A stretch of DNA of 64,000 nucleotides, from the NCBI GenBank assembly GCA_965223665.1, contig OZ245011.1, forward strand, positions 3,968,001 to 4,032,000, read 5' to 3'. Position 1 is the first letter of the stretch. Each line of letters begins with the position of its first letter. Shown one piece after another: positions 1 through 64,000 of the stretch. Both the position numbers and the translations under genes were made by a program. A model generated the notes under the pieces. It had not been told where the DNA came from, made no database searches, and saw only the letters and a list, made by a program, of their open reading frames with translations. Source of the stretch: Nitrospinaceae bacterium (GTDB lineage: Bacteria; Nitrospinota; Nitrospinia; Nitrospinales; Nitrospinaceae).

Positions 1-297
1 AATGCTTTCAAAAGCTCTTTCTTGATCACTTCTCAATTCATTTTTGTATTGATTGAGTTTGATTTCTACAGCATCTAATTGGGTTTGCTGGATGCTGTCA
101 TTAGAATAGAAATAAGCTAACATCAATAGGATTACTCCTGTATAGAGCATCACTTTTAAAACTGTGGTTTCTTTTTTCCGATTCTGAATATTTGCTCTTA
201 AGGCTTCGATTTCCTCTTTTAATGACTCAAGAGTGACAGATGTATTAGAAACTTCCAGTGTGGGTTCAGAAGAATTATCTTTTTGCGGTTGTTCCAT
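1..297 (-). CDS. Hypothetical single-pass membrane / coiled-coil protein (partial, runs off the window start)
   Basis: Manual translation from ATG at 297 (GAGG upstream): MEQPQKDNSS...VLKVMLYTGVILLMLAYFYSND...RAFESI, open to position 1; one hydrophobic segment. Not in the ORF track. Confidence 0.7.
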   Translation of the reverse strand, partial: MEQPQKDNSSEPTLEVSNTSVTLESLKEEIEALRANIQNRKKETTVLKVMLYTGVILLMLAYFYSNDSIQQTQLDAVEIKLNQYKNELRSDQERAFESI

Positions 298-417
298 GAT
301 CAAGTAAACCTCAACGACAAATTTTATGATTGTTTAGAGAGTCAGTGATTTTATCCAATACTGGTTGAGGAGTCAAATGGATGTTGGTTTCTATTTTTGT
401 TAATTAAAGGATCGGAA

Positions 418-1788
418 TTAATGATGAGAATTAAGTGATTCAAGTTTCTTTTTGGCTTCTGGATTTTGTGGATCCAACTGTAAAATGACTTTTAACTCCT
501 GAATGGCTTCCGCAGGCCGACCTTGTTTTTCATAAATTTCGAAAAGTTTCCAATGAAGCGATAAGAAATCAAGCCCTAATTCTACAGCTTTTGAATACGC
601 TTTTTCGGCTTTATGGATCTTATTTAGAGCAAATTGTGAATTCCCTAAATTAAAATAGGCTATGGCAAACTCAGGGTCTAAGTTGATGGCCTTTTGCAAG
701 TAAGGTAAAGCTTCTTTGGCTTTATTTTGTTTATTAAGAACGGCTCCTAAATTAGAAAGCGCCTGTATAAAATTAGGATATACAGCAATGGCTTGTTTAA
801 AACGAGTGACTGCTTTCTCTAAATCTCCTTGACGGAAATATTGACCTCCAAGATTTGACAGGGCTTCAGGAAAATTAGGGTTTAACTTAAGGGCTTTTTC
901 GTATTCTTTAATAGCGTTATCTACTTCTCCAATATTGCGATAGGCGATGGCCAAATCATAATAGGCAATTGGAAAGTTGGGATTTAAACTCAAGAATTTT
1001 TTTAAAAGATTGATGGCTTTGTTTGGGTCGCCCTCATCAAAAAGTGCAAAACTTCCACGATAATACATTGCTTCCCTGGATGTTTTATCTTGCTCCAGTA
1101 ATTGTTCAAAAGTTAATTTTAAATTTTCATTTAATTTGGGTTTTATGTAATTAATGGGTAATGCGAGGTTAATGGCTCGTCCTTCTACTGTTGAGATACC
1201 CACTACCTGATTTTTATTGTTTACCAGGGGGCCCCCGCTAAACCCAGAACTTAAAGGAGTTGTTGAATAAATGAAATTAAAATCGGGGAAGGCTTGTGGG
1301 TGCATGCCTAAAGTAAACCCATAGGTTTGGAGTAAGTTGTTTTTTGCTGAAATTGCGTTCATTCTTACTGCTTGAATAGGATAACCAAGGGCACTGGAAT
1401 AATGAAAATCTCTAATTTCATCAGAATTGCCCAGTTCAAGGGTGGAATAGAATCCTTCCTTTAACTGAAGAATGCAGAAATCTTTGGTTCGATCCAAATT
1501 CCTTATGAATTCAACGGGAACATGAGTCCCATCTCTAAAGAATGCTTCCATTGCAGAGGCATTCAGTAAATTATGATAATTGGAAACCACTATTCCCTCT
1601 GGCTGAATTACGAATCCTGTCCCGGTAGAAACCACTTGGCCTTGCTTATTTTTTGCTGCCAGAAGGACGATTGCATTTTTATTGACCTCATATCCCCATC
1701 CTTTAAATGGAAAGGATATGAAAACAAGACACAGCAAAAGAAAATAAGTTCGAAAGTTTTTAAATAAATTGGATGAGAAAAAATTCAT
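418..1788 (-). CDS. Exported trypsin-like (S1) serine protease with C-terminal TPR array
   Basis: Signal peptide; GTGFVI, SNYH (His), DFCIL (Asp), GFSGGPL (Ser); about 7 TPRs (e.g. AYYDLAIAY, ALSNLGG, AYFNLGN). Confidence 0.85.
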   Translation of the reverse strand: MNFFSSNLFKNFRTYFLLLCLVFISFPFKGWGYEVNKNAIVLLAAKNKQGQVVSTGTGFVIQPEGIVVSNYHNLLNASAMEAFFRDGTHVPVEFIRNLDRTKDFCILQLKEGFYSTLELGNSDEIRDFHYSSALGYPIQAVRMNAISAKNNLLQTYGFTLGMHPQAFPDFNFIYSTTPLSSGFSGGPLVNNKNQVVGISTVEGRAINLALPINYIKPKLNENLKLTFEQLLEQDKTSREAMYYRGSFALFDEGDPNKAINLLKKFLSLNPNFPIAYYDLAIAYRNIGEVDNAIKEYEKALKLNPNFPEALSNLGGQYFRQGDLEKAVTRFKQAIAVYPNFIQALSNLGAVLNKQNKAKEALPYLQKAINLDPEFAIAYFNLGNSQFALNKIHKAEKAYSKAVELGLDFLSLHWKLFEIYEKQGRPAEAIQELKVILQLDPQNPEAKKKLESLNSHH

Positions 1789-1935
1789 AATTCAAATGCA
1801 ATTTACTTTCTACTTTTCGAAAAAATGCAGAAAGTCTTAGAGCCATAAATTGAATAATATATTTTGTTCAAATTTCTTTTTAATTGATTGTATAAAGGGG
1901 CTTATTAGAATACAAGTGAATTAAGCTTGAAAAGA

Positions 1936-1975
1936 AAGAGCCGACCCCGGATTTTCAGAGGTCGGCTACTTTTTT
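1936..1975. terminator. Intrinsic terminator downstream of the DUF4399 gene
   Basis: Stem agccgacc...ggtcggct; followed by T-rich tracts on both strands. Confidence 0.75.
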
Positions 1976-1983
1976 AGGGAATA

Positions 1984-2409
1984 TTACTGAACATTCACGA
2001 TTACGGTTGCGGTAATCGGAGGATTGTAAGGTACATGGTTGCCTTGCGCAAATAGACCACGGATAACGTGAACTCCTGATTCTAGTTTTACTTCTTTACA
2101 TGTAGAACCATCTCCCATATGCAAATGTTGTGCGTCTTTTCCAATGGGTTTACTTAAATCGCCAGGAAGGTCGGTATCTACCAAAATATGATGGTGTCCT
2201 TTGCCGTCGTTGACACCTTTTTTTGCTGGTTCTACTTCTACTCCATGAGTAACCAGGCAAACTTTTACTGGACTGGAAACAGTTGCGCCATTAGCTGGCT
2301 CTGAAATGGCAATAGCGCGTGTTCCTGCAGTGGCAGTAGAGATTGCAAAAACCAATAAAGAAATTAGCAGAACTCCAAACTTTAAAAAAATTTTTGTCAT
2401 TACAGTCAC
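1984..2409 (-). CDS. DUF4399-family exported protein
   Basis: Signal peptide; ISEPANGATVSSPV, GHHHILVD, HLHMGDG, G(V)H motifs; AAGGAG RBS. Confidence 0.8.
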   Translation of the reverse strand: MTVMTKIFLKFGVLLISLLVFAISTATAGTRAIAISEPANGATVSSPVKVCLVTHGVEVEPAKKGVNDGKGHHHILVDTDLPGDLSKPIGKDAQHLHMGDGSTCKEVKLESGVHVIRGLFAQGNHVPYNPPITATVIVNVQ

Positions 2410-2873
2410 TCCTTAATCAAGCAGTTTAGTTTTAAACGGGTGGTTCGTTTGTTCAGGTGATGACCCTTAAAGCCAAATAGAAACAAAGATTTAAAGGACC
2501 TAAGAAGTCAAATTATTTTTCCGGGTATTTTTCCTCACCCAAAATATCCAAAGAAAAGCCACCCTCCCTTTTTGCCCTTTCCCTTGTTGGGATTTGGATA
2601 GGGTTTTGAAAATATTTAGATAAGGCTATTTTGAATTAGATTCACCTTTTTGTTTAAAAATAAAACTGAAAAAAAGCATTTTTCACCTAATTTATTCGGG
2701 GTTCCTAAAGAAATGTCAGAATTCCTGTTTTACTCAAGTAGAGAATTACTTATAGGCTTTTCCTTAAGACAAAAAAATTATATACTTACGGGAATTCAAA
2801 ACAAACTTTTAACCTTTAAAATGGTTTTTAATAACACCTCTCTTGTAAGAGTGGTGAAATATTGGAGGATTTA

Positions 2874-3785
2874 ATGGATTTACCTGTCACTGGAGAATGT
2901 CGTCTCTTACACACATGTGAAATGTGTGAATACAATAATGACAATGATTGTAAAGCCGATAAAAACGAACACAACCGCTGGTTGGTCAACAAGCGTATGA
3001 GTGAGATTAAGTATAAAATTATTGTCGGAAGTAATAAAGGCGGAGTGGGAAAAAGTACAGTTACTACAAACTTGGCAATCGCACTCGCTGAAAAAGGAAA
3101 TAAAGTTGGATTGGCGGATGCCGATTTGCACGGGCCTAATATTCCCAAACTTTTAAATGCAGAAAGTGTTCGATTGCGGGCTGAGGACGATGGTATTTCT
3201 CCTTTTGAAACACGCAATGGAGTTAAAGTAGCTTCTTTGGGCTTCCTGATTGAAGATCCTAATATGCATATCGCTTGGCGGGATGCAGTGAAATATGATT
3301 TCATCATCGAGTTATTAGGAAATATTAATTGGGGTCCTTTGGATTATTTGCTGATTGACTTACCTCCAGGCACAGGTAATGAGCAGATTACAATAATTGA
3401 CTTTATTGGGGAAGTTGATGGCTGTGTGGTGGTAACGACTCCACAAGATTTGGCTCTATTAGATGCAAGAAAAATGATTTCTTTTGCGAGAGATAGTAAC
3501 GTCCCCATTGTTGGAATTATTGAAAACATGAGCACAATGGTTTGTCCTCACTGCCAGGCTGAAATTGATGTATTCAAAAAAGATGGCGGGCAAAAGCTTG
3601 CTGAAGAATTGGTGCTGCCTTATTTAGGAAGTATCCCCTTAGATTCTGAGGTGGCTATTCGCTCGGACAGTGGAGAACCTGTTGTGCTTTCTCGACCCGA
3701 CTCGGCTGCAAGTAAAGCATTTTTACAATTAGCAGAAAACTGTCATAAATTCCTCAATCCTGAAGAGTCTTTAAAGGCTGGATAA
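2874..3785 (+). CDS. apbC: Mrp/ApbC/NBP35 Fe-S cluster carrier ATPase
   Basis: KGGVGKST P-loop, DADLHGP, DYLLIDLPPGTG, VVTTPQ, ENMS, CPHC; GGAGG RBS favours ATG 2874. Confidence 0.9.
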   Translation: MDLPVTGECRLLHTCEMCEYNNDNDCKADKNEHNRWLVNKRMSEIKYKIIVGSNKGGVGKSTVTTNLAIALAEKGNKVGLADADLHGPNIPKLLNAESVRLRAEDDGISPFETRNGVKVASLGFLIEDPNMHIAWRDAVKYDFIIELLGNINWGPLDYLLIDLPPGTGNEQITIIDFIGEVDGCVVVTTPQDLALLDARKMISFARDSNVPIVGIIENMSTMVCPHCQAEIDVFKKDGGQKLAEELVLPYLGSIPLDSEVAIRSDSGEPVVLSRPDSAASKAFLQLAENCHKFLNPEESLKAG

Positions 3786-3786
3786 T

Positions 3787-3842
3787 AAAAACAGAAAAAC
3801 CTGATATTATTTTTTTTGTAGATAGGTTTTTCTGTTTTGTTT
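3787..3842 (+). terminator. Probable intrinsic terminator after apbC
   Basis: Inverted repeat acagaaaaacct...aggtttttctgt followed by a T-rich tract. Confidence 0.6.
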
Positions 3843-4010
3843 TTGTCTAATTAATTGATTTTAAATGTTTTATTGGCAAAATAAAGCCATTGCGTAAACT
3901 CCCTTAAATGTTAGATAATAGTAGATAACGAAAAAAAAGTTAAGTATGTTTTGAGCTTTTAATTTCAATTAAATTGTAATTTGTATTCCGGCAACCGAGA
4001 AAAGTTGAAA

Positions 4011-5078
4011 ATGAAAAAATTAATTATTTTTGTAGTTTGGTGCTTTTTGGTTTTTTCTTTAACTCCTATAGCATCCTTCGCAGACCCTCTTCCAAGTGAT
4101 ACAAGACAATATATCCAGCCATTTACAAATAATCCCACGGTAGCAATTGTAGAAGGACGGCCTATTCAATTAGATGAATTAAAGAACTCAAGTATTCAGC
4201 AAATGATGATGCAGTTGTACCAAATGCAAAAAACAATTTTGAAACAAAAGGTTGTGGAAATTTTGCAAAAAAACCATCCTGAAATTCGATTGAAGGATTT
4301 CCAACCAGTAAAGAATAAAGAAATTGAAAGTTTTTATCATAATGAACCTGGGATCAAAGATATAGGTAATTTGCCGGATTTAAAAAATGAAATACGTATG
4401 TTTTTAGAAAAAAGACAACGTCAGACCCATTTGAGAGACATTGATAAAACTTATAACTATGCAATAAGTAAAGGATGGGTCATTGACCACTTTAGACCTC
4501 CAAACGATTTTCGAGTGATTGCCGATATTGGGACAGCTATGCTGTGGTTTCCTCGAAAGCCGCATAAAATGAGAAGAGTTTTTTTAATGGAGTATTCAGA
4601 CTTTTTATGCCCTTTTTGTCAAAAAGTCCAACGCACGATCAATAGTTTGCGGACTCGTTATAAAGAAAAAGTTCAATTTGGTTATAGACACTTTCCTCTA
4701 CATCAGGAGGCGAGGGAAATTTCTGAAGCAGCAGAATGTGCCCGAGAACAGGGGAAATTTTGGCAATACCAAAGGATTATTTATAATAATCCACAAAGTC
4801 ATAAAAACTTTGACCAACTTGTGCAAACCGCTCGCCTGGCAGGTGTGAAAAATCTCACTAGATTTCAGCGGTGCTTGAGTCAAAATAAATATAGGCAACG
4901 TGTAGAAAATGATATTCAAGAAGGAATAGAATTAGGAATTGAGGGAACGCCGTCATTCATAATTGGGACTTATAATCCTGAAAACTCTACGATAAATGGA
5001 GAAATTTTATCTGGCGCAGTTACTGGGGAAAAATTTTCTCATGTCATTGAAAAATACTTGTCTTCCCTAAATAATTGA
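4011..5078 (+). CDS. Exported DsbA/Thioredoxin_4-family oxidoreductase with N-terminal helical domain
   Basis: Signal peptide from MKKLII; EYSDFLCPFC, YRHFPL, AAECAREQGKFW, GIEGTPSF. Confidence 0.85.
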   Translation: MKKLIIFVVWCFLVFSLTPIASFADPLPSDTRQYIQPFTNNPTVAIVEGRPIQLDELKNSSIQQMMMQLYQMQKTILKQKVVEILQKNHPEIRLKDFQPVKNKEIESFYHNEPGIKDIGNLPDLKNEIRMFLEKRQRQTHLRDIDKTYNYAISKGWVIDHFRPPNDFRVIADIGTAMLWFPRKPHKMRRVFLMEYSDFLCPFCQKVQRTINSLRTRYKEKVQFGYRHFPLHQEAREISEAAECAREQGKFWQYQRIIYNNPQSHKNFDQLVQTARLAGVKNLTRFQRCLSQNKYRQRVENDIQEGIELGIEGTPSFIIGTYNPENSTINGEILSGAVTGEKFSHVIEKYLSSLNN

Positions 5079-5094
5079 TCAGGAGTTTTTACCC

Positions 5095-5685
5095 TTGAAT
5101 TTGCTCTATTCCCTTAAGCCAAAGGGTTTCTTTAAGTTTAGGTTTTTTCCCTTCCGATTTTACTTAGCACTTTTTTTCCCTCTGATTTACTTAGTAAATT
5201 TCTCTTTTACGGGATTGGTCGAAGGCTCGCCACTATTCAAAGAATATTTATCTGAATCCAATAGTAAGGGCCAGGAAATATATATTCAGGCTATGCCAGA
5301 TAAAGATGATTTGTATCCTGGAGATAGCTTTTATTTTTTTTTAATGGTGGATCTAGCGCCCGGCTGGCATATATATTCCCTCAGCAAACAAGATGTTGAG
5401 GAAGATATTTCTACAAAAGTTTTAATGGATCCAAACAAATTTATTTGGGAGGGAGAATGGCAGGAATCTGACCCTCAGTTAGTCAAAGATGAGGTGTTGG
5501 GGAAAGTGATGAAAACGCATTCCAAGCGCGCTGAATTTTCCCACCGTATGATGGTACCTAATAATATCTCTCCAGGAACTTATTCCCTGCAAGGGAAGCT
5601 TACCTACAGCACCTGCAATAATAAAATTTGCAGTCTTCCTCGGCAAAAACGATTTATTTCTCATGTTATAGTAAAGAATAAATAG
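5095..5685 (+). CDS. DsbD N-terminal (alpha) domain protein
   Basis: PGWHIYS motif and C-terminal YSTCNNKICSLP (CX4C); start codon uncertain. Confidence 0.75.
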   Translation: MNLLYSLKPKGFFKFRFFPFRFYLALFFPLIYLVNFSFTGLVEGSPLFKEYLSESNSKGQEIYIQAMPDKDDLYPGDSFYFFLMVDLAPGWHIYSLSKQDVEEDISTKVLMDPNKFIWEGEWQESDPQLVKDEVLGKVMKTHSKRAEFSHRMMVPNNISPGTYSLQGKLTYSTCNNKICSLPRQKRFISHVIVKNK

Positions 5686-5720
5686 TTTTAATTTTTTTTT
5701 CGATCCATTGAAATATTTTT

Positions 5721-8360
5721 ATGGAAGTAATCACAACACATTTTAACGCAGATTTTGACTGTATGGCATCTATGGTGGCCGTTCAGAAATTGTACCCAGA
5801 TGCGAAAATGGTGTTTTCTGGATCAATGGAAAAGGCTTTGCAAAATTTCTTAAAGGCTTTTGGATATCCCTTTCAATTCACCAAAATTAAAGAAGTGGAC
5901 TTTGAAAAAATCACACTTCTTGTTGTGGTGGATACTCAAGATCCCAACCGGATTGGTCCATTTAAATCGCTGTTGAATAAAAAAAATATACAGGTACATG
6001 TTTATGATCATCATTTAGATGTGGCAAACCCAATTCAGGCTGAGAAAAAATTTATCATGAAGCGAGGTTCTACGACGACCATGCTCTGTGAAATGCTTGC
6101 TGAAAAGGGTATCAATTTTTCTAAAACTGAAAACACACTTATGGCTTTGGGGATCTATCAGGATACACATTCATTAATTTCGCCTTCTACTTGCCCAGAG
6201 GATTTTTTTGCGGTGGGTCAGTTGGTAAAAAATGGAGTCGATTTAAACGTTGTTGCAGACTTCGTCGAAGCAAAGCTGAATAGAGATCAGTTAGAGGTTA
6301 TGAACATTTTGATTGGAAATTTAGAAATCCAAAACTTTAATGGTGTTGATATTGCAATATCTACTGCGACCTTGGAAAATTACATTGGAGATTTAGCAGT
6401 AGTTGTCTATCGGTTAATGCAATTAGAAAACTTGGGCATAATGTTTGCTGTGCTACGTTTGGAATCACGAATATATTTAATTGGCCGTAGTAGATCTGAT
6501 GAGGTGAATGTAGGGCATGTTTTAAGACACTTTGGAGGTGGAGGGCATCCCAATGCGGCATCGGCTAGTATTAAAGAATTAACCTTGATTGAAACCCGGG
6601 AAAAACTTAATTCAATTCTATCTGAGGAGGTCAAGCCCTTAGAGTTGGTAAAAAACATTATGCATGCTCCCGTAATTACTGCTTCCGCAAAAAACTCTGT
6701 GGAGGAAGTTGAGAAAAAGATGACTAAGTTTAATCTCAATTCTTTGCCGGTGGTCGTTGGGAAAAAACCGGTTGGATTGATAACTAGACAAATTGTGGAG
6801 AAAGCCCTTCATCATAAATTGGCAAAAGAGCCTGTCGAAGAAATTATGATCCATGAAATCACTGTCACAACTCCAGATTCTTATTTCAAATCAATTGTGC
6901 CAATTATAGTTGAGGAAAAACAGAAAGTAATTCCAGTTGTTCATCCAAAAGACGGAAAACTTTTGGGTGTTGTTAGCCGCGGGGATTTGTTAAGAATCTT
7001 ACATAAAGATTTGGCAAGTTATTCAACGGGTTCATACGCACCTTTGCTTCAAGAGAAGGAGTATTTAGTAAAGAACCTAAAAAGTTTAATGACGGAACGT
7101 ATGCCAAGAGAAATTATGAATTTATTGGCAGTAACTGTGAAAACAGCGAATAAAATGGATTGCAAAGTTTATGCTGTAGGTGGTTTTGTGAGGGATTTGT
7201 TGTTAAGAGTTGAGAATTTGGACATTGATATTGTTGTTGAGGGGAATGGTGTTGAGTTTGCTGCGGCTTTGGGGGATAAACTTAAAGGTCGAGTAATTTC
7301 CCATAAAAAATTTGGAACCTCTGTAGTTGTTCTGCCTAATGGATATAAAATCGATGTAGCTACGGCTAGAGTTGAGTATTATAAACATCCTGCTGCCTTA
7401 CCCACTGTTGAAAAAAGTTCAATAAAATCGGATTTATTTCGTAGAGACTTTACTTTTAACAGTTTAGCTATCAAATTGAATGGTTCAGATGCATTTAACC
7501 TGATTGATTTTTTTAATGGCCAACGTGATTTAAAAGAAAAGGTAGTGAGAGTTTTGCATAATTTGAGTTTTGTTGAAGATCCATGCCGGGCCTTTAGAGC
7601 AGTTCGTTTTGAACAGAGATTGAAGTTTTCAATTGGTAAGCAAACAGAATCATTTATAAAAAGGGCTGTGAAAAAAAAATTATTTGATAGTCTAAGCGGC
7701 CATCGTTTATTTAATGAGTTGGTTTTGATTTTGAAGGAAAAGAAAGTTGTGGAATGTGCCCGTCGAATGAATGAGCTTGGTCTTTTAAAAAGTGTTCTTC
7801 CTCAATTAGCTAAAGGATCTAAACACTTTGAAAACTTAGAAAAAATTCAAGGGATTTTATCTTTGTCTAATGTGGTATCTTTAATTCCTGCCTCGGAAAT
7901 ATGGTGGGTGAACTTTTTAGGGTTAACTTCTAACCTGGATTCAAAAGCCAGTTCTGAATTAATAGATCGATTAAAAATGACCGGAAAAATTCTTCGCAGA
8001 TTTAAAAAAGATAGAGAGGATTATCCCAAATCCTTAAAAGCATTAAAAAAATTTAAAAATCCTCAGCCTAGCGATATTTATAATTTGTTAAGGGAGGTTT
8101 CCCGAGAGTCTATCTTATTTTTAATGGCTATCTCTGGCAATGAAGCAATTAATAAACAGCTACTATTGTACATCACCCAATATGATAGTTCTGCTGATCT
8201 GTTTTTGGATGGAGAGGATTTAAAGAATATGGGAATTAAACCCGGCCCTCTTTTTAAACAAGTTTTTAAAGTATTGAGAGATGCAAAGCTTGATGGAGTT
8301 GTCCGAACTCGTGAAGATGAGATGGCTTTGGTCAATGAAAAATTTATAGAGACACCTTGA
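5721..8360 (+). CDS. cca: tRNA nucleotidyltransferase (CCA- or A-adding type) with DHH, DHHA1 and CBS domains
   Basis: HFNADFD, YDHH, GGGGHPNAASA, CBS pair, AVGGFVRD, DIDIVV, DLFRRDFTFN, EDPCR. Confidence 0.9.
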   Translation: MEVITTHFNADFDCMASMVAVQKLYPDAKMVFSGSMEKALQNFLKAFGYPFQFTKIKEVDFEKITLLVVVDTQDPNRIGPFKSLLNKKNIQVHVYDHHLDVANPIQAEKKFIMKRGSTTTMLCEMLAEKGINFSKTENTLMALGIYQDTHSLISPSTCPEDFFAVGQLVKNGVDLNVVADFVEAKLNRDQLEVMNILIGNLEIQNFNGVDIAISTATLENYIGDLAVVVYRLMQLENLGIMFAVLRLESRIYLIGRSRSDEVNVGHVLRHFGGGGHPNAASASIKELTLIETREKLNSILSEEVKPLELVKNIMHAPVITASAKNSVEEVEKKMTKFNLNSLPVVVGKKPVGLITRQIVEKALHHKLAKEPVEEIMIHEITVTTPDSYFKSIVPIIVEEKQKVIPVVHPKDGKLLGVVSRGDLLRILHKDLASYSTGSYAPLLQEKEYLVKNLKSLMTERMPREIMNLLAVTVKTANKMDCKVYAVGGFVRDLLLRVENLDIDIVVEGNGVEFAAALGDKLKGRVISHKKFGTSVVVLPNGYKIDVATARVEYYKHPAALPTVEKSSIKSDLFRRDFTFNSLAIKLNGSDAFNLIDFFNGQRDLKEKVVRVLHNLSFVEDPCRAFRAVRFEQRLKFSIGKQTESFIKRAVKKKLFDSLSGHRLFNELVLILKEKKVVECARRMNELGLLKSVLPQLAKGSKHFENLEKIQGILSLSNVVSLIPASEIWWVNFLGLTSNLDSKASSELIDRLKMTGKILRRFKKDREDYPKSLKALKKFKNPQPSDIYNLLREVSRESILFLMAISGNEAINKQLLLYITQYDSSADLFLDGEDLKNMGIKPGPLFKQVFKVLRDAKLDGVVRTREDEMALVNEKFIETP

Positions 8361-8455
8361 GTCCCATGAAAATTGTTGGATGAAATTATGTTATACTTCG
8401 TCCAAAATTTTTTAAATTGAAAATAATTTTCGCCATATTTTGAAAGGGCTTTGTT

Positions 8456-8989
8456 GTGGCAAGTGTGGAATATTTGATTAAACAGTTTTTAAGTCCTGAT
8501 AAGAGGACTCTGGATCTAAGTAATTATAACTTGGGGGATAAAGGATGTACTGCTTTAACCAATTCAAAACAAATAAAATCCGGTAAATTGCGTATTTTAC
8601 GTCTTCCAAATAACAATATAAGCGATGAAGGTGTAAAGGAACTCGCGGATTGCGAGTTTTTTAATAATTTAAGAGAATTAGATTTATACGGAAACGTAAT
8701 TAGTGACGATGGTGTGAAAGCTATTGCCCTATCTCCTCATTTTGAAAAGCTAAAAAAATTAGGTCTTTATGGGAACCTTATTGAGGACGAAGGCGCAATT
8801 GCCCTTGCAGAATCCGATGTGTTAACAAAAGTAACCCATCTTTACTTAACCGCTAATAGAATTCGTAAAGAAGGAATTGATGCTTTAAAAAATGCAAAAT
8901 GTCGTACACGTTTTTGCCACTTATATGTTGATGACCTTTCGGATTTTGCTTATGAAGATGATTTGGATGATGAAGAGGATGATGATTGA
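8456..8989 (+). CDS. Leucine-rich repeat protein with acidic C-terminal tail
   Basis: 27-aa repeats LxxLxLxxNxIxDxGxxxLA; tail EDDLDDEEDDD. Confidence 0.85.
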   Translation: MASVEYLIKQFLSPDKRTLDLSNYNLGDKGCTALTNSKQIKSGKLRILRLPNNNISDEGVKELADCEFFNNLRELDLYGNVISDDGVKAIALSPHFEKLKKLGLYGNLIEDEGAIALAESDVLTKVTHLYLTANRIRKEGIDALKNAKCRTRFCHLYVDDLSDFAYEDDLDDEEDDD

Positions 8990-8992
8990 TTC

Positions 8993-9574
8993 ATGATTGC
9001 CAATCAAATGTTTAAAATTATTTTTATTTTTACCCTGGGATTGATAGCTGTTTCAAACTCTTCCGAGGCGCAGTTTTTTGAAAATAAAGATTATTTTGAT
9101 GATTCAAAAATTAATTATAATCAGATTTTTCAACAGGGTCTTTCTGCCAACGGAAAATCATTGAATCTATCCGGAAAAAAAATTGGAGACGAGGGCGTGA
9201 AGGCTTTAGTTTCTTATGCCCCTTTGGAAAAGGTAACCAAAATGGATTTGCGTTACAACAAGATTTCAGAGAAGGGGGCTAAGTTATTAGCGGATTGTAA
9301 AGAGTTGAGAAAGATAAAAAAATTGGATTTAAGACATAATTATTTTTTAGATGCAGGAGCTATTATGCTGGCTAATTCTAGTGGGTTACCTAATCTTGAA
9401 AAGTTAAACTTGAGTTTTAATGAAATTCGAGATCAAGGAGCCCTGGCATTTGCCAAATCCAAAAACTTTCCTAAACTTAGAAAGCTGGATTTAGCTGGAA
9501 ATTTTCTAGCGGATGAAACTAAGCAAACTCTAAAAAAAGACTTAAGTCACCTCAAGTCTCTTAAACTATATTAG
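8993..9574 (+). CDS. Exported leucine-rich repeat protein
   Basis: Signal peptide (SSEA/Q); 27-aa LRRs, e.g. LEKLNLSFNEIRDQGALAFA. Confidence 0.85.
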   Translation: MIANQMFKIIFIFTLGLIAVSNSSEAQFFENKDYFDDSKINYNQIFQQGLSANGKSLNLSGKKIGDEGVKALVSYAPLEKVTKMDLRYNKISEKGAKLLADCKELRKIKKLDLRHNYFLDAGAIMLANSSGLPNLEKLNLSFNEIRDQGALAFAKSKNFPKLRKLDLAGNFLADETKQTLKKDLSHLKSLKLY

Positions 9575-9595
9575 TTTAATTGTTTTAATTGTAAG

Positions 9596-9838
9596 TTATA
9601 TTTTTATAACTCCTGAATCTTCATCAAAATAAAATGATTCTCCCTCAGGTGCTCGGTAGGTAATTTCTTTTACTTCCCAAATGTGTTTCCTTTTTACATC
9701 AGCTTCTGCAGCATGAAACCTCCCTTTGTCTTTTCTTTGCAGCAGAAGAAATTCATTTTTGTTATTCGAAATGATTTCCCATTCATGGTAATCGCTTTGG
9801 ACAATGCCTTTTTCGTAATCAATACTAATGATATTCAT
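9596..9838 (-). CDS. Small hypothetical protein
   Basis: 80-aa ORF with GGGAG RBS, directly downstream of ctpA. Confidence 0.7.
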   Translation of the reverse strand: MNIISIDYEKGIVQSDYHEWEIISNNKNEFLLLQRKDKGRFHAAEADVKRKHIWEVKEITYRAPEGESFYFDEDSGVIKI

Positions 9839-9864
9839 CTCTCCCTTTCATTAGTGACGATTGG

Positions 9865-11436
9865 TTAATAATGATGTATCCCTTTAGCTATTTCTTTAGC
9901 TTTTGCCAACGTTCGACTTCGCGTTGCATTAGAAGATTTTTCTAGAATAAGTTTAGCAAATGATATCCAAAGATCCGAAGACTTTTCTTTTGTGCCGGAT
10001 TCTTTTTTTAGAAAGCCTTTTATTTCTGATTCCTTTACTTGAATTTGATTTTCAGTATGTGTCGTTCGGTCTGATTTATTTTTGGAAGAAGATTTTATTT
10101 TCGATTCAATTTCGGGAAGATCCTGAATAATCTTTACAGCCGGTGTAATTCCATGAGCAGTGATATCAATTCCTGAGGGGGTATAATATTTTGAGGTTGT
10201 TAAACGTAAACCAGCCCCGTCACTCATTCTAAAAATTGTTTGCACAGATCCTTTGCCATAAGAATTTTCTCCTATAATCAGGGCTTTTCCGGAGTCTTTG
10301 AGTGATCCTGCAACAATTTCGGATGCACTGGCACTATGATGATTAATGATTATTACAAGTGGCATATTGTATAGACTATTTGAATAGGAGGCTTGATAGG
10401 TTTGTCTATCGTATTCTTGACGCCCGCGGGTGGAGACTATTAGGTCTCCTTTTTTTAAAAATTGACTGGCTACTTTTACGGATTGACTAAGTAATCCTCC
10501 TGGATTACCCCTTAAATCTAAAATGAATCCTTTAACATGCTGTTCCTTGCCTTTTTCCAAAGCTTCTAAAAGCTGCTCATTGGTTTGTTTTGAAAAACTG
10601 GATATTTTTATATATCCGGTGTCATGACCCAGATTTTTATAGGTAACTGCTTCAATAGATATGATTTCGCGTGTCAAGGTATGTGTTGAAGTTATTTTAG
10701 TGGTGGGGCGGAAGACATTTACGACCACTTCAGTATTAGGATACCCTCTCAGCTTAGATGCAAGTTCCTGAATTTGCATCCCCTTAATTTTTTGTCCATC
10801 AACTTGAGTGATGACATCTTGAGGTAAAATGCCTGCTCGTTCAGCGGGTGAATTTTTAAGAACTCTTACTACGGTCAACTTATAATCTTCCAGGGTAATG
10901 ACCATTCCTACCCCACCGTATTGTCCTTCTGTATCCCTCATGGTATTTTCGTAATCTGCTTGAGAAAGGTAAGAAGAGTAAGGATCTAAAGAATTCATCA
11001 ATCCAATAATACTTGCTTCCTCCAGTTCTTTCTTTGAAATAGATTTGGAAAAATGTTTGGCCAAGAAATGATACACCAATCGGAAGGCCTTCATATTGCT
11101 TTTAGGGTTGTAGCTAAGCGTATAACTAATTTTATCGTTATCAATTTTTAATAGTTGTCCAGAGAATATCGGACGAGTTTGTAATTTTTCAGATTTAATG
11201 GTTCGAATCATTTCTTGAATAGCCCCTGAATATAATTTTTTATAATCAGGGGGGTAAACATGCTCTTTTCCTACAAAATCAATTGCTTCTTCAAATATTT
11301 CTAATTCATCGTCCAAAAAGCCTGCATACGCCGGAGTGGTAAAGTAATTTCCGGAGCTTTGGACACTTCCTGAAATTAAAAATAAAAAGCAAACAATTGG
11401 TAATAAATTAATGATTCGATTATTTAAATATTTCAT
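9865..11436 (-). CDS. ctpA: Carboxy-terminal processing protease (S41A, PDZ)
   Basis: LDPYS, GVGM PDZ, DLRGNPGG, SASASEI, SYGKGSVQ, YYTPSG. Confidence 0.92.
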   Translation of the reverse strand: MKYLNNRIINLLPIVCFLFLISGSVQSSGNYFTTPAYAGFLDDELEIFEEAIDFVGKEHVYPPDYKKLYSGAIQEMIRTIKSEKLQTRPIFSGQLLKIDNDKISYTLSYNPKSNMKAFRLVYHFLAKHFSKSISKKELEEASIIGLMNSLDPYSSYLSQADYENTMRDTEGQYGGVGMVITLEDYKLTVVRVLKNSPAERAGILPQDVITQVDGQKIKGMQIQELASKLRGYPNTEVVVNVFRPTTKITSTHTLTREIISIEAVTYKNLGHDTGYIKISSFSKQTNEQLLEALEKGKEQHVKGFILDLRGNPGGLLSQSVKVASQFLKKGDLIVSTRGRQEYDRQTYQASYSNSLYNMPLVIIINHHSASASEIVAGSLKDSGKALIIGENSYGKGSVQTIFRMSDGAGLRLTTSKYYTPSGIDITAHGITPAVKIIQDLPEIESKIKSSSKNKSDRTTHTENQIQVKESEIKGFLKKESGTKEKSSDLWISFAKLILEKSSNATRSRTLAKAKEIAKGIHHY

Positions 11437-11441
11437 AAATA

Positions 11442-12080
11442 CTATTTCTTTAATAAGTCGTCAAAAATAACCTCTAAATTGTCAGTCATTTTGTTAACAT
11501 CTCCACCAGAAATGCTCGGAGTGACTTTTAAGGTTTTGTTAATAATTATTGTTGGAGTTTCATTTGCTTTAAAATGTTTAGCCATGGCTAAAGATTTATT
11601 AACTTTGGCTTTAATATGGTCAGCTTGCATCCCCTCAACCATTTCTTTTTCAATTCCATGGCTCTTTGCTAAAAGTTTAATGGCTCTTGGTTGAAAAACA
11701 TTAATATTCATCTGGAAATTGGTGTCGAATAACTCTTGTGTAAATTGCTTTTCTATTCCCTGTTCATCAGAAATATAAAAGGCCATTGCGGGATAAGGGG
11801 TTTGCTGCCCCCAATATATTGGACTTTTTTTATGAAAAAGTTTGCCTTTAAACTTTTTATGAAGGCGCTTGGAGGTAGTTAAAAACTTATAGCAATGCCC
11901 ACAGGAAAAATTAAAGAACTCGATAATTTCAATCTGCTTAACATTCTTTAATTGACTCAAATCACCAATAACTTCATATTTTCCTTTGATTTTTGGGGCT
12001 TCCTCTGCAAATACTCCATTCGAAAAACTCAATGTAAAAACTAACAGGATTGTGCTAAGCAATCTCATCATCACCTCCAA
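11442..12080 (-). CDS. dsbA: DsbA-like thiol:disulfide oxidoreductase
   Basis: Signal peptide; EFFNFSCGHCY; ETPTIIIN cis-Pro loop. Start may be ATG 12071 or 12068. Confidence 0.8.
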   Translation of the reverse strand: MEVMMRLLSTILLVFTLSFSNGVFAEEAPKIKGKYEVIGDLSQLKNVKQIEIIEFFNFSCGHCYKFLTTSKRLHKKFKGKLFHKKSPIYWGQQTPYPAMAFYISDEQGIEKQFTQELFDTNFQMNINVFQPRAIKLLAKSHGIEKEMVEGMQADHIKAKVNKSLAMAKHFKANETPTIIINKTLKVTPSISGGDVNKMTDNLEVIFDDLLKK

Positions 12081-12324
12081 TGAAATAAAAACCCATGATT
12101 AATTATTATAAAAACAAAATTGCGAAATAGGGCAACGAAGTCGAAAAAACCGGAATTCTTTTAAAAATAATGATGGTCTCGATTTTTTGAGATTGGGAAA
12201 AGCATTCATTTTTCGCAATTTCTGGTTTTTGTTATTATCAGCAGTCCATAAAAAAAATGAACCCAATAGTAGTATTAGTTTTAACAATATTGGTTTGATA
12301 ATTTATTTTTTTTGCCCTAATAAA

Positions 12325-13647
12325 TTAGTGTTGAATTTTGGGCCAATACTTTTCGAAATCAAATTTTGGGCTGTGCTTTTTGATGTGACATTGTTTGCAG
12401 GCAGTATTGGCTTCCTTAGCAAACCCACCTGCTGGAGCTTTACTGTGCTCTAATCGAGGGCCATGGCACATTTCGCACTGTACGTTTTTTAATTCGGGTG
12501 TATCCATCTCGCTTAAAAAACCACCCACTTTATTAAAACCAGTAGTATGGCAAATTAAACACTCCGGGTCGAAGGATTTATTGACTCTTTTTAAGGTCTC
12601 ATACGCTCGACTGTGCTGTGAACCAGACCAAGTTTTGTGAGCTTCAGGATGGCAGTTTTGACAAGATTTTTGTGTGGCGAATATTTGAATTTGTTTTTTC
12701 TTCTTTCTTTCTTCTAAAGAGGCAAAAAATAACTCTTCGACTTTTGAATTGTAAACTTGATACAACTCAGTCATTTGTTGATCATTTGCAATTTTTGAAT
12801 CTAATCTGACCATTTTTTGTTTGAATTCCATTTTGCCATCTGGTTGAAAGTGAATTCTTATTTCCCCCATTTTTTGTCCCAAAGGTCCTGGTTGTACAAA
12901 TATTTTTCCTTCTTTAATAATGGGTTCCATGTTAATTTCATCAGTATCCTTTTCAATATGGCCATTGATAACTACATCCACCCCTTCAATACCAAGCATT
13001 TTAAGACCATCGACTCTTCGCATATGTGAAAGTAATACAACCAGGTCCGGTTTTTCCTTTTTCTTAAGAAACGTAATGATATTTCTTACTGATTTTTGCG
13101 GATCGACCACTTTAAAGTTGGAATGCTCCGAAACATAAAAAATACCTGGATCTGCAGCAGAAATTATCGCTACCTTTAAGCCATTCGAGAAACTTTTTAT
13201 GATATAGGGAGGAAGGTCAATTTTTTCTAGGTGTATGTTAGAAGCTAACCAAGGAACTCCTTTTAATTTCTCTAGAAATTGATTTCCATAAATTAAGTCT
13301 TTATCCCCAAGTGCAATGGCATCGTATTTCATTTGAGCCAAACTGTTAACAAAAAACTCAGCTTTCAATTTTCCCTGACGTGTGGGTTCCTTAAAATTAT
13401 CACCCAAATCAACAATTAAAGAGTTAGTTGTTTGTTTTAAGATATTTTTTATATATGTCATCCGGCGTTCTATGCCACCTTGTTCTTCCTCTTTATCACA
13501 GCCACAGGGTTTGAGCTCCCCAAGGGCATTTCCCGAATAAACAATTAAAATTTCACTGCCCTTTGAAGCAAGCTCTTCAGCAAAGATGGTGGGACTCTTC
13601 CCAAGTAATATTATTAAAATAATCAGTAAAATTGATATACGTTTCAT
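12325..13647 (-). CDS. Exported UshA-like (5'-nucleotidase fold) domain fused to a tetraheme cytochrome c (c554-like) domain
   Basis: GELKPCGC..QGGIERR, DLGD, LLSH, INGH; four CXXCH (CQNCH, CLICH, CEMCH, CKQCH). Confidence 0.85.
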   Translation of the reverse strand: MKRISILLIILIILLGKSPTIFAEELASKGSEILIVYSGNALGELKPCGCDKEEEQGGIERRMTYIKNILKQTTNSLIVDLGDNFKEPTRQGKLKAEFFVNSLAQMKYDAIALGDKDLIYGNQFLEKLKGVPWLASNIHLEKIDLPPYIIKSFSNGLKVAIISAADPGIFYVSEHSNFKVVDPQKSVRNIITFLKKKEKPDLVVLLSHMRRVDGLKMLGIEGVDVVINGHIEKDTDEINMEPIIKEGKIFVQPGPLGQKMGEIRIHFQPDGKMEFKQKMVRLDSKIANDQQMTELYQVYNSKVEELFFASLEERKKKKQIQIFATQKSCQNCHPEAHKTWSGSQHSRAYETLKRVNKSFDPECLICHTTGFNKVGGFLSEMDTPELKNVQCEMCHGPRLEHSKAPAGGFAKEANTACKQCHIKKHSPKFDFEKYWPKIQH

Positions 13648-13840
13648 TGTTAATTAACCTGAAATTATTGGGAACCCGAACTTTAAATCTATATAAAAAC
13701 CAAAAGCTTAGCAAGGGGAGTCTTTCAAATATCCCTACTTTTTATAATTTTATAAAAATAATACCTATCCTTGGTTTTTATTTGCATTAAAAAACGTTAA
13801 TATAATTTCAATATTGTAAAAATTAATTTTTCAGTAGGTT

Positions 13841-14728
13841 ATGGAAATTTCTAGATCAGAAATACATATGCACTCAAGCTTTTCGGATGGAGAGTATTCT
13901 CCAACAGAGCTGGTAAAAATTGCGCATCAAAATGAAGTAGGGATTTTGGCTTTAACAGACCACGATACTTTCTCAGGTTTGGAGGAATTTGTCGAAGCCT
14001 CTCAAAAAATGAATATTATTGCCATCCCTGGAATTGAGATTACCGTCCGGTACCGAGATTTTAATCTTCATTTGTTAGGTTATTTTAAATCATTGGAATC
14101 GATTCGACCCCAATTGTGGGATAGAGTTGAAAAAATGAAAAAGGATCGTGAAGAGCGAATGCAATCCCTCGTGGATAAAATCAATGAAGTTGTTCCTGAC
14201 CGTTTCAGGGGATCTATAACTCTGGAAAATATCAAAAAAGGTGCAGAAGGAGTTTTAGGGCGACCTCATTTAGCTCGTGAGATGGTACGATTGGGAATTG
14301 TGCGCACCTCTAATGAAGCATTTGATAAATTTTTGGTGAAATATAATATTGAAAAAGAAAATCTGCATGTTAAAGAAGCGATTGAATTGATTCGTGAAAG
14401 CAATGGGATTCCCATATTAGCTCATCCAGGAGAGCGTTCTTATTCCTTGGTTTGTCCAGAAAAAGGAAGAAAGTGGTCAGGTATTCCTGAGCTTTTGGAA
14501 GAATTGATTTCCTATGGATTGATGGGACTGGAATGCCATTATCCCTATCATGAAAAAACCGGAAAGGTGCAATACTTTCTGGATCTTGCCGATGAATACG
14601 AACTTATTGCAACGGGTAGCCGAGATTTTCATGGTTCAGTTACCCATCAAAAATCTGATCTGTTGGGCACAACACCAATGGAGCCTTCTTTTTGGGAACA
14701 ATTTCAGAGATATTGGAAAGTTTCTTGA
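13841..14728 (+). CDS. PHP-domain phosphoesterase (TrpH/YciV-like)
   Basis: HMHSSFSDG, ALTDHD, GIEI, HLLGY, GRPH, LAHP, GSRDFHG. Confidence 0.88.
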   Translation: MEISRSEIHMHSSFSDGEYSPTELVKIAHQNEVGILALTDHDTFSGLEEFVEASQKMNIIAIPGIEITVRYRDFNLHLLGYFKSLESIRPQLWDRVEKMKKDREERMQSLVDKINEVVPDRFRGSITLENIKKGAEGVLGRPHLAREMVRLGIVRTSNEAFDKFLVKYNIEKENLHVKEAIELIRESNGIPILAHPGERSYSLVCPEKGRKWSGIPELLEELISYGLMGLECHYPYHEKTGKVQYFLDLADEYELIATGSRDFHGSVTHQKSDLLGTTPMEPSFWEQFQRYWKVS

Positions 14729-14729
14729 T

Positions 14730-15755
14730 TTAAAACAACGATTGTTGATTGTCTGTAGAAGATGGATCGAAACCGAAATGGGAGTAAGCAACTGAAGTGG
14801 CTACACGTCCTCTGGGAGTGCGGTTAAGAAATCCATTTTGTAAAAGGTAGGGTTCGTAAATATCTTCAATGGTATCTTTTTCTTCGTTTATAGAAGCGGC
14901 TAGTGTTTCAATACCTACAGGCCCTCCGCTAAATTTTTCGATTAATGTTAGAAGTAGTTTGTGGTCCATTTTATCCAGCCCCATTACATCTACCTCCAAC
15001 ATATCTAATGCTCTTCCGGCGATAGATTGATTAATTACCCCATCACCTTTTACTTGTGCATAATCTCGAACTCGTCGCAACATGCGGTTGGCAATTCGTG
15101 GGGTTCCTCGAGACCGTTTCGCAATTTCATGACATCCTTTGGGGTCCATTGGGATATTTAGTAACAAGGCGGAACGATTTAGAATTTTTTCCAATTCCAC
15201 TGTTGTATAAAAGTCTAAGCGATGAACCACTCCAAATCGGTCTCTCAGAGGGGAGGTTAATAAACCGGCTCGAGTTGTGGCTCCGACAAGAGTGAATGGA
15301 GGTAAATCCAATTTTATTGACCGTGCACTGGGCCCTTGGCCAATCATAATATCTAACTTATAATCTTCCATTGCCGGATAAAGAATTTCTTCAATAATTT
15401 TTGACAACCGATGAATTTCATCAATAAAAAGAATATCGCCTTCCTCTAAATTAGTTAGCAGAGCTGCTAAATCACCCGATTTTTCAATTACCGGGCCCGA
15501 AGTGCTTTTTAAATTTGCCCCCATTTCTTGAGCAATTATATTTGCTAAGGTAGTTTTTCCAAGTCCTGGAGGACCATAAAATAAGACATGGTCTAAAGGC
15601 TCTTTTCGCATTTGAGCCGCTGAAATAAAAATAGAAAGGTTTTCTTTTATTTTTTCCTGGCCAACATATTCAGTAAAACCGTTTGGCCTTAAACTGGCTT
15701 CATATTGTAATTCGTGGTTGTCGAGAGAATAGTTTAAATTTGGATTTTCAGTCAT
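14730..15755 (-). CDS. ruvB: Holliday junction branch migration helicase RuvB
   Basis: [41 protein letters not shown]. Confidence 0.98.
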
Positions 15756-15761
15756 GGAATT

Positions 15762-16355
15762 TTATAGGCAGCTTAAACTTTCTTTGATGATGTCTTCTAA
15801 AGAGATAGGGTCTTTACGATCCCCCACCACCTTTTTAAGAACCTTTTCCGCTACGGGTTTTTTATAACCTAGATTCATTAAGGCTGAAAGTGCATCTTGA
15901 AAAACACCGTTTGGTTCAAAAGAGTGAATGGAGTTTGGAGACGAAATTTCCATTTTCTCTAGTTTATCTTTTAATTCTAGGGCTAATCGCTCTGCTGTTT
16001 TACGACCTACACCTGGAATGGTGCTTAATCTGGATATATCCTGTCTAGAGACTGCTTCAATTAAATCAGCCGTTGGCATTCCCGAAAGAATTCCCATTGC
16101 GAGTTTGGGTCCCACTTTACTTATGCTAACCAAGGCTTCAAACAAAGACTTTTCTTCCTCATCATAGAATCCAAATAATTTAAGAGAATCCTCTCGTAAA
16201 TGGGTATGAATATATAGAGATATGGGATCTCCCTGGTTAGCAATTTGATAATAAGTGGTTAATGAAATAAATACTTGGTAACCCACTCCTTGAACATCAA
16301 TGGTTAATTCGCCAGGAGTTTTTTTTAATAATTGCCCCTGTAAAAATGAAATCAT
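15762..16355 (-). CDS. ruvA: Holliday junction DNA-binding protein RuvA
   Basis: DVQGVGY, HLRED, KVGPKLA, PGVGRKTAERL; between ruvC and ruvB. Confidence 0.97.
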   Translation of the reverse strand: MISFLQGQLLKKTPGELTIDVQGVGYQVFISLTTYYQIANQGDPISLYIHTHLREDSLKLFGFYDEEEKSLFEALVSISKVGPKLAMGILSGMPTADLIEAVSRQDISRLSTIPGVGRKTAERLALELKDKLEKMEISSPNSIHSFEPNGVFQDALSALMNLGYKKPVAEKVLKKVVGDRKDPISLEDIIKESLSCL

Positions 16356-16359
16356 GAAA

Positions 16360-16863
16360 TCAACCTTTCAAGGAAGCCTTTTTGACTAATCGATTTTTTG
16401 ATGAATGTGCATGGCAAATTGCGACTGCAAGGGCATCCGATACATCAAGTGGTTCAGGTTTCTCTTTTAATTTTAGTAAAGTGGTTACCATGTTTCGTAC
16501 CTGGTGTTTATCCGCTCGACCATAACCCACAATAGATTGTTTAACTTCCAGGGGAGTGTACTCTGCTAAATCAATATTTAAGTTAACCGCAGCCAAAATA
16601 GCAACTCCACGAGCTTGCCCTAATTTTATAGTGGATTTTGCGTTGGTAGCAAAAAATAGATCTTCAATTGCGACGACTTGAGGGGAGAATTCCTTCATTA
16701 CTTGGAATAAATTGTCATAGATAGTTTTTAACCTTAATGGGAAGTCTTCCTTTGGCTTACTTCTTATAGCCCCCCAATGAACACCGCGTAATTGGCGGCC
16801 TTCATTTTCTACAATTCCGAATCCAGTGCATAAACTACCAGGATCGATACCCATAACTCTCAT
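16360..16863 (-). CDS. ruvC: Crossover junction endodeoxyribonuclease RuvC
   Basis: GIDPG, AIEDLFF, LGQARG, GYGRADK, DALAVAICH. Confidence 0.97.
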   Translation of the reverse strand: MRVMGIDPGSLCTGFGIVENEGRQLRGVHWGAIRSKPKEDFPLRLKTIYDNLFQVMKEFSPQVVAIEDLFFATNAKSTIKLGQARGVAILAAVNLNIDLAEYTPLEVKQSIVGYGRADKHQVRNMVTTLLKLKEKPEPLDVSDALAVAICHAHSSKNRLVKKASLKG

Positions 16864-16946
16864 TTAGGGTTCCTTTGGATGGGATTAAAAGAATTAACTT
16901 GATGTGTCTAAGACTTTGAATAGGATAGAACTCTTAATGTAACAGA

Positions 16947-17702
16947 TCAATTATCTTGCGATAAAGCGGCCATCACTTCATCAGAAATGTCAAAATTTGA
17001 ATATACTTTTTGTACATCATCATGATCTTCAATTAATTCCATTAATCGAAGTAGAGAACGTGCACTTTTTTCATCAACCGGAACCGTGTTTTTAGGAAGA
17101 GCGGTTAGTTCAGCCTGATCCATTTTAATTGATTTTTCTTCTAAAACTTTATGGACCGAATCGAAGCTTTCTAAAGCAGTAGTAATTTCGTAATGATCCC
17201 CTGTATTTTGTAAGTCGTCGGCTCCAGCTTCAATTGCCAACTCCATTAAAGAGTCCTCATCCATTTCATCCGTGGGCACAGTGAAAAATCCTTTTTTTTC
17301 AAAAATCCAAGCTACACAACCATTCTCACCCATATTGCCACCATTTTTTCCTAACATGGCCCGCAATTCACCTACAGTCCGATTCTTATTATCTGTCATT
17401 ACTTCAATTAAAATTGCTGCTCCACCAGGTCCATAACCTTCGTAAGTAATTTCTTCATAATTTACACCATCCAGGTCACCCGTTCCTTTTTTAATTGCGC
17501 GGCTGATATTATCCTGTGGCATATTCTGTGCTTTGGCTGCAGCAATCGCAGTTCTTAATCGTGGGTTTCCATCAGGATCACCACCTCCCATCCTTGCAGC
17601 AACTGTGATTTCTTTAATTAACTTAGTAAAAATTTTGCCACGCTTAGCGTCTAAAGCACCTTTTTTGTGCTTGATTGAAGACCATTTGGAATGCCCTGCC
17701 AT
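16947..17702 (-). CDS. yebC: YebC/PmpR family protein
   Basis: [31 protein letters not shown]. Confidence 0.97.
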
Positions 17703-17930
17703 TTCTTTATTCTACCTTTAAAATTAGTACTTACCGGTAATCTAGCATAAATTAAATCCCCCAGCAACAAACTAAAGATAGACCTTCATTGCTTATAAAT
17801 TCATCAATTTTAATATGGTTAATTTTCTGAAAACTTCCCCTTCTTAATCATAATAATTTTAAATCTTGTTGAAGGTGATAAATTCCACAGGTAACATGGG
17901 CCTGAAAAAAATAGTAACGTTAAATTTCTG

Positions 17931-18614
17931 GTGGTTGGTGTAATGGGACCTCAAGCAAAAATAATAGAAATTGAAGTTGCAGGGAAAACAATTCAAGCAA
18001 GGGAAGGAGAAACTTTAATTCATGCACTTTGGACAGCAGGTTTGCCTAAAGAAATAAGAACTGGTTGTTTGGGGGGAGTTTGTGGTGCGTGTACTGTGAC
18101 GGTTCGTTTCAAAGATGGAGGGCCCGGAAAAACCGAACTGGCATGCCTTTGTCCTGCGGAAAATGGGATGCAAATTTTCCCCTTTCCGGTAGATACAATA
18201 GTCCCTATAAATCCCATGGAAGACCCAGATACCAGTAAAATCCGTAAATCCTTTCCTACTTTGGATCGCTGTACTAAATGTGGTAGTTGTACCAGTTCGT
18301 GCCCCATGAAAATCCCAGTGATGGACTCAGTGCTAAAAATGCAAAAAGGAGAGTTTGAAGCTGTGGCTGAAGATTTTACAACTTGTATCCATTGTGGACT
18401 GTGTAGAGCCGTGTGTGAGGATAAAGTTAAACCTCACAATATGGGAATTTGGGTTCGTCGATCTTTAGGAATGACTCGAGAATACCCGGATCTTTATCAA
18501 TTATTGGAAAGGATTGATGAAAAGGCTGATAAGGAATGGGAGCATCTTTTAAATTGTAGTTCAGATGAAAGAATGCAACGGGCCAAAAAAATTCGTAGCG
18601 AGGGAAAAGTATAA
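17931..18614 (+). CDS. frdB: Fe-S subunit (2Fe-2S plus two 4Fe-4S motifs) of a fumarate reductase/succinate dehydrogenase-like enzyme
   Basis: GCLGGVCGAC...LAC; CTKCGSCTSSCP; CIHCGLCRAVC; stop overlaps the next ATG (TAATG). Start may be ATG 17943. Confidence 0.75.
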   Translation: MVGVMGPQAKIIEIEVAGKTIQAREGETLIHALWTAGLPKEIRTGCLGGVCGACTVTVRFKDGGPGKTELACLCPAENGMQIFPFPVDTIVPINPMEDPDTSKIRKSFPTLDRCTKCGSCTSSCPMKIPVMDSVLKMQKGEFEAVAEDFTTCIHCGLCRAVCEDKVKPHNMGIWVRRSLGMTREYPDLYQLLERIDEKADKEWEHLLNCSSDERMQRAKKIRSEGKV

Positions 18615-20305
18615 TGCTGAGTTGGGCCAAAGAATCTCTCGAAAAGGTAGAATCCACACGACTAAATAGACAAAATCAAGAACCGCCTTTGATATCTGAG
18701 GATGATAGTAAGAGGCTAATTGAGCAATTTCATCCAGATTATGCAGGTTCGGAACGTACGGTAAGGATCGGGCCTAATGCGGATACACAGAGTTTCCCCG
18801 TAGAATTAGCGGATCTTCTAGAATCTGACAGTCCACTTCCTTCGAATTTCAATCCTCAAATTGATATTGAAACCGATGTCCTCATTATTGGAGGTGGTGG
18901 TGCAGGGGTGTGCGCAGCATTAGGGTTAGAGCAATCAGGATTGAAAGTTCATCTTGCTACTAAATTGAGATTAGGGGATTCGAATACGGTAATGGCGGAA
19001 GGGGGAATTCAAGCTGCTTTAGGGTCTGAGGATTCTTCTCGTCGTCATTTCTCAGATGCTTATGTTGGTGGTCATGGAAATAACGATCCCTTGCTATTAA
19101 GAATTCTTTGTGAGCAAGGGCCTGCAAGTATACGCTGGTTGACGCACTTAGGAGTGCTCTTTGATCAAAATTCGGATGGTACTTTTCGATTACGTTCCGG
19201 GGGAGGAACCTCAGTCCCCAGGGTTTTGGCTTGCCGAGATTTTACGGGTCTGGAAATCATGAGAGTGCTAAAAGATGCTGTATTAAAGGGGCAAACTGTT
19301 TTTTTAGAAAATCATGCTGCAGTTGAATTGTTAGATGATGGAAAGAATTCAATAACAGGGGCAGTCCTATGGAATACCAATACCCAGAAGTTAGTTACTG
19401 TATCTTCCAGAGCTGTAATTTTAGCCACGGGTGGGATCGGACAACTTCGTTTTCAAGGATATCCTACTAGTAACCATATGGGTGCCACCGGAGATGGGTT
19501 AGTTATTGCGTATCGTCAGGGATGTTCTTTGACTCACTTGGAGAGTTTCCAGTATCACCCATCGGGAACGGTCTTTCCAGAACCCTTGGCCGGACAGTTG
19601 GTCACTGAATCTATTCGAGCAGTGGGAGCACATTTATTAAATGCTGAGGGAAATAGATTTGTAAATGAATTGAATTTTCGAGATTTAGTTGCTGCTTCAA
19701 TTATTCGTGAGGTGGTTGAAGAAAGAGGTATTCGAACACCCACTGGAAGACAGGGGGTTTGGCTGGATACTCCATTGATAGATAAAGTTCATGGTGAGGG
19801 AACTTTAGTGAAACAGTTTCCCGGGTTAATTCACCGATTTGAAAAGTATGGTATTCATCCTGCAAATTCTCCTATTTTAGTATTTCCCACATTGCATTAT
19901 CAAAATGGAGGTATTCAGATCAATGTTGATTGTAAAACCGAACGGTCAGGGCTTTGGGCGGCTGGGGAAGTTACTGGAGGAGTACATGGAACCAACCGGT
20001 TGATGGGAAACTCACTTCTTGATATTATTGTTTTCGGTCGCCGGGTTGCTGAATCGGTGAGGAATGGATTACCGGAACGTGGAAAACTTACTTTGAGTCG
20101 TTTGCAAGAGTTTCGTGAAGAGCTGAAAAATCTTCCTCATCCACCCAAAGGGACATCGCCACAATTATTTCCTATAGATTCCGGCTGGAAATTGGAAATG
20201 TGGGAACGTCCAGATAATAAATCGGAGGGGGTTTCAAAATCCATGAGTTCTTCCTTAGATTCTTTCGAACCGCCTGATTTTTTTAATATGGGTCAAAACA
20301 AATGA
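18614..20305 (+). CDS. frdA: FAD-binding flavoprotein, fumarate reductase/SdhA/NadB family
   Basis: IIGGGGAG, MAEGGIQA, LATGGIG, TGDG, QYHP, LHYQNGG, HGTNRLMGNSL. Confidence 0.82.
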   Translation: MLSWAKESLEKVESTRLNRQNQEPPLISEDDSKRLIEQFHPDYAGSERTVRIGPNADTQSFPVELADLLESDSPLPSNFNPQIDIETDVLIIGGGGAGVCAALGLEQSGLKVHLATKLRLGDSNTVMAEGGIQAALGSEDSSRRHFSDAYVGGHGNNDPLLLRILCEQGPASIRWLTHLGVLFDQNSDGTFRLRSGGGTSVPRVLACRDFTGLEIMRVLKDAVLKGQTVFLENHAAVELLDDGKNSITGAVLWNTNTQKLVTVSSRAVILATGGIGQLRFQGYPTSNHMGATGDGLVIAYRQGCSLTHLESFQYHPSGTVFPEPLAGQLVTESIRAVGAHLLNAEGNRFVNELNFRDLVAASIIREVVEERGIRTPTGRQGVWLDTPLIDKVHGEGTLVKQFPGLIHRFEKYGIHPANSPILVFPTLHYQNGGIQINVDCKTERSGLWAAGEVTGGVHGTNRLMGNSLLDIIVFGRRVAESVRNGLPERGKLTLSRLQEFREELKNLPHPPKGTSPQLFPIDSGWKLEMWERPDNKSEGVSKSMSSSLDSFEPPDFFNMGQNK

Positions 20306-20365
20306 AGTAACGAATTGGGTAGTAGGAATTTTTTTATTTCTTCCCTCATTTTCTTGAGGCTTAAC

Positions 20366-20752
20366 ATGAATACCAACGATATTAGTCCAAAGCCACAAAC
20401 CAAACACTTTTCAAAAGTTAGTCTCCGTCGGGGACAACAAGTCATTTCTAATATTTCTACACACTTGTTGATTCCTGGAATCAAAAGTGGAAAACTTTTT
20501 AAAACAGATGAATTTTCTGGGGATGGAGTACAGTGGATTGGTTTAGGAGATCACCACCAACTAAAAGACCAGTTTCCAGAGTTTTCTACCAATGAAATTA
20601 AAGTAGAAGGATATGAATATCTAAACTTTTTTGAAATTGAGCAATCTTCAGGAGAAAAAGGTGAAGAATTGTCTCCCTCCTCAACGGCTCCACCAAATTT
20701 TGAAAATGAATTAGGGCGTTTGGCTGAAATGATTGAAGATATTAATGGGTAA
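20366..20752 (+). CDS. Hypothetical protein (possible GYF_2-like segment)
   Basis: GAGG RBS before ATG 20366; segment IKSGKLFKTDEFSGDGVQW. Confidence 0.55.
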   Translation: MNTNDISPKPQTKHFSKVSLRRGQQVISNISTHLLIPGIKSGKLFKTDEFSGDGVQWIGLGDHHQLKDQFPEFSTNEIKVEGYEYLNFFEIEQSSGEKGEELSPSSTAPPNFENELGRLAEMIEDING

Positions 20753-20756
20753 TTAA

Positions 20757-21314
20757 ATGGATCCTTTGGTTATATTACTGGGTTCTGTCGCCCTTATGGT
20801 TTTCCTGTGGTTCTTTTTCGCTAAAAAAAACATTCCTGATTTACCCTTACCAGTTACGGGGAATACTCTTTCGGTTTTAAAAACCTTGGGGCCTGAATAT
20901 GAAATATTTCAAAATGTGATTTTAGCCTCTCCCACTGGAATGATGGATATTGATTTTGTGATTGTTTCTCCATATGGAGTTTTTGTAGTAAACGAAAGGT
21001 TGGATTCTGGAAAAATTAGCGTGCAACCGGGTCAACGGGAATGGAGAATAACAGGTTTTGGGAAAAGTGACACAATTAACAATCCTCTTTGGAAAAACCG
21101 TCAAGCAATTAATTTTCTTCAAGAGAAAGTGGGTTCAATTCGAGTCAAATCATTGGTTGTTTTTGTAAATGCTACATTAAAAGGATTGCGCGACCCGGAT
21201 GTAGTGACCCTGAATAATTTAATTCCGAGAATTCAGGAGTTCCACCAGGTGCAGATTGAGGATAATCAAAGGAAAGAAATTTTAAATGTTTTGGGCCGTC
21301 AATATTCCAATTAA
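20757..21314 (+). CDS. NERD (nuclease-related domain) membrane-anchored protein
   Basis: N-terminal TM; DIDFVIVSPYGVFVV, NPLWKN. The usual ExK appears as NER, so it may be degenerate. Confidence 0.8.
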   Translation: MDPLVILLGSVALMVFLWFFFAKKNIPDLPLPVTGNTLSVLKTLGPEYEIFQNVILASPTGMMDIDFVIVSPYGVFVVNERLDSGKISVQPGQREWRITGFGKSDTINNPLWKNRQAINFLQEKVGSIRVKSLVVFVNATLKGLRDPDVVTLNNLIPRIQEFHQVQIEDNQRKEILNVLGRQYSN

Positions 21315-21344
21315 TGGAATTTAATGAATTTGGTTAGGCGGTAT

Positions 21345-21378
21345 TGTGAAGAGGGTTCTCGCCAGAGAACCCTCACAT
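21345..21378. terminator. Hairpin between convergent genes, probable terminator
   Basis: Perfect 10-bp stem gagggttctc-gcca-gagaaccctc (21351-21374). Confidence 0.65.
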
Positions 21379-21395
21379 ATATTAGAAATTATCTT

Positions 21396-21581
21396 TTAAG
21401 CAATAACATCTACATTATTGCCAGGGGCATTTTTGGGTTTTGTTACTGTAGATTCAAGTAATGATTTTACGGCATCACCCTGTTGTTCCTGCGCGTCTAA
21501 AGCTTTTTTTGCTCCTGAAACTGCCAATTCGTTTCCTACCGCTGCAGCTCCAGAATGACTAGCACTTGTACCTTCGACCAT
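21396..21581 (-). CDS. YjfB-like small protein (putative motility protein family)
   Basis: GGAGG RBS before ATG 21581; AKKALDAQEQQGDAVKSLLES...GNNVDVIA pattern. Confidence 0.7.
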   Translation of the reverse strand: MVEGTSASHSGAAAVGNELAVSGAKKALDAQEQQGDAVKSLLESTVTKPKNAPGNNVDVIA

Positions 21582-21851
21582 AGTTCCTCCAGATAAAATT
21601 AGCCTTATCCTTTTATTTAGCGGAAATATTAATGAAAACCTTAGTTTGAACGGCAAGAATTCAAGAATAAAATTGGTTTTTTTCGCTCCTATCTTTGAAA
21701 TGACCGGTTTCTCAAAGGAAAATAAAGTTTATTAGCAGATTTAAAATAATATTGATAAAATTTTACTTTCCCAGGCAGTTGAAGTCTTAATATTTGATAG
21801 AATATCAACCAATTTCGGTTTATTACCTTATTTTGATGTAGAGGGTGGATT

Positions 21852-22415
21852 ATGAAAAGAATTTCCAAGATAGTTGTTTTTTCATTTGTTTTGTTTTTTG
21901 CTTTTTCAATATTAAAAAATGTGGCAGCTGATGAATCACATAAAAATCCCTTTGCGAGTTTAGCACCTAAAAGTTGTGACCTGAATAAGACCACCATTTG
22001 TACCATGGAGGTCTGGCTGGAGCACAGACATAAGAAAAATAAAAAAGCTTTGCGTCAAATATTAAAAGACCGTTCAATTAAAGTCATACGCAATACCTTT
22101 CAATTTTGGAAACCAAAAGGGGGACATCCTCCTACTAATATTGCAATTGGTGCCGGTTTAACAGCTGAGGATGCCAGATGGGTAATCGAGTTTGCTCTGA
22201 AGCATAATGATGAAATCAATGGTCTAATTTTACAGAGACTAAATCCTCCTTTTTATGTTGCTATAGCCACCTCGGCATGGGATGAAAAAAGTGAAACTAA
22301 AATTACCCTGGAGCAGTTAAACCAATTGCGTGACCCTAAGTTGACTACTGAAGAATTTCATAAATTGTACGTGGAACTCACAGGAGAGAAGAATATTGCC
22401 CAAACTTTTTATTAG
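21852..22415 (+). CDS. Exported hypothetical protein
   Basis: 187-aa ORF with signal peptide and GAGGG RBS. Confidence 0.75.
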   Translation: MKRISKIVVFSFVLFFAFSILKNVAADESHKNPFASLAPKSCDLNKTTICTMEVWLEHRHKKNKKALRQILKDRSIKVIRNTFQFWKPKGGHPPTNIAIGAGLTAEDARWVIEFALKHNDEINGLILQRLNPPFYVAIATSAWDEKSETKITLEQLNQLRDPKLTTEEFHKLYVELTGEKNIAQTFY

Positions 22416-22733
22416 TAAAGGTTAAAATCAATAACAGACTAATAAATTGTCTGTTACACTGTTAATCGCGTGATTTGAGAAAGGTTTGACAAAGCCTACC
22501 GCATTTGATAAAAGCGACTGTTTTGCTTTTTCATTTTGATGAAATCCGTGAAGCCTAGCTTACAAACCTGTTTTTCCCAAAAATGTAACCCTAGGAATTA
22601 GTTAGAAGACTTCTGAAAAAGTTTTTCTTTATTGCTTCTTTAAAGAATTTATTTTTATGGTGGCAGTTCAAGATGTTTGAAGTTTTCTAGTAATGATAAA
22701 ATTAATTCCTTTTTCCAAATGTTGGAATGAATT

Positions 22734-23111
22734 ATGTTTGATCTATCCATGTTAAATTGGGCTATTTCAATGGCACCTCCACCAGAAGGTCAGCAACCAG
22801 GTGGCGGCAGTTTTTTATCTATTCTGCCCCCCATCATTATCATGTTTTTGATCTTCTATTTCATTTTGATTCGACCCCAGCAAAAGAAACAAGCTGAAAC
22901 TAGAAAAATGCTGGATGACTTAAAAGAAGGTGATAATGTTGTTACCCTTAGCGGAATCCATGGAACCATAAAAAAATTGAAAGAGGATGTTGTTACGCTA
23001 CAGATTGCTGATAATGTTCGAATAAAAATCAATCGCACCTCGATAGGTGTTACAAAAGAAACTAATACCAACACTAAAGAAAAAGAACCTGAAAAAGGAA
23101 AAAATAAATAA
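22734..23111 (+). CDS. yajC: Preprotein translocase subunit YajC
   Basis: FYFILIRPQQKKQ, LKEGDNVVTLSGIHG; upstream of secDF. Confidence 0.95.
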   Translation: MFDLSMLNWAISMAPPPEGQQPGGGSFLSILPPIIIMFLIFYFILIRPQQKKQAETRKMLDDLKEGDNVVTLSGIHGTIKKLKEDVVTLQIADNVRIKINRTSIGVTKETNTNTKEKEPEKGKNK

Positions 23112-23150
23112 TTTCAACATTTGTTTATTAATTAAGTTTAAATTGAATTT

Positions 23151-24707
23151 ATGTTTAAAGATCTTCGTTGGAAAATCCCACTCATTTTAATTGTTGTTCT
23201 AGGAGCAGCCTTTCTTGCTTATCCCCTTAAGGAAAAGATAAATTTAGGTCTGGACTTGCAGGGTGGAATGCATCTTGTTTTAGAGGTGCAAACTGAAAAA
23301 GCTGTAGAATCTGCAATGGAACAAAGGGCAGATGACATTAAACATGCATTGGAAGATGAGGATATTGAAGTAGATCGAGTAAAAGCTGATTTGGAAGAAA
23401 ATACTGTCCACGTAATATTGGTTGATAAAATTGATGTTCCGGGCTCAGAGACTATTTTAAAGAACTACCCTTCCTTAGAAAAAACAAGAACCGGTCGTGA
23501 TGGTTTAGAACTGGTTTACCAATTGCGAGATGATGAAAAACGCTTTATAGAAGAGAATGCTGTTCAGCAGGGCTTAGAAACCATTCGAAATCGCGTGGAC
23601 CAGTTCGGGGTTGCAGAACCCTCCATCCAAGTCCAAGGGGATCGACGGATTCTTGTCCAATTGCCTGGGATCAAAGATGCAAAACGGGCTATTGATTTAA
23701 TTGGTAAAACAGCACGATTAGAATTCAAATTAATTAACGAAACGTTGAGTCCCCAGGAAGCTCTTAAGGGATCGATGCCAGAAGATAGTGAGGTTCTTTA
23801 TCAAAAGAAGATTGATGATAAAACAGGAAAAGTTACTGGTAAGGATCCTTATTTGGTTAAAAAAAGGACTTTAGTAACAGGAGATATGCTGACTTCCGCA
23901 GACGTTCGATTTGATAATCAATTTAATGAACCTTATGTAGCGTTAAGTTTTAACAGCGTGGGTGCCCAAACATTTTTTGATGTAACTCGTAAAAATCTTA
24001 ATAAACGATTGGCAATTGTATTAGATGATAACGTGTATTCTGCGCCTGTAATTCGTGAAGAAATTCCCGGTGGTAATGCCCAAATCACCGGCCAATTCAG
24101 TTTAAATGAAGCAAAAGATCTTGCTATCGCCTTGCGCGCAGGAGCCTTGCCAGCACCGGTAAAAATACTTGAGAATAGAACGGTGGGTCCTTCTTTGGGA
24201 AGGGATTCGGTTGAAGCTGGAGTCAAATCGATTATTTTAGGATTTGTATTGGTATTGATATTCATTGCAATCTATTACAAGTTATCGGGTTTGGTAGCTG
24301 TTGGTGCTCTTTTTCTTAATTTAGTTTTGTTGCTTGGAGCTTTGGCTTATTTCGGAGCTTCTTTAACTCTTCCTGGAATTGCAGGCATTCTTCTCACGGT
24401 GGGAATGGCTATTGATGCAAATGTGTTGGTTTTTGAGCGAATTCGTGAAGAAATAAAAATAGGAAAGACCGTAAGAGCTGCTATTGATGCGGGATTTAGT
24501 AAGGCTTTTAGAACAATTGTTGATGCGAATGTAACCACTTTTATCGCAGCTATTGTATTGTTTCAATTTGGGACAGGACCCATTAAAGGGTTTGCTATAA
24601 CCCTTTGTATTGGTATCGCGGCCAGTATGTTCACCGCAGTTTTTGTAAGTCGTACCACTTTTGATTCCTTGATGAGTCGTAAAAAAATTGAACGCCTAAG
24701 TATCTAA
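23151..24707 (+). CDS. secD: Protein translocase subunit SecD
   Basis: LGLDLQGG, RNRVDQFGVAEP, LRAGALP, GMAIDANVLVFERIREE. Confidence 0.97.
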   Translation: MFKDLRWKIPLILIVVLGAAFLAYPLKEKINLGLDLQGGMHLVLEVQTEKAVESAMEQRADDIKHALEDEDIEVDRVKADLEENTVHVILVDKIDVPGSETILKNYPSLEKTRTGRDGLELVYQLRDDEKRFIEENAVQQGLETIRNRVDQFGVAEPSIQVQGDRRILVQLPGIKDAKRAIDLIGKTARLEFKLINETLSPQEALKGSMPEDSEVLYQKKIDDKTGKVTGKDPYLVKKRTLVTGDMLTSADVRFDNQFNEPYVALSFNSVGAQTFFDVTRKNLNKRLAIVLDDNVYSAPVIREEIPGGNAQITGQFSLNEAKDLAIALRAGALPAPVKILENRTVGPSLGRDSVEAGVKSIILGFVLVLIFIAIYYKLSGLVAVGALFLNLVLLLGALAYFGASLTLPGIAGILLTVGMAIDANVLVFERIREEIKIGKTVRAAIDAGFSKAFRTIVDANVTTFIAAIVLFQFGTGPIKGFAITLCIGIAASMFTAVFVSRTTFDSLMSRKKIERLSI

Positions 24708-24733
24708 AGATCCTTTTAAATATAAAAAAATTA

Positions 24734-25639
24734 ATGGAAATCTTTAAAACACAAACCCATTTTGATTTTATGGGCAAATTTAAACTGGCCATGTTATTTT
24801 CTGGTCTTTTGATTGTTGCCAGTTTAGTTTCAATTGCTGTCCATGGAGGATTAAGATTTGGAATCGATTTTACGGGAGGGACCCTGGTACAGCTTAAGTT
24901 TCAAAACCCACCCTCTCTGGATACTATTCGGTCTGGATTAAAAGATATAGGTTTGTCTGACAGTGCAATTCAAGAATTCGGATCCAAAAACGATATTCTT
25001 ATTCGTGTGGAGCGCCCGGATGAAAGCCTTGAAGAAATGGGTTCAAAAATTAAGGAAGCCTTAAAAACGAAGATTGGGGGCGGAGAAATTACAGTTGAGC
25101 GAGTGGAAATGGTTGGTCCCAAGGTAGGGGCAGACCTTCGTGAAAAAGCTTTTTTATCTATAATTTATGCAATAATCGGCATAATTATTTATATTTCCTG
25201 GCGGTTTGAATTCCAATATGCCATTGCTGCCATCATTGCTCTCATTCATGATGTAGCTATAACCATGGGTGCCTTTTCGGTTATGAACAAAGAATTTACC
25301 CTGGTAATTGTGGCCGCCTTTTTGACCATTATAGGTTATTCATTGAATGATACTATTGTTGTCTTTGATCGTATTCGTGAAAATTTAAGAAGGCGAGGAA
25401 AAGATTCTTTAGCAACTGTTATTAACACTAGCATCAATCAAACACTTAGCCGAACCCTCCTTACTTCCGGAACTACTTTATTAGTAGTTATTGCCCTGTT
25501 TTTCCTAGGGGGCGAAATTATCCATGACTTCTCTTTTGCTTTATTAATAGGAGTGATTGTGGGTACTTACTCTTCCATTTTTATTGCCAGCGTGTTCTTG
25601 GTCCTTTGGGAAGGTCGAAAAAAAAATAAAAGAGCTTAA
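24734..25639 (+). CDS. secF: Protein translocase subunit SecF
   Basis: GIDFTGG, VGPKVG, HDV, GYSLNDTIVVFDRIRE, GTYSSIFIA. Confidence 0.97.
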   Translation: MEIFKTQTHFDFMGKFKLAMLFSGLLIVASLVSIAVHGGLRFGIDFTGGTLVQLKFQNPPSLDTIRSGLKDIGLSDSAIQEFGSKNDILIRVERPDESLEEMGSKIKEALKTKIGGGEITVERVEMVGPKVGADLREKAFLSIIYAIIGIIIYISWRFEFQYAIAAIIALIHDVAITMGAFSVMNKEFTLVIVAAFLTIIGYSLNDTIVVFDRIRENLRRRGKDSLATVINTSINQTLSRTLLTSGTTLLVVIALFFLGGEIIHDFSFALLIGVIVGTYSSIFIASVFLVLWEGRKKNKRA

Positions 25640-27504
25640 CTTTGATTTTGATTAAGTGGCGTAAGTTTCTGAACGGGTTTAGACCAAGTTATATACCGCC
25701 AAGCTGTCTTAAAGCAAAACTTTGCGAAGGCCCACGAAATCCTTGTCATGGTGGGAAAGCAATGAAAAAATCCTTTAATCAGTTTAATTTTTGGAGCGTG
25801 TCTCATTAGATCGAACATGGCGCCATTAAATACGTCCGTGATTTCAATGGCTTTATGAAAAGTATCAAAATCATCTAATGTCATTGTGATCATACGTATT
25901 TCCGGGGATGAATCTTTATGGACATCGAGATAAATTTGATCCTTTTGCATTCGAAAATGAAATACTACCGATTGTTCACCATCTAATAGAATTCTCAAAG
26001 AAAACTTTCTGATAAATAACATGGAAAACTTAAAGCGTGATTTCATTTTTCTGGATTTTTGGTATTTATTAAAACCCGCTTTATAAAAGTCCCACATGAA
26101 ACTATTGCGCGATTGTTTGTCATCTCGACGTTGGATATCGTATAAAAAAAGCATAATGACGGATATATACATGAAATGAAAAACCATGGCAGGAACAGAT
26201 TTTTGTTTGTTGAAAATAAAAGGAATTCCATGAGTAGCTCCATAGCAATAAGAGAGGAGATTTCTTAATTCGGAGCGTTCCATGTTTTCAAGATGTACAA
26301 CTGTACCGAAATTGTTATAACAATCCCAGTCAAATGAATCGATTAGCTTTTTCTCTTCATATTCCCGGTAAATTTGAGTGCCTGGGTAGGGTGTCATTAC
26401 AAAATAAAGTGCACGATGACCCAGTCCCATCTGTTTAGCAAATTCCGGGTATTTTAAAATATCCTCTTTTGTTTCATGTGGATGGCCAATGATAAGAAAC
26501 CCTTCGCATTTGATCCCGGCTTTTTGAACAATTTCAATAGCAGCCTCATGTTTTTGAATGGATCCACCTTTGCGAAGTCTTTTAAATGTTTCCTTATCAG
26601 GGCTTTCTACACCTACTTGAATTTTGTCAAATCCAATTCGCTTTAATTCTTTCATTAAATGCTTACAGCGAATTACATCGTCAGAACGGGATTCAGTGAT
26701 GATTTTGAAGTTGGTCAGATCATTTTTGAACATCAATTCAACTATTCTTTCCACTCTGTTGGCATCAAACAAGAAAATGGAATCCCAAAATTTGATCGTT
26801 TTTTTAAGATGTTTATTATGGATAAGCTTTAATTCTTCAATGAAATGCTCAGGGCTACGAGCCCTGAACTGTTGGTTCATAGTATCATTGGCGCAAAAAG
26901 TACACTTTGCAATACACCCTCGAGAGCTATAAAGTGTATCGATTGTATAATCGTCCCCATTTTCCCCAAAACGGAGAGGGCGAATACTCCTTAATGGCTG
27001 AGGGAGGCTGTCCATTTCTTGAATAAGGGGTCTATCAATATTATGAATCGGTTCATCCTTTTCTTTAAATGACAAACCTAATACATCTTTGCTGGGACCA
27101 TTGTTCACTAAATCTTTTAAGGTCCAATCCCCCTCACCTCGAATTACTGCATCTACGTTTGGATCTGCAAGAACATCATCCGTTAACGCAGTCGGGTGGT
27201 ATCCACCCATAACTACATAAGCTCCAGCTTCTCGGGCAATTCGGGCATACTGACGTGCATGGTTGTAGCCTCCAGTCATTGTGGATATTCCCACAAAATC
27301 AAATTTGTGATCCTTTAAACTTTTTTCAAATACTTGATAAGGGTTGGTATCGAATGGTGAAACGGGAATAGTTACATACTCGACATCATTTTCGATAACT
27401 GCTCCCAAATAGCAAATTTCCACTAAATCCGAGCAATAGACGTCAATGGGAGGTTCCCAATTTTGTTGGGCCTTTAACAGGGCGATTCGTTTAAAGTAAC
27501 TCAT
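25636..27504 (-). CDS. B12-binding domain radical SAM protein with C-terminal extension
   Basis: VGISTMT, MGGYHPT, IRGEG, SSRGCIAKCTFC, GVES, TPYPGT. Confidence 0.88.
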   Translation of the reverse strand: MSYFKRIALLKAQQNWEPPIDVYCSDLVEICYLGAVIENDVEYVTIPVSPFDTNPYQVFEKSLKDHKFDFVGISTMTGGYNHARQYARIAREAGAYVVMGGYHPTALTDDVLADPNVDAVIRGEGDWTLKDLVNNGPSKDVLGLSFKEKDEPIHNIDRPLIQEMDSLPQPLRSIRPLRFGENGDDYTIDTLYSSRGCIAKCTFCANDTMNQQFRARSPEHFIEELKLIHNKHLKKTIKFWDSIFLFDANRVERIVELMFKNDLTNFKIITESRSDDVIRCKHLMKELKRIGFDKIQVGVESPDKETFKRLRKGGSIQKHEAAIEIVQKAGIKCEGFLIIGHPHETKEDILKYPEFAKQMGLGHRALYFVMTPYPGTQIYREYEEKKLIDSFDWDCYNNFGTVVHLENMERSELRNLLSYCYGATHGIPFIFNKQKSVPAMVFHFMYISVIMLFLYDIQRRDDKQSRNSFMWDFYKAGFNKYQKSRKMKSRFKFSMLFIRKFSLRILLDGEQSVVFHFRMQKDQIYLDVHKDSSPEIRMITMTLDDFDTFHKAIEITDVFNGAMFDLMRHAPKIKLIKGFFHCFPTMTRISWAFAKFCFKTAWRYITWSKPVQKLTPLNQNQS

Positions 27505-27862
27505 AATTATCTCTATGAAAGTAGGAGGGAACCCTAGGAAAACAACCTAGGGAAAAATAAATGACCTTTAAATTTATAGCACAAAATATTTTTTGTGTTT
27601 CTTATTATTATTTTTGTATAGTCTTTTTTGAGAAGTTTTTTCAATAGCTTTGAATATTACTTGGAGTGACTTAAGCATTGATACTGGTTATCATCATAGT
27701 GCCCAAATGGGGTAAAGAAATATCGTGGTTTGATAAGTCATCATTTTTAAAGCAATTAGGCTTTTATGTCTTAAGAATAAAATTGCAAAGACTAATTCGC
27801 CGTGATAAATTCATTCAGGCTTGTTGATATTCGTGACTTAATTTAGGAGCACTATTTAATTT

Positions 27863-28609
27863 ATGAACGTCCAATTACAACGACTAGTTAATCTTCAGGA
27901 ATTGGATATAGAAATTTCCGATCAAAATAAAATTCTGGGAATGATTCCAAAGCAGATTTCCAAGGGAGAATCAGAATTAGAAGAGAAGAAAGGTAAATTA
28001 AACTCGGTTTTGGAAGTTATTGAATCTTTGAAAAAGAATAGATCTCAATTAGAACAAGATGTTGTTGCAGAAAATGACCATATGGCTAAGACTAAAGCCA
28101 AACTCCCAAATATTAAGACCAATAAAGAATACAGCGCCCTTTTATCAGAAGTAGATGCCATTAAGGAAAAAATCAGCGGGATAGAAGAGCGAGAATTAGA
28201 GATAATGGAGGAGCTTGAGGAAAAAGAAAAGGAAATTCCGGGGTTAAAATCAGAATTTGAAGGATACGAAAAAGATTTTCTCATTTATAAAAAGCAAAAA
28301 GAGGAAGAACAAACTCGAGTTCAAAAAGAGTTAGATGAAATGAATAAGAATCGGGACGAATTAATCCAATCTATTGACCCTCCCTTGGTTCGCCATTATG
28401 TAAATGTCATAAAATTGAGAGGAGACCGTGCCGTTGTACTCCTTGAAGGTGAAATTTGCCAAGGTTGTTTTCACCAAATTCGTCCACAGTTAGCAATTGA
28501 GATAAAAAAGGGTGAAGACCTGAATCACTGCCAATATTGTGATCGTTACTTATACTGGGTCCCAAAAACGGAAACTGAGGAACAAACTCAAACTACAGTT
28601 TCGAAGTAG
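27863..28609 (+). CDS. Coiled-coil C4 zinc-ribbon protein (DUF164 / CT398 / HP0958 family)
   Basis: LQELD, KTNKEYSAL, long coiled coil, CQGC...CQYC. Confidence 0.9.
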   Translation: MNVQLQRLVNLQELDIEISDQNKILGMIPKQISKGESELEEKKGKLNSVLEVIESLKKNRSQLEQDVVAENDHMAKTKAKLPNIKTNKEYSALLSEVDAIKEKISGIEERELEIMEELEEKEKEIPGLKSEFEGYEKDFLIYKKQKEEEQTRVQKELDEMNKNRDELIQSIDPPLVRHYVNVIKLRGDRAVVLLEGEICQGCFHQIRPQLAIEIKKGEDLNHCQYCDRYLYWVPKTETEEQTQTTVSK

Positions 28610-28976
28610 ACCAGGCAGTCGCTTTTCTAATCCTTGAGATTAGAACAGAGGAAAGTCCGGGCTCCACAGGGCAGGATACTCTGTAACGCAGAGTGGGGGT
28701 GACCCTAAGGAAAGTGCCGCAGAAAATACACAGCCTACCCGAATGTTTTATTCGGCGGTAAAGGTGAAAAGGTGAGGTAAGAGCTCACCAGTATCGTTGG
28801 TGACAACGGTAGCTTGGTAAACCCTATCCGGAGCAAGATCGAATAGGAAGGCGTTTAAGGGCGGCCCGTCCAATGCTTTCGGGTTGATTGCTTGAGCCTG
28901 TCGGTAACGGCAGGCCTAGATTGATGACTGCCACCTTTGAAAGAAGGAACAGGACCCGGCTTATGGTCTACTTCGA
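28601..28976 (+). ncRNA. rnpB: RNase P RNA, bacterial type A
   Basis: P1 pairing tcgaagtagacc / ggtctacttcga; GAGGAAAGTCCGGGCTCC, GGAAAGTGCC, GGTAAGAGC, GGTAAACCC..GAGCAAG, ACCCGGCTTAT. Confidence 0.97.
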
Positions 28977-28990
28977 TCAAATTATCACGC

Positions 28991-29019
28991 TTTACATCTT
29001 AGAGAACGAATAATAAAAT
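28991..29019 (+). promoter_or_regulatory. Putative sigma70 promoter of the leader peptide operon
   Basis: TTTACA-17 nt-TAAAAT, 21 nt upstream of ATG 29041. Confidence 0.55.
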
Positions 29020-29040
29020 AATTCTATTAGGGGATTTTTT

Positions 29041-29313
29041 ATGATTCGAATGGCTCAAAGAAAAAAATGGATATTGGCGATAGTATTGGCATTGTCAGTA
29101 TTTCTCATGCCTGTCACCCATAGTTTGGCAATGCAATCCAATATGGAAATGGAAAATTGTTCTCCTATTACAAAGTGCGCATCTTGTTCCGTTTCTATTT
29201 CATCTTTTGACCAAATAGGCGATAGCCTTATGCTATCCTTGGATTATATTATTCATCCCTATATCAGTTCTACATTTGTAATTTCAGAACCGCTATACCA
29301 CCCTCCCAAATAA
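29041..29313 (+). CDS. Secreted Cys/Met-rich small protein ending HPPK; CutF/CruR(DUF2946)-like leader peptide candidate
   Basis: Signal peptide (SLA/M), MQSNMEME, CX5CX2C, C-terminal EPLYHPPK; AGGGG RBS. Confidence 0.7.
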   Translation: MIRMAQRKKWILAIVLALSVFLMPVTHSLAMQSNMEMENCSPITKCASCSVSISSFDQIGDSLMLSLDYIIHPYISSTFVISEPLYHPPK

Positions 29314-29423
29314 CTCCTTTTTTTATTATTAATTAACTAATTACAATTTTCCGGTTATTTCGAGTAGCTATTACTCAAAATATATTGGAAAGATGCGTCT
29401 TCGTGAAGAAAAGGAGAAAATTC
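29314..29423 (+). promoter_or_regulatory. Structured intergenic leader with anti-SD able to sequester the downstream RBS
   Basis: ctccttttttt (29314-29324) pairs with aagaaaaggag (29406-29416), 11 bp with one G-U; internal hairpin gagta-gctat-tactc. Confidence 0.6.
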
Positions 29424-30506
29424 ATGAAAATGGACAGATTCGTAAATGGCAGGGTCGTTCCCTACTTGGTATTTCTAGTATTTTTTTTAACAGGTTGTAA
29501 ATTAGAACAGCGTAGCGAGATCTTTCATTTAAGGGGATCTTATAACTATCAATTTTACAAACATCATCCCAAAGATTATACGCTTACCACCGTCGCTCAT
29601 TGGGCTCATGGAAAAATCAGCGATATTTTATTAGAAGCCCCCCCAGACACGATAAAAGCGGACGAAGATTTTTTCAATAAAAGTATATGGTTTTTAAAGC
29701 ATCCATCCAGAGTGGAACCCCACCAAGACTATGTTGCCCCGGTGTTTGCCCGAATGGCCTGGAAGGCCATTCGCGTGGTAGATTGGACCCACCAATTACA
29801 CGAGCAGCTTTACGATATTATGACTGATCCTCGAATTCCCCCAGAGGACAAGAAAAAATGGATCGATCGGTCCGTACAATATTATCTAAGTGAACCTTCC
29901 ATAGCATTTAGTCCAGCTCCTTTTGAAGAAGTCATAATGGATCGAGTTAAATTGATGAGCCAACCTTGGTTCAAAGCATTTCGGACGAAATACCCACGTA
30001 CTACAGAGTTATTTTGGGCCTTCCATTGGTGGCATCCTGCAGTTTATGAAGCACAAATTCTGAATCAAAATTTGAACGATCAAAAACGAGCTATTAAGGC
30101 AATTGACAAACTTTTCCTAAAGGATCCGATAATTAGACCACCCCAGCGTATGCTTTTATCGCGTGAGGTGATGCCTAGATTTAGCCAGCTTACCCCTGAG
30201 GCAGCAAATATTTTTGATAATTTGCATATGTTTCACGGCATAGTTTATGACATTTTAGCTTCCTCCTTGGTCAAAGATAAAAAAAAAGAAATATACAGGA
30301 TGATTGAATTAATGACGGTTCGCCCAGGCGATGGAAAACTTGCAGCTAACTTTTCCACTCCTCATCCTGATATGGACCCACTTCAATATTATGATTGGCT
30401 TCAAGATTCTGGAGGAGAGATGGCTCGAATCATGGGTCATTCCCATAAACAGCATAAACCTTTACATATGAAAACCCAAAAGCATATGAAGGAGGTGCAG
30501 CCATGA
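29424..30506 (+). CDS. Uncharacterised His-rich lipoprotein with internal duplication, putative metal-binding protein
   Basis: AAGGAG RBS; lipobox FLTGC; HWAH...DWTHQLHEQLYDI and HWWH...DNLHMFHGIVYDI; His/Met-rich tail. Confidence 0.78.
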   Translation: MKMDRFVNGRVVPYLVFLVFFLTGCKLEQRSEIFHLRGSYNYQFYKHHPKDYTLTTVAHWAHGKISDILLEAPPDTIKADEDFFNKSIWFLKHPSRVEPHQDYVAPVFARMAWKAIRVVDWTHQLHEQLYDIMTDPRIPPEDKKKWIDRSVQYYLSEPSIAFSPAPFEEVIMDRVKLMSQPWFKAFRTKYPRTTELFWAFHWWHPAVYEAQILNQNLNDQKRAIKAIDKLFLKDPIIRPPQRMLLSREVMPRFSQLTPEAANIFDNLHMFHGIVYDILASSLVKDKKKEIYRMIELMTVRPGDGKLAANFSTPHPDMDPLQYYDWLQDSGGEMARIMGHSHKQHKPLHMKTQKHMKEVQP

Positions 30507-31273
30507 AAAGATCGTATTTGTGGTTGATAGTGATTACCTGCTTCACATTATTAATAATAGGATTCCCTTTTTTAGTTTTTGCTGCAGACCACCGAAATTT
30601 AGAAGAAAACCATCCTACCCGAATCGAAGATGCTTATCCAATTTCCTTTCGATCCTTTGAATTCCAAACCAGAATTGGATATGAAAGTGAAACGGATGTA
30701 GGCAAAGATACAGGTGTTTTTGAGGGGGAATTGAAATGGGGATTTTTGAAAAATGCCCATTTAGTTTTAGGTTTGCCCATTAATTTTGGGAGCAACTTAG
30801 AGCCAGATTTAAACGGAGACGTTCGTTTTGAGAGTTTATACAATTTTAATGTAGAAACTTTAACCCTTCCGGCCTTCGCTTTTAAAGTTGATTTTTTACT
30901 CCCCTTTGGGAATGACTCTCAAGGAATCGATTTAGATTTGGTTGCAATTGCCACAAAGGGGATTGGCCAAAGCCGATTTCATTTCAATGGAATATACAGA
31001 GTTAATGGTGGAAGAGGTCCGGGAGAACGGAGGCATTTATATGTTTTTGGAATAGCGTTTGACCACCCAATAGATTTAGATCATTTATTCACAGCAGATT
31101 TTTTTGTGGAGCAAGCAGAGAGGAAGGGTCAGGAACCCTTTTATAGTTTTGTAATAGGAATGCGAAAGCAAGTAAACCCCTGGTCTGTATTAACTATGGG
31201 AGTTGGGCACGCTTTTGGAAACGATCGTGCAGCAGATTTTATTGCTACTCTTGGTTTTCAGGTAAACTTTTAA
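30503..31273 (+). CDS. Putative outer-membrane beta-barrel / transporter (MetA-pathway porin-like)
   Basis: Signal peptide, alternating amphipathic strands, C-terminal ATLGFQVNF ending in Phe; ATGA overlap with the upstream gene. Confidence 0.72.
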   Translation: MKRSYLWLIVITCFTLLIIGFPFLVFAADHRNLEENHPTRIEDAYPISFRSFEFQTRIGYESETDVGKDTGVFEGELKWGFLKNAHLVLGLPINFGSNLEPDLNGDVRFESLYNFNVETLTLPAFAFKVDFLLPFGNDSQGIDLDLVAIATKGIGQSRFHFNGIYRVNGGRGPGERRHLYVFGIAFDHPIDLDHLFTADFFVEQAERKGQEPFYSFVIGMRKQVNPWSVLTMGVGHAFGNDRAADFIATLGFQVNF

Positions 31274-31288
31274 GAGTGAAATTTATAG

Positions 31289-33064
31289 CTAACTTAAATC
31301 GTATTTTAGTTTAAGTTCTTTCAGTTGCTTGAGGTCAATTTCAGAGGGTGCCTGAGTCATCATACAAATGGCTTTTTGCGTTTTAGGAAATGCGATGACG
31401 TCACGTATAGAGGGGGCTCCGGATAGCAGCATGGCTATTCGATCCAATCCAAAGGCGATTCCTCCATGAGGTGGGGCTCCATATTGGAGAGCATCGAGTA
31501 AGAATCCAAATTTGGCTTCGGCTTCTTCTTTATCGATTCCTAATAATTTGAACATTTTTTCTTGCACTTTCTGCTGATGAATCCGAATGCTTCCCCCGCC
31601 GATTTCATTGCCGTTAAGCACTAAATCATATGCTCGGGCTCGAATTCCGGCCGGGTCCGTTTCAATTTTATCTAAATCTTCTTCAAGAGGGGATGTGAAA
31701 GGATGATGCATGGCTACATATCGTTTTTCTTCATCATCCCATTCTAAAAGAGGGAATTCGGTGACCCATGCCAGGCAAACTTTGGATTCATCAATTAAAT
31801 TCATTTGTTTTGCAATGGCTAAGCGCAAATGGCCTAAAGCATCGGCAACTATTTTGGGTTTGTCGGCACTGAAGACAATTGTGTCACCCACTTCTCCACC
31901 CAACTTTTCGATCATCGCATCCAACATATCTTGTTTGAAAAACTTAATGATTGGAGATTGCAAACCGTCTTTATTGATTTTGATCCAAGCCATACCTTTG
32001 GCGCCATAAACCTTTGCGACTTCTGTTAAATCGTCTAAAACTTTTCTGGAAAGTACTTCTGTGCTTTTTTTGACATTGATGGCTTTGACTTGGCCACCAT
32101 TTTTTAAAGTCTCAGCAAATACTTTAAAATCAGTTCCCTCTACAGTTTCTGTTAAATCAACAAATTCCATTCCAAATCGAAGATCTGGTTTGTCAGATCC
32201 AAACCGGTTTATAGCGTCACGATAATTTAAAATTTGAAATGGAGTTTCGATCTCAATACCTAGAACTTCTCGATAAATATTGGCGATCATTTGTTCTACC
32301 ATTTCAAATAGTAATTCTTCATCAACAAAGGAAAGCTCAATATCAATTTGGGTGAATTCAGGTTGGCGATCATTCCTTAAATCTTCATCTCTAAAACATT
32401 TGACGATTTGGAAATACCGATCCATTCCTGATACCATCAAAATTTGTTTGAATAATTGTGGCGATTGGGGCAGGGCGTAAAATCTTTGTGAATTGATACG
32501 ACTGGGTACTAAATAATCTCGTGCGCCTTCAGGAGTGCTACGAGTCAGCATTGGGGTTTCAATTTCAATAAAGTTTTGTTCATGCAATGAATTGCGTACT
32601 ACGCGAGTAATGTTATATCGCAATTTCATATTTTTTTGCAGTTCATCACCCCGTAAATCCAGATATCGATGTTTGAGTCTTAATGCCTCGCTAACTTCGG
32701 CATTGTCCCATCCAGGGAAAGGAGGAGTTTCTGATTTATTGAGAATGTTCAGATCTTCTACATAAACTTCAATAGAGCCGGTTTTCAACTTGGTATTTAT
32801 CATCTCATCTGGTCGAGCCCTCACATTGCCGGTTACGGCTATCACGTAATTGCCCCGTAGAGATTGGGCTTCCTGATGAGCTAATTGATCGATTTGTGGA
32901 TTCAAAACTACTTGGGTGATTCCATATTTATCCCAAAGATCAATGAAGATCAATCCTCCATGGTCTCGGCGGGTATGAATCCAACCGCACAGGGTTACGC
33001 TTTGACCAATTTGCGAATTGGACAATTCTCCACAATTGTGTGATCTTTTTGAATTGTTTGGCAT
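31289..33064 (-). CDS. aspS: Aspartate--tRNA ligase (possibly non-discriminating Asp/Asn)
   Basis: RRDHGGLIFID, PEGARDYLVPSR, LPQSPQLFKQ, FRDED, GGGSIRIH, PPHGGIAFGLDR; start at ATG 33064 (MPNNSKRSH). Confidence 0.97.
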   Translation of the reverse strand: MPNNSKRSHNCGELSNSQIGQSVTLCGWIHTRRDHGGLIFIDLWDKYGITQVVLNPQIDQLAHQEAQSLRGNYVIAVTGNVRARPDEMINTKLKTGSIEVYVEDLNILNKSETPPFPGWDNAEVSEALRLKHRYLDLRGDELQKNMKLRYNITRVVRNSLHEQNFIEIETPMLTRSTPEGARDYLVPSRINSQRFYALPQSPQLFKQILMVSGMDRYFQIVKCFRDEDLRNDRQPEFTQIDIELSFVDEELLFEMVEQMIANIYREVLGIEIETPFQILNYRDAINRFGSDKPDLRFGMEFVDLTETVEGTDFKVFAETLKNGGQVKAINVKKSTEVLSRKVLDDLTEVAKVYGAKGMAWIKINKDGLQSPIIKFFKQDMLDAMIEKLGGEVGDTIVFSADKPKIVADALGHLRLAIAKQMNLIDESKVCLAWVTEFPLLEWDDEEKRYVAMHHPFTSPLEEDLDKIETDPAGIRARAYDLVLNGNEIGGGSIRIHQQKVQEKMFKLLGIDKEEAEAKFGFLLDALQYGAPPHGGIAFGLDRIAMLLSGAPSIRDVIAFPKTQKAICMMTQAPSEIDLKQLKELKLKYDLS

Positions 33065-33230
33065 AAATTTTAGATTAAGGCAAAAAATGATCCCACAACT
33101 TACTGAAAATGAAGACGAGTTGCAAGTGCTTATTTGATACACATTTAAAAATATTGAACCATTGGGTGCTTTTGGAAGAGGGTTTGGGCCACGAGAGCGT
33201 TAGGGAAAAACAAATTAGTCCCAATAAAGT

Positions 33231-34670
33231 CTATTCAGGTGAAGTTTCAGGATCGGATGGTTTTTGGAGTTTCTCGGAGGAATTTGAATCATCATCTTCC
33301 TCAGATTGAGAAACAAGGGCTGCAGCTTTTTTCTGAGCTTCTATTTCCCGCTGTTTTTCTTCCATAGCTTTTTTTTCTGCCTGCCATTCAATAACCATTT
33401 GGGGCTTAATCTTTATTGCGACCGGAATATTAACCGTACTGCAGGAACGGACACAAACGCCGCATCCAGTACATGTTTTTTTATTAATAATGGGCTTTTG
33501 ATCCTTTTGAGTAATGACACCAGGGATGGGGCAATCGATTATGCATTGTTGGCAAAAGGTATCACCATAAGCCTGACATTTCTTTTTATCAAGAATGGCA
33601 TAGCCCATTTTTGCTTCTTCTCTTCCCCCGGGGACTGGTAGTAAGGCACCATCTGGGCAAGCAGGAATACAGGGTAAATCATTACACATTACACAAGGAA
33701 CTTTGACTGGGTCGATGTAGGGCGTGTCCATAATAAGGAAGCCGTGTTTCTTAGGAACTCTCTGGATAGCATCTTTCGGACAGGCATTAATGCATTTGTC
33801 ACAACGAGTGCAGGCCTGTAAAAAAGCTCTTTCAGAAATAGCTCCAGGAGGTCTTAAAAGCGGAATTCGTTTTGTGATTTTATCTACGGTTTGATTAACT
33901 TTATCAATTTTACCCTGGATTTTGTCCACCGTAGGTTTCGCAAAAAAATGGACGCTCTTACGCATTAGATTGCGCCGGTTCATCTCAACATCTTCGTCAC
34001 TCCTTTCTTCCTCAGACTCTTCATCGTGATTTTCGTTAGAGTTTGAAGAAGGGATTTCTTGAGTTTGTTCAATAGAGGTTTCTATTTCAGAATCTGGGGT
34101 CTTAGTATCGGAGGATTGTGAATCCAGGTTATTTTTTGCAGCTAGTTTTTCAGCCTTAATTCTTTTCTTTTCTAATTTTCGAGCTTCAATTTCTTCAGGG
34201 TCTTCTAGGGTAGGGTAAAACCGTTCTACCACTCGTCTAAAAAAACCGCGCTTGGGTTTTTCAGTTTCAATAATTTCTGTTTTGGCCTCATTGCCAGTCT
34301 CTTCTAAAGCTTCATTCGATTCAGAGAGATTTTCATTTAAACTATCATTCTGTTCGTTTAATTCTTCTTCCTCTTTAAGGCGTATTTTTTTTCTTTTAAT
34401 TTTTTTTCTTTCTTTTTCTTTTCTGTCTGATTCGTCGGCATATTCTTTGAGTTGATTTAAACTTCCAAATAATCCACGACGAGATATCTCTTGCTGCTCA
34501 ATAGGTTTTTTTAGGGAAGCTTTTAATTTGTGCAAACTTAAAAGATCTTTGTCATCAGAAGAATGGTTTCCTTTTTGATCTTCCGAAATATGATCTTCAT
34601 TCGTTTTTATTTTTGGAGGAAGTTTTTTTCCTTTGAATTTATCTTTATTTAGTTTGTATCGAAGTGACAT
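33231..34670 (-). CDS. NapG/MauM-type four-cluster ferredoxin with long charged N-terminal extension
   Basis: LRPPGA, CTRCDKCINACP, CVMCNDLPCIPACP, CQAY..CQQCIIDCP, CTGCGVCVRSC. Confidence 0.85.
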   Translation of the reverse strand: MSLRYKLNKDKFKGKKLPPKIKTNEDHISEDQKGNHSSDDKDLLSLHKLKASLKKPIEQQEISRRGLFGSLNQLKEYADESDRKEKERKKIKRKKIRLKEEEELNEQNDSLNENLSESNEALEETGNEAKTEIIETEKPKRGFFRRVVERFYPTLEDPEEIEARKLEKKRIKAEKLAAKNNLDSQSSDTKTPDSEIETSIEQTQEIPSSNSNENHDEESEEERSDEDVEMNRRNLMRKSVHFFAKPTVDKIQGKIDKVNQTVDKITKRIPLLRPPGAISERAFLQACTRCDKCINACPKDAIQRVPKKHGFLIMDTPYIDPVKVPCVMCNDLPCIPACPDGALLPVPGGREEAKMGYAILDKKKCQAYGDTFCQQCIIDCPIPGVITQKDQKPIINKKTCTGCGVCVRSCSTVNIPVAIKIKPQMVIEWQAEKKAMEEKQREIEAQKKAAALVSQSEEDDDSNSSEKLQKPSDPETSPE

Positions 34671-34737
34671 AAAAAATTTCTTATTTAACCAAGCCTTTTA
34701 TTACATAGTATCTCACGCCAAGGAAGTATTGTAATTT

Positions 34738-35241
34738 TTAATCCCTAGGGTCCCATCCCATTTCATGCGCGATATTTTTATAATCGTGCCAATTTTGTGC
34801 ATTGGCATTTTCCAACATATATTCATCGGTAGCTAAAACAAGAGGATGACCCTTATTGACAAAAGATTGGACTGTAGGGAATCTTAAAAGAAATACAGTT
34901 ACACTTATTCTGGCTAAATCTTTGATATCTGGATCATCTAAAGCCTCTTTTAATAAATCTTCTGCATTGTCTTCTGTAACCTGTTGAAACAGGTCTGCGG
35001 TCTTTTCTTCTAAATGAGGGTTCGTATCACAAATCTTTGCAGCCTCAAGCTGAAGCTCTAGAATTCTTTGAAAATCCTCATCATCAAATTCTCCTTCCAT
35101 TTTTCCTTCTTCCCATGCAGAACCATCCAAGGTTCTATTATTGGGTTCGTCTTTACGTTCAGAGGTTTCACAAAATGCTAAATTTGCCTCATCTAAGATG
35201 ATTTTTGTCTTTATTTCTGTCTTGGTTAGATTTTCTGACAT
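34738..35241 (-). CDS. Acidic hypothetical protein
   Basis: 167-aa ORF with GGAG RBS; no recognised motif. Confidence 0.75.
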   Translation of the reverse strand: MSENLTKTEIKTKIILDEANLAFCETSERKDEPNNRTLDGSAWEEGKMEGEFDDEDFQRILELQLEAAKICDTNPHLEEKTADLFQQVTEDNAEDLLKEALDDPDIKDLARISVTVFLLRFPTVQSFVNKGHPLVLATDEYMLENANAQNWHDYKNIAHEMGWDPRD

Positions 35242-35617
35242 GGAACTTATTGGACTCCCTTATTTATACTTTCGAATTGTAAAAATTAAGATTTTTATGG
35301 CTTAATTCCCACTTACTAGCGAAAGGTAAGTTTATTTAAATGAATTGGTTTGTTGGCCTCATCCTACCATAATTACCCTTAGAAACGGAAGGAAACTCAG
35401 TGTCGAGATTCTGTTACTTTTAGGACACAAATGGTTACAAAAGTGGATTTCCGAAATTATGGTAAATTTATTGATTTTAAAGTTTACATGCAGTTTTTCT
35501 TATAGGTAGTGTGATACCATACCCCTAAATTTTGAGAAAATACGGATCAAATTTGATTTTTATCCATCAAAACTTCTATAAATAAGGGCGTTTTATTATT
35601 AGTAGAGTGAATGGCTT

Positions 35618-37441
35618 ATGAAAAAAGTTTTATTAATTTTTCCACCTGAGTGGGTTCCAACTGCACCTTATTTAGCCCTCCCTAGTTTGACGGCTGTATT
35701 ACGTCAAAATGGAATTCAAGTAGTGCAAAAAGATATTAATGTAGAGGCTTTTGAACATTATTTCACTCCTGAATTTTTTCAATTTGTAGAAAACAAGATT
35801 AAGGGGCGACTTAAGAGCTTAAGAGCGAAGCAAAGGGAAGCAGGGCTCAGCGATGAAGAAAGTCAACTTAAAGAAATGCTCACTCAATATACTTTTGTAG
35901 ATTTGCCCTACCATATAGAAAAAGTCCAGCGGGCTAAAGAGATTGTGCGTTCAAAGGAATTTTATGAAGTTGAAAAATTAGAATGGGCTTTAAATTCTTT
36001 TCGTGAAGCGATGGAGTATATATCCGCCTCATATTTTCCTGCGAGTATAAATTTTTATCCGGTTGAAAGTAATTTAAATATTTATCGTCCCTGGGTTTCT
36101 GAGGATCTATTTAAAGCTCCTTATGATGAAGATGTAAATATTTATATTGATCTTTGCAAGCAACTGGTTTTCCCCACAATTGAAAAAGAAAAACCAGATG
36201 TAGTTGGGGTTTCAATTGGAACACCGGTGCAACTGATGTCGGGAATGACGTTTTGCCAATTAATCCGCGAAAAATATCCGGAAATTCATGTGACTGCCGG
36301 TGGAAATATTACCACCCGCTTAAAAGATGAGATTAGCAAAAATAAGAAGTTTTTTGAAAAGGCGTTTCACTCATTGATTTGCTACGAAGGGGAGCATGCC
36401 ATGGTAGAACTGGTAAATGCTCTCGACAAAGGGACCTCTCTAAAAGAGGTTTCAAATCTGATCTGGATGAACGATTCAGGAGAAATCCATGTTAATGAAA
36501 AACTTCATACAGAAAAGGTAAGCGAGTTACCAGTCCCGGACTTTGATGGAATTCCCTGGCATTTATATTTTGCTCCGGAAAAGATTGTGCCTTATTTGGG
36601 GACGCGAGGTTGTTATTGGGGGAAATGCACATTTTGCGATCATGGAGCAGGTTATATTGATCAATTTCGCGCGAAACACGCGGATCAAATGGTTGAAGAG
36701 TTGGCCGAGTTAAAAAGTAAAACGAATGCAAAACACTTTTTGTTTACCGATGAATCGTTTCCGCCTGCCCTGTTTAAAAAGCTTCCACCCATGATGTTAG
36801 ATGCGGGATTGGATATTTATTGGACAACCCTAATTCGGTTTGAATCTTCACTTGTGGAGCCTGAAGTTTGGGAAATAGCTGCAAAATCTGGTTGCCGTTC
36901 TCTTTACTTCGGATTGGAATCAGCCAATGAACGCATAATTAAGTTAGTTAAAAAAGATACAGATATTGATGTGGCAATTCAAAATCTTAATGAGGCAAAA
37001 CGCGTAGGAATTTGGAGTCATGTGATGGGATTTTTTGGTTTTCCAAGTGAAACACAAGAGGAGGCTGAAGACACGCGTCGTTTTTTAATTGATAACCAGG
37101 ATATTATTCACTCCGTAGAAATGTATTTCTTTGTTTTGTATAAACAAGCGCCTGTGATGAAAATGCAAGAAGAAACAAAGATTACGGTTCAATATGATCC
37201 CAATCATGATTTAGCTTTGGATTTTTATTATACCCCTGAAAATGGTCTGACTATTCCTGAGGCGATGAAAAGGTATGAACAGTTTTATAAAGAGGATTTT
37301 CAACCTTGGGCGTTAAGAGTAAATGCCCGTGAACATGTGTATCTTTATATTACTCATTTCGGAACAAATAAGCTTCCTCAGCTTTATGTTAAAAATCAAC
37401 CTTCCTCTGAACGGGAACTTACCTCTGAAGCAATAATTTAA
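35618..37441 (+). CDS. B12-binding domain radical SAM protein
   Basis: LLIFPPEWVPTAPYL, VVGVSI, AGGN, YEGE, TRGCYWGKCTFC (CX4CX2C), FTDE, FGLES, GFPSET. Confidence 0.88.
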   Translation: MKKVLLIFPPEWVPTAPYLALPSLTAVLRQNGIQVVQKDINVEAFEHYFTPEFFQFVENKIKGRLKSLRAKQREAGLSDEESQLKEMLTQYTFVDLPYHIEKVQRAKEIVRSKEFYEVEKLEWALNSFREAMEYISASYFPASINFYPVESNLNIYRPWVSEDLFKAPYDEDVNIYIDLCKQLVFPTIEKEKPDVVGVSIGTPVQLMSGMTFCQLIREKYPEIHVTAGGNITTRLKDEISKNKKFFEKAFHSLICYEGEHAMVELVNALDKGTSLKEVSNLIWMNDSGEIHVNEKLHTEKVSELPVPDFDGIPWHLYFAPEKIVPYLGTRGCYWGKCTFCDHGAGYIDQFRAKHADQMVEELAELKSKTNAKHFLFTDESFPPALFKKLPPMMLDAGLDIYWTTLIRFESSLVEPEVWEIAAKSGCRSLYFGLESANERIIKLVKKDTDIDVAIQNLNEAKRVGIWSHVMGFFGFPSETQEEAEDTRRFLIDNQDIIHSVEMYFFVLYKQAPVMKMQEETKITVQYDPNHDLALDFYYTPENGLTIPEAMKRYEQFYKEDFQPWALRVNAREHVYLYITHFGTNKLPQLYVKNQPSSERELTSEAII

Positions 37442-37535
37442 TTATTCCTTGGTTTTCAATAAATATTAAACCGCCTTGCCTTTAGACCGCTTTGTGCGAA
37501 ACAAATGTTTTGAGTTAAAGCTTTATGAGAGACTC

Positions 37536-37564
37536 TTGACATTTGTTAAGTAAGAAAATACTAT
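37536..37564 (+). promoter_or_regulatory. Putative sigma70 promoter
   Basis: TTGACA-17 nt-TACTAT. Confidence 0.6.
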
Positions 37565-37706
37565 TGGATTTCCGAACTTCGCCAATTCAATTTTGAAGTT
37601 GGATAGGACTTTCCGTTGACTGTTTCTAAGTTGTTGTTATCAATTTTATCTTAAAAAATATTTATACGAACTGACTTTTCTAGTCTTGAAGAGGGGAGAA
37701 AATATC

Positions 37707-38483
37707 GTGCGATTTAACTCTAGGAAATTTTTTTCATATTGCTTTTTTGTTTTGCTAACTATAAACATCTTTTTGCCAATAAAAGCCTTGGCTTTGCCAA
37801 CTCATGAGGAACTGACCGCAGCTCTAGACGCGGCTTCTGCCGCTGGAGTTAATAATGGAGGTATTTTTTCTCCTGCGCGAATGTGGGCTGCAATTGTTGA
37901 TCGAGCCGGACGTGTGGTGCATGTTACTAAAACCACCGGTTCTGATCCGTGGCCTGGGAGTCGAGTTATTGCTATGCAAAAAGCTTATACAGCAAACGCA
38001 TTTAGCAATGATGGATTGGCATTATCAACTGCAAATCTTTTTAAAGCGGTTCAACCGGGTGGAAGTTTATTTGGTCTTCAATTTAGCAATCCTGTCAATC
38101 CATTATTAGCCTACGGAGGAGCACCTCATAAATTTGGAACGAAAAACGATCCAGCTGCTAAAGGGAAAAAAATTGTAGGTGGAGTGAATGTATTTGGAGG
38201 GGGTCTACCCATATATGACCCCAATACCGGAGAAGTTTTAGGGGGAATTGGAGTTAGTGGTGATAGTTCCTGTGCGGATCATGTGATTGCTTGGCGTATT
38301 CGTCACGCACTTGGCTACACCCAGGTTCCGGGAGGGGTAAATACTGGCAATTATGGAGGAGCGGTGGCTCCAGCAAATGGGGATGATAATATCATTTTTG
38401 ATCTTACAAATGGTTTTGGACATCCATTTTGTGGATTTAATGAATTAACAGTAATAGATTTGCCATCGATGGGAAATTTTTAA
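37707..38483 (+). CDS. Exported GlcG/HbpS-family heme-binding protein
   Basis: AAIVDRAG, IAMQKAYTA, FGGGLPIY, LGGIGVSGD..CADH; GTG start with GGGGAG RBS. Confidence 0.85.
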   Translation: MRFNSRKFFSYCFFVLLTINIFLPIKALALPTHEELTAALDAASAAGVNNGGIFSPARMWAAIVDRAGRVVHVTKTTGSDPWPGSRVIAMQKAYTANAFSNDGLALSTANLFKAVQPGGSLFGLQFSNPVNPLLAYGGAPHKFGTKNDPAAKGKKIVGGVNVFGGGLPIYDPNTGEVLGGIGVSGDSSCADHVIAWRIRHALGYTQVPGGVNTGNYGGAVAPANGDDNIIFDLTNGFGHPFCGFNELTVIDLPSMGNF

Positions 38484-38646
38484 CAATTTGAAACTTTATT
38501 TGTTGCCTGGTTTAGTATTTAGTCGGAGGTTTTTTCGGCAGCAAACTTTTTATTGGAAAAGTTGTTGAAAATTGGGTTAATATTGCTCCAGGACTATTTG
38601 GTGATTTAAGATCAACCCATAAGTATTTTTTAAAGGAGGATTCGCC

Positions 38647-39108
38647 TTGAAAAAATTATGGACCGTTTTTATTTTTCTTTTTGTATTCCCAAGCTTGTCG
38701 ATGGCTCATCCGGGAAAGGTGGATGATAAGGGTTGTCATGTATGTAAAAACAATTGTTCTAAATGGAATGTTCCTAAGGGTAAGCCTCATTGTCACGATC
38801 CTGGTGATAAAGGACAGGGAGGATTAAAAAAACAAAAGCAGAAGGAAAAGAAAGCAAAGGCTCGTGAATTAAAAAAAGATAAAAAAAAGAAGGCTAAAGA
38901 TTCCAAAACTAGTAAAAAGGCAAAGAGTCAAAAATCAAAAAAGATGAAAAAAGAAAAGAGCCAAAAGAGCAAAAAAAGTAAGAAAGAAAAAAGTAAGAAT
39001 CTAGAGAAGAAAGCCAAGAAAAAATCAAAAAAAGAAAAGTCAAAGAAGGAAAAGAAAAAAAAGAGTAAAAAATCTAAGAAAAGTAAAAAGAAAAAGTCTA
39101 AAGACTAA
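38647..39108 (+). CDS. Exported YHYH-domain-like protein with Lys/Ser-rich low-complexity tail
   Basis: AAGGAGG RBS, TTG start; AHPGKVDDKGCH...HCH; tail of KSKK/KEK repeats. Confidence 0.8.
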   Translation: MKKLWTVFIFLFVFPSLSMAHPGKVDDKGCHVCKNNCSKWNVPKGKPHCHDPGDKGQGGLKKQKQKEKKAKARELKKDKKKKAKDSKTSKKAKSQKSKKMKKEKSQKSKKSKKEKSKNLEKKAKKKSKKEKSKKEKKKKSKKSKKSKKKKSKD

Positions 39109-39135
39109 AGCTTTCTTAGTATATTTAAACAATTT

Positions 39136-39197
39136 AAAAACCCGATCTTCTACATATTGCTTGTCTGTAAAACATAATGTAGAACCTCGGGTTTTTT
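39136..39197. terminator. Bidirectional intrinsic terminator
   Basis: aaaaacccga-ttctacat...atgtagaa-tcgggttttt between convergent genes. Confidence 0.7.
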
Positions 39198-39237
39198 ATT
39201 AATATAACTCAGTATTCCAGGAATTTATTATAGCAAT

Positions 39238-39645
39238 TTAATGGGTAATAATTGGTTCCATTTCTTTTGCTTCTTCCACCCATTTTGCTATTTGACTTGG
39301 CTCCGGAACACTTCGTGTTAATTTTTTTGCTTCGTTGATTTCTCTCATTTTTGCTGACAAATTATCAGGAACTCTCATCTTTAATTCTTTTACAGTATCG
39401 ACACCCGCAGCCTCTAGCAGTTCGGAATATTGTTTACCAATTCCTTTTATTCTCATTAAGTCCGCTTTATTTGTCCAACCCAAAAGAACGGATTCGGATA
39501 TTCCAGTTTTTCCGGAAGTATCTTTTCTACCTTTTGCTGAACCGCATACCTCAAGTAAGTCAGAAGTTGTATTGATTCCAGCTTCTGTTAATTTATTCCC
39601 ATTGATGGGGCCAATTCCTTCTATTTCCTGAATTTTATAGCTCAT
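39238..39645 (-). CDS. DUF4332 family helix-hairpin-helix protein
   Basis: IEGIGP, ADLMRIKGIGKQYSELLEAAGVDTVKEL. Confidence 0.9.
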   Translation of the reverse strand: MSYKIQEIEGIGPINGNKLTEAGINTTSDLLEVCGSAKGRKDTSGKTGISESVLLGWTNKADLMRIKGIGKQYSELLEAAGVDTVKELKMRVPDNLSAKMREINEAKKLTRSVPEPSQIAKWVEEAKEMEPIITH

Positions 39646-39883
39646 TTTTCCCTCCCTGAATAAAAAAATGTTCAGAAATTATACCAAAAAGGGCGTATTG
39701 TTTTTAAGAATAAACATTGTTTCTAAATATTGGAGTTACGTATTAGTAGCGTGATCGGACTAAATGATATTGTTTTTTTTGAAGTTATTAGGTGGGCCAT
39801 TTTTTTCTTGATTGCCGAAATTCCGAAGTGTAATTTAGGAGATAAATTAACCAAAAAAAATTATATTTTAGGGGGAAAGTCAT

Positions 39884-40441
39884 ATGAGCTTGCTTCAAAC
39901 AATTTTAGGCAACCAGGGGGGCGCCACAGTAATGGAAATGGCAAAAAAATTTGGAATTGGCGAAGATGCGACTCAAAGCGTTTTAGGAAAAATTGTGCCT
40001 GCCCTGTCTCAAGGTCTTAAGAAAAATGTGTCCACTGAATCTGGGCTTGAAAGTCTTTTAGGAGCATTAAGTAAAGGGAATCATCAAAAATACCTAGAGA
40101 ATCCTCAAAGCCTTGGTGAAGAAAGTTCTATTTTAGAAGGAAATAAAATTTTGGGTCATCTTTTGGGGAGTAAGGATGTCAGCCGAAATGTAGCGGGTCA
40201 TGTAGCCAAAGAAACTGGGCAGGATGAGGGAATAATAAAAAAAATGTTGCCAATGGTAGCCAATTCTCTGATGGGAGCATTAGGTCAGCAATCTTCTGGA
40301 ACGGGCATGTTAAGTTCTTTGTTTAGTAATGATGGAGACTCAGGGTCCAAATTAGGATTGCTCACTTCTTTTTTAGATGCAGATAATGACGGTAGTGTGA
40401 TGGATGATGTTTTAGGAATGGCAAAGAAGTTTTTTAAATAA
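39884..40441 (+). CDS. DUF937 family protein
   Basis: GNKILGHLLGSKDVSR, KMLPMVA, FLDADNDGSVMDD. Confidence 0.88.
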   Translation: MSLLQTILGNQGGATVMEMAKKFGIGEDATQSVLGKIVPALSQGLKKNVSTESGLESLLGALSKGNHQKYLENPQSLGEESSILEGNKILGHLLGSKDVSRNVAGHVAKETGQDEGIIKKMLPMVANSLMGALGQQSSGTGMLSSLFSNDGDSGSKLGLLTSFLDADNDGSVMDDVLGMAKKFFK

Positions 40442-40480
40442 TTTAGAAAAAAGTTTTAAAGAGCTAGAGTTGTTAATTCT

Positions 40481-42343
40481 TTAGCTCTTTTTTTCTGCAA
40501 AAAAAATGGTTGCCTCGGGATTGATGGTATTTTCAGGGCACATTTTTAGATGTTGCCGAAAAAATGGCATGTTTATAATGGCGTCTCCCTTATGAGAAAT
40601 TAAATTATAATGATCAAATAGTCCTCGAATAGGATGAGGACCTTGCAGAAATAATATTCCTCCTGGTTCTAAAGCATTGGTAACAGACATTAAAATTTGT
40701 TCTGCGGTTTCTCGTTCATGATGATACATAAATGGTATCCACTTAAATATCATATCGTATTTTTGTTCATAAGCTTCTTCAACGTATTCCATTTCTGGAA
40801 GAAAACGAACTCGACTCACACCATCTAACTGTTTCCGAGTAACAGAATAATTCCATAATTGTTGAGCGTTTTTAACGGCAAACTCTGGGTCCCCATAAAG
40901 AACTACATATTCCCGTTCATGAGTGCAGTCAATGCACCCAGAAATTACCGTATCAAAAGTATGGATAAGAACACGTTTTACACTTTCCAATTTTTCGGGC
41001 ATGCCTTTATGGTTTTCCATGTAATAAAAAATTTGGTCAAGTGCCATGGGTTGAAGGGAGGACTCATCAATTGGATCTGCTCCCTCGGGATAAAATGGAA
41101 CAGTGTATAAAATTTTTATCGGATCCACCTCCGGAACATTTCCCTCAAAAAACTTTTTCCAGCCAAATGATTGAGGAGCGGGAACCGGTACCGGCCCACT
41201 GGGTTCAATGTTCCAATCGGGTTTAAGAGAAATCTCTCTTTTTTGTTGCGCATCATGTAAAACAATCCGATTTTCTAATACTTCCATGTATCGTTGACAG
41301 GAACCACGTCCCCCTTGGGCTGTGTTGATAAAGGGAATGGCTGCAGGATCGTTCCAACTAGTTACTTTAAACAAATAGCCTTCTTGGACTGTAAGACTAA
41401 TTTTATGTTGCGTATCAAAGTAACGCCAGGGAGGGTGAGATTTTGGTGTCCATTCAATTTCATGGGAACGGTCTGCATTCATAAAGACATCAAGAATTTT
41501 TTCTCCCTTGGGACCTCTAGGTTCAAAAAAAGCAGAAAATATATTGTACGCTTCGCTGGAAGGATAGGTAGGTAATCCTCTGTATCTTAAAGGTAGCATG
41601 GTGTTGTCACGGCTTTGGTCTTCATAAAGTCCCCAAATAAATTCAAATACGGCGCCGCCACTTCCAGGTAAAGTAGATTGAAATAATTCTACAACTGGAA
41701 TTAGATCTAAATGTTCCCAATTCACCGTGAACATAAAACTGACAAACTGAGTTTTTTCAAAATTCCCGTTGATCAAAACGTATAAACCGTCTTTTTGTAA
41801 TTGCACATCATATTCGCCTTCTCCGGTTGTAATGAAATTTTTGTCATGATAAAAATATTTTACTTCAGAGAAGGGGACCTGCCAGGCCTGGGAAGCTCCA
41901 TGTCGAAGATCATCCAACGTCATACGTTCCCAGTTGGGTTGGCTTTTAATACTAATATGTGTTGAGAAAGTTTTTGCCTTGGGTCGAATGCCGATCCATT
42001 GTTGACAGTCCAGTTGCATCCGAACGTGTTTAAGTTTGATTTCATTTGAACTTTGGTCACGTTCCCATTCAGCTTCATGAAGAATATTTCCAGACGGATC
42101 TGTCATCAAAAACCGTTTACCTAATGAGTTATAAAACACCGTGTGGCCCGTGGGATAAATTTTGACGCGTATGTTGTCAGCTAATGGTTCTTGCCTATCA
42201 AACCAATAAGTCGCTCCATTTATCTCTTTGCTTTTTAGTTGCGTCAGTGGTTCTTTGAGTCGTTCAACTTCCTGGATATTTGGAGGAAAGACCAAATTTC
42301 CTTCCTTGGATAAAACTTGAATACGTTCATGGATATCAAACAA
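40481..42343 (-). CDS. Large hypothetical protein; C-terminus resembles a class I SAM-methyltransferase fold
   Basis: 620-aa ORF; YDMIFKWIPFMY...ALEPGGILFL. Confidence 0.75.
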   Translation of the reverse strand: MFDIHERIQVLSKEGNLVFPPNIQEVERLKEPLTQLKSKEINGATYWFDRQEPLADNIRVKIYPTGHTVFYNSLGKRFLMTDPSGNILHEAEWERDQSSNEIKLKHVRMQLDCQQWIGIRPKAKTFSTHISIKSQPNWERMTLDDLRHGASQAWQVPFSEVKYFYHDKNFITTGEGEYDVQLQKDGLYVLINGNFEKTQFVSFMFTVNWEHLDLIPVVELFQSTLPGSGGAVFEFIWGLYEDQSRDNTMLPLRYRGLPTYPSSEAYNIFSAFFEPRGPKGEKILDVFMNADRSHEIEWTPKSHPPWRYFDTQHKISLTVQEGYLFKVTSWNDPAAIPFINTAQGGRGSCQRYMEVLENRIVLHDAQQKREISLKPDWNIEPSGPVPVPAPQSFGWKKFFEGNVPEVDPIKILYTVPFYPEGADPIDESSLQPMALDQIFYYMENHKGMPEKLESVKRVLIHTFDTVISGCIDCTHEREYVVLYGDPEFAVKNAQQLWNYSVTRKQLDGVSRVRFLPEMEYVEEAYEQKYDMIFKWIPFMYHHERETAEQILMSVTNALEPGGILFLQGPHPIRGLFDHYNLISHKGDAIINMPFFRQHLKMCPENTINPEATIFFAEKKS

Positions 42344-42591
42344 ATCAATTTCCTTTTGAGGTTGTGAATTGGAGGGATTATAGGGAGTGAATTAAATGCT
42401 GTCAAATCAGCTGTAATATATTTTCCTTTTGATCAAAATTAATCAAAAGGGATTTTTGGGATTTCAGGTTTCCTATTTCCCTTGATAAGCCAAATTGTTT
42501 GCGTTGGGCTGGCAAAGCTTTTTAAATTCCAGGTAAAATACAAATACACACCCACATTTGATTTAGAGAATTTGCCAAGCCTTTAACCTTT

Positions 42592-42921
42592 TTGCGTGTT
42601 TTTGGCGTCTTGCTTTTAATCTGTTTTATTACCAGTCCTTTGCAAGCACAACCCAAAAAAAGAAGGCCGGGGATTGAGCCTTATATGAGTGAAGAAATTC
42701 CTTCTAACGAACTTATTGATCGAATTTGTCGAAAAAAACCGGATCAAGTGATGGGAAAAATTGAAACGGGTCCAAATTAATATACGGTTTACATTGCTGT
42801 CATAGCAAATAGAGCCATTCAAGCGCAAGCGACCACGCTTGTTAAACTGGATTCCAATATGTGGGTCCTTGGTTGTTTTGCATCTATTCCGCAGGTAGTG
42901 ATGCAGCCAGTAAAGAAGTGA
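42592..42921 (+). pseudogene. Small exported protein interrupted by an in-frame TAA at 42778-42780
   Basis: Signal peptide ORF of 62 aa; the same frame continues 46 codons (YTVYIAVIANRAIQAQATTLVKLDSNMWVLGCFASIPQVVMQPVKK) to TGA 42919-42921. Confidence 0.5.
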
Positions 42922-43059
42922 ATTTAAACTCCCCAGTGTTTCGAAGGATTAATAGGATTTTTTTTGGAAGAATTTCAAAAAAATACAAGAACTAGCATAC
43001 AATTAATGTCTTAATGATGATGTGAATACTTGGTTTCCATCGGTTTTTTTTGCCATATA

Positions 43060-43088
43060 TTGACACCCCGCCTTTAGGTACATATAAT
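43060..43088 (+). promoter_or_regulatory. Consensus sigma70 promoter
   Basis: Exact TTGACA-17 nt-TATAAT, about 100 nt upstream of the TPR gene. Confidence 0.75.
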
Positions 43089-43185
43089 CCTAGCTAAACC
43101 TTGAAAAAATCAGGGGATTTTTTATTTGCTCTTAATTGGATAATGCCGGTTGGGAGATATTTTTGTTTGTTTTTGGAGAAGTTGC

Positions 43186-45825
43186 ATGGAATCGAAGCAA
43201 AATGACCCAAATAGTGAATCATTAAGTGAAAGTCGCAAATATGAAGAAATGGCTTATTCCAGCCTGCAAAATCAAAAGCTGGAAGAAGCAGAGTCTCATT
43301 TTCTTACGGCTTTGGATTTAATGGAAAAATCGGGAGACGAAACCGGACAAGCTTATACTTTAGGCAATTTAGGTAACATTTGTTTTCAAAGCAGAAGGTT
43401 TGATTTAGCCCAAGATTATTATCAGCGCTCACTTTCTTTAATGGAAAAACTTAAAGATAGTCGGGGAATTGAAAACTCTTTAGGTAATTTAGGAAATGTG
43501 AATTTGTTTAAAGGGGAGTTAGATGAGGCCCAGGAAAATTATCTTAAAGCTCTAAAATTTGGTGAGGAAACAAAAAATCTAGAAGGGCAAATTAAATATA
43601 ATGAAAATCTCGCCCAAATTGCGATTCAAAGAGAAGACTTTTTAGATGCTTTGAAGTTTTTCGAAAAAGTTCGGTCATTTTTGATTTCAGAACAAGAGAA
43701 TATAAATAAAGTAAATGAGCTGGACGAGCAAATAAAAAAAATAAAATCCCATCCTAAATTTTTGGAAGCTCGGGAAAAAGAATTTCAAAAAGAAATTGAT
43801 AGCCTATCAGAGCAAAAACGCCATAAGGAACTTATTGAAAAATACCAGGAACTTGAAGAAATATTTTTCCAGGCAAATCGTTTTGACAAAATGGTTGAAG
43901 TAAACGAAAAAATTATTACTGTTTTGAACGAACAAAATGATAAGCAATCTATTGCCATTTGTCATGCCAATTTGGGAAGCACTCTGATGCAGGAAGCTCT
44001 TTCTGGAAAGAAAGAGTTGCTAACCCAAGCGGAAGAGCATCTTCGGCAAGCCCTGGAATATATGGAAAGTAATAAGGATCAACGGCGAAAATCTTATCTA
44101 TTAGGAAGTCTGGGAATAATCTATTTAAACCAAAATGAATTGGATAAAGCTTACGACCATTACAATCAATCCTTGCAAATTATGAAGGAATTGAACGATG
44201 AAATGGGGGAGGCACGGAGTTATGCCAATCTGGGTCGTGTAGAGATGCTCAAAGAAAATTGGGATGCGGCTTTAGCGCAATATCAAAAGTCCTTAGAGAT
44301 GATGGAGAAATTGCAAAACAGGCCTGGGGTCGCACAACAACATGAGGCGATTGGAGATATTTTTCTGAAGAAGGAAGACTGGGATCAGGCTGATGAAAAT
44401 TTGCAGAAAGCACTAGCGTTTTATGAAATGTTAAAAGATCAGGCTAGTGTTGGGATTGTGGAGGATAAGCTGGTTTACATTATGAGCCAGCCATCGAAAT
44501 TAGAAAGCAGAGCAAAAGAAATTCAAGATCAGTTGAACCAAACGGATGATAATAAAGATCCTAAAAAGAAGATTGCGTTGCTAAAAGATCTTAGTAACGT
44601 TTATTTTATGGGGAACAATTTTGATAAAGCGCAAGAGTATCTTGAGGGGATATTACCGCTTCAGGAAAAATTAGATGACCAGATGGGTTTGAGCAGCACG
44701 CATGGAAACTTAGCAAGTATCTTAATGCAAAAACAAGATTTTGATAATGCTGATAGTCATTTTGAACAATCCATCCAGATAAGGGAAAAAGCCGGTGTGA
44801 CTCCTGAAAGTTTGATTGAACTGTATGGTAATCGAGCCAATGTTTTATTAATGGCAAATAAATTGGATCAAGCGGAAAAGTTAATGAAAAAAACGCTTAG
44901 AATCAATGAAAAAGCTAAGAACACTAAGGGATTGGTAGCAGACTATCGAAATCTAGGAAATCTTTGCCTGCAAAAAACGGATTGGTTGGGTGCTGAGCAG
45001 AACTATAAAAAAGCGTTGGACATTAATTCAAAGCTTGGTAATAAAAGTGAAATGGCTGAGGACTATCGGAATCAATGTAATTTGTATATTCAAAAGGAAG
45101 ATTGGAAACAAGCGGAAAAATATGGTCGTGACGCTTTAGAATTAGCAGAGCAGATTAAGGATTTGCAAAGTATTTGTCATGATTCGCGAACTCTGGTGAG
45201 AATTTATTCTGAACAAAAAGAGAGAATGAAAATTGAACCTCTTCTTTTGAAATCGTTGGAAACTGCTAAAAACATTAGTCAGAGAGAAGTCTGTATTGAT
45301 TTGCGCAGTCTTGGTAATTTTTATATGGATAAAGGTTATACAGAAAAAGCTGAAAAGTTTTTTAAAGATTCCTATGAGATTTCCCAAAAAGCAGGTGACA
45401 AAGGTAGTCTTGCTGAAGATCTTCGAAACTTAGGAAATTTTTATTTTCGTCGAAGTAATCCTACAGAAGCGGAGACACTTTATAAACAAGCGTTGGATTA
45501 TACTTTAGAAATTGGAGACAAATCCGAATCTGCGAAAGATTATACTTTCCTGGGAAACTTAAAGTTTAAGGGGAAAAAATTTGAGGAGGCTGATCAATAT
45601 TTTGAAAAAGCCGCGACCTTGTTTAAAGAATTAAAAAATACTGTGAGTCTGGTTCAGCTGTATATGACGGTGGCCCGGTTAAACTTAGCAGAATCCCGTA
45701 AGGAGCCCAGTGAAGAGTATTTAGATAAAGCTCAGGAAATTGCAGTTTCTTTGGGTAATCCTGAAAAACTCACTAAATCGATCGAAGAAATGCGGAAAAT
45801 GATAGACCGGATCGACAAAATTTAG
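43186..45825 (+). CDS. Large all-TPR protein
   Basis: Many TPR_12-like repeats (xLGNLGNxxxxxGxxDxAxxxYxKAL); GGAG RBS before ATG 43186. Confidence 0.88.
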   Translation: MESKQNDPNSESLSESRKYEEMAYSSLQNQKLEEAESHFLTALDLMEKSGDETGQAYTLGNLGNICFQSRRFDLAQDYYQRSLSLMEKLKDSRGIENSLGNLGNVNLFKGELDEAQENYLKALKFGEETKNLEGQIKYNENLAQIAIQREDFLDALKFFEKVRSFLISEQENINKVNELDEQIKKIKSHPKFLEAREKEFQKEIDSLSEQKRHKELIEKYQELEEIFFQANRFDKMVEVNEKIITVLNEQNDKQSIAICHANLGSTLMQEALSGKKELLTQAEEHLRQALEYMESNKDQRRKSYLLGSLGIIYLNQNELDKAYDHYNQSLQIMKELNDEMGEARSYANLGRVEMLKENWDAALAQYQKSLEMMEKLQNRPGVAQQHEAIGDIFLKKEDWDQADENLQKALAFYEMLKDQASVGIVEDKLVYIMSQPSKLESRAKEIQDQLNQTDDNKDPKKKIALLKDLSNVYFMGNNFDKAQEYLEGILPLQEKLDDQMGLSSTHGNLASILMQKQDFDNADSHFEQSIQIREKAGVTPESLIELYGNRANVLLMANKLDQAEKLMKKTLRINEKAKNTKGLVADYRNLGNLCLQKTDWLGAEQNYKKALDINSKLGNKSEMAEDYRNQCNLYIQKEDWKQAEKYGRDALELAEQIKDLQSICHDSRTLVRIYSEQKERMKIEPLLLKSLETAKNISQREVCIDLRSLGNFYMDKGYTEKAEKFFKDSYEISQKAGDKGSLAEDLRNLGNFYFRRSNPTEAETLYKQALDYTLEIGDKSESAKDYTFLGNLKFKGKKFEEADQYFEKAATLFKELKNTVSLVQLYMTVARLNLAESRKEPSEEYLDKAQEIAVSLGNPEKLTKSIEEMRKMIDRIDKI

Positions 45826-46011
45826 TTTTTTAAATTACGAGGCTGCTTTTATTAGTTAGGGTTTTCTAACTTGTTGTTTTTTAATTCGGTTTCTGGTTTT
45901 TTTGTGTAAAGTTTTAATAATTAATATTTTGGTGGATATTGTTTTATTGAGCTATATAGAAGGGGCGGAGCCTGACTAATATATAGCTTGTATAAAAAAG
46001 TTTTAGTAGCC

Positions 46012-46040
46012 TTGACATAAAGGGTTCCTTCATATAATTT
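46012..46040 (+). promoter_or_regulatory. Putative sigma70 promoter
   Basis: TTGACA followed by TATAAT (15 nt spacer) or TAATTT (17 nt spacer). Confidence 0.45.
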
Positions 46041-46086
46041 TATGCAATAACTCCCAGAATTTATTATTTCTATTGGTTTTTTAATT

Positions 46087-47259
46087 ATGAAAGTTATATA
46101 TAGTCCCCAATTAATGGAAGAGGCTGTTTTTCGGCACTTGAATCATTTAGAGCGTTCTGGAAAACGAGCGGAATATGATGAATACCATTCTCTAGCGGAT
46201 CCGATTTATGAGCTTCCTGAGGATGATCGAGAGGAAGCCTTTGCTAAAGTAAATAAATTGTTCTTTATTGAGAATCTTGGTTTAGGCGACTTTGTACTTA
46301 AATCTCTCGAAGCATGTGGATTAATTCCCAAACGCCAAAGAGTTGCGAAGAAGCCTGTAACAGTACCAGCAGAGGCCGAGGAAGCAGAAGCTGAGTCAGC
46401 ACCTGTTGATGGATTAGATACTTCGGCGGCGGCCGAGGAGTCCACCGAAGTTTCTCCACCAAATGAAAATGAGGAATCCTTAGAAGCAGTCGAACAAAAA
46501 GACGAAGATCTTGTGACTTACGAAGAAGAAAGAACATTTGAAGAAAAGATTAAAGAGATTGTTATTAAACGAGCCATTAATAAAGTGGATGAAGGTTCTA
46601 ACGTTTTAAATAGAGTTTCTGGTTTACCTATTATCGAAATGCGAGTTTTGGCCAGTCGTTTTGCAAACCCTGAAGAAGCAAGGGAACTAGAATCTTTTTT
46701 GATTCATGAGTTTATGCATGCCCGGGATATGATGGATCCTGAGTTTGATTATGAGGACGCATTTATTCCAGGAAATCCTTCAGTAAAAAACTTAATTACT
46801 GCACGGTTTAGATTGCTTTGGAACATTTTTGTAGATTCGAGATTAGCCCGAAAAAAAATTCGCTCTGTTATGCCAAAAGAAGCAAGATTTAGAGAATTTG
46901 ATAACTATTATCGGAAAATTCCTGAACAACAGCGTCGAGGTATTTTTGAGGGTTTATGGGGTACAGAAAAACTGACCCATGAAGAATTACTTTCCATGGC
47001 CACAGATTTAGAAACTCTTATTAGTAAATATGTGGATTATACGGAAGAGTTTACGGAACAAGATCGAGAATTTATCCATCTTCAGGGGTCGCCCTGTCCA
47101 TTGTGTAAATTCCCAACTTATAATTGGGTGGACGATCCTGAAAGTGTTTGTGATGAAATGGTTATTGAAGCAATCCAGATTGATTTTCCGGATTGGGAAA
47201 ATAAAGATGGCGCATGTGACCGTTGTATTGAAGTGTATGAATTAAGGGCTGGTATATAA
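46087..47259 (+). CDS. Hypothetical protein with HExxH motif and C-terminal CX2C...CX2C site
   Basis: LIHEFMHARDMMDP; CPLC...CDRC; acidic low-complexity insert (about aa 90-150). Confidence 0.8.
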   Translation: MKVIYSPQLMEEAVFRHLNHLERSGKRAEYDEYHSLADPIYELPEDDREEAFAKVNKLFFIENLGLGDFVLKSLEACGLIPKRQRVAKKPVTVPAEAEEAEAESAPVDGLDTSAAAEESTEVSPPNENEESLEAVEQKDEDLVTYEEERTFEEKIKEIVIKRAINKVDEGSNVLNRVSGLPIIEMRVLASRFANPEEARELESFLIHEFMHARDMMDPEFDYEDAFIPGNPSVKNLITARFRLLWNIFVDSRLARKKIRSVMPKEARFREFDNYYRKIPEQQRRGIFEGLWGTEKLTHEELLSMATDLETLISKYVDYTEEFTEQDREFIHLQGSPCPLCKFPTYNWVDDPESVCDEMVIEAIQIDFPDWENKDGACDRCIEVYELRAGI

Positions 47260-47475
47260 AGAGCCTTTTTATTTATAGAACAAATATTGAATTGACGGTA
47301 GTATTGTTTAAAATGTAAGATTTCCAGCTATAGGCATTTAGTAGAATTCTTATAGTTTAGATAGGTGAAAGTTTAAAAACCAATTTAAAGATAATTGAAA
47401 AGAATTTTTATTAAAGTTAAAATAAGGGCGAAAAAGGACAGCTGTAATTGAATTCCTTTTCTAATGGAGTAGCCG

Positions 47476-48306
47476 ATGACTGAAACGAGTGAAGTATCCA
47501 AAAACCAAGATCCTATACTAGTGAAATTTGGAGAAACTGGAACCCTTGAAGAATGTAAAGAACAAAGAATTTCTTTACAGTTAGCCCGGGGTCGAGTGTA
47601 TGACATATTGTCAAGTGCATTCAGTTATCCTTGGAATCGGAAATTTTTTAGACCTAAGTCGCTTTTAGAACCCTTAGATGTAGTCTTATTAGATGAAGAT
47701 GATTGGAAAACTGCGAAGGAAATAATTAATCGATTCGGTAAATACCTACCCAATATGGCTTTAAAGCAAGTTCAACAAGAGTATGTAAAGGTTTTTGGTC
47801 ATGCTGTTTCTCAGGAATGTCCCCCGTATGAAATGCAGTATGGAACAGAGGGGGGAATCCAATCACAAACTGATGTGTTAATCCAGTTGGGGGGGTTTTA
47901 CGAAACCTTTGGATTTGAATTTCCTAAAAGTCGAGGAAAAGAACGAGTAGATCATCTTTCTGTTGAATTAGCATTCCTTGCTTACCTATGTTTTAGAGAA
48001 GCCTATGGAATAAGTAATGGACATGATGAAAAGAAAATATCCATTGTCCGACAAAGTTCGAAAAAATTTATAAGAAATCATGTGGGACGGTGGACACCTT
48101 TGTTTTGTATTTTTACTTCCCGTAAGGCGGAACGGGGGCTTTATAAAGATTTAGTAGACCTGTTAGCTTTGTTTGTGAAAAATGAATGCGCCTTGTTGGA
48201 TGTTAAGCCGATAAAAGTCGAAGAACCAGAATATCGTTCGTTGTCTTACAGTATGGAAAATGATCTTGTTGCTAATGCTCCAGCTGAGTGCGAACCGATA
48301 AAATAA
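47476..48306 (+). CDS. TorD/DmsD-family molybdoenzyme chaperone
   Basis: EYVKVFGH, CPPYE, FYETFG, ERVDHLSVELAFL, FIRNHVGRW. Confidence 0.88.
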   Translation: MTETSEVSKNQDPILVKFGETGTLEECKEQRISLQLARGRVYDILSSAFSYPWNRKFFRPKSLLEPLDVVLLDEDDWKTAKEIINRFGKYLPNMALKQVQQEYVKVFGHAVSQECPPYEMQYGTEGGIQSQTDVLIQLGGFYETFGFEFPKSRGKERVDHLSVELAFLAYLCFREAYGISNGHDEKKISIVRQSSKKFIRNHVGRWTPLFCIFTSRKAERGLYKDLVDLLALFVKNECALLDVKPIKVEEPEYRSLSYSMENDLVANAPAECEPIK

Positions 48307-48360
48307 GCTATCTGCTACAACCCTCTAGTAATTTTTACCCACCAAATACGGGAATATAAT

Positions 48361-49311
48361 GTGTCGTCTCGAAACCTTTCAGTCTTAGTAGGGTTATTGT
48401 TATTTTGTTTGCCCTTGTCCAGTTTTGCTGTCTCTATAAACGCTGTTAAGGTGGACGGAGAAGTGCCTCTGGATCCTTCAAATGTTTTTTGGTCCAATTA
48501 TGGTCCTACCAAAAATCTTCATGTAATTATTGATCTTAATCCCCAAATGATCACCAATCCAATGTGGCCTAATCCTGCGACGAAGTGGGTTTCAGTCCAA
48601 GCGGCCGTTAATGAAAAGGAAATTGCGATTCGATTAGAATGGGTAGACCCCACTCGTAACGATATTATGGTTCAATCGCAACAATACCGCGACCAGGCCG
48701 CAATTATGTTTCCTGTGGATCAAAGTGGACCTGTTCCACCTTTTACAATGGGAGGTGAGGAAGAGCCGGTAAATATTTGGCAATGGAAAGCCACATGGAA
48801 TAAAGAGGCCGCTGGTAAGGGAGGGAATGAATCAATGCAAGATGTTGAAGATCAGTATCAATATATGGCCATGGGATCTGGAAGTTACTATATCTATGAG
48901 CCTAGCGGAAAATTAAGTTTGTCGGACAAGGAAAAATCAGGAAAAATATCTGATAGAAGTACCTATATTGATGATGGAATGGGCAAAAATGAAGGCGTTT
49001 ATAACCCGGGTCGAGCAACCCACAATATATTATCTGATGCAACCCTACGTCGATCTCCTGTGGAAGATTTAAATGCAGAAGGGTTTAGCACCCTTACCAC
49101 ACAAGCGCATCAAGATGTTGATGGAAATGGCAATTGGAACAATAATCGGTGGTCTGTTGTTTTTAAAAGAGATAGGGTAACCAAAGATAAGAATGATACA
49201 CAATTCATATTTGAAAAAACTCCCATAGCTTTTGCAATTTGGAATGGAAATAATAAAGAAAGAAATGGACAAAAAGCCTTAACTCATTTCCATGAGCTTG
49301 TTTATAAATAA
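48361..49311 (+). CDS. Exported EbdC-like heme b (DOMON/EB_dh) protein; NxrC-type gamma-subunit candidate
   Basis: Sec signal; IRLEWVDPT, DQAAIMFP, FTMG, VNIWQWKA, EGFSTLT, WSVVFKR, AFAIWNG..KERNGQK. Confidence 0.85.
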   Translation: MSSRNLSVLVGLLLFCLPLSSFAVSINAVKVDGEVPLDPSNVFWSNYGPTKNLHVIIDLNPQMITNPMWPNPATKWVSVQAAVNEKEIAIRLEWVDPTRNDIMVQSQQYRDQAAIMFPVDQSGPVPPFTMGGEEEPVNIWQWKATWNKEAAGKGGNESMQDVEDQYQYMAMGSGSYYIYEPSGKLSLSDKEKSGKISDRSTYIDDGMGKNEGVYNPGRATHNILSDATLRRSPVEDLNAEGFSTLTTQAHQDVDGNGNWNNNRWSVVFKRDRVTKDKNDTQFIFEKTPIAFAIWNGNNKERNGQKALTHFHELVYK

Positions 49312-49640
49312 GTTTTGCGCATTTACCCAACTCCCCCTTATTAGGGTATATTTTCTGGTTCCCAGAAACTATTTTTTTAAACCCTTTCGAGGGTTTGGGC
49401 ATCAAATTAATTTGAATAGGAACAAACTATGTTCCTGAGAATTATTATTAATCTACTGAGGGTTTTAAACCTAAAGTTATAAATAAATAGTTGTCTTTAA
49501 TAAGAATTTCTTTCGCTACAGTTTATGATTTATTTCTTTGAAAGTTTTAAGTATTTTTTACTTGGGAAAATGAGGGAGAATAAAAAATAGTGATTTAATT
49601 AGCGAAAGTAATTTCAATACTTTAAAGACGATCTGAAACT

Positions 49641-51329
49641 ATGTTTGTCTTTGATCCATTGACGCAAGGATTGGAGTTTTTAGCTCAAAGGGATTTGCAG
49701 AGGGCTGAAAACCTGTTTCTTCGTGTAATTAATGATCCTTACGTTCAAACAGAAGAATTAAATCAAGCTCGAAATTATTTAGATGATATTCGTTCATGCC
49801 AGTCTGGTGTGAAAGAGCTTGACTTTGATCAATATAAAAAACTTTCCAAGAAGAATTCGGTTTCTTTAGAGAAGGTTTTCGATCTATTGACGGAGATTTA
49901 TTTTTCTAAATGTGTATCTTTTGCAGAAATTGATCAAGAAATCTCCCGCCTTACACCTTCCGTTTTCAGCAGACTCAAACAAATAAAAATTAGAGATATT
50001 TTAGCTCGTGATGCCCTATTTAAAAAACTAGAGAAAAATGGGCTTCAACATTTAAAAAAGGAATTAGCAGATAAATCAGAAAATTCCACCATAGATATTT
50101 ATAGATGGAAAACTATTTTTAGAAAATTTGTTGAAAAAATAAATCCTCTTTTGCTCGAAAGACACTTGGAATTGCTGGAATATGTTTTAGAAACTAATAA
50201 TATTAAGATTCTAGAAGATTCAAAGTTGACGGTTCTCACTCCGAAATATAGATGGATAATTGAATCGACTATCAACTCCAAATGGTTTTTGTTGAGGAGT
50301 TATTTTTTTAAGGCAAAATCTGAAATCCAAAATCAATTTAATAAAAAAGATGGTACACGAAAGTACTGGGAAGAAGTTAAGTTTAAAAAAATAAAGATTT
50401 TTGAAAATTGTGGATTTAGCGAGAAACACATTCAAAAGTTTCTTTTTACTGACAAGTTAAACTATAAAACGCTAGAAGAAATTTATGAGTTTAGTAAGGA
50501 AATGGGACTTACTTTAGCGCCTAGAGATGTGAGTCTTGCTTTGCGTGGAGTAGAAAAAGCAAAAGATCATATACGAGAACGCGCCGGTTTTCTAATGGGA
50601 AGTCGGAAAGAATTTCAAGATCAATTGATTAGGTTGGGTTTTTCTAAACAAAACTCTTATACTATTGCGCGTCTTGCCAAAAAAGCCACAAGTTTTCAAA
50701 TAGCAGAATCATTTCAAAAATGTTTGGATATAGCTCGAGATGAAATTTACTGGTATCGAATACCCCCACAACTAGAAGCATTACGTATTGAAATCGAAAA
50801 CCAATGTTGCAAACATCTAAGTACTGTTCGGATCCACTTATTTGATAGAGGTCGCCTGAATAAAACTCTATTGCAAATAGGAAAGGAGTTTATACGAAGA
50901 TATCTAATAAAACTGTATGGAGAAAATGTAGTTAATTTGCATTGCTATTTCAGATTGGAAACAATTCATCAGTATTATAAATTAAAGTATTTTCAGCATC
51001 ATCAAGAAAGCTTTCCAAGTGTTTCCGAATTGATCAAAATCAGTAGAGAAGAATTCCAGCCTATTCTTAAAGAAGCTTACCAGCATTTTATAAAAAAACG
51101 TCGATTAACCATTCCTGACGAATTGTTAAATGAAATTGATAATTACCGATCTCTTACGCAATGGGAGGATGGTTTTACCACAATGGAAGAAAAGATGTTA
51201 CTCCGTTTTTGGTTTTTAATGGATCACAATGTTTCAATTACACAGGGTTTGATTCAAAAAGGTGTGCTAAGGCCAGAAACAGATTTGTGGAAATTTGTAA
51301 AGCCTCAAGAAATCGAATGCAATATTTGA
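49641..51329 (+). CDS. Large basic hypothetical protein (possible single N-terminal TPR)
   Basis: 562-aa ORF; no recognised catalytic motif. Confidence 0.75.
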   Translation: MFVFDPLTQGLEFLAQRDLQRAENLFLRVINDPYVQTEELNQARNYLDDIRSCQSGVKELDFDQYKKLSKKNSVSLEKVFDLLTEIYFSKCVSFAEIDQEISRLTPSVFSRLKQIKIRDILARDALFKKLEKNGLQHLKKELADKSENSTIDIYRWKTIFRKFVEKINPLLLERHLELLEYVLETNNIKILEDSKLTVLTPKYRWIIESTINSKWFLLRSYFFKAKSEIQNQFNKKDGTRKYWEEVKFKKIKIFENCGFSEKHIQKFLFTDKLNYKTLEEIYEFSKEMGLTLAPRDVSLALRGVEKAKDHIRERAGFLMGSRKEFQDQLIRLGFSKQNSYTIARLAKKATSFQIAESFQKCLDIARDEIYWYRIPPQLEALRIEIENQCCKHLSTVRIHLFDRGRLNKTLLQIGKEFIRRYLIKLYGENVVNLHCYFRLETIHQYYKLKYFQHHQESFPSVSELIKISREEFQPILKEAYQHFIKKRRLTIPDELLNEIDNYRSLTQWEDGFTTMEEKMLLRFWFLMDHNVSITQGLIQKGVLRPETDLWKFVKPQEIECNI

Positions 51330-53032
51330 TTCAGGCGGGTTTGCATGTCTTTTAATGGCATCAGATCCCCTTTTTTTGAAGCAGCGGCAATTCCTTTTTC
51401 ATAAATTTCTTTTGCTTCTGCATTTCTTTCCAGTTTCTCTAAAGTTTTCCCGAGAGTTAAATAGGCGGCAGAATAATCCGGGAAATGTTCTACCACTCTT
51501 TGTAAAGGAGAAAGGGCTTCATTGAATTTTTTTTGTTCAAAAAATATGGATCCTAAGCCAAAATTTGCCACTTGATCATTTGGGTCGATTTCTAATACCT
51601 GTTGGAACATCCCAATTTGGCGAATTCTTTCTTCTTCTTCCTGCTTGCTACGCTCTCTTTGAGCTTTTTCAATTTGACTTTGCTCAACCATTTTTTCAAA
51701 TTGAATAGCCGTTGCTTCGGCTTTCTCAGTTTCTGCCTCTTCTATTCTTCCTTGCTGCATGTAGTAAATGGAGAGGTTGGTGTGGGCCATTATTTCCTGT
51801 GGATCGATTTCCGCAAGTCTTTTCATTAACGCAATAGCTTCGTCCAATTTGTTTTGCTTGGAGAGCATTACCCCTAGAGCTTCATAGCCTGGAGCATATT
51901 TAGGATCCAACATGATAGCATCACGTAGAAGGGCTATAGGTTTTTCCAGATCTTCCTCCTCTTTATATAAAGTTAATGCTTCTTTATGAAGGATTTTCGC
52001 TCTGTCAGTTCTAGAAGTAGGTTGATAAAAGGGAAGGAGAGCTGTTTTGATCTGATGCTTTTCACCATTGACAGTAACTTTGTATTCTTGGTTAGGACTT
52101 CTAAAATCTTTTTGTACATAGGCTAAACTTATAATTTTATTTAAGTCGGGAGAAAAACAGGAACTTTGAACTGTACCGAGTTTTTTGTTGAACATTTTTA
52201 TTTCTGAACCCATGGAAGGGTAAAAATCCGATTCCCAAATCAATCCCATTAAAGCAAAGGCAGGGGATCCATAAGTTTTGATCCGTGCGATGACTTCTTG
52301 TCCTATATAGCATCCTTTATGGTAGCTTACGGAATTATGTTCCAGCCCTGTTTCAGGAAGGATTTTGGTATTATCCATATCTTTTCCGAAAACGGGTAAG
52401 CCGGCTTCAATTCTTAATATTTCTTGGGTTTCTAAATTGACGGGTAAAATTCCCTGTTCTTTACCAACTTCTTGGATCTTCTCAATTAATGAACTTTTTA
52501 TTTGCTCAGGAAATATAAGAATATAACCTTCATCTCCAGTTAAACTCTTACAAATGATATAAACCTCTTGAGAGCAAATAGTTTCTATTTTGAATTCATT
52601 AGGTTTTAGAAGAGAGGATTGGGCGCCTCCGGTCAACTTTTCAATTATTACAGGGCTGTTAGGTCCTTGAATGGCTATTAATGAATTATGTTGGGATTGA
52701 GTAAGAAATTCGATTTCTTCCCGAAAATGATAATTTTCAAGGGATTGAATAAACGTTTCTGTTTGTGATTTTTCGAGGAGAATCAATGCTGAGGTATCTG
52801 ATTCTTTATAGATCGAAAAATTGCATAATAGTTTTGCCTTGCGATCTACGATAGCGTTGTTTTGTCCATTGCCGATATTTAGTTTTAAGACATCATTGGT
52901 GGTTTGGCTTTGTAGAAAAGAAAAAGTATCTTTTCCTCTTGCTTTTACCAAACCCCAGTGGTCAAGGAGAAAATATCCACAGCTTTGCCGGACTTGCTTG
53001 TATTCTAAAAAATCTTCAGAAATGTTTTCCAT
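51305..53032 (-). CDS. ygfZ: YgfZ/GcvT folate-binding Fe-S maturation protein fused to C-terminal TPRs
   Basis: GKDTFSFLQSQTTND, IQGP, LRIEAG, KGCYIGQEVIARI signature; TPR region in the last about 230 aa. Confidence 0.9.
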   Translation of the reverse strand: MENISEDFLEYKQVRQSCGYFLLDHWGLVKARGKDTFSFLQSQTTNDVLKLNIGNGQNNAIVDRKAKLLCNFSIYKESDTSALILLEKSQTETFIQSLENYHFREEIEFLTQSQHNSLIAIQGPNSPVIIEKLTGGAQSSLLKPNEFKIETICSQEVYIICKSLTGDEGYILIFPEQIKSSLIEKIQEVGKEQGILPVNLETQEILRIEAGLPVFGKDMDNTKILPETGLEHNSVSYHKGCYIGQEVIARIKTYGSPAFALMGLIWESDFYPSMGSEIKMFNKKLGTVQSSCFSPDLNKIISLAYVQKDFRSPNQEYKVTVNGEKHQIKTALLPFYQPTSRTDRAKILHKEALTLYKEEEDLEKPIALLRDAIMLDPKYAPGYEALGVMLSKQNKLDEAIALMKRLAEIDPQEIMAHTNLSIYYMQQGRIEEAETEKAEATAIQFEKMVEQSQIEKAQRERSKQEEEERIRQIGMFQQVLEIDPNDQVANFGLGSIFFEQKKFNEALSPLQRVVEHFPDYSAAYLTLGKTLEKLERNAEAKEIYEKGIAAASKKGDLMPLKDMQTRLNQILHSIS

Positions 53033-53108
53033 ATTTATAGACTTAGGAGAGGTCGTTAATTAGGTGGCTAATATTAAAATAATAACCGGTTAATTTCTTC
53101 CAAAACCG

Positions 53109-53140
53109 AAAAAAGCGCAACGGAATTAACCGGTGCGCTT
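53109..53140 (-). terminator. Intrinsic terminator after the iscA-type gene
   Basis: Minus strand aagcgcaccg...cgttgcgctttttt. Confidence 0.7.
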
Positions 53141-53169
53141 ACCTTTAAGATATAAATATTTTTAATTTT

Positions 53170-53511
53170 TTACGTTAAGGAAAAAGACTCACCACATCCA
53201 CAGGTAGATTTTGCATTTGGATTGACAAAAACAAATCCCTTACCTTGCAAACCACCTTGATAATCCAGTTGCATTCCTTTTAAATAGATTAAGCTTTTAG
53301 GGTCCATAAACACTTGGAATCCCTCTTGCTCGACTACGGTGTCACCTTCTTCTTTTGTGGTGAATCCCAAATCATAAGATAATCCCGAACATCCACCACC
53401 TTTTACCCCTAAACGCAAACCAATTCCAGGTTTATTCTCCGCGGCAACTAACTTTTTAACTTCCTCTGCAGCAACCGGAGTTATGCTGACAAAATTAGCG
53501 GTTTTTTCCAT
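53170..53511 (-). CDS. iscA: A-type Fe-S carrier (HesB/IscA/ErpA family)
   Basis: GVKGGGCSGLSY, NPNAKSTCGCGESF; AGGAG RBS before ATG 53511. Confidence 0.92.
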   Translation of the reverse strand: MEKTANFVSITPVAAEEVKKLVAAENKPGIGLRLGVKGGGCSGLSYDLGFTTKEEGDTVVEQEGFQVFMDPKSLIYLKGMQLDYQGGLQGKGFVFVNPNAKSTCGCGESFSLT

Positions 53512-53796
53512 ATTTTTATTTCTCCTGAGAAAAACTAAGGATTCAGTCAATTTAGACTCAAATTGTAACAATCCGTTTCATAATTATACTAGATTTTTTA
53601 GGAAACGGTCAAACCAGGTGATACCAAATTCTTTGGGCATAAAATCTTAAGCTTTTGAAAATTAAAGGGTTAAAAAACGGTTGCCCCATAATTGATTATG
53701 TTATAGTCTTCCTTCTCAAAAAAATAAAACTTTTTTATTGGGTTTGAATCCAATAACTTATTGGTTCGTAAGATTTTGAATTGAAGGGAAAAATTA

Positions 53797-54027
53797 ATGA
53801 TCCGTATTCCAGACCTAATTCAGTTGATAAAAGACAAAATTGCTGATGCCGAAGTTAATGTAATGGATAAAACAGGAATGAGCGACCATTTTGTAATTCA
53901 TGTTGTTTCTAAAGAATTTGATGGTAAAAATATTATGGAGCGTCACCGAATGGTCCAATCTTGCTTAACGGATGCAATGAATGATGGTAGAGTGCATGCC
54001 GCTGAAATCAAAACGGATGTTCCTTGA
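53797..54027 (+). CDS. bolA: BolA/IbaG family protein
   Basis: DHFVIHVVSKEFDGK..RHRMV...VHAAEIKT. Confidence 0.9.
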   Translation: MIRIPDLIQLIKDKIADAEVNVMDKTGMSDHFVIHVVSKEFDGKNIMERHRMVQSCLTDAMNDGRVHAAEIKTDVP

Positions 54028-54090
54028 TTTTCTTTCAAACTATATAAAATAATACAATACTATTAACCTTTTGGGATTTAGGAGAGTTTC

Positions 54091-54414
54091 ATGTCCTCGC
54101 TCGAAGATGAAATTAAAAGTGAAATTGCTGAAAATAAAATATTAATTTATGGAAAAGGCACGAAGGAAGCCCCTCAATGCGGATTCACAGTGGAAACAAT
54201 TCAGTTTTTTTCCAAATATGGATATCCTTTTGAGGTGATTAATGTACTTCCAAATATGGAAAAACGTGAAGCATTAAACAAAATGACCAATTGGCCTACT
54301 TTGCCCAAGGTTTTTATCGATGGTAAGTTTTACGGCGATACAGATATTTTAGATGAGATGGAAACCAAAGGGGAAGTGGAACCTTTATTAAAAACGGCAT
54401 TTGGTGATTCCTAG
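54091..54414 (+). CDS. grxD: Monothiol glutaredoxin (Grx4/GrxD family, CGFT variant)
   Basis: KGTKEAPQCGFT, NWPTLPKVFIDGKFYGDTDI. Confidence 0.88.
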   Translation: MSSLEDEIKSEIAENKILIYGKGTKEAPQCGFTVETIQFFSKYGYPFEVINVLPNMEKREALNKMTNWPTLPKVFIDGKFYGDTDILDEMETKGEVEPLLKTAFGDS

Positions 54415-54450
54415 TCGTGACTATTAACTGAATTACTCGGGGGGAGTAAA

Positions 54451-54975
54451 ATGGGGCAAAAATTAGAAGTGGGTGATCGCGCCCCAAATTTTGAATTACC
54501 AGCTGTCTATGGTTATAAGGCGGGTGCAACAAGCCCTTCCGCAGAGGAAGGGGTCACCGTTAAATTAAAGGAATTTGAAGACAAAAAATGGGTGATCCTT
54601 GCATTTTATGTTTTCGATGCCAGCCCTGAGGATACCCGTGCCATGGTATGTTTCAATGAATGGAACCGAAAGTTCAGGACCAAAGAAGTCGAACTTTTTG
54701 GAATAAGTTGGAATGGGGTTCAATCCCATCGGCAGTTTATTGAGATCTATCAACTGGGTTTTACCCTGCTTGCGGATGAACATAAAAAAGTGACCGATCT
54801 ATATGGGGTTACTGAAGAAGTGGATGACTTGGGACAAATGGTAAAACGTATTCATAGGTCGACTTTTGCGATTGATAAGACAGGTATGATCCGAGGTATT
54901 TGGAATAACATTGAGGATCTTCGAGAACACCCAAAAGAAGTTTGGGAATTCATCCAAAAAGAAAAAGGAGTGTAA
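54451..54975 (+). CDS. BCP/PrxQ-like peroxiredoxin-fold protein lacking the peroxidatic Cys
   Basis: VGDRAPNFELP, VILAFYVFDASPEDT, FGIS, LLADE, RSTFAIDKTG. Confidence 0.8.
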   Translation: MGQKLEVGDRAPNFELPAVYGYKAGATSPSAEEGVTVKLKEFEDKKWVILAFYVFDASPEDTRAMVCFNEWNRKFRTKEVELFGISWNGVQSHRQFIEIYQLGFTLLADEHKKVTDLYGVTEEVDDLGQMVKRIHRSTFAIDKTGMIRGIWNNIEDLREHPKEVWEFIQKEKGV

Positions 54976-55099
54976 TTCCCTATTACAGGTTACTAATTTC
55001 CTTCCTGAATTGTATTTTTCAATTCACTTATACTTTCTAATCCAATTCAATAATTATTCTTCTTATTGAACTCACTGTTTTTAAAATCCCAATTTTCAG

Positions 55100-55129
55100 T
55101 TGACAAATCTTTCGAAGAAGCAATATTGT
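55100..55129 (+). promoter_or_regulatory. Putative sigma70 promoter of the S8 protease gene
   Basis: TTGACA-18 nt-TATTGT. Confidence 0.4.
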
Positions 55130-55207
55130 GTATTACTTATTCGAAAATAAAATAATAATTCCAGGAAATTCTTGTCAATCCTTGATCCTTGATTAGAGGG
55201 GCAGATA

Positions 55208-57691
55208 ATGGCTAAAAAAAATGAGGTTTATACCTACCGAAGTGGAAAGAAACTAAAGCTAAAAAAGAGAGTGGATCAATTTGTGGTTCGCCTTTTACCC
55301 GGAGAATTAGTTAATAGTAAATTGTCTGATGCAGAGCAAATGTCCTCTGCCTCCTCGCGCGTAACTTGCTCAAAAAAAGAGTTGGAAACCCTCATGAAGT
55401 CCTCGAGAAAAATGGCGCCCACTCACCATGCTTATGAAGATCCTGAAACTGGGGAAGAATTTTTAATCACAGATAGGGTAATAGTAACTTTTAAAAAACC
55501 GATGTCGGATGAAGAAATAGGAATTTTTGCGGGAAAGTATGCACTAGAAATAGGACGAAAATATTCTGATACTCAGTACCTTTTTCGTTTGACTGATGAA
55601 ACAGGTATGAACCCGCTTAAATTAGTGGTTCTTTTGACAGAGAAAGATAAAAGTATTGAATTAGCAGAAAATGATTTGAATATTAGGGCGTCTCGGTATT
55701 TTAATTTGCCAACAGACTCAGCTTATTTACGCCAATGGCATCTTCATACGCATAGCCAAAGCTCTGAGTTTGATTCTAGATCCTCATCACGGGTAGAGCA
55801 GGCTTGGCAATTTTTGCAAAGTTTTGGAGACAAAGAAACTGTAGTGGCATTTGCCGATGATGGTTGTCGAATGGACCACGAAGACTTTGACTCTGAGGGC
55901 AAATTTGCCGGTTGGGGTTATTTTCAAGGAATTAACTTAATACGGCATGGTGAGGCGGGAGCTTTGTTAGATCGCATGTATGAGTTTGGCCAGGATCATG
56001 GAACGGCTTGTGGAGGAGTCATTGGGGCTGAAGTCGATGGTATGATGACCGTAGGTGCAGCCCCTCATTGCAAGCTTCTTCCAATTAAATGGGAATCAGA
56101 TTCCCATTTTTTGTTCATAAGTGATAGTAAGCTTTTGGAAGCATTAGATTATATTTCAGATAAAGCAGATATCTTTTCAAATTCTTGGGGTTTTGCTCCC
56201 ACTAAAATATATTCATCTCTTGTAATAAATAAAATTAAAGAACTCTCTCAATCCGGTGGACGTCGAGGTAAAGGAATTATTTTTTTATGGGCCGCAGGAA
56301 ATGAGAATTCTCCCATTGATTATTTTGCTGGTCAAGATATTCCCTACACCTCGGGCTGGAAAAATGGGAGTTGGATTGGAGTTAAAACTTCCCGTCGTTT
56401 TGAAAACAATTTATCCGATTTGCCTGGTGTTTTATTTGTGGCTTCAATTTCCAGTAATGCAAAAAGAAGTCACTATTCTAATTATGGAAAAGGGATTGAT
56501 CTATGCGCTCCTTCAAATAACATTCATAAATATCATAGGATTCCGGTAGAAGGATTGGGGATTACTACAACATCAGGTCGTTTTGCTAATGTTAGGGATA
56601 ACTTTGGAGGTACATCGAGCGCGACTCCGTTAGTGGCGGGGATAGCGGCTCTGGTAATCTCCGCTAATCCTCAATTATCCGCTTCAGAAGTAATTTCTAT
56701 TCTGAAAAAAACGGCTTCCAAGGATTTGAATATGGAAGGATATCCTATTACTCCCTCAGCAAGTTATGATCCTAATCCAAAAAAATGGGATGTATCACCA
56801 GTAGCCCCATTTGATAATGGAGATTTTTTAGAAAAAGGATTTGAGGAGGGGACGTGGAGTCCTTGGTTCGGACATGGAAAGGTCGATGCATTTGCTGCTG
56901 TCAAAGAATCAAAAAAGAGATCAGGTGAAACGGGTCAAAAAGTAAAAGTTGAGCAAATAGCAAATTTGGAAATACCGGATAATGATCCTGGTGGAATTGT
57001 GGGCCGAATATTTATCAATGATCAAGGAAAAATCAGTGATCTAAAAGTATTGGTTGAAATATCCCATACTTATATAGGAGATTTAATTATTACCCTTTTA
57101 AGTCCAAATGGCCATCGGGTTGTGTTGCATAATAGGGATGGTGGATCGGCTCATGATTTATTTAAAAACTTTTCAGATGCGAATATTCCGCTATTATCAG
57201 AGATTAAGGGAGAAGAAATCCGAGGTCCATGGACTTTAGAGGTATCAGATAACGCAGCGGTAGATAGAGGGGTACTGAAACGCTGGGGTTTGGAAGCAGA
57301 GATTATTTCCGAAGTGAGTCCCATCCGTATGGAGTCTTCACCGGGAATAAAGATTCCGGATAATGATCCTTCTGGCATTGAAGATACTATTACCGTTCCT
57401 GATTCTCGACTAGTTTCGGATATAAGTGTTGAAGTTGATATCACCCATACCTGGATTGGAGATTTAAAAATTTCTCTACTTCATTTTAATGGGGACACAA
57501 GCGAGGTAATTTTGCATGGCCGAGAAGGTCGTGATGCCCACGATATTCAAGCAACCTACAAAATCTCGGATGAACCTGAACTCCAAAAATTTATCGGGCG
57601 TGGCGCGAATGGGGATTGGAAATTAAAAGTGAGTGATAATGCAGGGCAAGACATTGGAAAGTTAAATCGATGGGCCTTAAACATTAAATAA
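55208..57691 (+). CDS. S8 subtilisin/kexin-like protease with two proprotein-convertase P domains
   Basis: FADDG (Asp), DHGTACGG (His), AAGN, GGTSSATP (Ser); duplicated IPDNDP...HT(Y/W)IGDL...GxWxLxVSDNA. Confidence 0.92.
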   Translation: MAKKNEVYTYRSGKKLKLKKRVDQFVVRLLPGELVNSKLSDAEQMSSASSRVTCSKKELETLMKSSRKMAPTHHAYEDPETGEEFLITDRVIVTFKKPMSDEEIGIFAGKYALEIGRKYSDTQYLFRLTDETGMNPLKLVVLLTEKDKSIELAENDLNIRASRYFNLPTDSAYLRQWHLHTHSQSSEFDSRSSSRVEQAWQFLQSFGDKETVVAFADDGCRMDHEDFDSEGKFAGWGYFQGINLIRHGEAGALLDRMYEFGQDHGTACGGVIGAEVDGMMTVGAAPHCKLLPIKWESDSHFLFISDSKLLEALDYISDKADIFSNSWGFAPTKIYSSLVINKIKELSQSGGRRGKGIIFLWAAGNENSPIDYFAGQDIPYTSGWKNGSWIGVKTSRRFENNLSDLPGVLFVASISSNAKRSHYSNYGKGIDLCAPSNNIHKYHRIPVEGLGITTTSGRFANVRDNFGGTSSATPLVAGIAALVISANPQLSASEVISILKKTASKDLNMEGYPITPSASYDPNPKKWDVSPVAPFDNGDFLEKGFEEGTWSPWFGHGKVDAFAAVKESKKRSGETGQKVKVEQIANLEIPDNDPGGIVGRIFINDQGKISDLKVLVEISHTYIGDLIITLLSPNGHRVVLHNRDGGSAHDLFKNFSDANIPLLSEIKGEEIRGPWTLEVSDNAAVDRGVLKRWGLEAEIISEVSPIRMESSPGIKIPDNDPSGIEDTITVPDSRLVSDISVEVDITHTWIGDLKISLLHFNGDTSEVILHGREGRDAHDIQATYKISDEPELQKFIGRGANGDWKLKVSDNAGQDIGKLNRWALNIK

Positions 57692-57701
57692 GAAAATTAG
57701 G

Positions 57702-58445
57702 CTAATCTGCTTCACTGCTAATAGGTTCAAATTTCCATTTAGTATAGTTATTGCAGATTGTTTGTCTAAGAGATGTTAAAATTTCTTCTTCTTTTCTGGA
57801 GGAAATTTCTTCCACTTCAATGGGGGGAGAAACAATAATACGAATTGGCCCCGGGTAAAACTTCGCGCTTCCTTTTTTAATAAGGTTGCCGGTTCCAATA
57901 ACTGTCACTGGAATCATTGGAGCTTTGGCCCGGGTAGCCAGTAGATGCCCTCCTTTTTTAAACGGACCAATCAATCCGTTTTCAGACCTGGTTCCTTCTG
58001 GAAAAATAACAATCGAATTTCCTTGTTTAAGTTTTTCAATCGAGGATAGAAAAGCTTCATAAGCTTGTTTTTTATTTTCCCTGTTTACAGGTACATAACC
58101 ACAAGCAGACATAGACCAGCCTACAAAAGGTATTTTAAATAAACTTTTTTTAGCAAACCAGCGAATCTGAACTGGAAGGTAACCTGAAAGACTAAAGATA
58201 TCAAAATAACCCTGGTGGTTTGCGACGAAAACCTGAGCTCGATTTTGTTGAACATTTTCCATTCCATGGATATCAACATTTATACCATTCCAATTGCAAA
58301 TGAGTCTTCCCCATAACCTTGCAATGTTATGAGAAGTGTTCCCCGAAGGATCAATGATGCGAGCTAATATCGAAAATGTTCCAAGAATAATTGAAAGCAA
58401 AGTGATGATTAACCAAAATCTAAGAGTATGGTAAAGTGACAGCAT
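57702..58445 (-). CDS. plsC: 1-acyl-sn-glycerol-3-phosphate acyltransferase
   Basis: NHQGYFD, AKKSLF, FPEGTRS, FKKG. Confidence 0.92.
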   Translation of the reverse strand: MLSLYHTLRFWLIITLLSIILGTFSILARIIDPSGNTSHNIARLWGRLICNWNGINVDIHGMENVQQNRAQVFVANHQGYFDIFSLSGYLPVQIRWFAKKSLFKIPFVGWSMSACGYVPVNRENKKQAYEAFLSSIEKLKQGNSIVIFPEGTRSENGLIGPFKKGGHLLATRAKAPMIPVTVIGTGNLIKKGSAKFYPGPIRIIVSPPIEVEEISSRKEEEILTSLRQTICNNYTKWKFEPISSEAD

Positions 58446-58472
58446 GGAATTTATGTGGAAGAATAAATTATT

Positions 58473-59276
58473 ATGTTGAATGAAATATCAAAATGCTTCT
58501 TTGGATTAGGAATCATAGGATTTATTCTAACAATTTATTTCAAGGATGCTTGTGCGTGGGGCTCTGCAGGACATCGGATTGTTGCAAATATTGCGGAGTT
58601 AAACCTTGAACCAAAAGTAATTTCCAAAATACGCCGTGAGTTTAACATAAAACATCTCTCAAATGTGGCGGTTTGGGCGGATGATAAGAAAATAAAACGA
58701 GCACGTCCAATCGTTTTACATTATACCAATATTGCGGAATCTCAACGGATTTATAATCAACCAAGAGATTGTCCCGAAAAAAACTGTGTTACAGAAAAGA
58801 TAAAAGATTTTATATCTGTTTTAGAAAATAAAACATTCCCTTGGATAAAACGGTTTAAGGCTTTAAAATTTTTAGTGCATTTGGTGGCGGATGTTCACCA
58901 ACCGATGCATTTAGGGAATGCTGAGGACCGAGGTGGGAATGAGATAAAATTAAATATGGGTGAAGAATCTATAAATCTTCATGCGCTCTGGGATCATTTC
59001 CTATTGCCGACTCATAATAATAAATTGAGGGATTTGGCTAGAAAATTAAACAATGAAATTGGCCAAAACCAAAAAGAAGATTGGAGTCAGAGCACTGTTG
59101 TAGACTGGACTAATGAATCGCGAGAGTTGGTACTTGATTTTGCTTACCAAGTAAAATTTAATTCTCAAAGAACTTTAAGTGATGAATATATTAAACAAGG
59201 GCGGAAAATTGTGAAACACCAGTTAAGTAAAGCAGGAATTAGACTCTCACATACTTTGAATCAGATAATTAAGTGA
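58473..59276 (+). CDS. Exported S1/P1 nuclease
   Basis: Mature N-terminus WGSAGH, WAD, HLVADVHQPMH, DRGGN, NLHALWD, AGIRL. Confidence 0.92.
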   Translation: MLNEISKCFFGLGIIGFILTIYFKDACAWGSAGHRIVANIAELNLEPKVISKIRREFNIKHLSNVAVWADDKKIKRARPIVLHYTNIAESQRIYNQPRDCPEKNCVTEKIKDFISVLENKTFPWIKRFKALKFLVHLVADVHQPMHLGNAEDRGGNEIKLNMGEESINLHALWDHFLLPTHNNKLRDLARKLNNEIGQNQKEDWSQSTVVDWTNESRELVLDFAYQVKFNSQRTLSDEYIKQGRKIVKHQLSKAGIRLSHTLNQIIK

Positions 59277-59300
59277 CTTAAATTTATAGGGAGGTTTATT

Positions 59301-60017
59301 TTGTCAGGAAACAATGGTTTCTATTTTAAGCAAATGCTATCCGGGGTAGATTTTGGTATTGGAGATGTGTCCGCAAAAAATATGGCAAATTTTATTTACG
59401 TATTAGGGGATACTCATACTAAAGAATGTGTTGTGGTAGATCCAGCTTGGAATGTGGATGATATTTTAAAAGTAGTTGAAGAAGACGGTATGAAATTGAC
59501 GGGTGCTTTAGTGACTCATTACCACCCGGATCATGTAGGAGGCCACATTTTTGGAATGGATATTCTTGGGTTAGCGCAACTAATGGAGAAAACACCTGTT
59601 CCTATTTATGTTAACAAACATGAAGCGGAAGGTCTTCACCAAGTGACAGGGGTACCCTTGTCTGAAATGAAAAAGATGGATAGTGAGGATCGTTTGAAAG
59701 TGGGAGATATAGAAATATCATTTCTCCATACCCCGGGTCACACTCCAGGATCTCAATGTTTTAGAGTTAAAGACTATTTAATAGCTGGAGACACGCTTTT
59801 TTTGCAAGGATGTGGTAGAGTGGATTTGCCAGGTGGTGATAGCGAAGAAATGTACCATACCTTAACCAAACGTTTGTCCAAAATCCAAAATGAGATTATT
59901 CTTTACCCTGGCCACAATTATGGAGGAGGAAATTCTGCAACCATGGGTGAGGTGAGAGATACAAATTCTTATTTGCAGATCAATTCTTTGGAACAATGGC
60001 GAATGTTTATGGGTTAA
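59301..60017 (+). CDS. Metallo-beta-lactamase fold hydrolase (glyoxalase II-like)
   Basis: VVDP, THYHPDH, TPGHTPG, GDTLF..GCGRVD, YPGH. Confidence 0.9.
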   Translation: MSGNNGFYFKQMLSGVDFGIGDVSAKNMANFIYVLGDTHTKECVVVDPAWNVDDILKVVEEDGMKLTGALVTHYHPDHVGGHIFGMDILGLAQLMEKTPVPIYVNKHEAEGLHQVTGVPLSEMKKMDSEDRLKVGDIEISFLHTPGHTPGSQCFRVKDYLIAGDTLFLQGCGRVDLPGGDSEEMYHTLTKRLSKIQNEIILYPGHNYGGGNSATMGEVRDTNSYLQINSLEQWRMFMG

Positions 60018-60088
60018 CATTTGTTTTTTTACTCTGATGAAATATGGGAAAATCTCAGATGGCGTTTGAAAAAAATAAGGAATAAATT

Positions 60089-60760
60089 ATGCGATCTATA
60101 CTTTCAATGTTTGCGAAGTCTCCCTTCAAACCATTAGTCAGTCATATGGATAAGGTGAGGTCTTGTGTAGACCAACTAAAACCACTTTTAGAGGCTCAAA
60201 TTTCTGGTGACCATGAAAAAGTGATAACCCTTTCCGAGCGTATTCATTTATTGGAGCATGAAGCGGATACGATAAAAAATGATATACGGGGTCATTTACC
60301 ACAAAGTATGTTTTTAGCTGTGGATAAAAGAGATTTTATGCACCTGTTATCCGCTCAGGATGATATTGCAGATGCTGTTGAAGATTTAACCGTGATTTTC
60401 AGTATAAAAAAAATAGATACCCCAAGTGCAATAAAAGAACCCTTATTGGATTTAGTCGACCATGTAGCCTTCAGTGCCTATAGTGCTTGTGATCTTATCA
60501 ATGAAATTGATAATTTGTTGGAGGCTTCCTTTGGAGGTGTTGAAGCTGATAAAGTTGAAGCCGGTTGTCAAAAACTAGCCGAATATGAATGGAATGCAGA
60601 TAAAAAACAATTAGTTTTGGCAAAAGTTTTATTTTCCTTAGGTGACTCCATTTCTTGTCCCGATTTGATTCTATGGAATGAAGTCAGTAAAAAACTTGGA
60701 AATGTTGCCGATGAGGCAGAAAAAATTGGCAAAACCTTACGCGTTTTTCTGGCCAAATAA
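60089..60760 (+). CDS. DUF47 / TIGR00153 phosphate transport regulator (PhoU-like)
   Basis: FAKSPFKPL, LEHEAD, QDDIAD; directly upstream of pit. Confidence 0.9.
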   Translation: MRSILSMFAKSPFKPLVSHMDKVRSCVDQLKPLLEAQISGDHEKVITLSERIHLLEHEADTIKNDIRGHLPQSMFLAVDKRDFMHLLSAQDDIADAVEDLTVIFSIKKIDTPSAIKEPLLDLVDHVAFSAYSACDLINEIDNLLEASFGGVEADKVEAGCQKLAEYEWNADKKQLVLAKVLFSLGDSISCPDLILWNEVSKKLGNVADEAEKIGKTLRVFLAK

Positions 60761-60812
60761 TCTTTCCCTTTAAAAAGCTATATTGAATTGATCATTACTC
60801 AGGAGTGATAAG

Positions 60813-62063
60813 TTGGACATAAATAGTATTCTTCTGTTTCTAGCTATTCTAGCGTGCGTATATATGGCATGTAATATTGGGGCGAATGATGTTGCAAATG
60901 CTATGGGCACAAGTGTAGGCTCGAAGACTCTTACATTTAGACAAGCGGTTATGGTTGCAGCCATTGCTGAATTTGTCGGAGCAGTCATGGTAGGGGGCCA
61001 TGTTTCTGATACGGTTCGAAAAGGAATGGTAGAGCCTCAAATATTTGCAGATGAACCCATGCATCTTGTGTATGGAATGATTGGAGCCTTAATTGCTTCT
61101 TCAATTTGGCTTCATATAGCAAGCTATTTAGGTTGGCCTGTTTCTACTACTCATTCTATTGTTGGCGCAATTGTGGGATTTGGTGCTATTGCCGGAGGAA
61201 TGGATGCAGTTAATTGGAATAAAGTAGGATCTGTAGTCATGAGTTGGGTTGTATCGCCGGTAATGGGAGGGGCGGTATCATTTACTTTATTTCGGTTTAT
61301 TTCAAATAATATATTAGATAAGAGAGATCCTATAAGTCAGGCAAAAAAGTGGGTCCCGTTTTTAGTGTTTTTGGTATTTGTGATTTTGGCAAATTCAATG
61401 GTTTACAAGGGCCTTAAAAACTTGAAGTTGGATATGGATTTGACACAATCAATTCAAATTAGTGTGATTGTGGGTTTGATAGCTTTTGCGGTAGCTAAGC
61501 TTTTGGTTCAAAGGGTTAAACCAGTTGCTCTTGATAATATTACAGAGCAGTTTGCAAAAACCGAGCATATTTTTAAGTTTTTACAAGTCTTAACAGCATT
61601 TTATGTTGCATTTGCTCATGGTGCTAATGATGTGGCAAATGCTGTAGGTCCTTTAGCCGCTGTAGCTGCTATTTTAAAGGATGGAACAGTCCATATGAAA
61701 GTGGCCATGCCCTTATGGATTTTAGCTCTTGGAGGTAGTTGTATCGTTATTGGTTTGTTAATTTGGGGAGCGAGGGTTATGGAAACTGTAGGAAAAAAAA
61801 TTACGGAAATTACTCCCTCGCGTGGTTTTTCCGCCGAGTTCGCTGCAGCAACAGTTGTTTTAGTTTGTTCAAAAATGGGGCTTCCCATTTCTACTACTCA
61901 TACCCTTGTTGGTTCCGTTATAGGTGTGGGTTTTGCGCGAGGACTTGCCAGCCTTAATTTAAGTATTGTTACTCGCATTGTTGTTTCTTGGTTTGCAACA
62001 GTACCTTTTACAGCAATTTTAGCTATGATACTTTACAAAGGATTTATCATTATTCTAGGATAA
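60813..62063 (+). CDS. pit: Inorganic phosphate transporter, PiT family
   Basis: Two GANDVANA motifs, PVSTTHS and PISTTHT. Confidence 0.95.
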   Translation: MDINSILLFLAILACVYMACNIGANDVANAMGTSVGSKTLTFRQAVMVAAIAEFVGAVMVGGHVSDTVRKGMVEPQIFADEPMHLVYGMIGALIASSIWLHIASYLGWPVSTTHSIVGAIVGFGAIAGGMDAVNWNKVGSVVMSWVVSPVMGGAVSFTLFRFISNNILDKRDPISQAKKWVPFLVFLVFVILANSMVYKGLKNLKLDMDLTQSIQISVIVGLIAFAVAKLLVQRVKPVALDNITEQFAKTEHIFKFLQVLTAFYVAFAHGANDVANAVGPLAAVAAILKDGTVHMKVAMPLWILALGGSCIVIGLLIWGARVMETVGKKITEITPSRGFSAEFAAATVVLVCSKMGLPISTTHTLVGSVIGVGFARGLASLNLSIVTRIVVSWFATVPFTAILAMILYKGFIIILG

Positions 62064-62106
62064 AGAGTGATTTAAAAACAATACACAGAGTTTCAATAAA
62101 ATACTT

Positions 62107-62898
62107 ATGAAAGTTCTGGGACAAGTAAGAAAAATGACGCATGAAGCGTCGGATCCAATCCAATATTATCTTAGCTTAGATGACAAACCTACACCCTTAA
62201 ATCCTGCCTTAGGTAAGGAACTAAAAATTCAGTTTAAAAATAAGATTACTTGTGTTGCTTGTGGAAGAAGCATAAAAAAGACATATGATGAAGGATATTG
62301 TTTTCCCTGCGCCCGCGATTTACCTGAGAATTCTATGTGCTCGGTCCGTCCTGAAAAATGTGAGCACGAGCATGGAAATGAACAAGATCAAGAGTTTTTC
62401 AAAAATTATTGTAATGTTGAGCATATAGTCTATCTGTCACTAACCTCGGGAGTAAAAGTAGGAGTGACAAGGCATTGGAATGTTCCCTCTCGCTGGATTG
62501 ATCAGGGGGCGGTGCAGGCTCTAATTATAGCTAAGACCCCACAGAGAAAATTAGCAGGTCTCATTGAAGTTGCTCTTGCTCAAAAGATGGCAGATAAGAC
62601 CAATTGGCGAAAAATGTTAAAAGGGGAGGTGGATGAAGTAGATCTTATTGAAAAACGAAATGAAGTATTTTCCTGGTTCCCGAAGAATCTCAAAAATTAT
62701 TCTATTGAAAATGAATCAATAAAAAGCTTTCATTACCCCGTCCAGCAATTTCCTCAAAAGGTGGTAAGCCATAACCTGGATAAAGAACCTGAGTTAACGG
62801 ATCGGTTAGTTGGAATAAAGGGGCAATATATAATTTTTCAGAACCGAGTGATTAACCTGCGCAAATATACAGGATATCACCTCGAATTTTCCTTTTAG
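62107..62898 (+). CDS. DUF2797 family protein
   Basis: CVACG..GYCFPC, HIVYL, KVGVTR..RWIDQGA, DKTNWRKML, GIKGQY. Confidence 0.88.
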   Translation: MKVLGQVRKMTHEASDPIQYYLSLDDKPTPLNPALGKELKIQFKNKITCVACGRSIKKTYDEGYCFPCARDLPENSMCSVRPEKCEHEHGNEQDQEFFKNYCNVEHIVYLSLTSGVKVGVTRHWNVPSRWIDQGAVQALIIAKTPQRKLAGLIEVALAQKMADKTNWRKMLKGEVDEVDLIEKRNEVFSWFPKNLKNYSIENESIKSFHYPVQQFPQKVVSHNLDKEPELTDRLVGIKGQYIIFQNRVINLRKYTGYHLEFSF

Positions 62899-62907
62899 CA
62901 ATTCCAA

Positions 62908-63801
62908 TTATGCAGCTTGTTTTATGACTTCTCCGGTGAGAAATCCTTCAGGATTTTTTGTATTTCCATTTTGTAGTTGTACAACTTTTATTTGTGTCGC
63001 TAACCCAAGTTTTTTAAGCAGAGAAATAAACATCCAGGTTAGATCAATTTCCCAGGGGCGCAGGCCATGCCGGGCAGATTGTGGAAATGCATGATGGTTA
63101 TTGTGCCAGCCTTCACCAAATGCAATAAGGCCTACCCACCAGCAGTTGGTGGATAAATCCTTATCTAGCTTGAAATTACGGTAACCAAACATATGAGCCG
63201 CACTATTGACAAACCAGGTTTGGTGGTAAACTAAAACAAGTCTGACAAAGATTCCCCAGACAACCCAAGGTATTCCGCCTATGGCAAATAATAGTAATCC
63301 CAAAGCCACTTGGATTTTAATAAAGTGGTTATCTAAAAATTGATAAAATTTGTCGTCGCAGATGTCTTTGGAGTAAGTTCTTATTTTCTCTGGAGCGTCC
63401 CATTCATCGTTCCAATAGAGCATCCACCCTACATGGGACCACCAAAATCCTTTGTTGGCATTATGTGGGTCTTTTGGTGTGTCCGAGTTTGAATGGTGTA
63501 ATCTATGTTGAGCTACCCACTTAATAGGACCATTTTCGCACGCTAGTGAACCAATAAATACCAAGGTATAAGCTACCCATTTGGGGACTTCAAGGCTACG
63601 GTGAGTTAAATAGCGATGAAATCCTAAACAAATTCCCAATGAGGCGGTCATCCAATTCAGGACAAGCATTACTGCCACGGCGCTCCAGGAAAAAGCAAAA
63701 GGAAAGAAAGCCAAAAGAGCCATTAAATGTAAAAATATAAAAAAAGAGGCGGTAACGGTAGCAAATTTATTATTAGGTTTAATTGTCCTGATTTCTGCCA
63801 T
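62908..63801 (-). CDS. Membrane fatty acid delta-9 desaturase (DesC/OLE1-like)
   Basis: His boxes HRYLTH, HRLHH, HNNHH; GFWWSH; FVNSAAH. Confidence 0.93.
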   Translation of the reverse strand: MAEIRTIKPNNKFATVTASFFIFLHLMALLAFFPFAFSWSAVAVMLVLNWMTASLGICLGFHRYLTHRSLEVPKWVAYTLVFIGSLACENGPIKWVAQHRLHHSNSDTPKDPHNANKGFWWSHVGWMLYWNDEWDAPEKIRTYSKDICDDKFYQFLDNHFIKIQVALGLLLFAIGGIPWVVWGIFVRLVLVYHQTWFVNSAAHMFGYRNFKLDKDLSTNCWWVGLIAFGEGWHNNHHAFPQSARHGLRPWEIDLTWMFISLLKKLGLATQIKVVQLQNGNTKNPEGFLTGEVIKQAA

Positions 63802-64000
63802 GAGACACCTTTATAAACGAGTAATTATTTTATGGGTAAAAAAATGAAACGAGTCTATAACTATAGAGTGTTTTAATACTTTATTAGGATAATAGAGAAA
63901 CGTTGGATTTAATGTAAAAGTTATGTAAATTGGCTAAATCGGGTATTTGTTTTATTTACCGATAATTTAAGCATTTTGTGGTGTAATAAGAGGAGGAAAT

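Follow-up and report, generated by a model that had tools for sequence, protein, structure and literature searches.

The DNA examined here, a 64,000-nucleotide stretch of a Nitrospinaceae genome (the window), carries a 90-codon open reading frame that ends in Pro-Pro-Lys and a stop codon and is followed at once by a predicted anti-SD for the next gene; this locus is probably a metal-responsive translational leader of the CutF type, with copper the most likely metal. Judged by its sequence, the leader appears to work like CutF and CruR yet falls outside DUF2946, the family to which CruR belongs, and it stands before a new target module. The site of metal sensing, the export, the pause, the metal itself and the direction of regulation are what we infer from the locus. 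An earlier first-pass annotation of this DNA had interpreted it as a metal-sensing arrest peptide whose pausing ribosome would free the ribosome-binding site (RBS) of the following gene, and that interpretation is partly supported. The features on which the argument turns are collected in Table 1.

Table 1. Features of the leader locus, numbered from the first letter of the window
Feature	Position	Strand	Basis and remarks
Promoter-like TTTACA-17 nt-TAAAAT	28991..29019	+	Past the RNase P RNA gene and ahead of the leader ORF; putative function
SD-like AGGGGA of the leader ORF	29029..29034	+	6 nt 5' of the leader ATG; read directly, putative role
Leader ORF, 90 aa + TAA	29041..29313	+	Read from the sequence; homologues; third-codon-position substitution bias
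Predicted N-terminal export signal, residues 1-30	29041..29130	+	RKK n-region, hydrophobic core, HSLA then Met31; presumed cleavage
Met-rich stretch + C40-x5-C46-x2-C49, putative metal-binding site	29131..29187	+	Cys invariant in the family
Putative pause module Y86-H87-P88-P89-K90-stop	29296..29313	+	P88 and P89 invariant in the family
Anti-SD arm CUCCUUUUUUU	29314..29324	+	Begins at the first base past the stop codon; predicted fold
Three enclosed hairpins, about 29330-29343, 29348-29391 and 29395-29404	29330..29404	+	MFE structure
SD arm AAGAAAAGGAG	29406..29416	+	GGAG at 29413-29416; 7 nt before the next ATG; predicted fold
Target gene 1: 360-aa lipoprotein, lipobox LTGC	29424..30506	+	ATG at 29424; all-alpha; four invariant HxxH pairs; no named family
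Target gene 2: 256-aa exported protein ending ...FQVNF, probable outer-membrane beta-barrel	30503..31273	+	Start overlaps the stop of gene 1

The leader begins MIRMAQRKKW, continues through a hydrophobic stretch and HSLA to MQSNMEMEN, and closes with EPLYHPPK before the TAA at 29311-29313; the sequence statements of the first-pass annotation (a 90-aa ORF with a Sec signal, a Met-rich segment, CX5CX2C and a terminal EPLYHPPK) are all correct. The pattern of substitution marks it as a real, conserved coding sequence, the differences between the window and the homologous ORF of locus L004 numbering 13, 4 and 24 at codon positions 1, 2 and 3. An export signal with a basic n-region and a 16-residue hydrophobic core is seen across the family alignment, and in an AlphaFold model (pLDDT 64.6, pTM 0.30) residues 2-29 form the sole helix, with no secondary structure in the mature part. 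No Pfam or NCBIfam family matched the protein, and an Rfam scan of 27500-31500 matched RNase P RNA alone. A role as RiPP precursor was considered and dropped, there being no modification enzymes adjoining. The C-terminus is rare in its own genome: among 6579 six-frame ORFs with a length of 60 aa or more, 24 have PP followed by a single last residue, and the window leader alone has HPP in that place. The promoter-like site upstream, with 10 of 12 matches, is the top site in 28900-31500, a region in which such sites are not enriched (6, against 7.2 in shuffles); both hexamers are preserved in L004, where the spacer has diverged.

A word-index search with the leader gave no match, and its homologues came from exhaustive profile search. 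The family, of about 90 aa, is present in 55 of 120 Nitrospinota genomes, and a profile run against 1.84 billion representatives matched 13 sequences, all of about 90 aa and with the same motifs; a DNA pattern search with fixed spacing gave 22 matches, of which 8 were chance occurrences without an ORF. Across 47 aligned members, whose mean column identity is 24%, the sole invariant residues are C40, C46, C49, P88 and P89. C-x5-C-x2-C is found in 46 of the 48 distinct members, the CxxC-to-PP spacing is 38 residues (36 to YHPP) in 44, and 42 have a single residue between PP and the stop; of the 41 that the profile alone brought in, 37 keep the 38-residue spacing and 35 the single residue after PP. 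YHPP itself occurs in 38 of the 48, the others having DHPP, FHPP, IHPP, ERPP, IRPP or xPPP. Since the C-terminal variants across the family thus run to HPPx, RPPx and PPPx, Pro-Pro is the retained feature. The frequency of the majority residue is 0.31 in the linker as against 0.82 in the C-terminal pentapeptide, and the His and Pro codons of the terminal motif differ synonymously among loci.

The pairing of the segment directly after the stop with the RBS of the next gene, around smaller hairpins, had also been claimed in the first-pass annotation, and it is recovered by folding: for 29290-29440 the 11-bp helix, enclosing three smaller hairpins, appears in the MFE structure and in the centroid structure alike. 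This segment has an MFE of -27.9 kcal/mol where its shuffles average -20.7, a modest difference (z = -2.09; 7 of 200 shuffles equal it). Within the intergenic region of the window, the 16-mer after the stop pairs with the downstream initiation region more stably than any of the 58 others, at -13.0 kcal/mol against -8.7 +/- 2.0 for its own shuffles. A stop-adjacent anti-SD recurs in every lipoprotein-type homologue: in all six such loci the post-stop 16-mer is the best complement of the initiation region (best of 47-66 windows each), and the predicted helix begins 0-1 nt past the stop, with 9.5-11.8 expected pairs joining the post-stop segment to the SD region. Their intergenic regions are 99-118 nt long (110 nt in the window), and a central hairpin is predicted in the other five as well, with differing sequence. 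At the Cus-type loci the post-stop segment is the best complement in 9 of 26 (4/11 and 5/15), through GC-rich arms unrelated to those of the window. In the other 17, and in the one multicopper-oxidase locus tested (L077 and L079 having been left out of the duplex count), it is not the best complement, so that the stop-adjacent anti-SD is not universal in the family.

Covariation, which had been suggested as a check on the helix, is no better than in shuffles on these six close loci: the helix columns of the six-sequence alignment are 85.7% paired, as against 85.3% with partners shuffled among sequences, and the observed figure is equalled or exceeded in 284 of 500 shuffles. The register control, with 50-69% paired when the arms are slid by 1-3 columns, is the sole result of this test that favours the helix. 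These counts, the low complexity of both arms (near-homopurine and near-homopyrimidine) and the 2.8% of shuffles of the window 16-mer that pair as well are what might be expected of a coincidence: the genome is AT-rich, an A/G-rich SD could find a partner by chance in U-rich sequence behind a stop codon, and the C-terminus of the ORF would then mean nothing for regulation. That reading is disfavoured and highly improbable, however, given that the pairing recurs at six of six loci as the best of all windows and again, with unrelated arms, at the Cus-type loci, and that the terminal PP is invariant across sequences only 24% identical.

The further proposal, that a ribosome lying over the anti-SD would free the RBS, stands in the predicted folds of five of the six lipoprotein-type loci, where the SD is predicted to become more accessible once the 15 nt from the stop are blocked (from 0.30 to 0.997 in the window), and fails in L004, where accessibility goes from 0.36 to 0.32. 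A point against regulated arrest is that the passage of any ribosome in translation would open the helix for a short time.

The leader family heads copper-type operons, both cusCBA-like and of multicopper oxidases. Of the genes that come directly after the leader at 30 loci, 23 encode a CusC-type OEP, 2 a multicopper oxidase and 3, as in the window, an HxxH lipoprotein accompanied by an outer-membrane barrel; at L033, for example, the downstream genes encode OEP, HlyD_D23+HMBD and ACR_tran, and at L032 Cu-oxidase domains. The place of first gene in a copper operon, a trait of DUF2946 leaders, is thus occupied in 25 of the 30, where a CusC-like OEP or a multicopper oxidase comes next.

The CutF-type reading can be put together as follows. 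A promoter just after rnpB would drive the leader mRNA, and on translation of the 90-aa ORF the signal peptide would bring the nascent chain to the Sec translocon. The triad C40/C46/C49 with its flanking Met would be the sensor, and H-P-P with its invariant prolines, one residue and the stop would be the pause module. As long as the mRNA is free, the lipoprotein SD some 90 nt downstream would be paired with the 11 nt that follow the stop, and initiation would be poor. A ribosome dwelling at the stop, or on the two or three codons ahead of it, would occupy or unwind the anti-SD arm; as the SD is freed by such a paused ribosome, lipoprotein and barrel output would follow its dwell time. Metal on the nascent Cys triad, at a fixed 38 residues from PP, would lengthen the dwell and turn the genes on, which is the direction of CutF and would suit the efflux and oxidase genes that lie behind the same family elsewhere. 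When the first Pro codon occupies the P site, 12-13 nt remain before the helix, which by usual footprint values would put its start at the leading edge of the ribosome; a stall at Pro-Pro itself might therefore open few pairs. The earlier idea that metal is sensed in the periplasm is not established, as just 38-47 residues separate the Cys triad from PP; on the tunnel and SecY dimensions that we assume, the triad would presumably be near the ribosome exit or the SecY entry while PP is decoded.

A rival reading is plain translational coupling, in which the leader is a functional periplasmic copper-binding peptide or chaperone and the helix only ties translation of the lipoprotein to that of the upstream ORF, with no metal-regulated arrest. 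The base of the helix sets the stop codon beside the SD and start, and any terminating ribosome opens it; the Cys triad and Met are typical metal ligands, and the leader gene is always first in envelope copper operons. A mature chaperone, however, does not explain invariance confined to the Cys triad and to a terminal PP that in 42 of 48 members is separated from the stop by a single residue, nor does it sit well with a mature part that has no predicted fold and a linker that is poorly conserved but fixed in length. The cassette is also facultative, being absent from the lipoprotein homologues L006-L010 and, in one MAG, found on cus-type operons (L038, L051) and not on the lipoprotein locus (L007). 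Coupling of this sort is considered rather unlikely.

Lower still stands a transcriptional version, in which the paused ribosome would block Rho or another terminator in the 110-nt intergenic region and metal would relieve the pause, turning the operon off. CruR does this with a CXXC + PP leader, acting via Rho-dependent termination with copper relieving the stall and with a 162-nt intergenic region (PMC9426467), as compared with 99-118 nt here. The conserved RNA feature in the present loci is instead the predicted SD-sequestering helix formed by the post-stop segment, there is no terminator-like site between the leader and the lipoprotein gene, and most genes that lie behind the family's leaders are for efflux or oxidases, which copper would be expected to induce rather than repress; this version is accordingly thought quite improbable, and the CutF-type reading is the one carried forward.

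The target genes in the window are not of the CutO or TonB types, as had been stated at first pass; they encode a lipoprotein and, probably, an outer-membrane barrel. The four HxxH pairs of the lipoprotein are H59/H62, H123/H126, H201/H204 and H268/H271, and its homologues include proteins of roughly 72% identity. For the lipoprotein there was no Pfam or NCBIfam match, a Foldseek comparison of its model with the PDB gave 0 matches at E<=0.001 (TM 0.10-0.19), and an Atlas search returned unnamed clusters only. Target gene 2 adjoins the lipoprotein gene in 23 of 27 loci. Its assignment as a barrel is probable, at the level of a lead: its nearest Atlas clusters carry PF13557 (language-model neighbourhood score 0.98), a direct Pfam scan gave no match at E<=1, Phenol_MetA_deg (PF13557) included, no NCBIfam family matched, and PDB 4rl8_A was matched at E = 0.46 only. 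The lipoprotein/barrel pair occurs in MAGs of Nitrospinota, Nitrospirota, Planctomycetota and Verrucomicrobiota. Small ORFs lie upstream of the lipoprotein homologues of Nitrospirota (L011-L014) and have no Pfam family. A copper role for the lipoprotein and barrel would be pointed to by the leader: because the cassette precedes cusCBA and multicopper-oxidase genes in relatives, it gives a copper lead for this module as well.

To our knowledge, the description of copper-sensing leaders (CutF, CruR) dates only from 2021-2025, and those known are nearly all DUF2946 proteins from Pseudomonadota and Bacteroidota. Nitrospinota are the main marine nitrite oxidisers, and the present family would carry the copper-leader principle into this phylum with a motif (YHPPx-stop) and a spacing of its own, which would amount to an independent natural experiment on the essential features of the sensor. 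The stop-adjacent anti-SD makes the mRNA geometry unusually explicit and easily mutated. The leader also offers a functional lead for a conserved two-gene envelope module that is without annotation in the databases searched; if this lead holds, the pair of four-HxxH lipoprotein and barrel would be an envelope copper-handling system unrecognised until now.

Among known leaders, CruR (Bp2923 of Bordetella pertussis, DUF2946/PF11162) provides a precedent with CXXC and Pro-Pro (PMC9426467). It shares with the present leader the upstream ORF, the CXXC, the C-proximal Pro-Pro, tight motif spacing, an export signal and the first place in copper-related operons, but has RAPP three residues from the end where YHPP stands one residue from the end here, and 45 residues (+/-1-2) from CXXC to RAPP where there are 36 from CxxC to YHPP and 38 to PP. 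Membership of DUF2946, whose leaders the first-pass annotation had brought in as precedent, is not supported by motif, spacing or the searches: PF11162 (Pfam cut-off 23.7 bits) gave no match at E<=1 with the window leader, at E<=10 with six of six members, or at E<=1 over the whole genome. The DUF2946 search in five other genomes yielded one member, L085, with a CXXC spacing of 46 residues; against this sole template, hhalign with an 18-sequence family profile gave a probability of 0.7%, with CxxC alone aligned. The CXXC of DUF2946 has its counterpart in C46-x2-C49, present in 47 of 47 together with the extra invariant C40, while RAPP is carried by 0 of 48 members.

With the RAPP-like/RxPP peptides (SecM, ApdA, ApdP, ApcA) the leader has in common a C-terminal x-x-P-P and its place as a small exported protein upstream of a regulated gene; the design of those peptides is described there as two modules, an arrest core and an N-terminal regulator (PMC10951233, PMC12992588). 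The RxPP or R/HxPP arrest motifs have a critical Arg or His at -2 from the P-site Pro (PMC10951233), whereas that position is Tyr here (38/48 members) and the basic His or Arg is at -1. A literature search found no paper on a YHPP arrest motif, which has no known arrest activity. It is possible, though doubtful, that Y-H-P-P-x-stop represents a new class of metal-gated pause, acting at or one codon before termination rather than in elongation as with RAPP, having one ruler on the mRNA (12-13 nt between first Pro codon and helix) and another on the peptide (the 38 residues to the Cys triad), portable as a cassette among cusCBA, multicopper-oxidase and lipoprotein operons, and marking the lipoprotein/barrel pair as an envelope copper-handling system.

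The closer likeness is to CutF of Rhodobacter capsulatus (cutFOG), the published precedent for a copper leader (PMC9973294, 10.1101/2025.02.05.636593). The Cys motif is CxxxC in CutF and C-x5-C-x2-C here, and the proline motif is PPP-containing in CutF and YHPP plus one residue and stop here; further differences from CutF are the anti-SD, which follows the stop codon without a gap, the phylum Nitrospinota, and the targets, an unnamed HxxH lipoprotein and a barrel. Common to the two are a small ORF, a Sec-type signal, a Cys metal motif, a C-terminal proline motif, the position as first gene of an operon and a 3' mRNA structure, predicted in the present case, that shields the next SD. The CutF-like class has been drawn by rule (PMC9973294) to comprise proteins of <150 aa that carry a signal peptide and have PP among their 15 C-terminal residues, with a gene on the same strand <=1000 nt downstream, and the window leader falls within it, with its 90 aa, PP at 88-89, N-terminal signal and next gene 110 nt downstream; an SD-shielding intergenic stem-loop, also characteristic of the CutF-like leaders, is predicted in the window and in six of six close loci. 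The commonest neighbours in the CutF-like survey are OEP/CusC and multicopper-oxidase genes, and these are the neighbours that the present family shares.

Reading of the 90-aa leader ORF confirms what the first-pass annotation had seen in it: a basic and hydrophobic, Sec-like N-terminus ending HSLA, a Met-rich part with MQSNMEMEN, the triad C40-x5-C46-x2-C49, and the C-terminus EPLYHPPK, followed directly by TAA. The complementarity between the 11 nt after this stop and the RBS segment of the next gene was likewise found as described (see table). Across 28991-29426 there is no minus-strand ORF of at least 40 aa except the one listed over the RNase P RNA gene, and an Rfam scan of the leader region matched no family. 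The order rnpB, leader, lipoprotein gene is retained in homologous loci L004, L021 and L023 and probably in L005, which has the same spurious ORF within rnpB.

Features of the leader locus and other ORFs of the window
Feature	Position	Strand	Remarks
ORF, 622 aa	25636-27504	-	radical-SAM-like CxxxCxxC-type motif (...GCIAKCTFC...)
Class-A RNase P RNA gene	28603-28978	+	328 bits (Rfam); directly upstream of promoter-like site and leader
Minus-strand ORF	28855-28980	-	covers most of the RNase P RNA gene 3' end
Promoter-like TTTACA-17-TAAAAT	28991-29019	+	between RNase P RNA gene and leader ORF
Leader ORF, 90 aa	29041-29313	+	ORF reading
Anti-SD arm CUCCUUUUUUU	29314-29324	+	11 nt right after leader stop; complementary to SD arm
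SD arm AAGAAAAGGAG	29406-29416	+	contains GGAG, 7 nt before ATG 29424 of lipoprotein gene
Lipoprotein gene, 360 aa	29424-30506	+	
Putative barrel gene, 256 aa	30503-31273	+	overlaps lipoprotein stop
ORF, 479 aa	33231-34670	-	long Lys/Glu/Ser-rich N-terminal half; several ferredoxin-type Cys clusters C-terminally
ORF, 607 aa	35618-37441	+	radical-SAM-like CxxxCxxC-type motif (...GCYWGKCTFC...)

Relatives of the lipoprotein were fetched as 17 loci from species-representative genomes and 10 from metagenomes, and an ORF of 90-91 aa lies at the equivalent place in five of them (L004, L005, L021, L022, L023). Outside the sister genus these leaders are 29-34% identical to that of the window; all five retain the signal, M35, the Cys triad, S62-L63/S66-L67, and Y-H-P-P plus one residue and a stop. 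Substitutions by codon position are dominated by the third position (13/4/24 for the window against L004, 24/10/45 for L005 against L022), and the His and Pro codons of the C-terminus vary synonymously among loci, so that selection acts on the peptide. The leader ORF is a genuine conserved coding sequence and founds a family. A word-index homologue search with the leader gave no match; searching 1.84 billion cluster representatives exhaustively with a profile gave 13 proteins at E<=0.001, each about 90 aa long and carrying C-x5-C-x2-C and HPP (RPP in one case) plus one residue; one of them has four extra residues. Scanning 185,579 species genomes with a fixed-spacing DNA pattern yielded 22 matches, namely 14 true leader ORFs (13 labelled Nitrospinota) and 8 chance matches without an ORF. 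The fourteenth leader, L042, sits in a MAG labelled Alphaproteobacteria, with a CusC-like gene very near the Nitrospinota versions (compare L043, L051), and may reflect a mis-binned contig or a transfer. Of 120 Nitrospinota genomes searched with the profile, 55 have the family, as do 36 of the 57 high-quality ones; the matches are spread over four families in a single order, and none of the 18 genomes from the other five families has one. The window's leader is the only member in its genome, where the profile has no other match at E<=0.1. One genome, G055, has three members within 6 kb (contig C26, about 39.9-45.9 kb) and a fourth elsewhere; L061, on that contig, has no target gene within 360 nt of the leader.

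Among 47 aligned members, with a mean column identity of 24%, invariance is confined to C40, C46, C49, P88 and P89. The last Cys lies 38 residues from the final PP in 44 of 48 distinct sequences (37 in two, 40 in two) and exactly one residue follows PP in 42, part of this set having been recruited by a pattern or regular expression requiring these same features; for the 41 distinct members found by profile only, the figures are 37/41 and 35/41. The terminal motif is YHPP in 38 of the 48, the remainder being DHPP, FHPP, IHPP, ERPP, IRPP and three xPPP. At the last position R occurs 25 times, Q 7 times, K 6 times and G 4 times. Majority-residue frequency is 0.82 in the C-terminal pentapeptide versus 0.31 in the 35-residue linker, and AlphaFold, given the 47-sequence alignment, predicts the signal-peptide helix only, with residues 30-90 unstructured (pLDDT 64.6, pTM 0.30). 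Such a conservation pattern would be unexpected in a folded periplasmic protein. Six-frame translation of the window's genome gives 6579 ORFs of 60 aa or more; a PPx ending occurs in 24 of them and an HPPx ending in the leader alone.

A census of the gene next to the leader covered 30 loci from the Nitrospinota phylum search. In 23 it encodes an outer-membrane factor that shares 51-100% identity with its counterpart in L033, a locus whose genes match OEP, HlyD_D23 plus a heavy-metal-binding domain, and ACR_tran in Pfam and so form a cusCBA-like system; in two it is a multicopper oxidase (three-domain by Pfam in L032), in three the lipoprotein, in one a response-regulator-like ORF 360 nt away, and in one the contig ends first. 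The same two classes, outer-membrane factor and multicopper oxidase, are reported next to CutF-like leaders (PMC9973294). ORFs with CXXC and a terminal PP, which the first-pass annotation had suggested looking for upstream of homologues, precede the lipoprotein gene in the five loci that carry the 90-91-aa ORF and are absent from L006-L010. There the gene is preceded by a 259-273-aa ORF resembling, by eye, a menaquinone-pathway radical-SAM gene (L006, L007, L010) or by a Rap1a-like gene (L008, L009). One MAG has the lipoprotein gene without a leader (L007), yet two leaders on cus-type operons (L038, L051). The leader cassette is facultative and appears to be portable. The window's genome is without a close CusB; the best match, 28% identical, lies in a distant czcCBA-like RND operon (L086, G000:C1:3062502-3066152).

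The lipoprotein itself matches no family in Pfam or NCBIfam. At E<=0.001 it finds 315 relatives, none of them named, from MAGs labelled Nitrospinota, Nitrospirota, Planctomycetota, Verrucomicrobiota (Opitutaceae, Limisphaerales) and others. Four HxxH pairs (H59/H62, H123/H126, H201/H204, H268/H271) are invariant in 35 aligned sequences; the AlphaFold model is all-alpha and confident (pLDDT 86.2, pTM 0.82), and a Foldseek search with it against the PDB returned nothing at E<=0.001. The family may represent a new metal-binding fold. The 256-aa gene neighbours the lipoprotein gene in 23 of 27 loci, the remaining four contigs ending first; its product has no direct Pfam match, its Atlas neighbours carry PF13557 (0.98), and it looks like an outer-membrane barrel. 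In other phyla, a YHS-domain ORF (L026:862-1023, L027:1973-2134) or Cys-rich DUF326-type ORFs (L017:2167-2847) lie just upstream of lipoprotein homologues, a copper link independent of the leader; from the leader and these neighbours we infer a copper role for the lipoprotein/barrel pair. A different small exported ORF precedes the Nitrospirota lipoprotein operons (L011:1795-2124, L012:2475-2834, L013:2073-2564, L014:2408-2869). These ORFs are His-rich, contain HHCPDS, end in ...(P)PR[YH]LLL plus five residues and match no Pfam family; they could serve this module as a second type of leader, unrelated to the first.

As the first-pass annotation had proposed, RNAfold places the anti-SD/SD helix in both the MFE and centroid structures, with three hairpins inside; the MFE of the window element is -27.9 kcal/mol (z = -2.09; 7 of 200 shuffles equally stable). 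In all six lipoprotein-type loci (the window and the five homologues) a polypyrimidine segment that begins 0-1 nt past the leader stop forms a helix with the SD region, 99-118 nt further downstream, with 9.5-11.8 expected pairs in the ensemble. In all six the post-stop 16-mer is also the best intergenic 16-mer partner of the initiation region (-20 to +15), and its duplex is stronger than 97-100% of its own mononucleotide shuffles. When a stop-bound ribosome was modelled by blocking 15 nt, the mean unpaired probability of the SD rose from 0.30 to 0.997 in the window, 0.15 to 0.63 in L005, 0.33 to 0.63 in L021, 0.02 to 0.45 in L022 and 0.25 to 0.84 in L023; L004 showed no gain (0.36 to 0.32). 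RNAalifold returns the same helix as consensus, with 12 pairs, two of them with double changes. Covariation, suggested earlier as a check, gave the helix no significant support: over the six close loci it is 85.7% paired versus 85.3% after partner shuffling, which is not significant because the arms are homopyrimidine and homopurine. Sliding the helix out of register (50-69% paired) was the only control favouring it. In 9 of 26 Cus-type loci (L040, L044, L049, L050, L068, L070, L071, L072, L074) the initiation region again has the post-stop 16-mer as its best complement, through arms unrelated in sequence to the window's, which lends the predicted helix independent support. The 16-mer is not the best complement in the other 17 nor in the multicopper-oxidase locus L032, two further such loci having been left out of the count with mis-assigned start codons. 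A stop-adjacent anti-SD is therefore frequent, not universal, in the leader family; in the lipoprotein-type loci it is the rule.

The locus is rather likely to be a CutF-type switch. The nascent exported leader would sense metal through its Cys triad, H-P-P-x-stop would slow the ribosome at the leader end, and a ribosome held on the last codons would cover or unwind the anti-SD and free the SD. Ribosome footprint and helicase positions lie at about +11 to +15 from the P-site codon, and the first base of the P88 codon is 12 nt from the first base of the helix. By these values a ribosome with Pro88 in the P site would just abut the helix; one with Pro89 or Lys90 there (stop in the A site) would melt 3-6 or more pairs, among them the CUCC masking GGAG. 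Given this, and given that strictly one codon separates PP from the stop, the pause may fall at PP-x or at termination. The Cys triad and PP are 38-47 residues apart, a spacing that, given tunnel and SecY dimensions, would put the triad near the tunnel exit or the SecY entry as PP is decoded; sensing may be periplasmic (CutF-like, signal-dependent) or at the ribosome exit (CruR-like, signal-independent). That the family mostly precedes efflux and oxidase genes suggests that metal would turn the switch on.

Compared with known systems, the leader would work similarly to CutF and falls within the rule-based CutF-like definition. The family has no match to the DUF2946 HMM and lacks both the RAPP motif and the 45-residue spacing of those leaders, and the arrest core of RxPP and R/HxPP arrest peptides is absent. 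DUF2946 leaders are reported to have two motifs with a fixed ruler between them in an otherwise free chain (PMC9426467), and the present leaders are alike in having two motifs at a fixed distance in a free, unstructured chain. The abstracts and text passages searched describe no YHPP-type leader and no copper leaders in Nitrospina. Judged from sequence, these leaders form a family apart, with a motif and rulers of their own; the phylum is new for such leaders, and in the window the leader precedes an unannotated target module.

Follow-up and report, generated by a model that had tools for sequence, protein, structure and literature searches.

A histidine-motif protein and outer-membrane barrel pair, putatively copper-handling, in a Nitrospinaceae genome

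Two coupled genes in a 64,000-nucleotide stretch of a Nitrospinaceae genome (hereafter the window, meaning the whole stretch analysed) encode a helical, internally duplicated protein with conserved histidine motifs (the His-protein) and an outer-membrane barrel. We propose that the former is, on balance, probably a new metal-binding protein of the periplasm, with copper as its most likely metal, and that the latter is its dedicated outer-membrane channel, in an arrangement resembling PcoA/PcoB. A previous sequence-only reading had interpreted the pair as a possible new module for metal uptake, storage or detoxification; this interpretation is supported here, and nothing found on the conservation of the His residues, the co-occurrence of the two genes or the match to known families went against it. 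Little is yet understood of the route that copper takes across the outer membrane or of its retention in the periplasm, and the direction in which PcoB transports is disputed (PMC9210255). If the His-lined core binds copper, the His-protein would represent a new component of bacterial copper homeostasis with a new metal-site architecture, and would provide an annotation for many ‘hypothetical proteins’ in copper-resistance islands. The pair is found in nitrite oxidisers, the metal economy of which matters to the nitrogen cycle.

The two genes and their products

The features discussed below are as follows.

29041..29313, + strand: candidate third gene, for a secreted protein of 90 aa that begins with a hydrophobic, signal-like segment followed by MEMENCS..C..C...HPP (Met/Cys/His)
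29412..29416, + strand: AGGAG, Shine–Dalgarno-like, 7 nt 5′ of the ATG at 29424, as read from the sequence
29424..30506, + strand: His-motif lipoprotein gene, 360 aa, starting MKMDRF, the first member here of an unnamed family
29424..29498, + strand: signal peptide and lipobox LTGC (Cys25) of the His-protein, likewise read directly
29538..29948, + strand: repeat half 1, approximately residues 39–175, with H59xxH62 and D120-W-x-H123-x-x-H126-E-x-x-Y-D131 (duplication tests and invariant columns)
29598..29609, + strand: HxxH motif 1, HWAH (H59/H62), in model helix 49–71
29790..29801, + strand: HxxH motif 2, HQLH (H123/H126), in model helix 113–134
29958..30323, + strand: repeat half 2, approximately residues 179–300, with H201xxH204 and D265-N-x-H268-x-x-H271-x-x-x-Y-D276 (duplication tests and invariant columns)
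30024..30035, + strand: HxxH motif 3, HWWH (H201/H204), in model helix 191–213
30225..30236, + strand: HxxH motif 4, HMFH (H268/H271), in model helix 258–279
30432..30503, + strand: His/Met-rich, disordered C-terminal tail, residues 337–360 (pLDDT <50 over residues 340–360)
30490..30506, + strand: AGGAGG (30490–30495) and ATGA stop/start overlap (30503–30506) that couples the two genes
30503..31273, + strand: outer-membrane barrel gene, 256 aa, signal peptide 1–27, ending ...GFQVNF (C-terminal Phe)
30584..30643, + strand: conserved stretch at the N terminus of the mature barrel, ADHRNLEENHPTRIEDAYPI, residues 28–47, preceding strand 1

The His-protein gene starts at the ATG at 29424 and stops at 30506 (the longest open reading frame starts at a TTG at 29385), and GGAG likewise precedes the start in a closely related locus (L001). 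Lipoboxes follow the pattern [LVI][ASTVI][GAS]C, and the signal peptide ends in ...FFLTGC at Cys25, in agreement with the lipoprotein and FLTGC lipobox claimed earlier. This Cys is the only one in the 360 residues, such that the mature protein is Cys-free. Of the 97 parsed homologues, 24 carry a lipobox-like motif, so that lipidation is a trait of the window's clade as opposed to the family as a whole.

By sequence comparison, the internal duplication of the His-protein is beyond chance. BLASTP of residues 21–175 against 176–340 gives 33/120 identities (28%) with an E value of 3e-8 (within that pair's own search space), and aligns precisely the motif pairs from which two homologous halves had been read; a profile–profile comparison of the halves, drawn from a 34-sequence alignment, gives a probability of 96.3% and an E value of 1.8e-9 over 115 columns. 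The eight regularly spaced His of the sequence-only reading resolve into the four HxxH motifs listed above, and all eight are invariant in 34/34 aligned relatives (identity down to 42%), as are E98, D120, E127, D131, D265 and Y275. Among 58 more distant representatives, the His are kept or lost block-wise in three states: that of the window's class (HHHH.E.D/HHHH.G.D, eight His), a majority state (DHHH.R.D/HQHH.D.D, six His) and a third, in approximately 12 of the 58, in which the His are jointly replaced by R/Q/E. Position 59 is D in 34 of these 58 and position 204 is Q in 42, whereas H is found at positions 123 and 126 in 44 each, at 268 in 52 and at 271 in 45. Six His, arranged as 1+2 and 1+2 across four helices, are thus the family-wide core, and their all-or-none loss argues for a single functional site.

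The AlphaFold2 (AF2) model of the His-protein is confident (pLDDT 86.2, pTM 0.83) and all helical, which bears out the helical part of the metal-binding bundle envisaged earlier; the metal part is supported by copper-gene neighbourhoods (see below). No convincing fold match was found in the PDB: the best Foldseek match has an E value of 0.55, and the best of 48,161 chains compared using VIA-align reaches Z 4.7 (0 chains with Z ≥ 5), a missing match not being proof of a new fold. A tyrosinase or hemocyanin chain is absent among the fold-search rows, which does not exclude that fold. Searches of Pfam at E ≤ 1 returned 0 families for the His-protein (tyrosinase, hemerythrin, ferritin-like, DUF305 (PF03713) and PF03860 included), and hemerythrin, ferritin-like and DinB-like readings were rejected at this threshold.

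The His/Met tail pointed out in the sequence-only reading is present, with 5 His and 3 Met in residues 337–360. Across homologues (97/120 could be parsed), tails contain 17.5–19.7% Met compared with 4.0% in the body, short tails contain 14.1% His compared with 4.7% in the body, and tails are without Cys; the window's clade has a short His-rich tail rather than a long Met-rich one.

The gene described earlier as encoding a barrel that ends in Phe indeed does so, and its AF2 model (pLDDT 80.2) has 12 strands. The further term porin holds for the barrel architecture, but a 12-stranded FapF/COG4313-type channel is the better description: the model aligns to FapF with VIA Z 20.2 (rmsd 2.9, 218 residues aligned; Foldseek E 7.8e-8), to the COG4313 channel 4rl8 with Z 18.8 (rmsd 3.0, 211 aligned), to autotransporter barrels with Z 16–17.4 and to PcoB (7pge) with Z 11.0 (rmsd 4.3, 178 aligned). 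FapF carries unfolded polypeptide, a cargo that speaks against ion passage. The window's barrel matches 0 Pfam families at E ≤ 1, Phenol_MetA_deg (PF13557) and CopB (PF05275) included. Its family is homologous to the N-terminal barrel of the fused protein P0171 (hhalign probability 99.4%, E 3.3e-21), and this and another homologous fused barrel, P0176, score 25.5 and 23.3 bits against PF13557 (cut-off 22).

Conservation within the barrel family is highest in residues 28–47, with A28, D29, H30, N32, L33, E34, P38, E42, D43, A44, Y45 and I47 invariant in 20/20 sequences, and the segment is retained in fused distant forms; residues 23–44 have pLDDT <50 in the model. In the COG4313 structure, approximately 14 N-terminal residues fold into the lumen (PMC4493636), and by analogy the segment here may occlude the lumen or contact the partner protein. 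Judged roughly by strand parity, the lumen itself seems to be polar: 12 acidic residues, 8 basic ones and 4 His would face it.

Gene pairing, family and neighbourhoods

The ATGA overlap at 30503–30506, with AGGAGG just upstream, substantiates the translational coupling proposed earlier, and the pairing of the two genes extends far beyond the window. The barrel gene lies directly downstream of the His-protein gene in 74/80 genome loci; among the six loci without an adjoining barrel, five stop at the end of a contig or close to it, and in L049 an HMA/ATPase gene takes the place of the downstream barrel. In a distant class (80 metagenome loci), the gene order is reversed, with the barrel directly upstream in 62 and fused in 4 (66/80 together), and 12 of the 14 loci without a barrel start <200 nt from a contig end. 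Fusions of an N-terminal barrel to a C-terminal His domain, joined by a Pro-rich linker, account for approximately 14–16 of 150 representative clusters. Distances between members of one protein family track those between their partners (r = 0.895, 129 pairs), a correlation reached in 0/500 permutations. The pairing is therefore obligate, which answers the question of co-occurrence raised by the sequence-only reading in its favour.

The family is widespread and has no name in any library searched. The His-protein has 315 relatives at E ≤ 1e-3 and its family comprises 289 representative clusters at 50% identity, with 126 genome loci, and metagenomes contain at least 566 loci of the distant class alone; record titles place members in Nitrospinota, Nitrospirota, Planctomycetota, Cyanobacteriota, Bacteroidota, Verrucomicrobiota, Alphaproteobacteria and others. 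In keeping with the earlier statement that no characterised family was recognised, neither protein has a Pfam, NCBIfam or PDB sequence match (0 matches to PDB sequence profiles at E ≤ 10), and names in ten clusters are all ‘hypothetical’ except for ‘transporter’ (a fused form) and ‘cytochrome c family’ (P0237). A plasmid collection contained 3 matches, with both genes labelled ‘hypothetical protein’ by PGAP in a Methylobacterium fujisawaense plasmid. The ESM Atlas returned only unnamed hypothetical clusters (scores 0.92–0.93), with a recognition value of 1665, below the 2300 reached by most known families, and no paper on the His-protein family was found in the literature outside subscription journals.

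Neighbourhoods were surveyed over 5 kb around 79 related loci, with genes grouped into BLAST clusters and two representatives of each scanned against Pfam. At least one copper or metal gene lies within 5 kb in 42/79 loci and none in the remaining 37: P1B-ATPases with HMA domains are near 22, DUF326 genes near 14, DUF305 genes near 12, RND and multicopper oxidase genes near 9 each, and CusB-like HlyD and CsoR genes near 5 each. The immediate neighbour is metal-related in 24/79 loci, csoR is directly upstream on the same strand in three Methylobacterium loci, and what we take to be Cu(I)-type motifs are present in 13 of 23 neighbouring ATPases. The copper or heavy-metal neighbours sought after the sequence-only reading are thus present at 42 related loci but absent from the window and its ten closest relatives. 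These ten loci (L001–L010, Nitrospinota/Nitrospirota) have no metal-gene cluster within 5 kb, the 64-kb window contains no copper gene and no multicopper oxidase, and the one clear Cu-ATPase of the window's genome lies approximately 2.8 Mb from the pair; a metal role finds no support in the gene context of the window's own clade. Around loci of the distant class, the genes are less specific to copper (among 77 loci, P-type ATPase genes at 11, RND genes at 7, and genes for an ArsM-like methyltransferase and an LMW phosphatase at 4). A promoter/terminator scan gave counts no different from shuffles.

The 90-aa open reading frame just upstream of the pair may be part of the module. It occupies the same position in L001 (80% amino acid identity) and L002 (34%), and tblastn found it in 0/78 other loci. 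Its differences from L001 by codon position (13/4/23) follow the pattern expected of coding sequence; it has no Pfam family above cut-off, and a word search gave no database homologue.

Proposed function and alternatives

We suggest that the pair would form a self-contained module of the cell envelope that handles a transition metal, with copper the likeliest. The first gene product would be periplasmic (and lipid-anchored in the window's clade), with a fold built from a duplicated helical unit, the four long helices of which each carry an HxxH motif (eight His here, six in most relatives); these His, together with conserved Asp/Glu, may form one or two putative metal sites, and the floppy Met/His-rich tail may capture ions. 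The second gene product would provide a dedicated 12-stranded channel, polar in its lumen and with conserved acidic and His residues in its N-terminal segment, and the metal might pass through this channel between periplasm and outside. The pair probably handles copper at the cell envelope because many other bacteria carry it among copper-resistance genes, and tolerance (that is, buffering and outer-membrane passage) is the likelier role because the module lies in copper-stress islands in most lineages. Certain points weigh against parts of this scheme: His-rich sites also suit Zn, Ni or Fe, and a passive barrel alone cannot drive efflux. Ion passage is also at odds with the nearest barrels of the COG4313 type, which carry hydrophobic molecules (PMC4493636). 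A bolder version of our proposal, which we consider less likely than not, is the following: the His-protein would have an unrecognised metalloprotein fold with a pseudo-symmetric six-His (eight in the clade) binuclear copper site of a new kind, tied to its own channel within an unnamed, multi-phylum envelope copper system.

Rather doubtful, in our judgement, is a catalytic role, in which the pseudo-symmetric 2 × (H + HxxH) set would make up a binuclear redox centre, either of the type-3-like copper or of the di-iron kind, acting on a small molecule, or on Cu(I) itself, that arrives via the COG4313-type channel. The six-His 1+2 and 1+2 core on four helices is family-wide, and six is also the His count of coupled binuclear copper sites. 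Among distant members, P0237 is fused to cytochrome c, P0163 and P0248 to DUF2231 membrane domains and P0221 to a PQQ-type propeller, which hints at redox chemistry as opposed to mere binding; a DUF2231 gene adjoins the pair in L046, and COG4313 channels are implicated in the uptake of hydrophobic or aromatic compounds (PMC4493636). However, Pfam at E ≤ 1 yielded no tyrosinase, hemerythrin or ferritin-like family, the genes around the pair form resistance islands (CsoR, RND, DUF326 and DUF305) and not catabolic operons, Met/His tails are typical for ion capture, and such fusions are few (5 of the 27 long members scanned).

We think it unlikely that the barrel serves, in the nitrite-oxidiser clade, to import scarce copper or another metal, which the lipoprotein would then trap for periplasmic enzymes. 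Such acquisition would fit the lack of resistance genes near the pair in the window's clade, the short His-rich tail (that is, harder ligands) in place of a long Met-rich one and the lipid anchor, and PcoB has been argued to conduct Cu(II) inward (PMC9210255). Yet the pair is patchy in the window's phylum (8/120 genomes, 7/57 good ones) and adjoins an integrase in L003 and L007, which indicates an accessory function and not core nutrition; it has no linked regulator or inner-membrane importer, and elsewhere it lies behind csoR or beside exporters.

Secretion or surface display, in which a FapF- or autotransporter-like barrel would thread the His-protein or its tail outside to bind metal, seems very improbable: the barrel's best matches do include FapF and autotransporter barrels, and the fused forms place the barrel first, then the Pro-rich linker and the His domain (an order that recalls inverse autotransporters), but the COG4313 match is equally close, a 12-stranded barrel has both of its ends in the periplasm if the chain does not thread back, the His domain, as a compact helical fold of 300 residues, would make a poor passenger, and no recurrent secretion partner genes are found near the pair.

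Comparison with known systems

The barrel resembles COG4313/PF13557 channels (Pput2725, PDB 4rl8) and FapF in having 12 strands and a segment before strand 1 (PMC4493636). Fused homologues that exceed the PF13557 cut-off (P0171 and P0176) are clearly homologous to the window's barrel. It differs from these channels in its polar/charged lumen (again a rough estimate) and in the conserved D/E/H N-terminal segment, and both its partner protein and its gene neighbourhood suggest metal ions in place of hydrophobic compounds or amyloid subunits.

Among small copper binders, CopM is a His/Met protein encoded with CopRS (PMC4335983). The His-protein shares a helical nature with CopM (DUF305) and Csp (DUF326), which are helical bundles that serve copper tolerance, and both families are frequent neighbours (12 and 14 of 79 loci). 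It has no sequence match to either (DUF305 genes are separate neighbours) and, unlike them, is approximately 300 residues long, internally duplicated and always barrel-paired; the cores of Csp proteins are lined by Cys, whereas the mature His-protein has none. Type-3 copper proteins (tyrosinase and hemocyanin) draw their six His as 1+2 and 1+2, and the His-protein is similar in that its six core His come in this scheme from two duplication-related helix pairs; it differs in the lack of a Pfam match, in having HxxH and not HxxxH, and in the eight His of the window's class.

A close parallel is PcoA/PcoB (CopA/CopB), in which, as in the pair here, a periplasmic protein is encoded alongside an outer-membrane barrel that is not found without it, and the setting is a copper-stress regulon (PMC12509749; PMC9210255). 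The outer-membrane barrel PcoB cannot do without periplasmic PcoA, and the His/Met-rich disordered region of PcoB is required for copper resistance (PMC12509749; PMC9210255). Unlike PcoA, the barrel's partner here is no multicopper oxidase (one lies within 5 kb in only 9/79 loci) but a helical protein lined with His, and the barrel lacks a CopB (PF05275) match and aligns less well to PcoB (Z 11.0) than to COG4313/FapF (18.8–20.2). The Met/His-rich stretch, which PcoB carries on the barrel, sits here on the periplasmic protein.

Anatomy of the lipoprotein and its barrel

The pair consists of two tightly coupled genes on the + strand (29424–31273), one for a lipoprotein with paired histidines (the His-protein) and one for an outer-membrane protein (the barrel), the stop of the former overlapping the start of the latter in ATGA (30503–30506):

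29424 (ATG) to 30506 (stop), +, His-protein gene, 360 residues
30503–31273, +, barrel gene, 256 residues, signal peptide, C-terminal ...GFQVNF

AGGAG lies 7 nt before ATG 29424 and AGGAGG 7 nt before the ATG of the barrel; the longest possible His-protein ORF would start at TTG 29385. The signal peptide of the His-protein ends in an LTGC lipobox (Cys25); the paired histidines stand at 59/62, 123/126, 201/204 and 268/271, and the last 24 residues add five His and three Met. BLASTP aligns the first half with the second (33 identities in 120 positions, E 3e-8 for the pair), matching HWAH with HWWH and DWTHQLHEQLYDI with DNLHMFHGIVYDI, and profiles of the halves built from 34 relatives agree over 115 columns (probability 96.3%, E 1.8e-9); the internal duplication is real. 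The AlphaFold2 model (34-sequence alignment) is confident and all-helical (pLDDT 86.2, pTM 0.83), with four long helices (49–71, 113–134, 191–213 and 258–279), each of which carries one HxxH in its middle, and a tail that is disordered from residue 340.

The sequence-only reading had described a helical lipoprotein with two homologous halves, eight regularly spaced histidines and a His/Met tail, coupled through ATGA to an outer-membrane beta-barrel gene ending in Phe, and all of these elements are borne out. The barrel model (pLDDT 80.2) has 12 strands and is most similar in fold to FapF (Z 20.2, rmsd 2.9, 218 aligned; Foldseek concurs), with the COG4313 channel 4rl8 at Z 18.8 (rmsd 3.0, 211 aligned) and autotransporter barrels and KdgM/NanC next (Z 16–17.4). 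Strand parity gives a rough estimate of the residues that face the lumen, a polar set with 12 acidic, 8 basic and 4 His. Conservation in the barrel family peaks in the 20 residues before strand 1 (12 positions invariant in 20 of 20), modelled with low confidence; by analogy with the solved COG4313 channel, whose lumen takes up the N-terminal ~14 residues (PMC4493636), this segment may have a similar lumen role.

Upstream of the lipoprotein gene, at a distance of 110 nt, is a 90-residue ORF (29041–29313, +) with a signal-like N terminus and Met/Cys/His motifs. It recurs in the same place in two of the closest loci, L001 (80% amino-acid identity) and L002 (34%), with codon-position differences (13/4/23) consistent with a coding gene, and may belong to the module as a third, clade-specific component.

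No characterised family had been recognised from the sequence, and the searches concur: for either protein, Pfam gave 0 families at E ≤ 1 and alignment profiles found no PDB chain at E ≤ 10; the sole NCBIfam match was 13 bits to a lipoprotein model (cut-off 50 bits), the ESM Atlas gave unnamed clusters only, and a literature search, with subscription journals outside its coverage, found no paper on the His-protein family. The His-protein model reached at best E 0.55 in Foldseek against the PDB and Z 4.7, low for a helical protein, in VIA-align against 48,161 representative chains. A word-indexed search gave 315 relatives at E ≤ 1e-3, and an exhaustive search, at 50% identity, 289 representative clusters, of which 161 reach E ≤ 1e-10; in the sources they are named 'hypothetical protein', except the fused-form 'transporter' and P0237, 'cytochrome c family'.

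Conservation of the histidines and of the pairing

All eight histidines, whose conservation the sequence-only reading had left to be checked, are invariant across 34 sequences with identities as low as 42%, together with E98, D120, W121, E127, Y130, D131, W202, W203, D265 and Y275. Three states occur when 58 distant representatives are compared, with partial His loss rare and D131 (57), D276 (56), D265 (56), N266 (57) and Y154 (58) near-universal. The histidines are lost as a block, as expected if they form one functional centre.

States at key positions 59/62/123/126/127/131 and 201/204/268/271/272/276
Window's class: H H H H E D and H H H H G D
Majority of the 58: D H H H R D and H Q H H D D; six His, one plus two per half
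Third state, about a dozen of the 58: His jointly exchanged for Arg, Gln or Glu

The His-poor clusters (P0158, P0218, P0225, P0236, P0249, P0250, P0257, P0258, P0273, P0289, P0295 and others) keep D131, D276, W121 and W202; with nearly all His exchanged, they presumably have a different ligand or function. In Hymenobacter sp. UV11 (L047, 7914–9266), the His-protein gene is two ORFs (7914–8345 and 8376–9266), both profile matches, followed by an intact barrel; a frameshift may explain the split, or the gene may be a pseudogene. One in-frame TGA stands inside the profile match in each of two genomes from a single genus in the window's order (G089:C76:2548-3540 and G090:C1:518943-519941); the gene could be broken or read through, or the TGA could come from the assembly.

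The His-protein and barrel genes are a unit. For the window's class, in the best 80 of 126 genome loci encoding a relative, a barrel profile search places the barrel directly downstream in 74; five of the six misses are at or near a contig end, and L049 has an HMA/ATPase gene in the barrel's place. In the best 80 of at least 566 metagenome loci of the distant six-His class, 62 have the barrel immediately upstream and 4 have it fused (66 adjacent or fused), and 12 of the 14 misses start ≤200 nt from a contig end; thus the pair is kept with its order reversed. Fusions of an N-terminal barrel to a C-terminal His domain make up about 14–16 of 150 representative clusters, and their order, opposite to that of the window's genes, argues against a gene-calling slip across ATGA. 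By hhalign, the fused barrel and the window's are homologues (probability 99.4%, E 3.3e-21), and two fusions exceed the cut-off of Pfam Phenol_MetA_deg. Pairwise distances of the two proteins correlate over 129 loci (r = 0.895; 0 of 500 permutations as high) and inside the classes (r 0.76 and 0.83), which shows co-inheritance only, because linked genes share their history; the two proteins may be in contact.

The distant class has a heavy-metal context that is less copper-specific, and 5 of its 27 scanned long members carry a fused cytochrome c, DUF2231 or PQQ-type propeller. Both points weigh against a copper reading at the window's locus, and the fusions leave room for the foremost rival reading, a binuclear redox enzyme supplied via the channel.

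Metal genes around the pair

ORFs ≤5 kb from the pair were clustered by BLAST in 79 related genome loci, and two representatives of each cluster were Pfam-scanned, as were the 146 immediately flanking genes.

Families found close to the pair (≤5 kb), with the number of the 79 loci that have them
P1B-type ATPase with HMA: 22
Histidine kinase: 16
DUF326: 14
Response regulator: 13
DUF305: 12
RND pump: 9
Multicopper oxidase: 9
CusB-like adaptor: 5
CsoR: 5

Of the 79 loci, 42 have one or more of the metal families, and a plainly metal-related gene adjoins the pair in 24, on both sides in two (DUF326 8, DUF305 7, ATPase/HMA 5, CsoR 3, multicopper oxidase 2, cupredoxin 1, TRASH 1); in three Methylobacterium loci, csoR is immediately upstream on the same strand. 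Among 23 neighbouring ATPases, 13 carry transmembrane motifs of the Cu(I) type and one those of the Zn type. DUF326 is reportedly associated with 'copper storage', and copper-binding CopM belongs to DUF305 (PMC4335983).

The Cu/heavy-metal neighbourhood proposed for checking from the sequence is thus found among relatives and is missing closer to home: none of the metal clusters lies within 5 kb in the ten closest loci (L001–L010, Nitrospinota and Nitrospirota), no copper gene occurs in the 64-kb window (the pair's neighbours are secDF, radical-SAM proteins, a CT398-like protein and aspS), and the genome's single clear Cu-ATPase is about 2.8 Mb away. These observations speak against a copper reading at the window's locus. 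A second rival is a copper-acquisition role in the nitrite-oxidiser clade, with which a lack of nearby resistance genes would agree. Each gene of the pair has one copy in the genome. The pair is patchy in the phylum (8 of 120 genomes; 7 of 57 of good quality), and a tyrosine recombinase (phage integrase family) is directly downstream in two Nitrospinota loci (L003 4183–4995, L007 9845–10693), which together suggest that the pair is accessory and mobile and also count against a copper reading at the window's locus.

Elsewhere in the window, two adjoining genes (47476–49308, +) match Nitrate_red_del (NarJ/NxrD-like chaperone) and EB_dh (ethylbenzene-dehydrogenase gamma-like, NxrC-like subunit), in keeping with a member of the Nitrospinaceae that oxidises nitrite. 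Two adjoining small proteins (8456–9574, +; 177 and 193 residues) are built of LRR_6-type leucine-rich repeats, which are uncommon in free-living bacteria, and in a 479-residue protein (33231–34670, −) 4Fe-4S dicluster domains come after a long N-terminal half of low complexity, rich in Lys, Glu and Ser.

A probable periplasmic metal protein with its own channel

In the 97 of 120 listed homologues that could be parsed, Met makes up 17.5% of the C-terminal tail in short forms and 19.7% in long ones compared with 4.0% in the body, short tails of the window's kind contain 14.1% His compared with 4.7%, and all tails lack Cys. Disordered stretches that are rich in Met and His and free of Cys are characteristic of the copper and silver proteins of the periplasm (for PcoB, see PMC12509749). 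The best-supported reading is that the His-protein is a new periplasmic metal-binding protein, with copper the likeliest metal, served by a dedicated outer-membrane channel. Surface display via a FapF-like barrel, the rival that we place last, would draw on the closest fold match, with the COG4313 channel not far behind it.

As a metal-binding protein with its channel, the pair would act in the manner of PcoA/PcoB. Its anatomy, conservation, pairing and gene context are observations, and the metal, the geometry of the site, contact between the two proteins and the direction of transport are inferences. The His-protein and barrel are members of neither family, and PcoB (7pge) is a much weaker match to the barrel (Z 11.0). 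At the level of family and fold nothing known matched; in its logic the pair is a variant of the known scheme of a periplasmic copper protein and an outer-membrane barrel.
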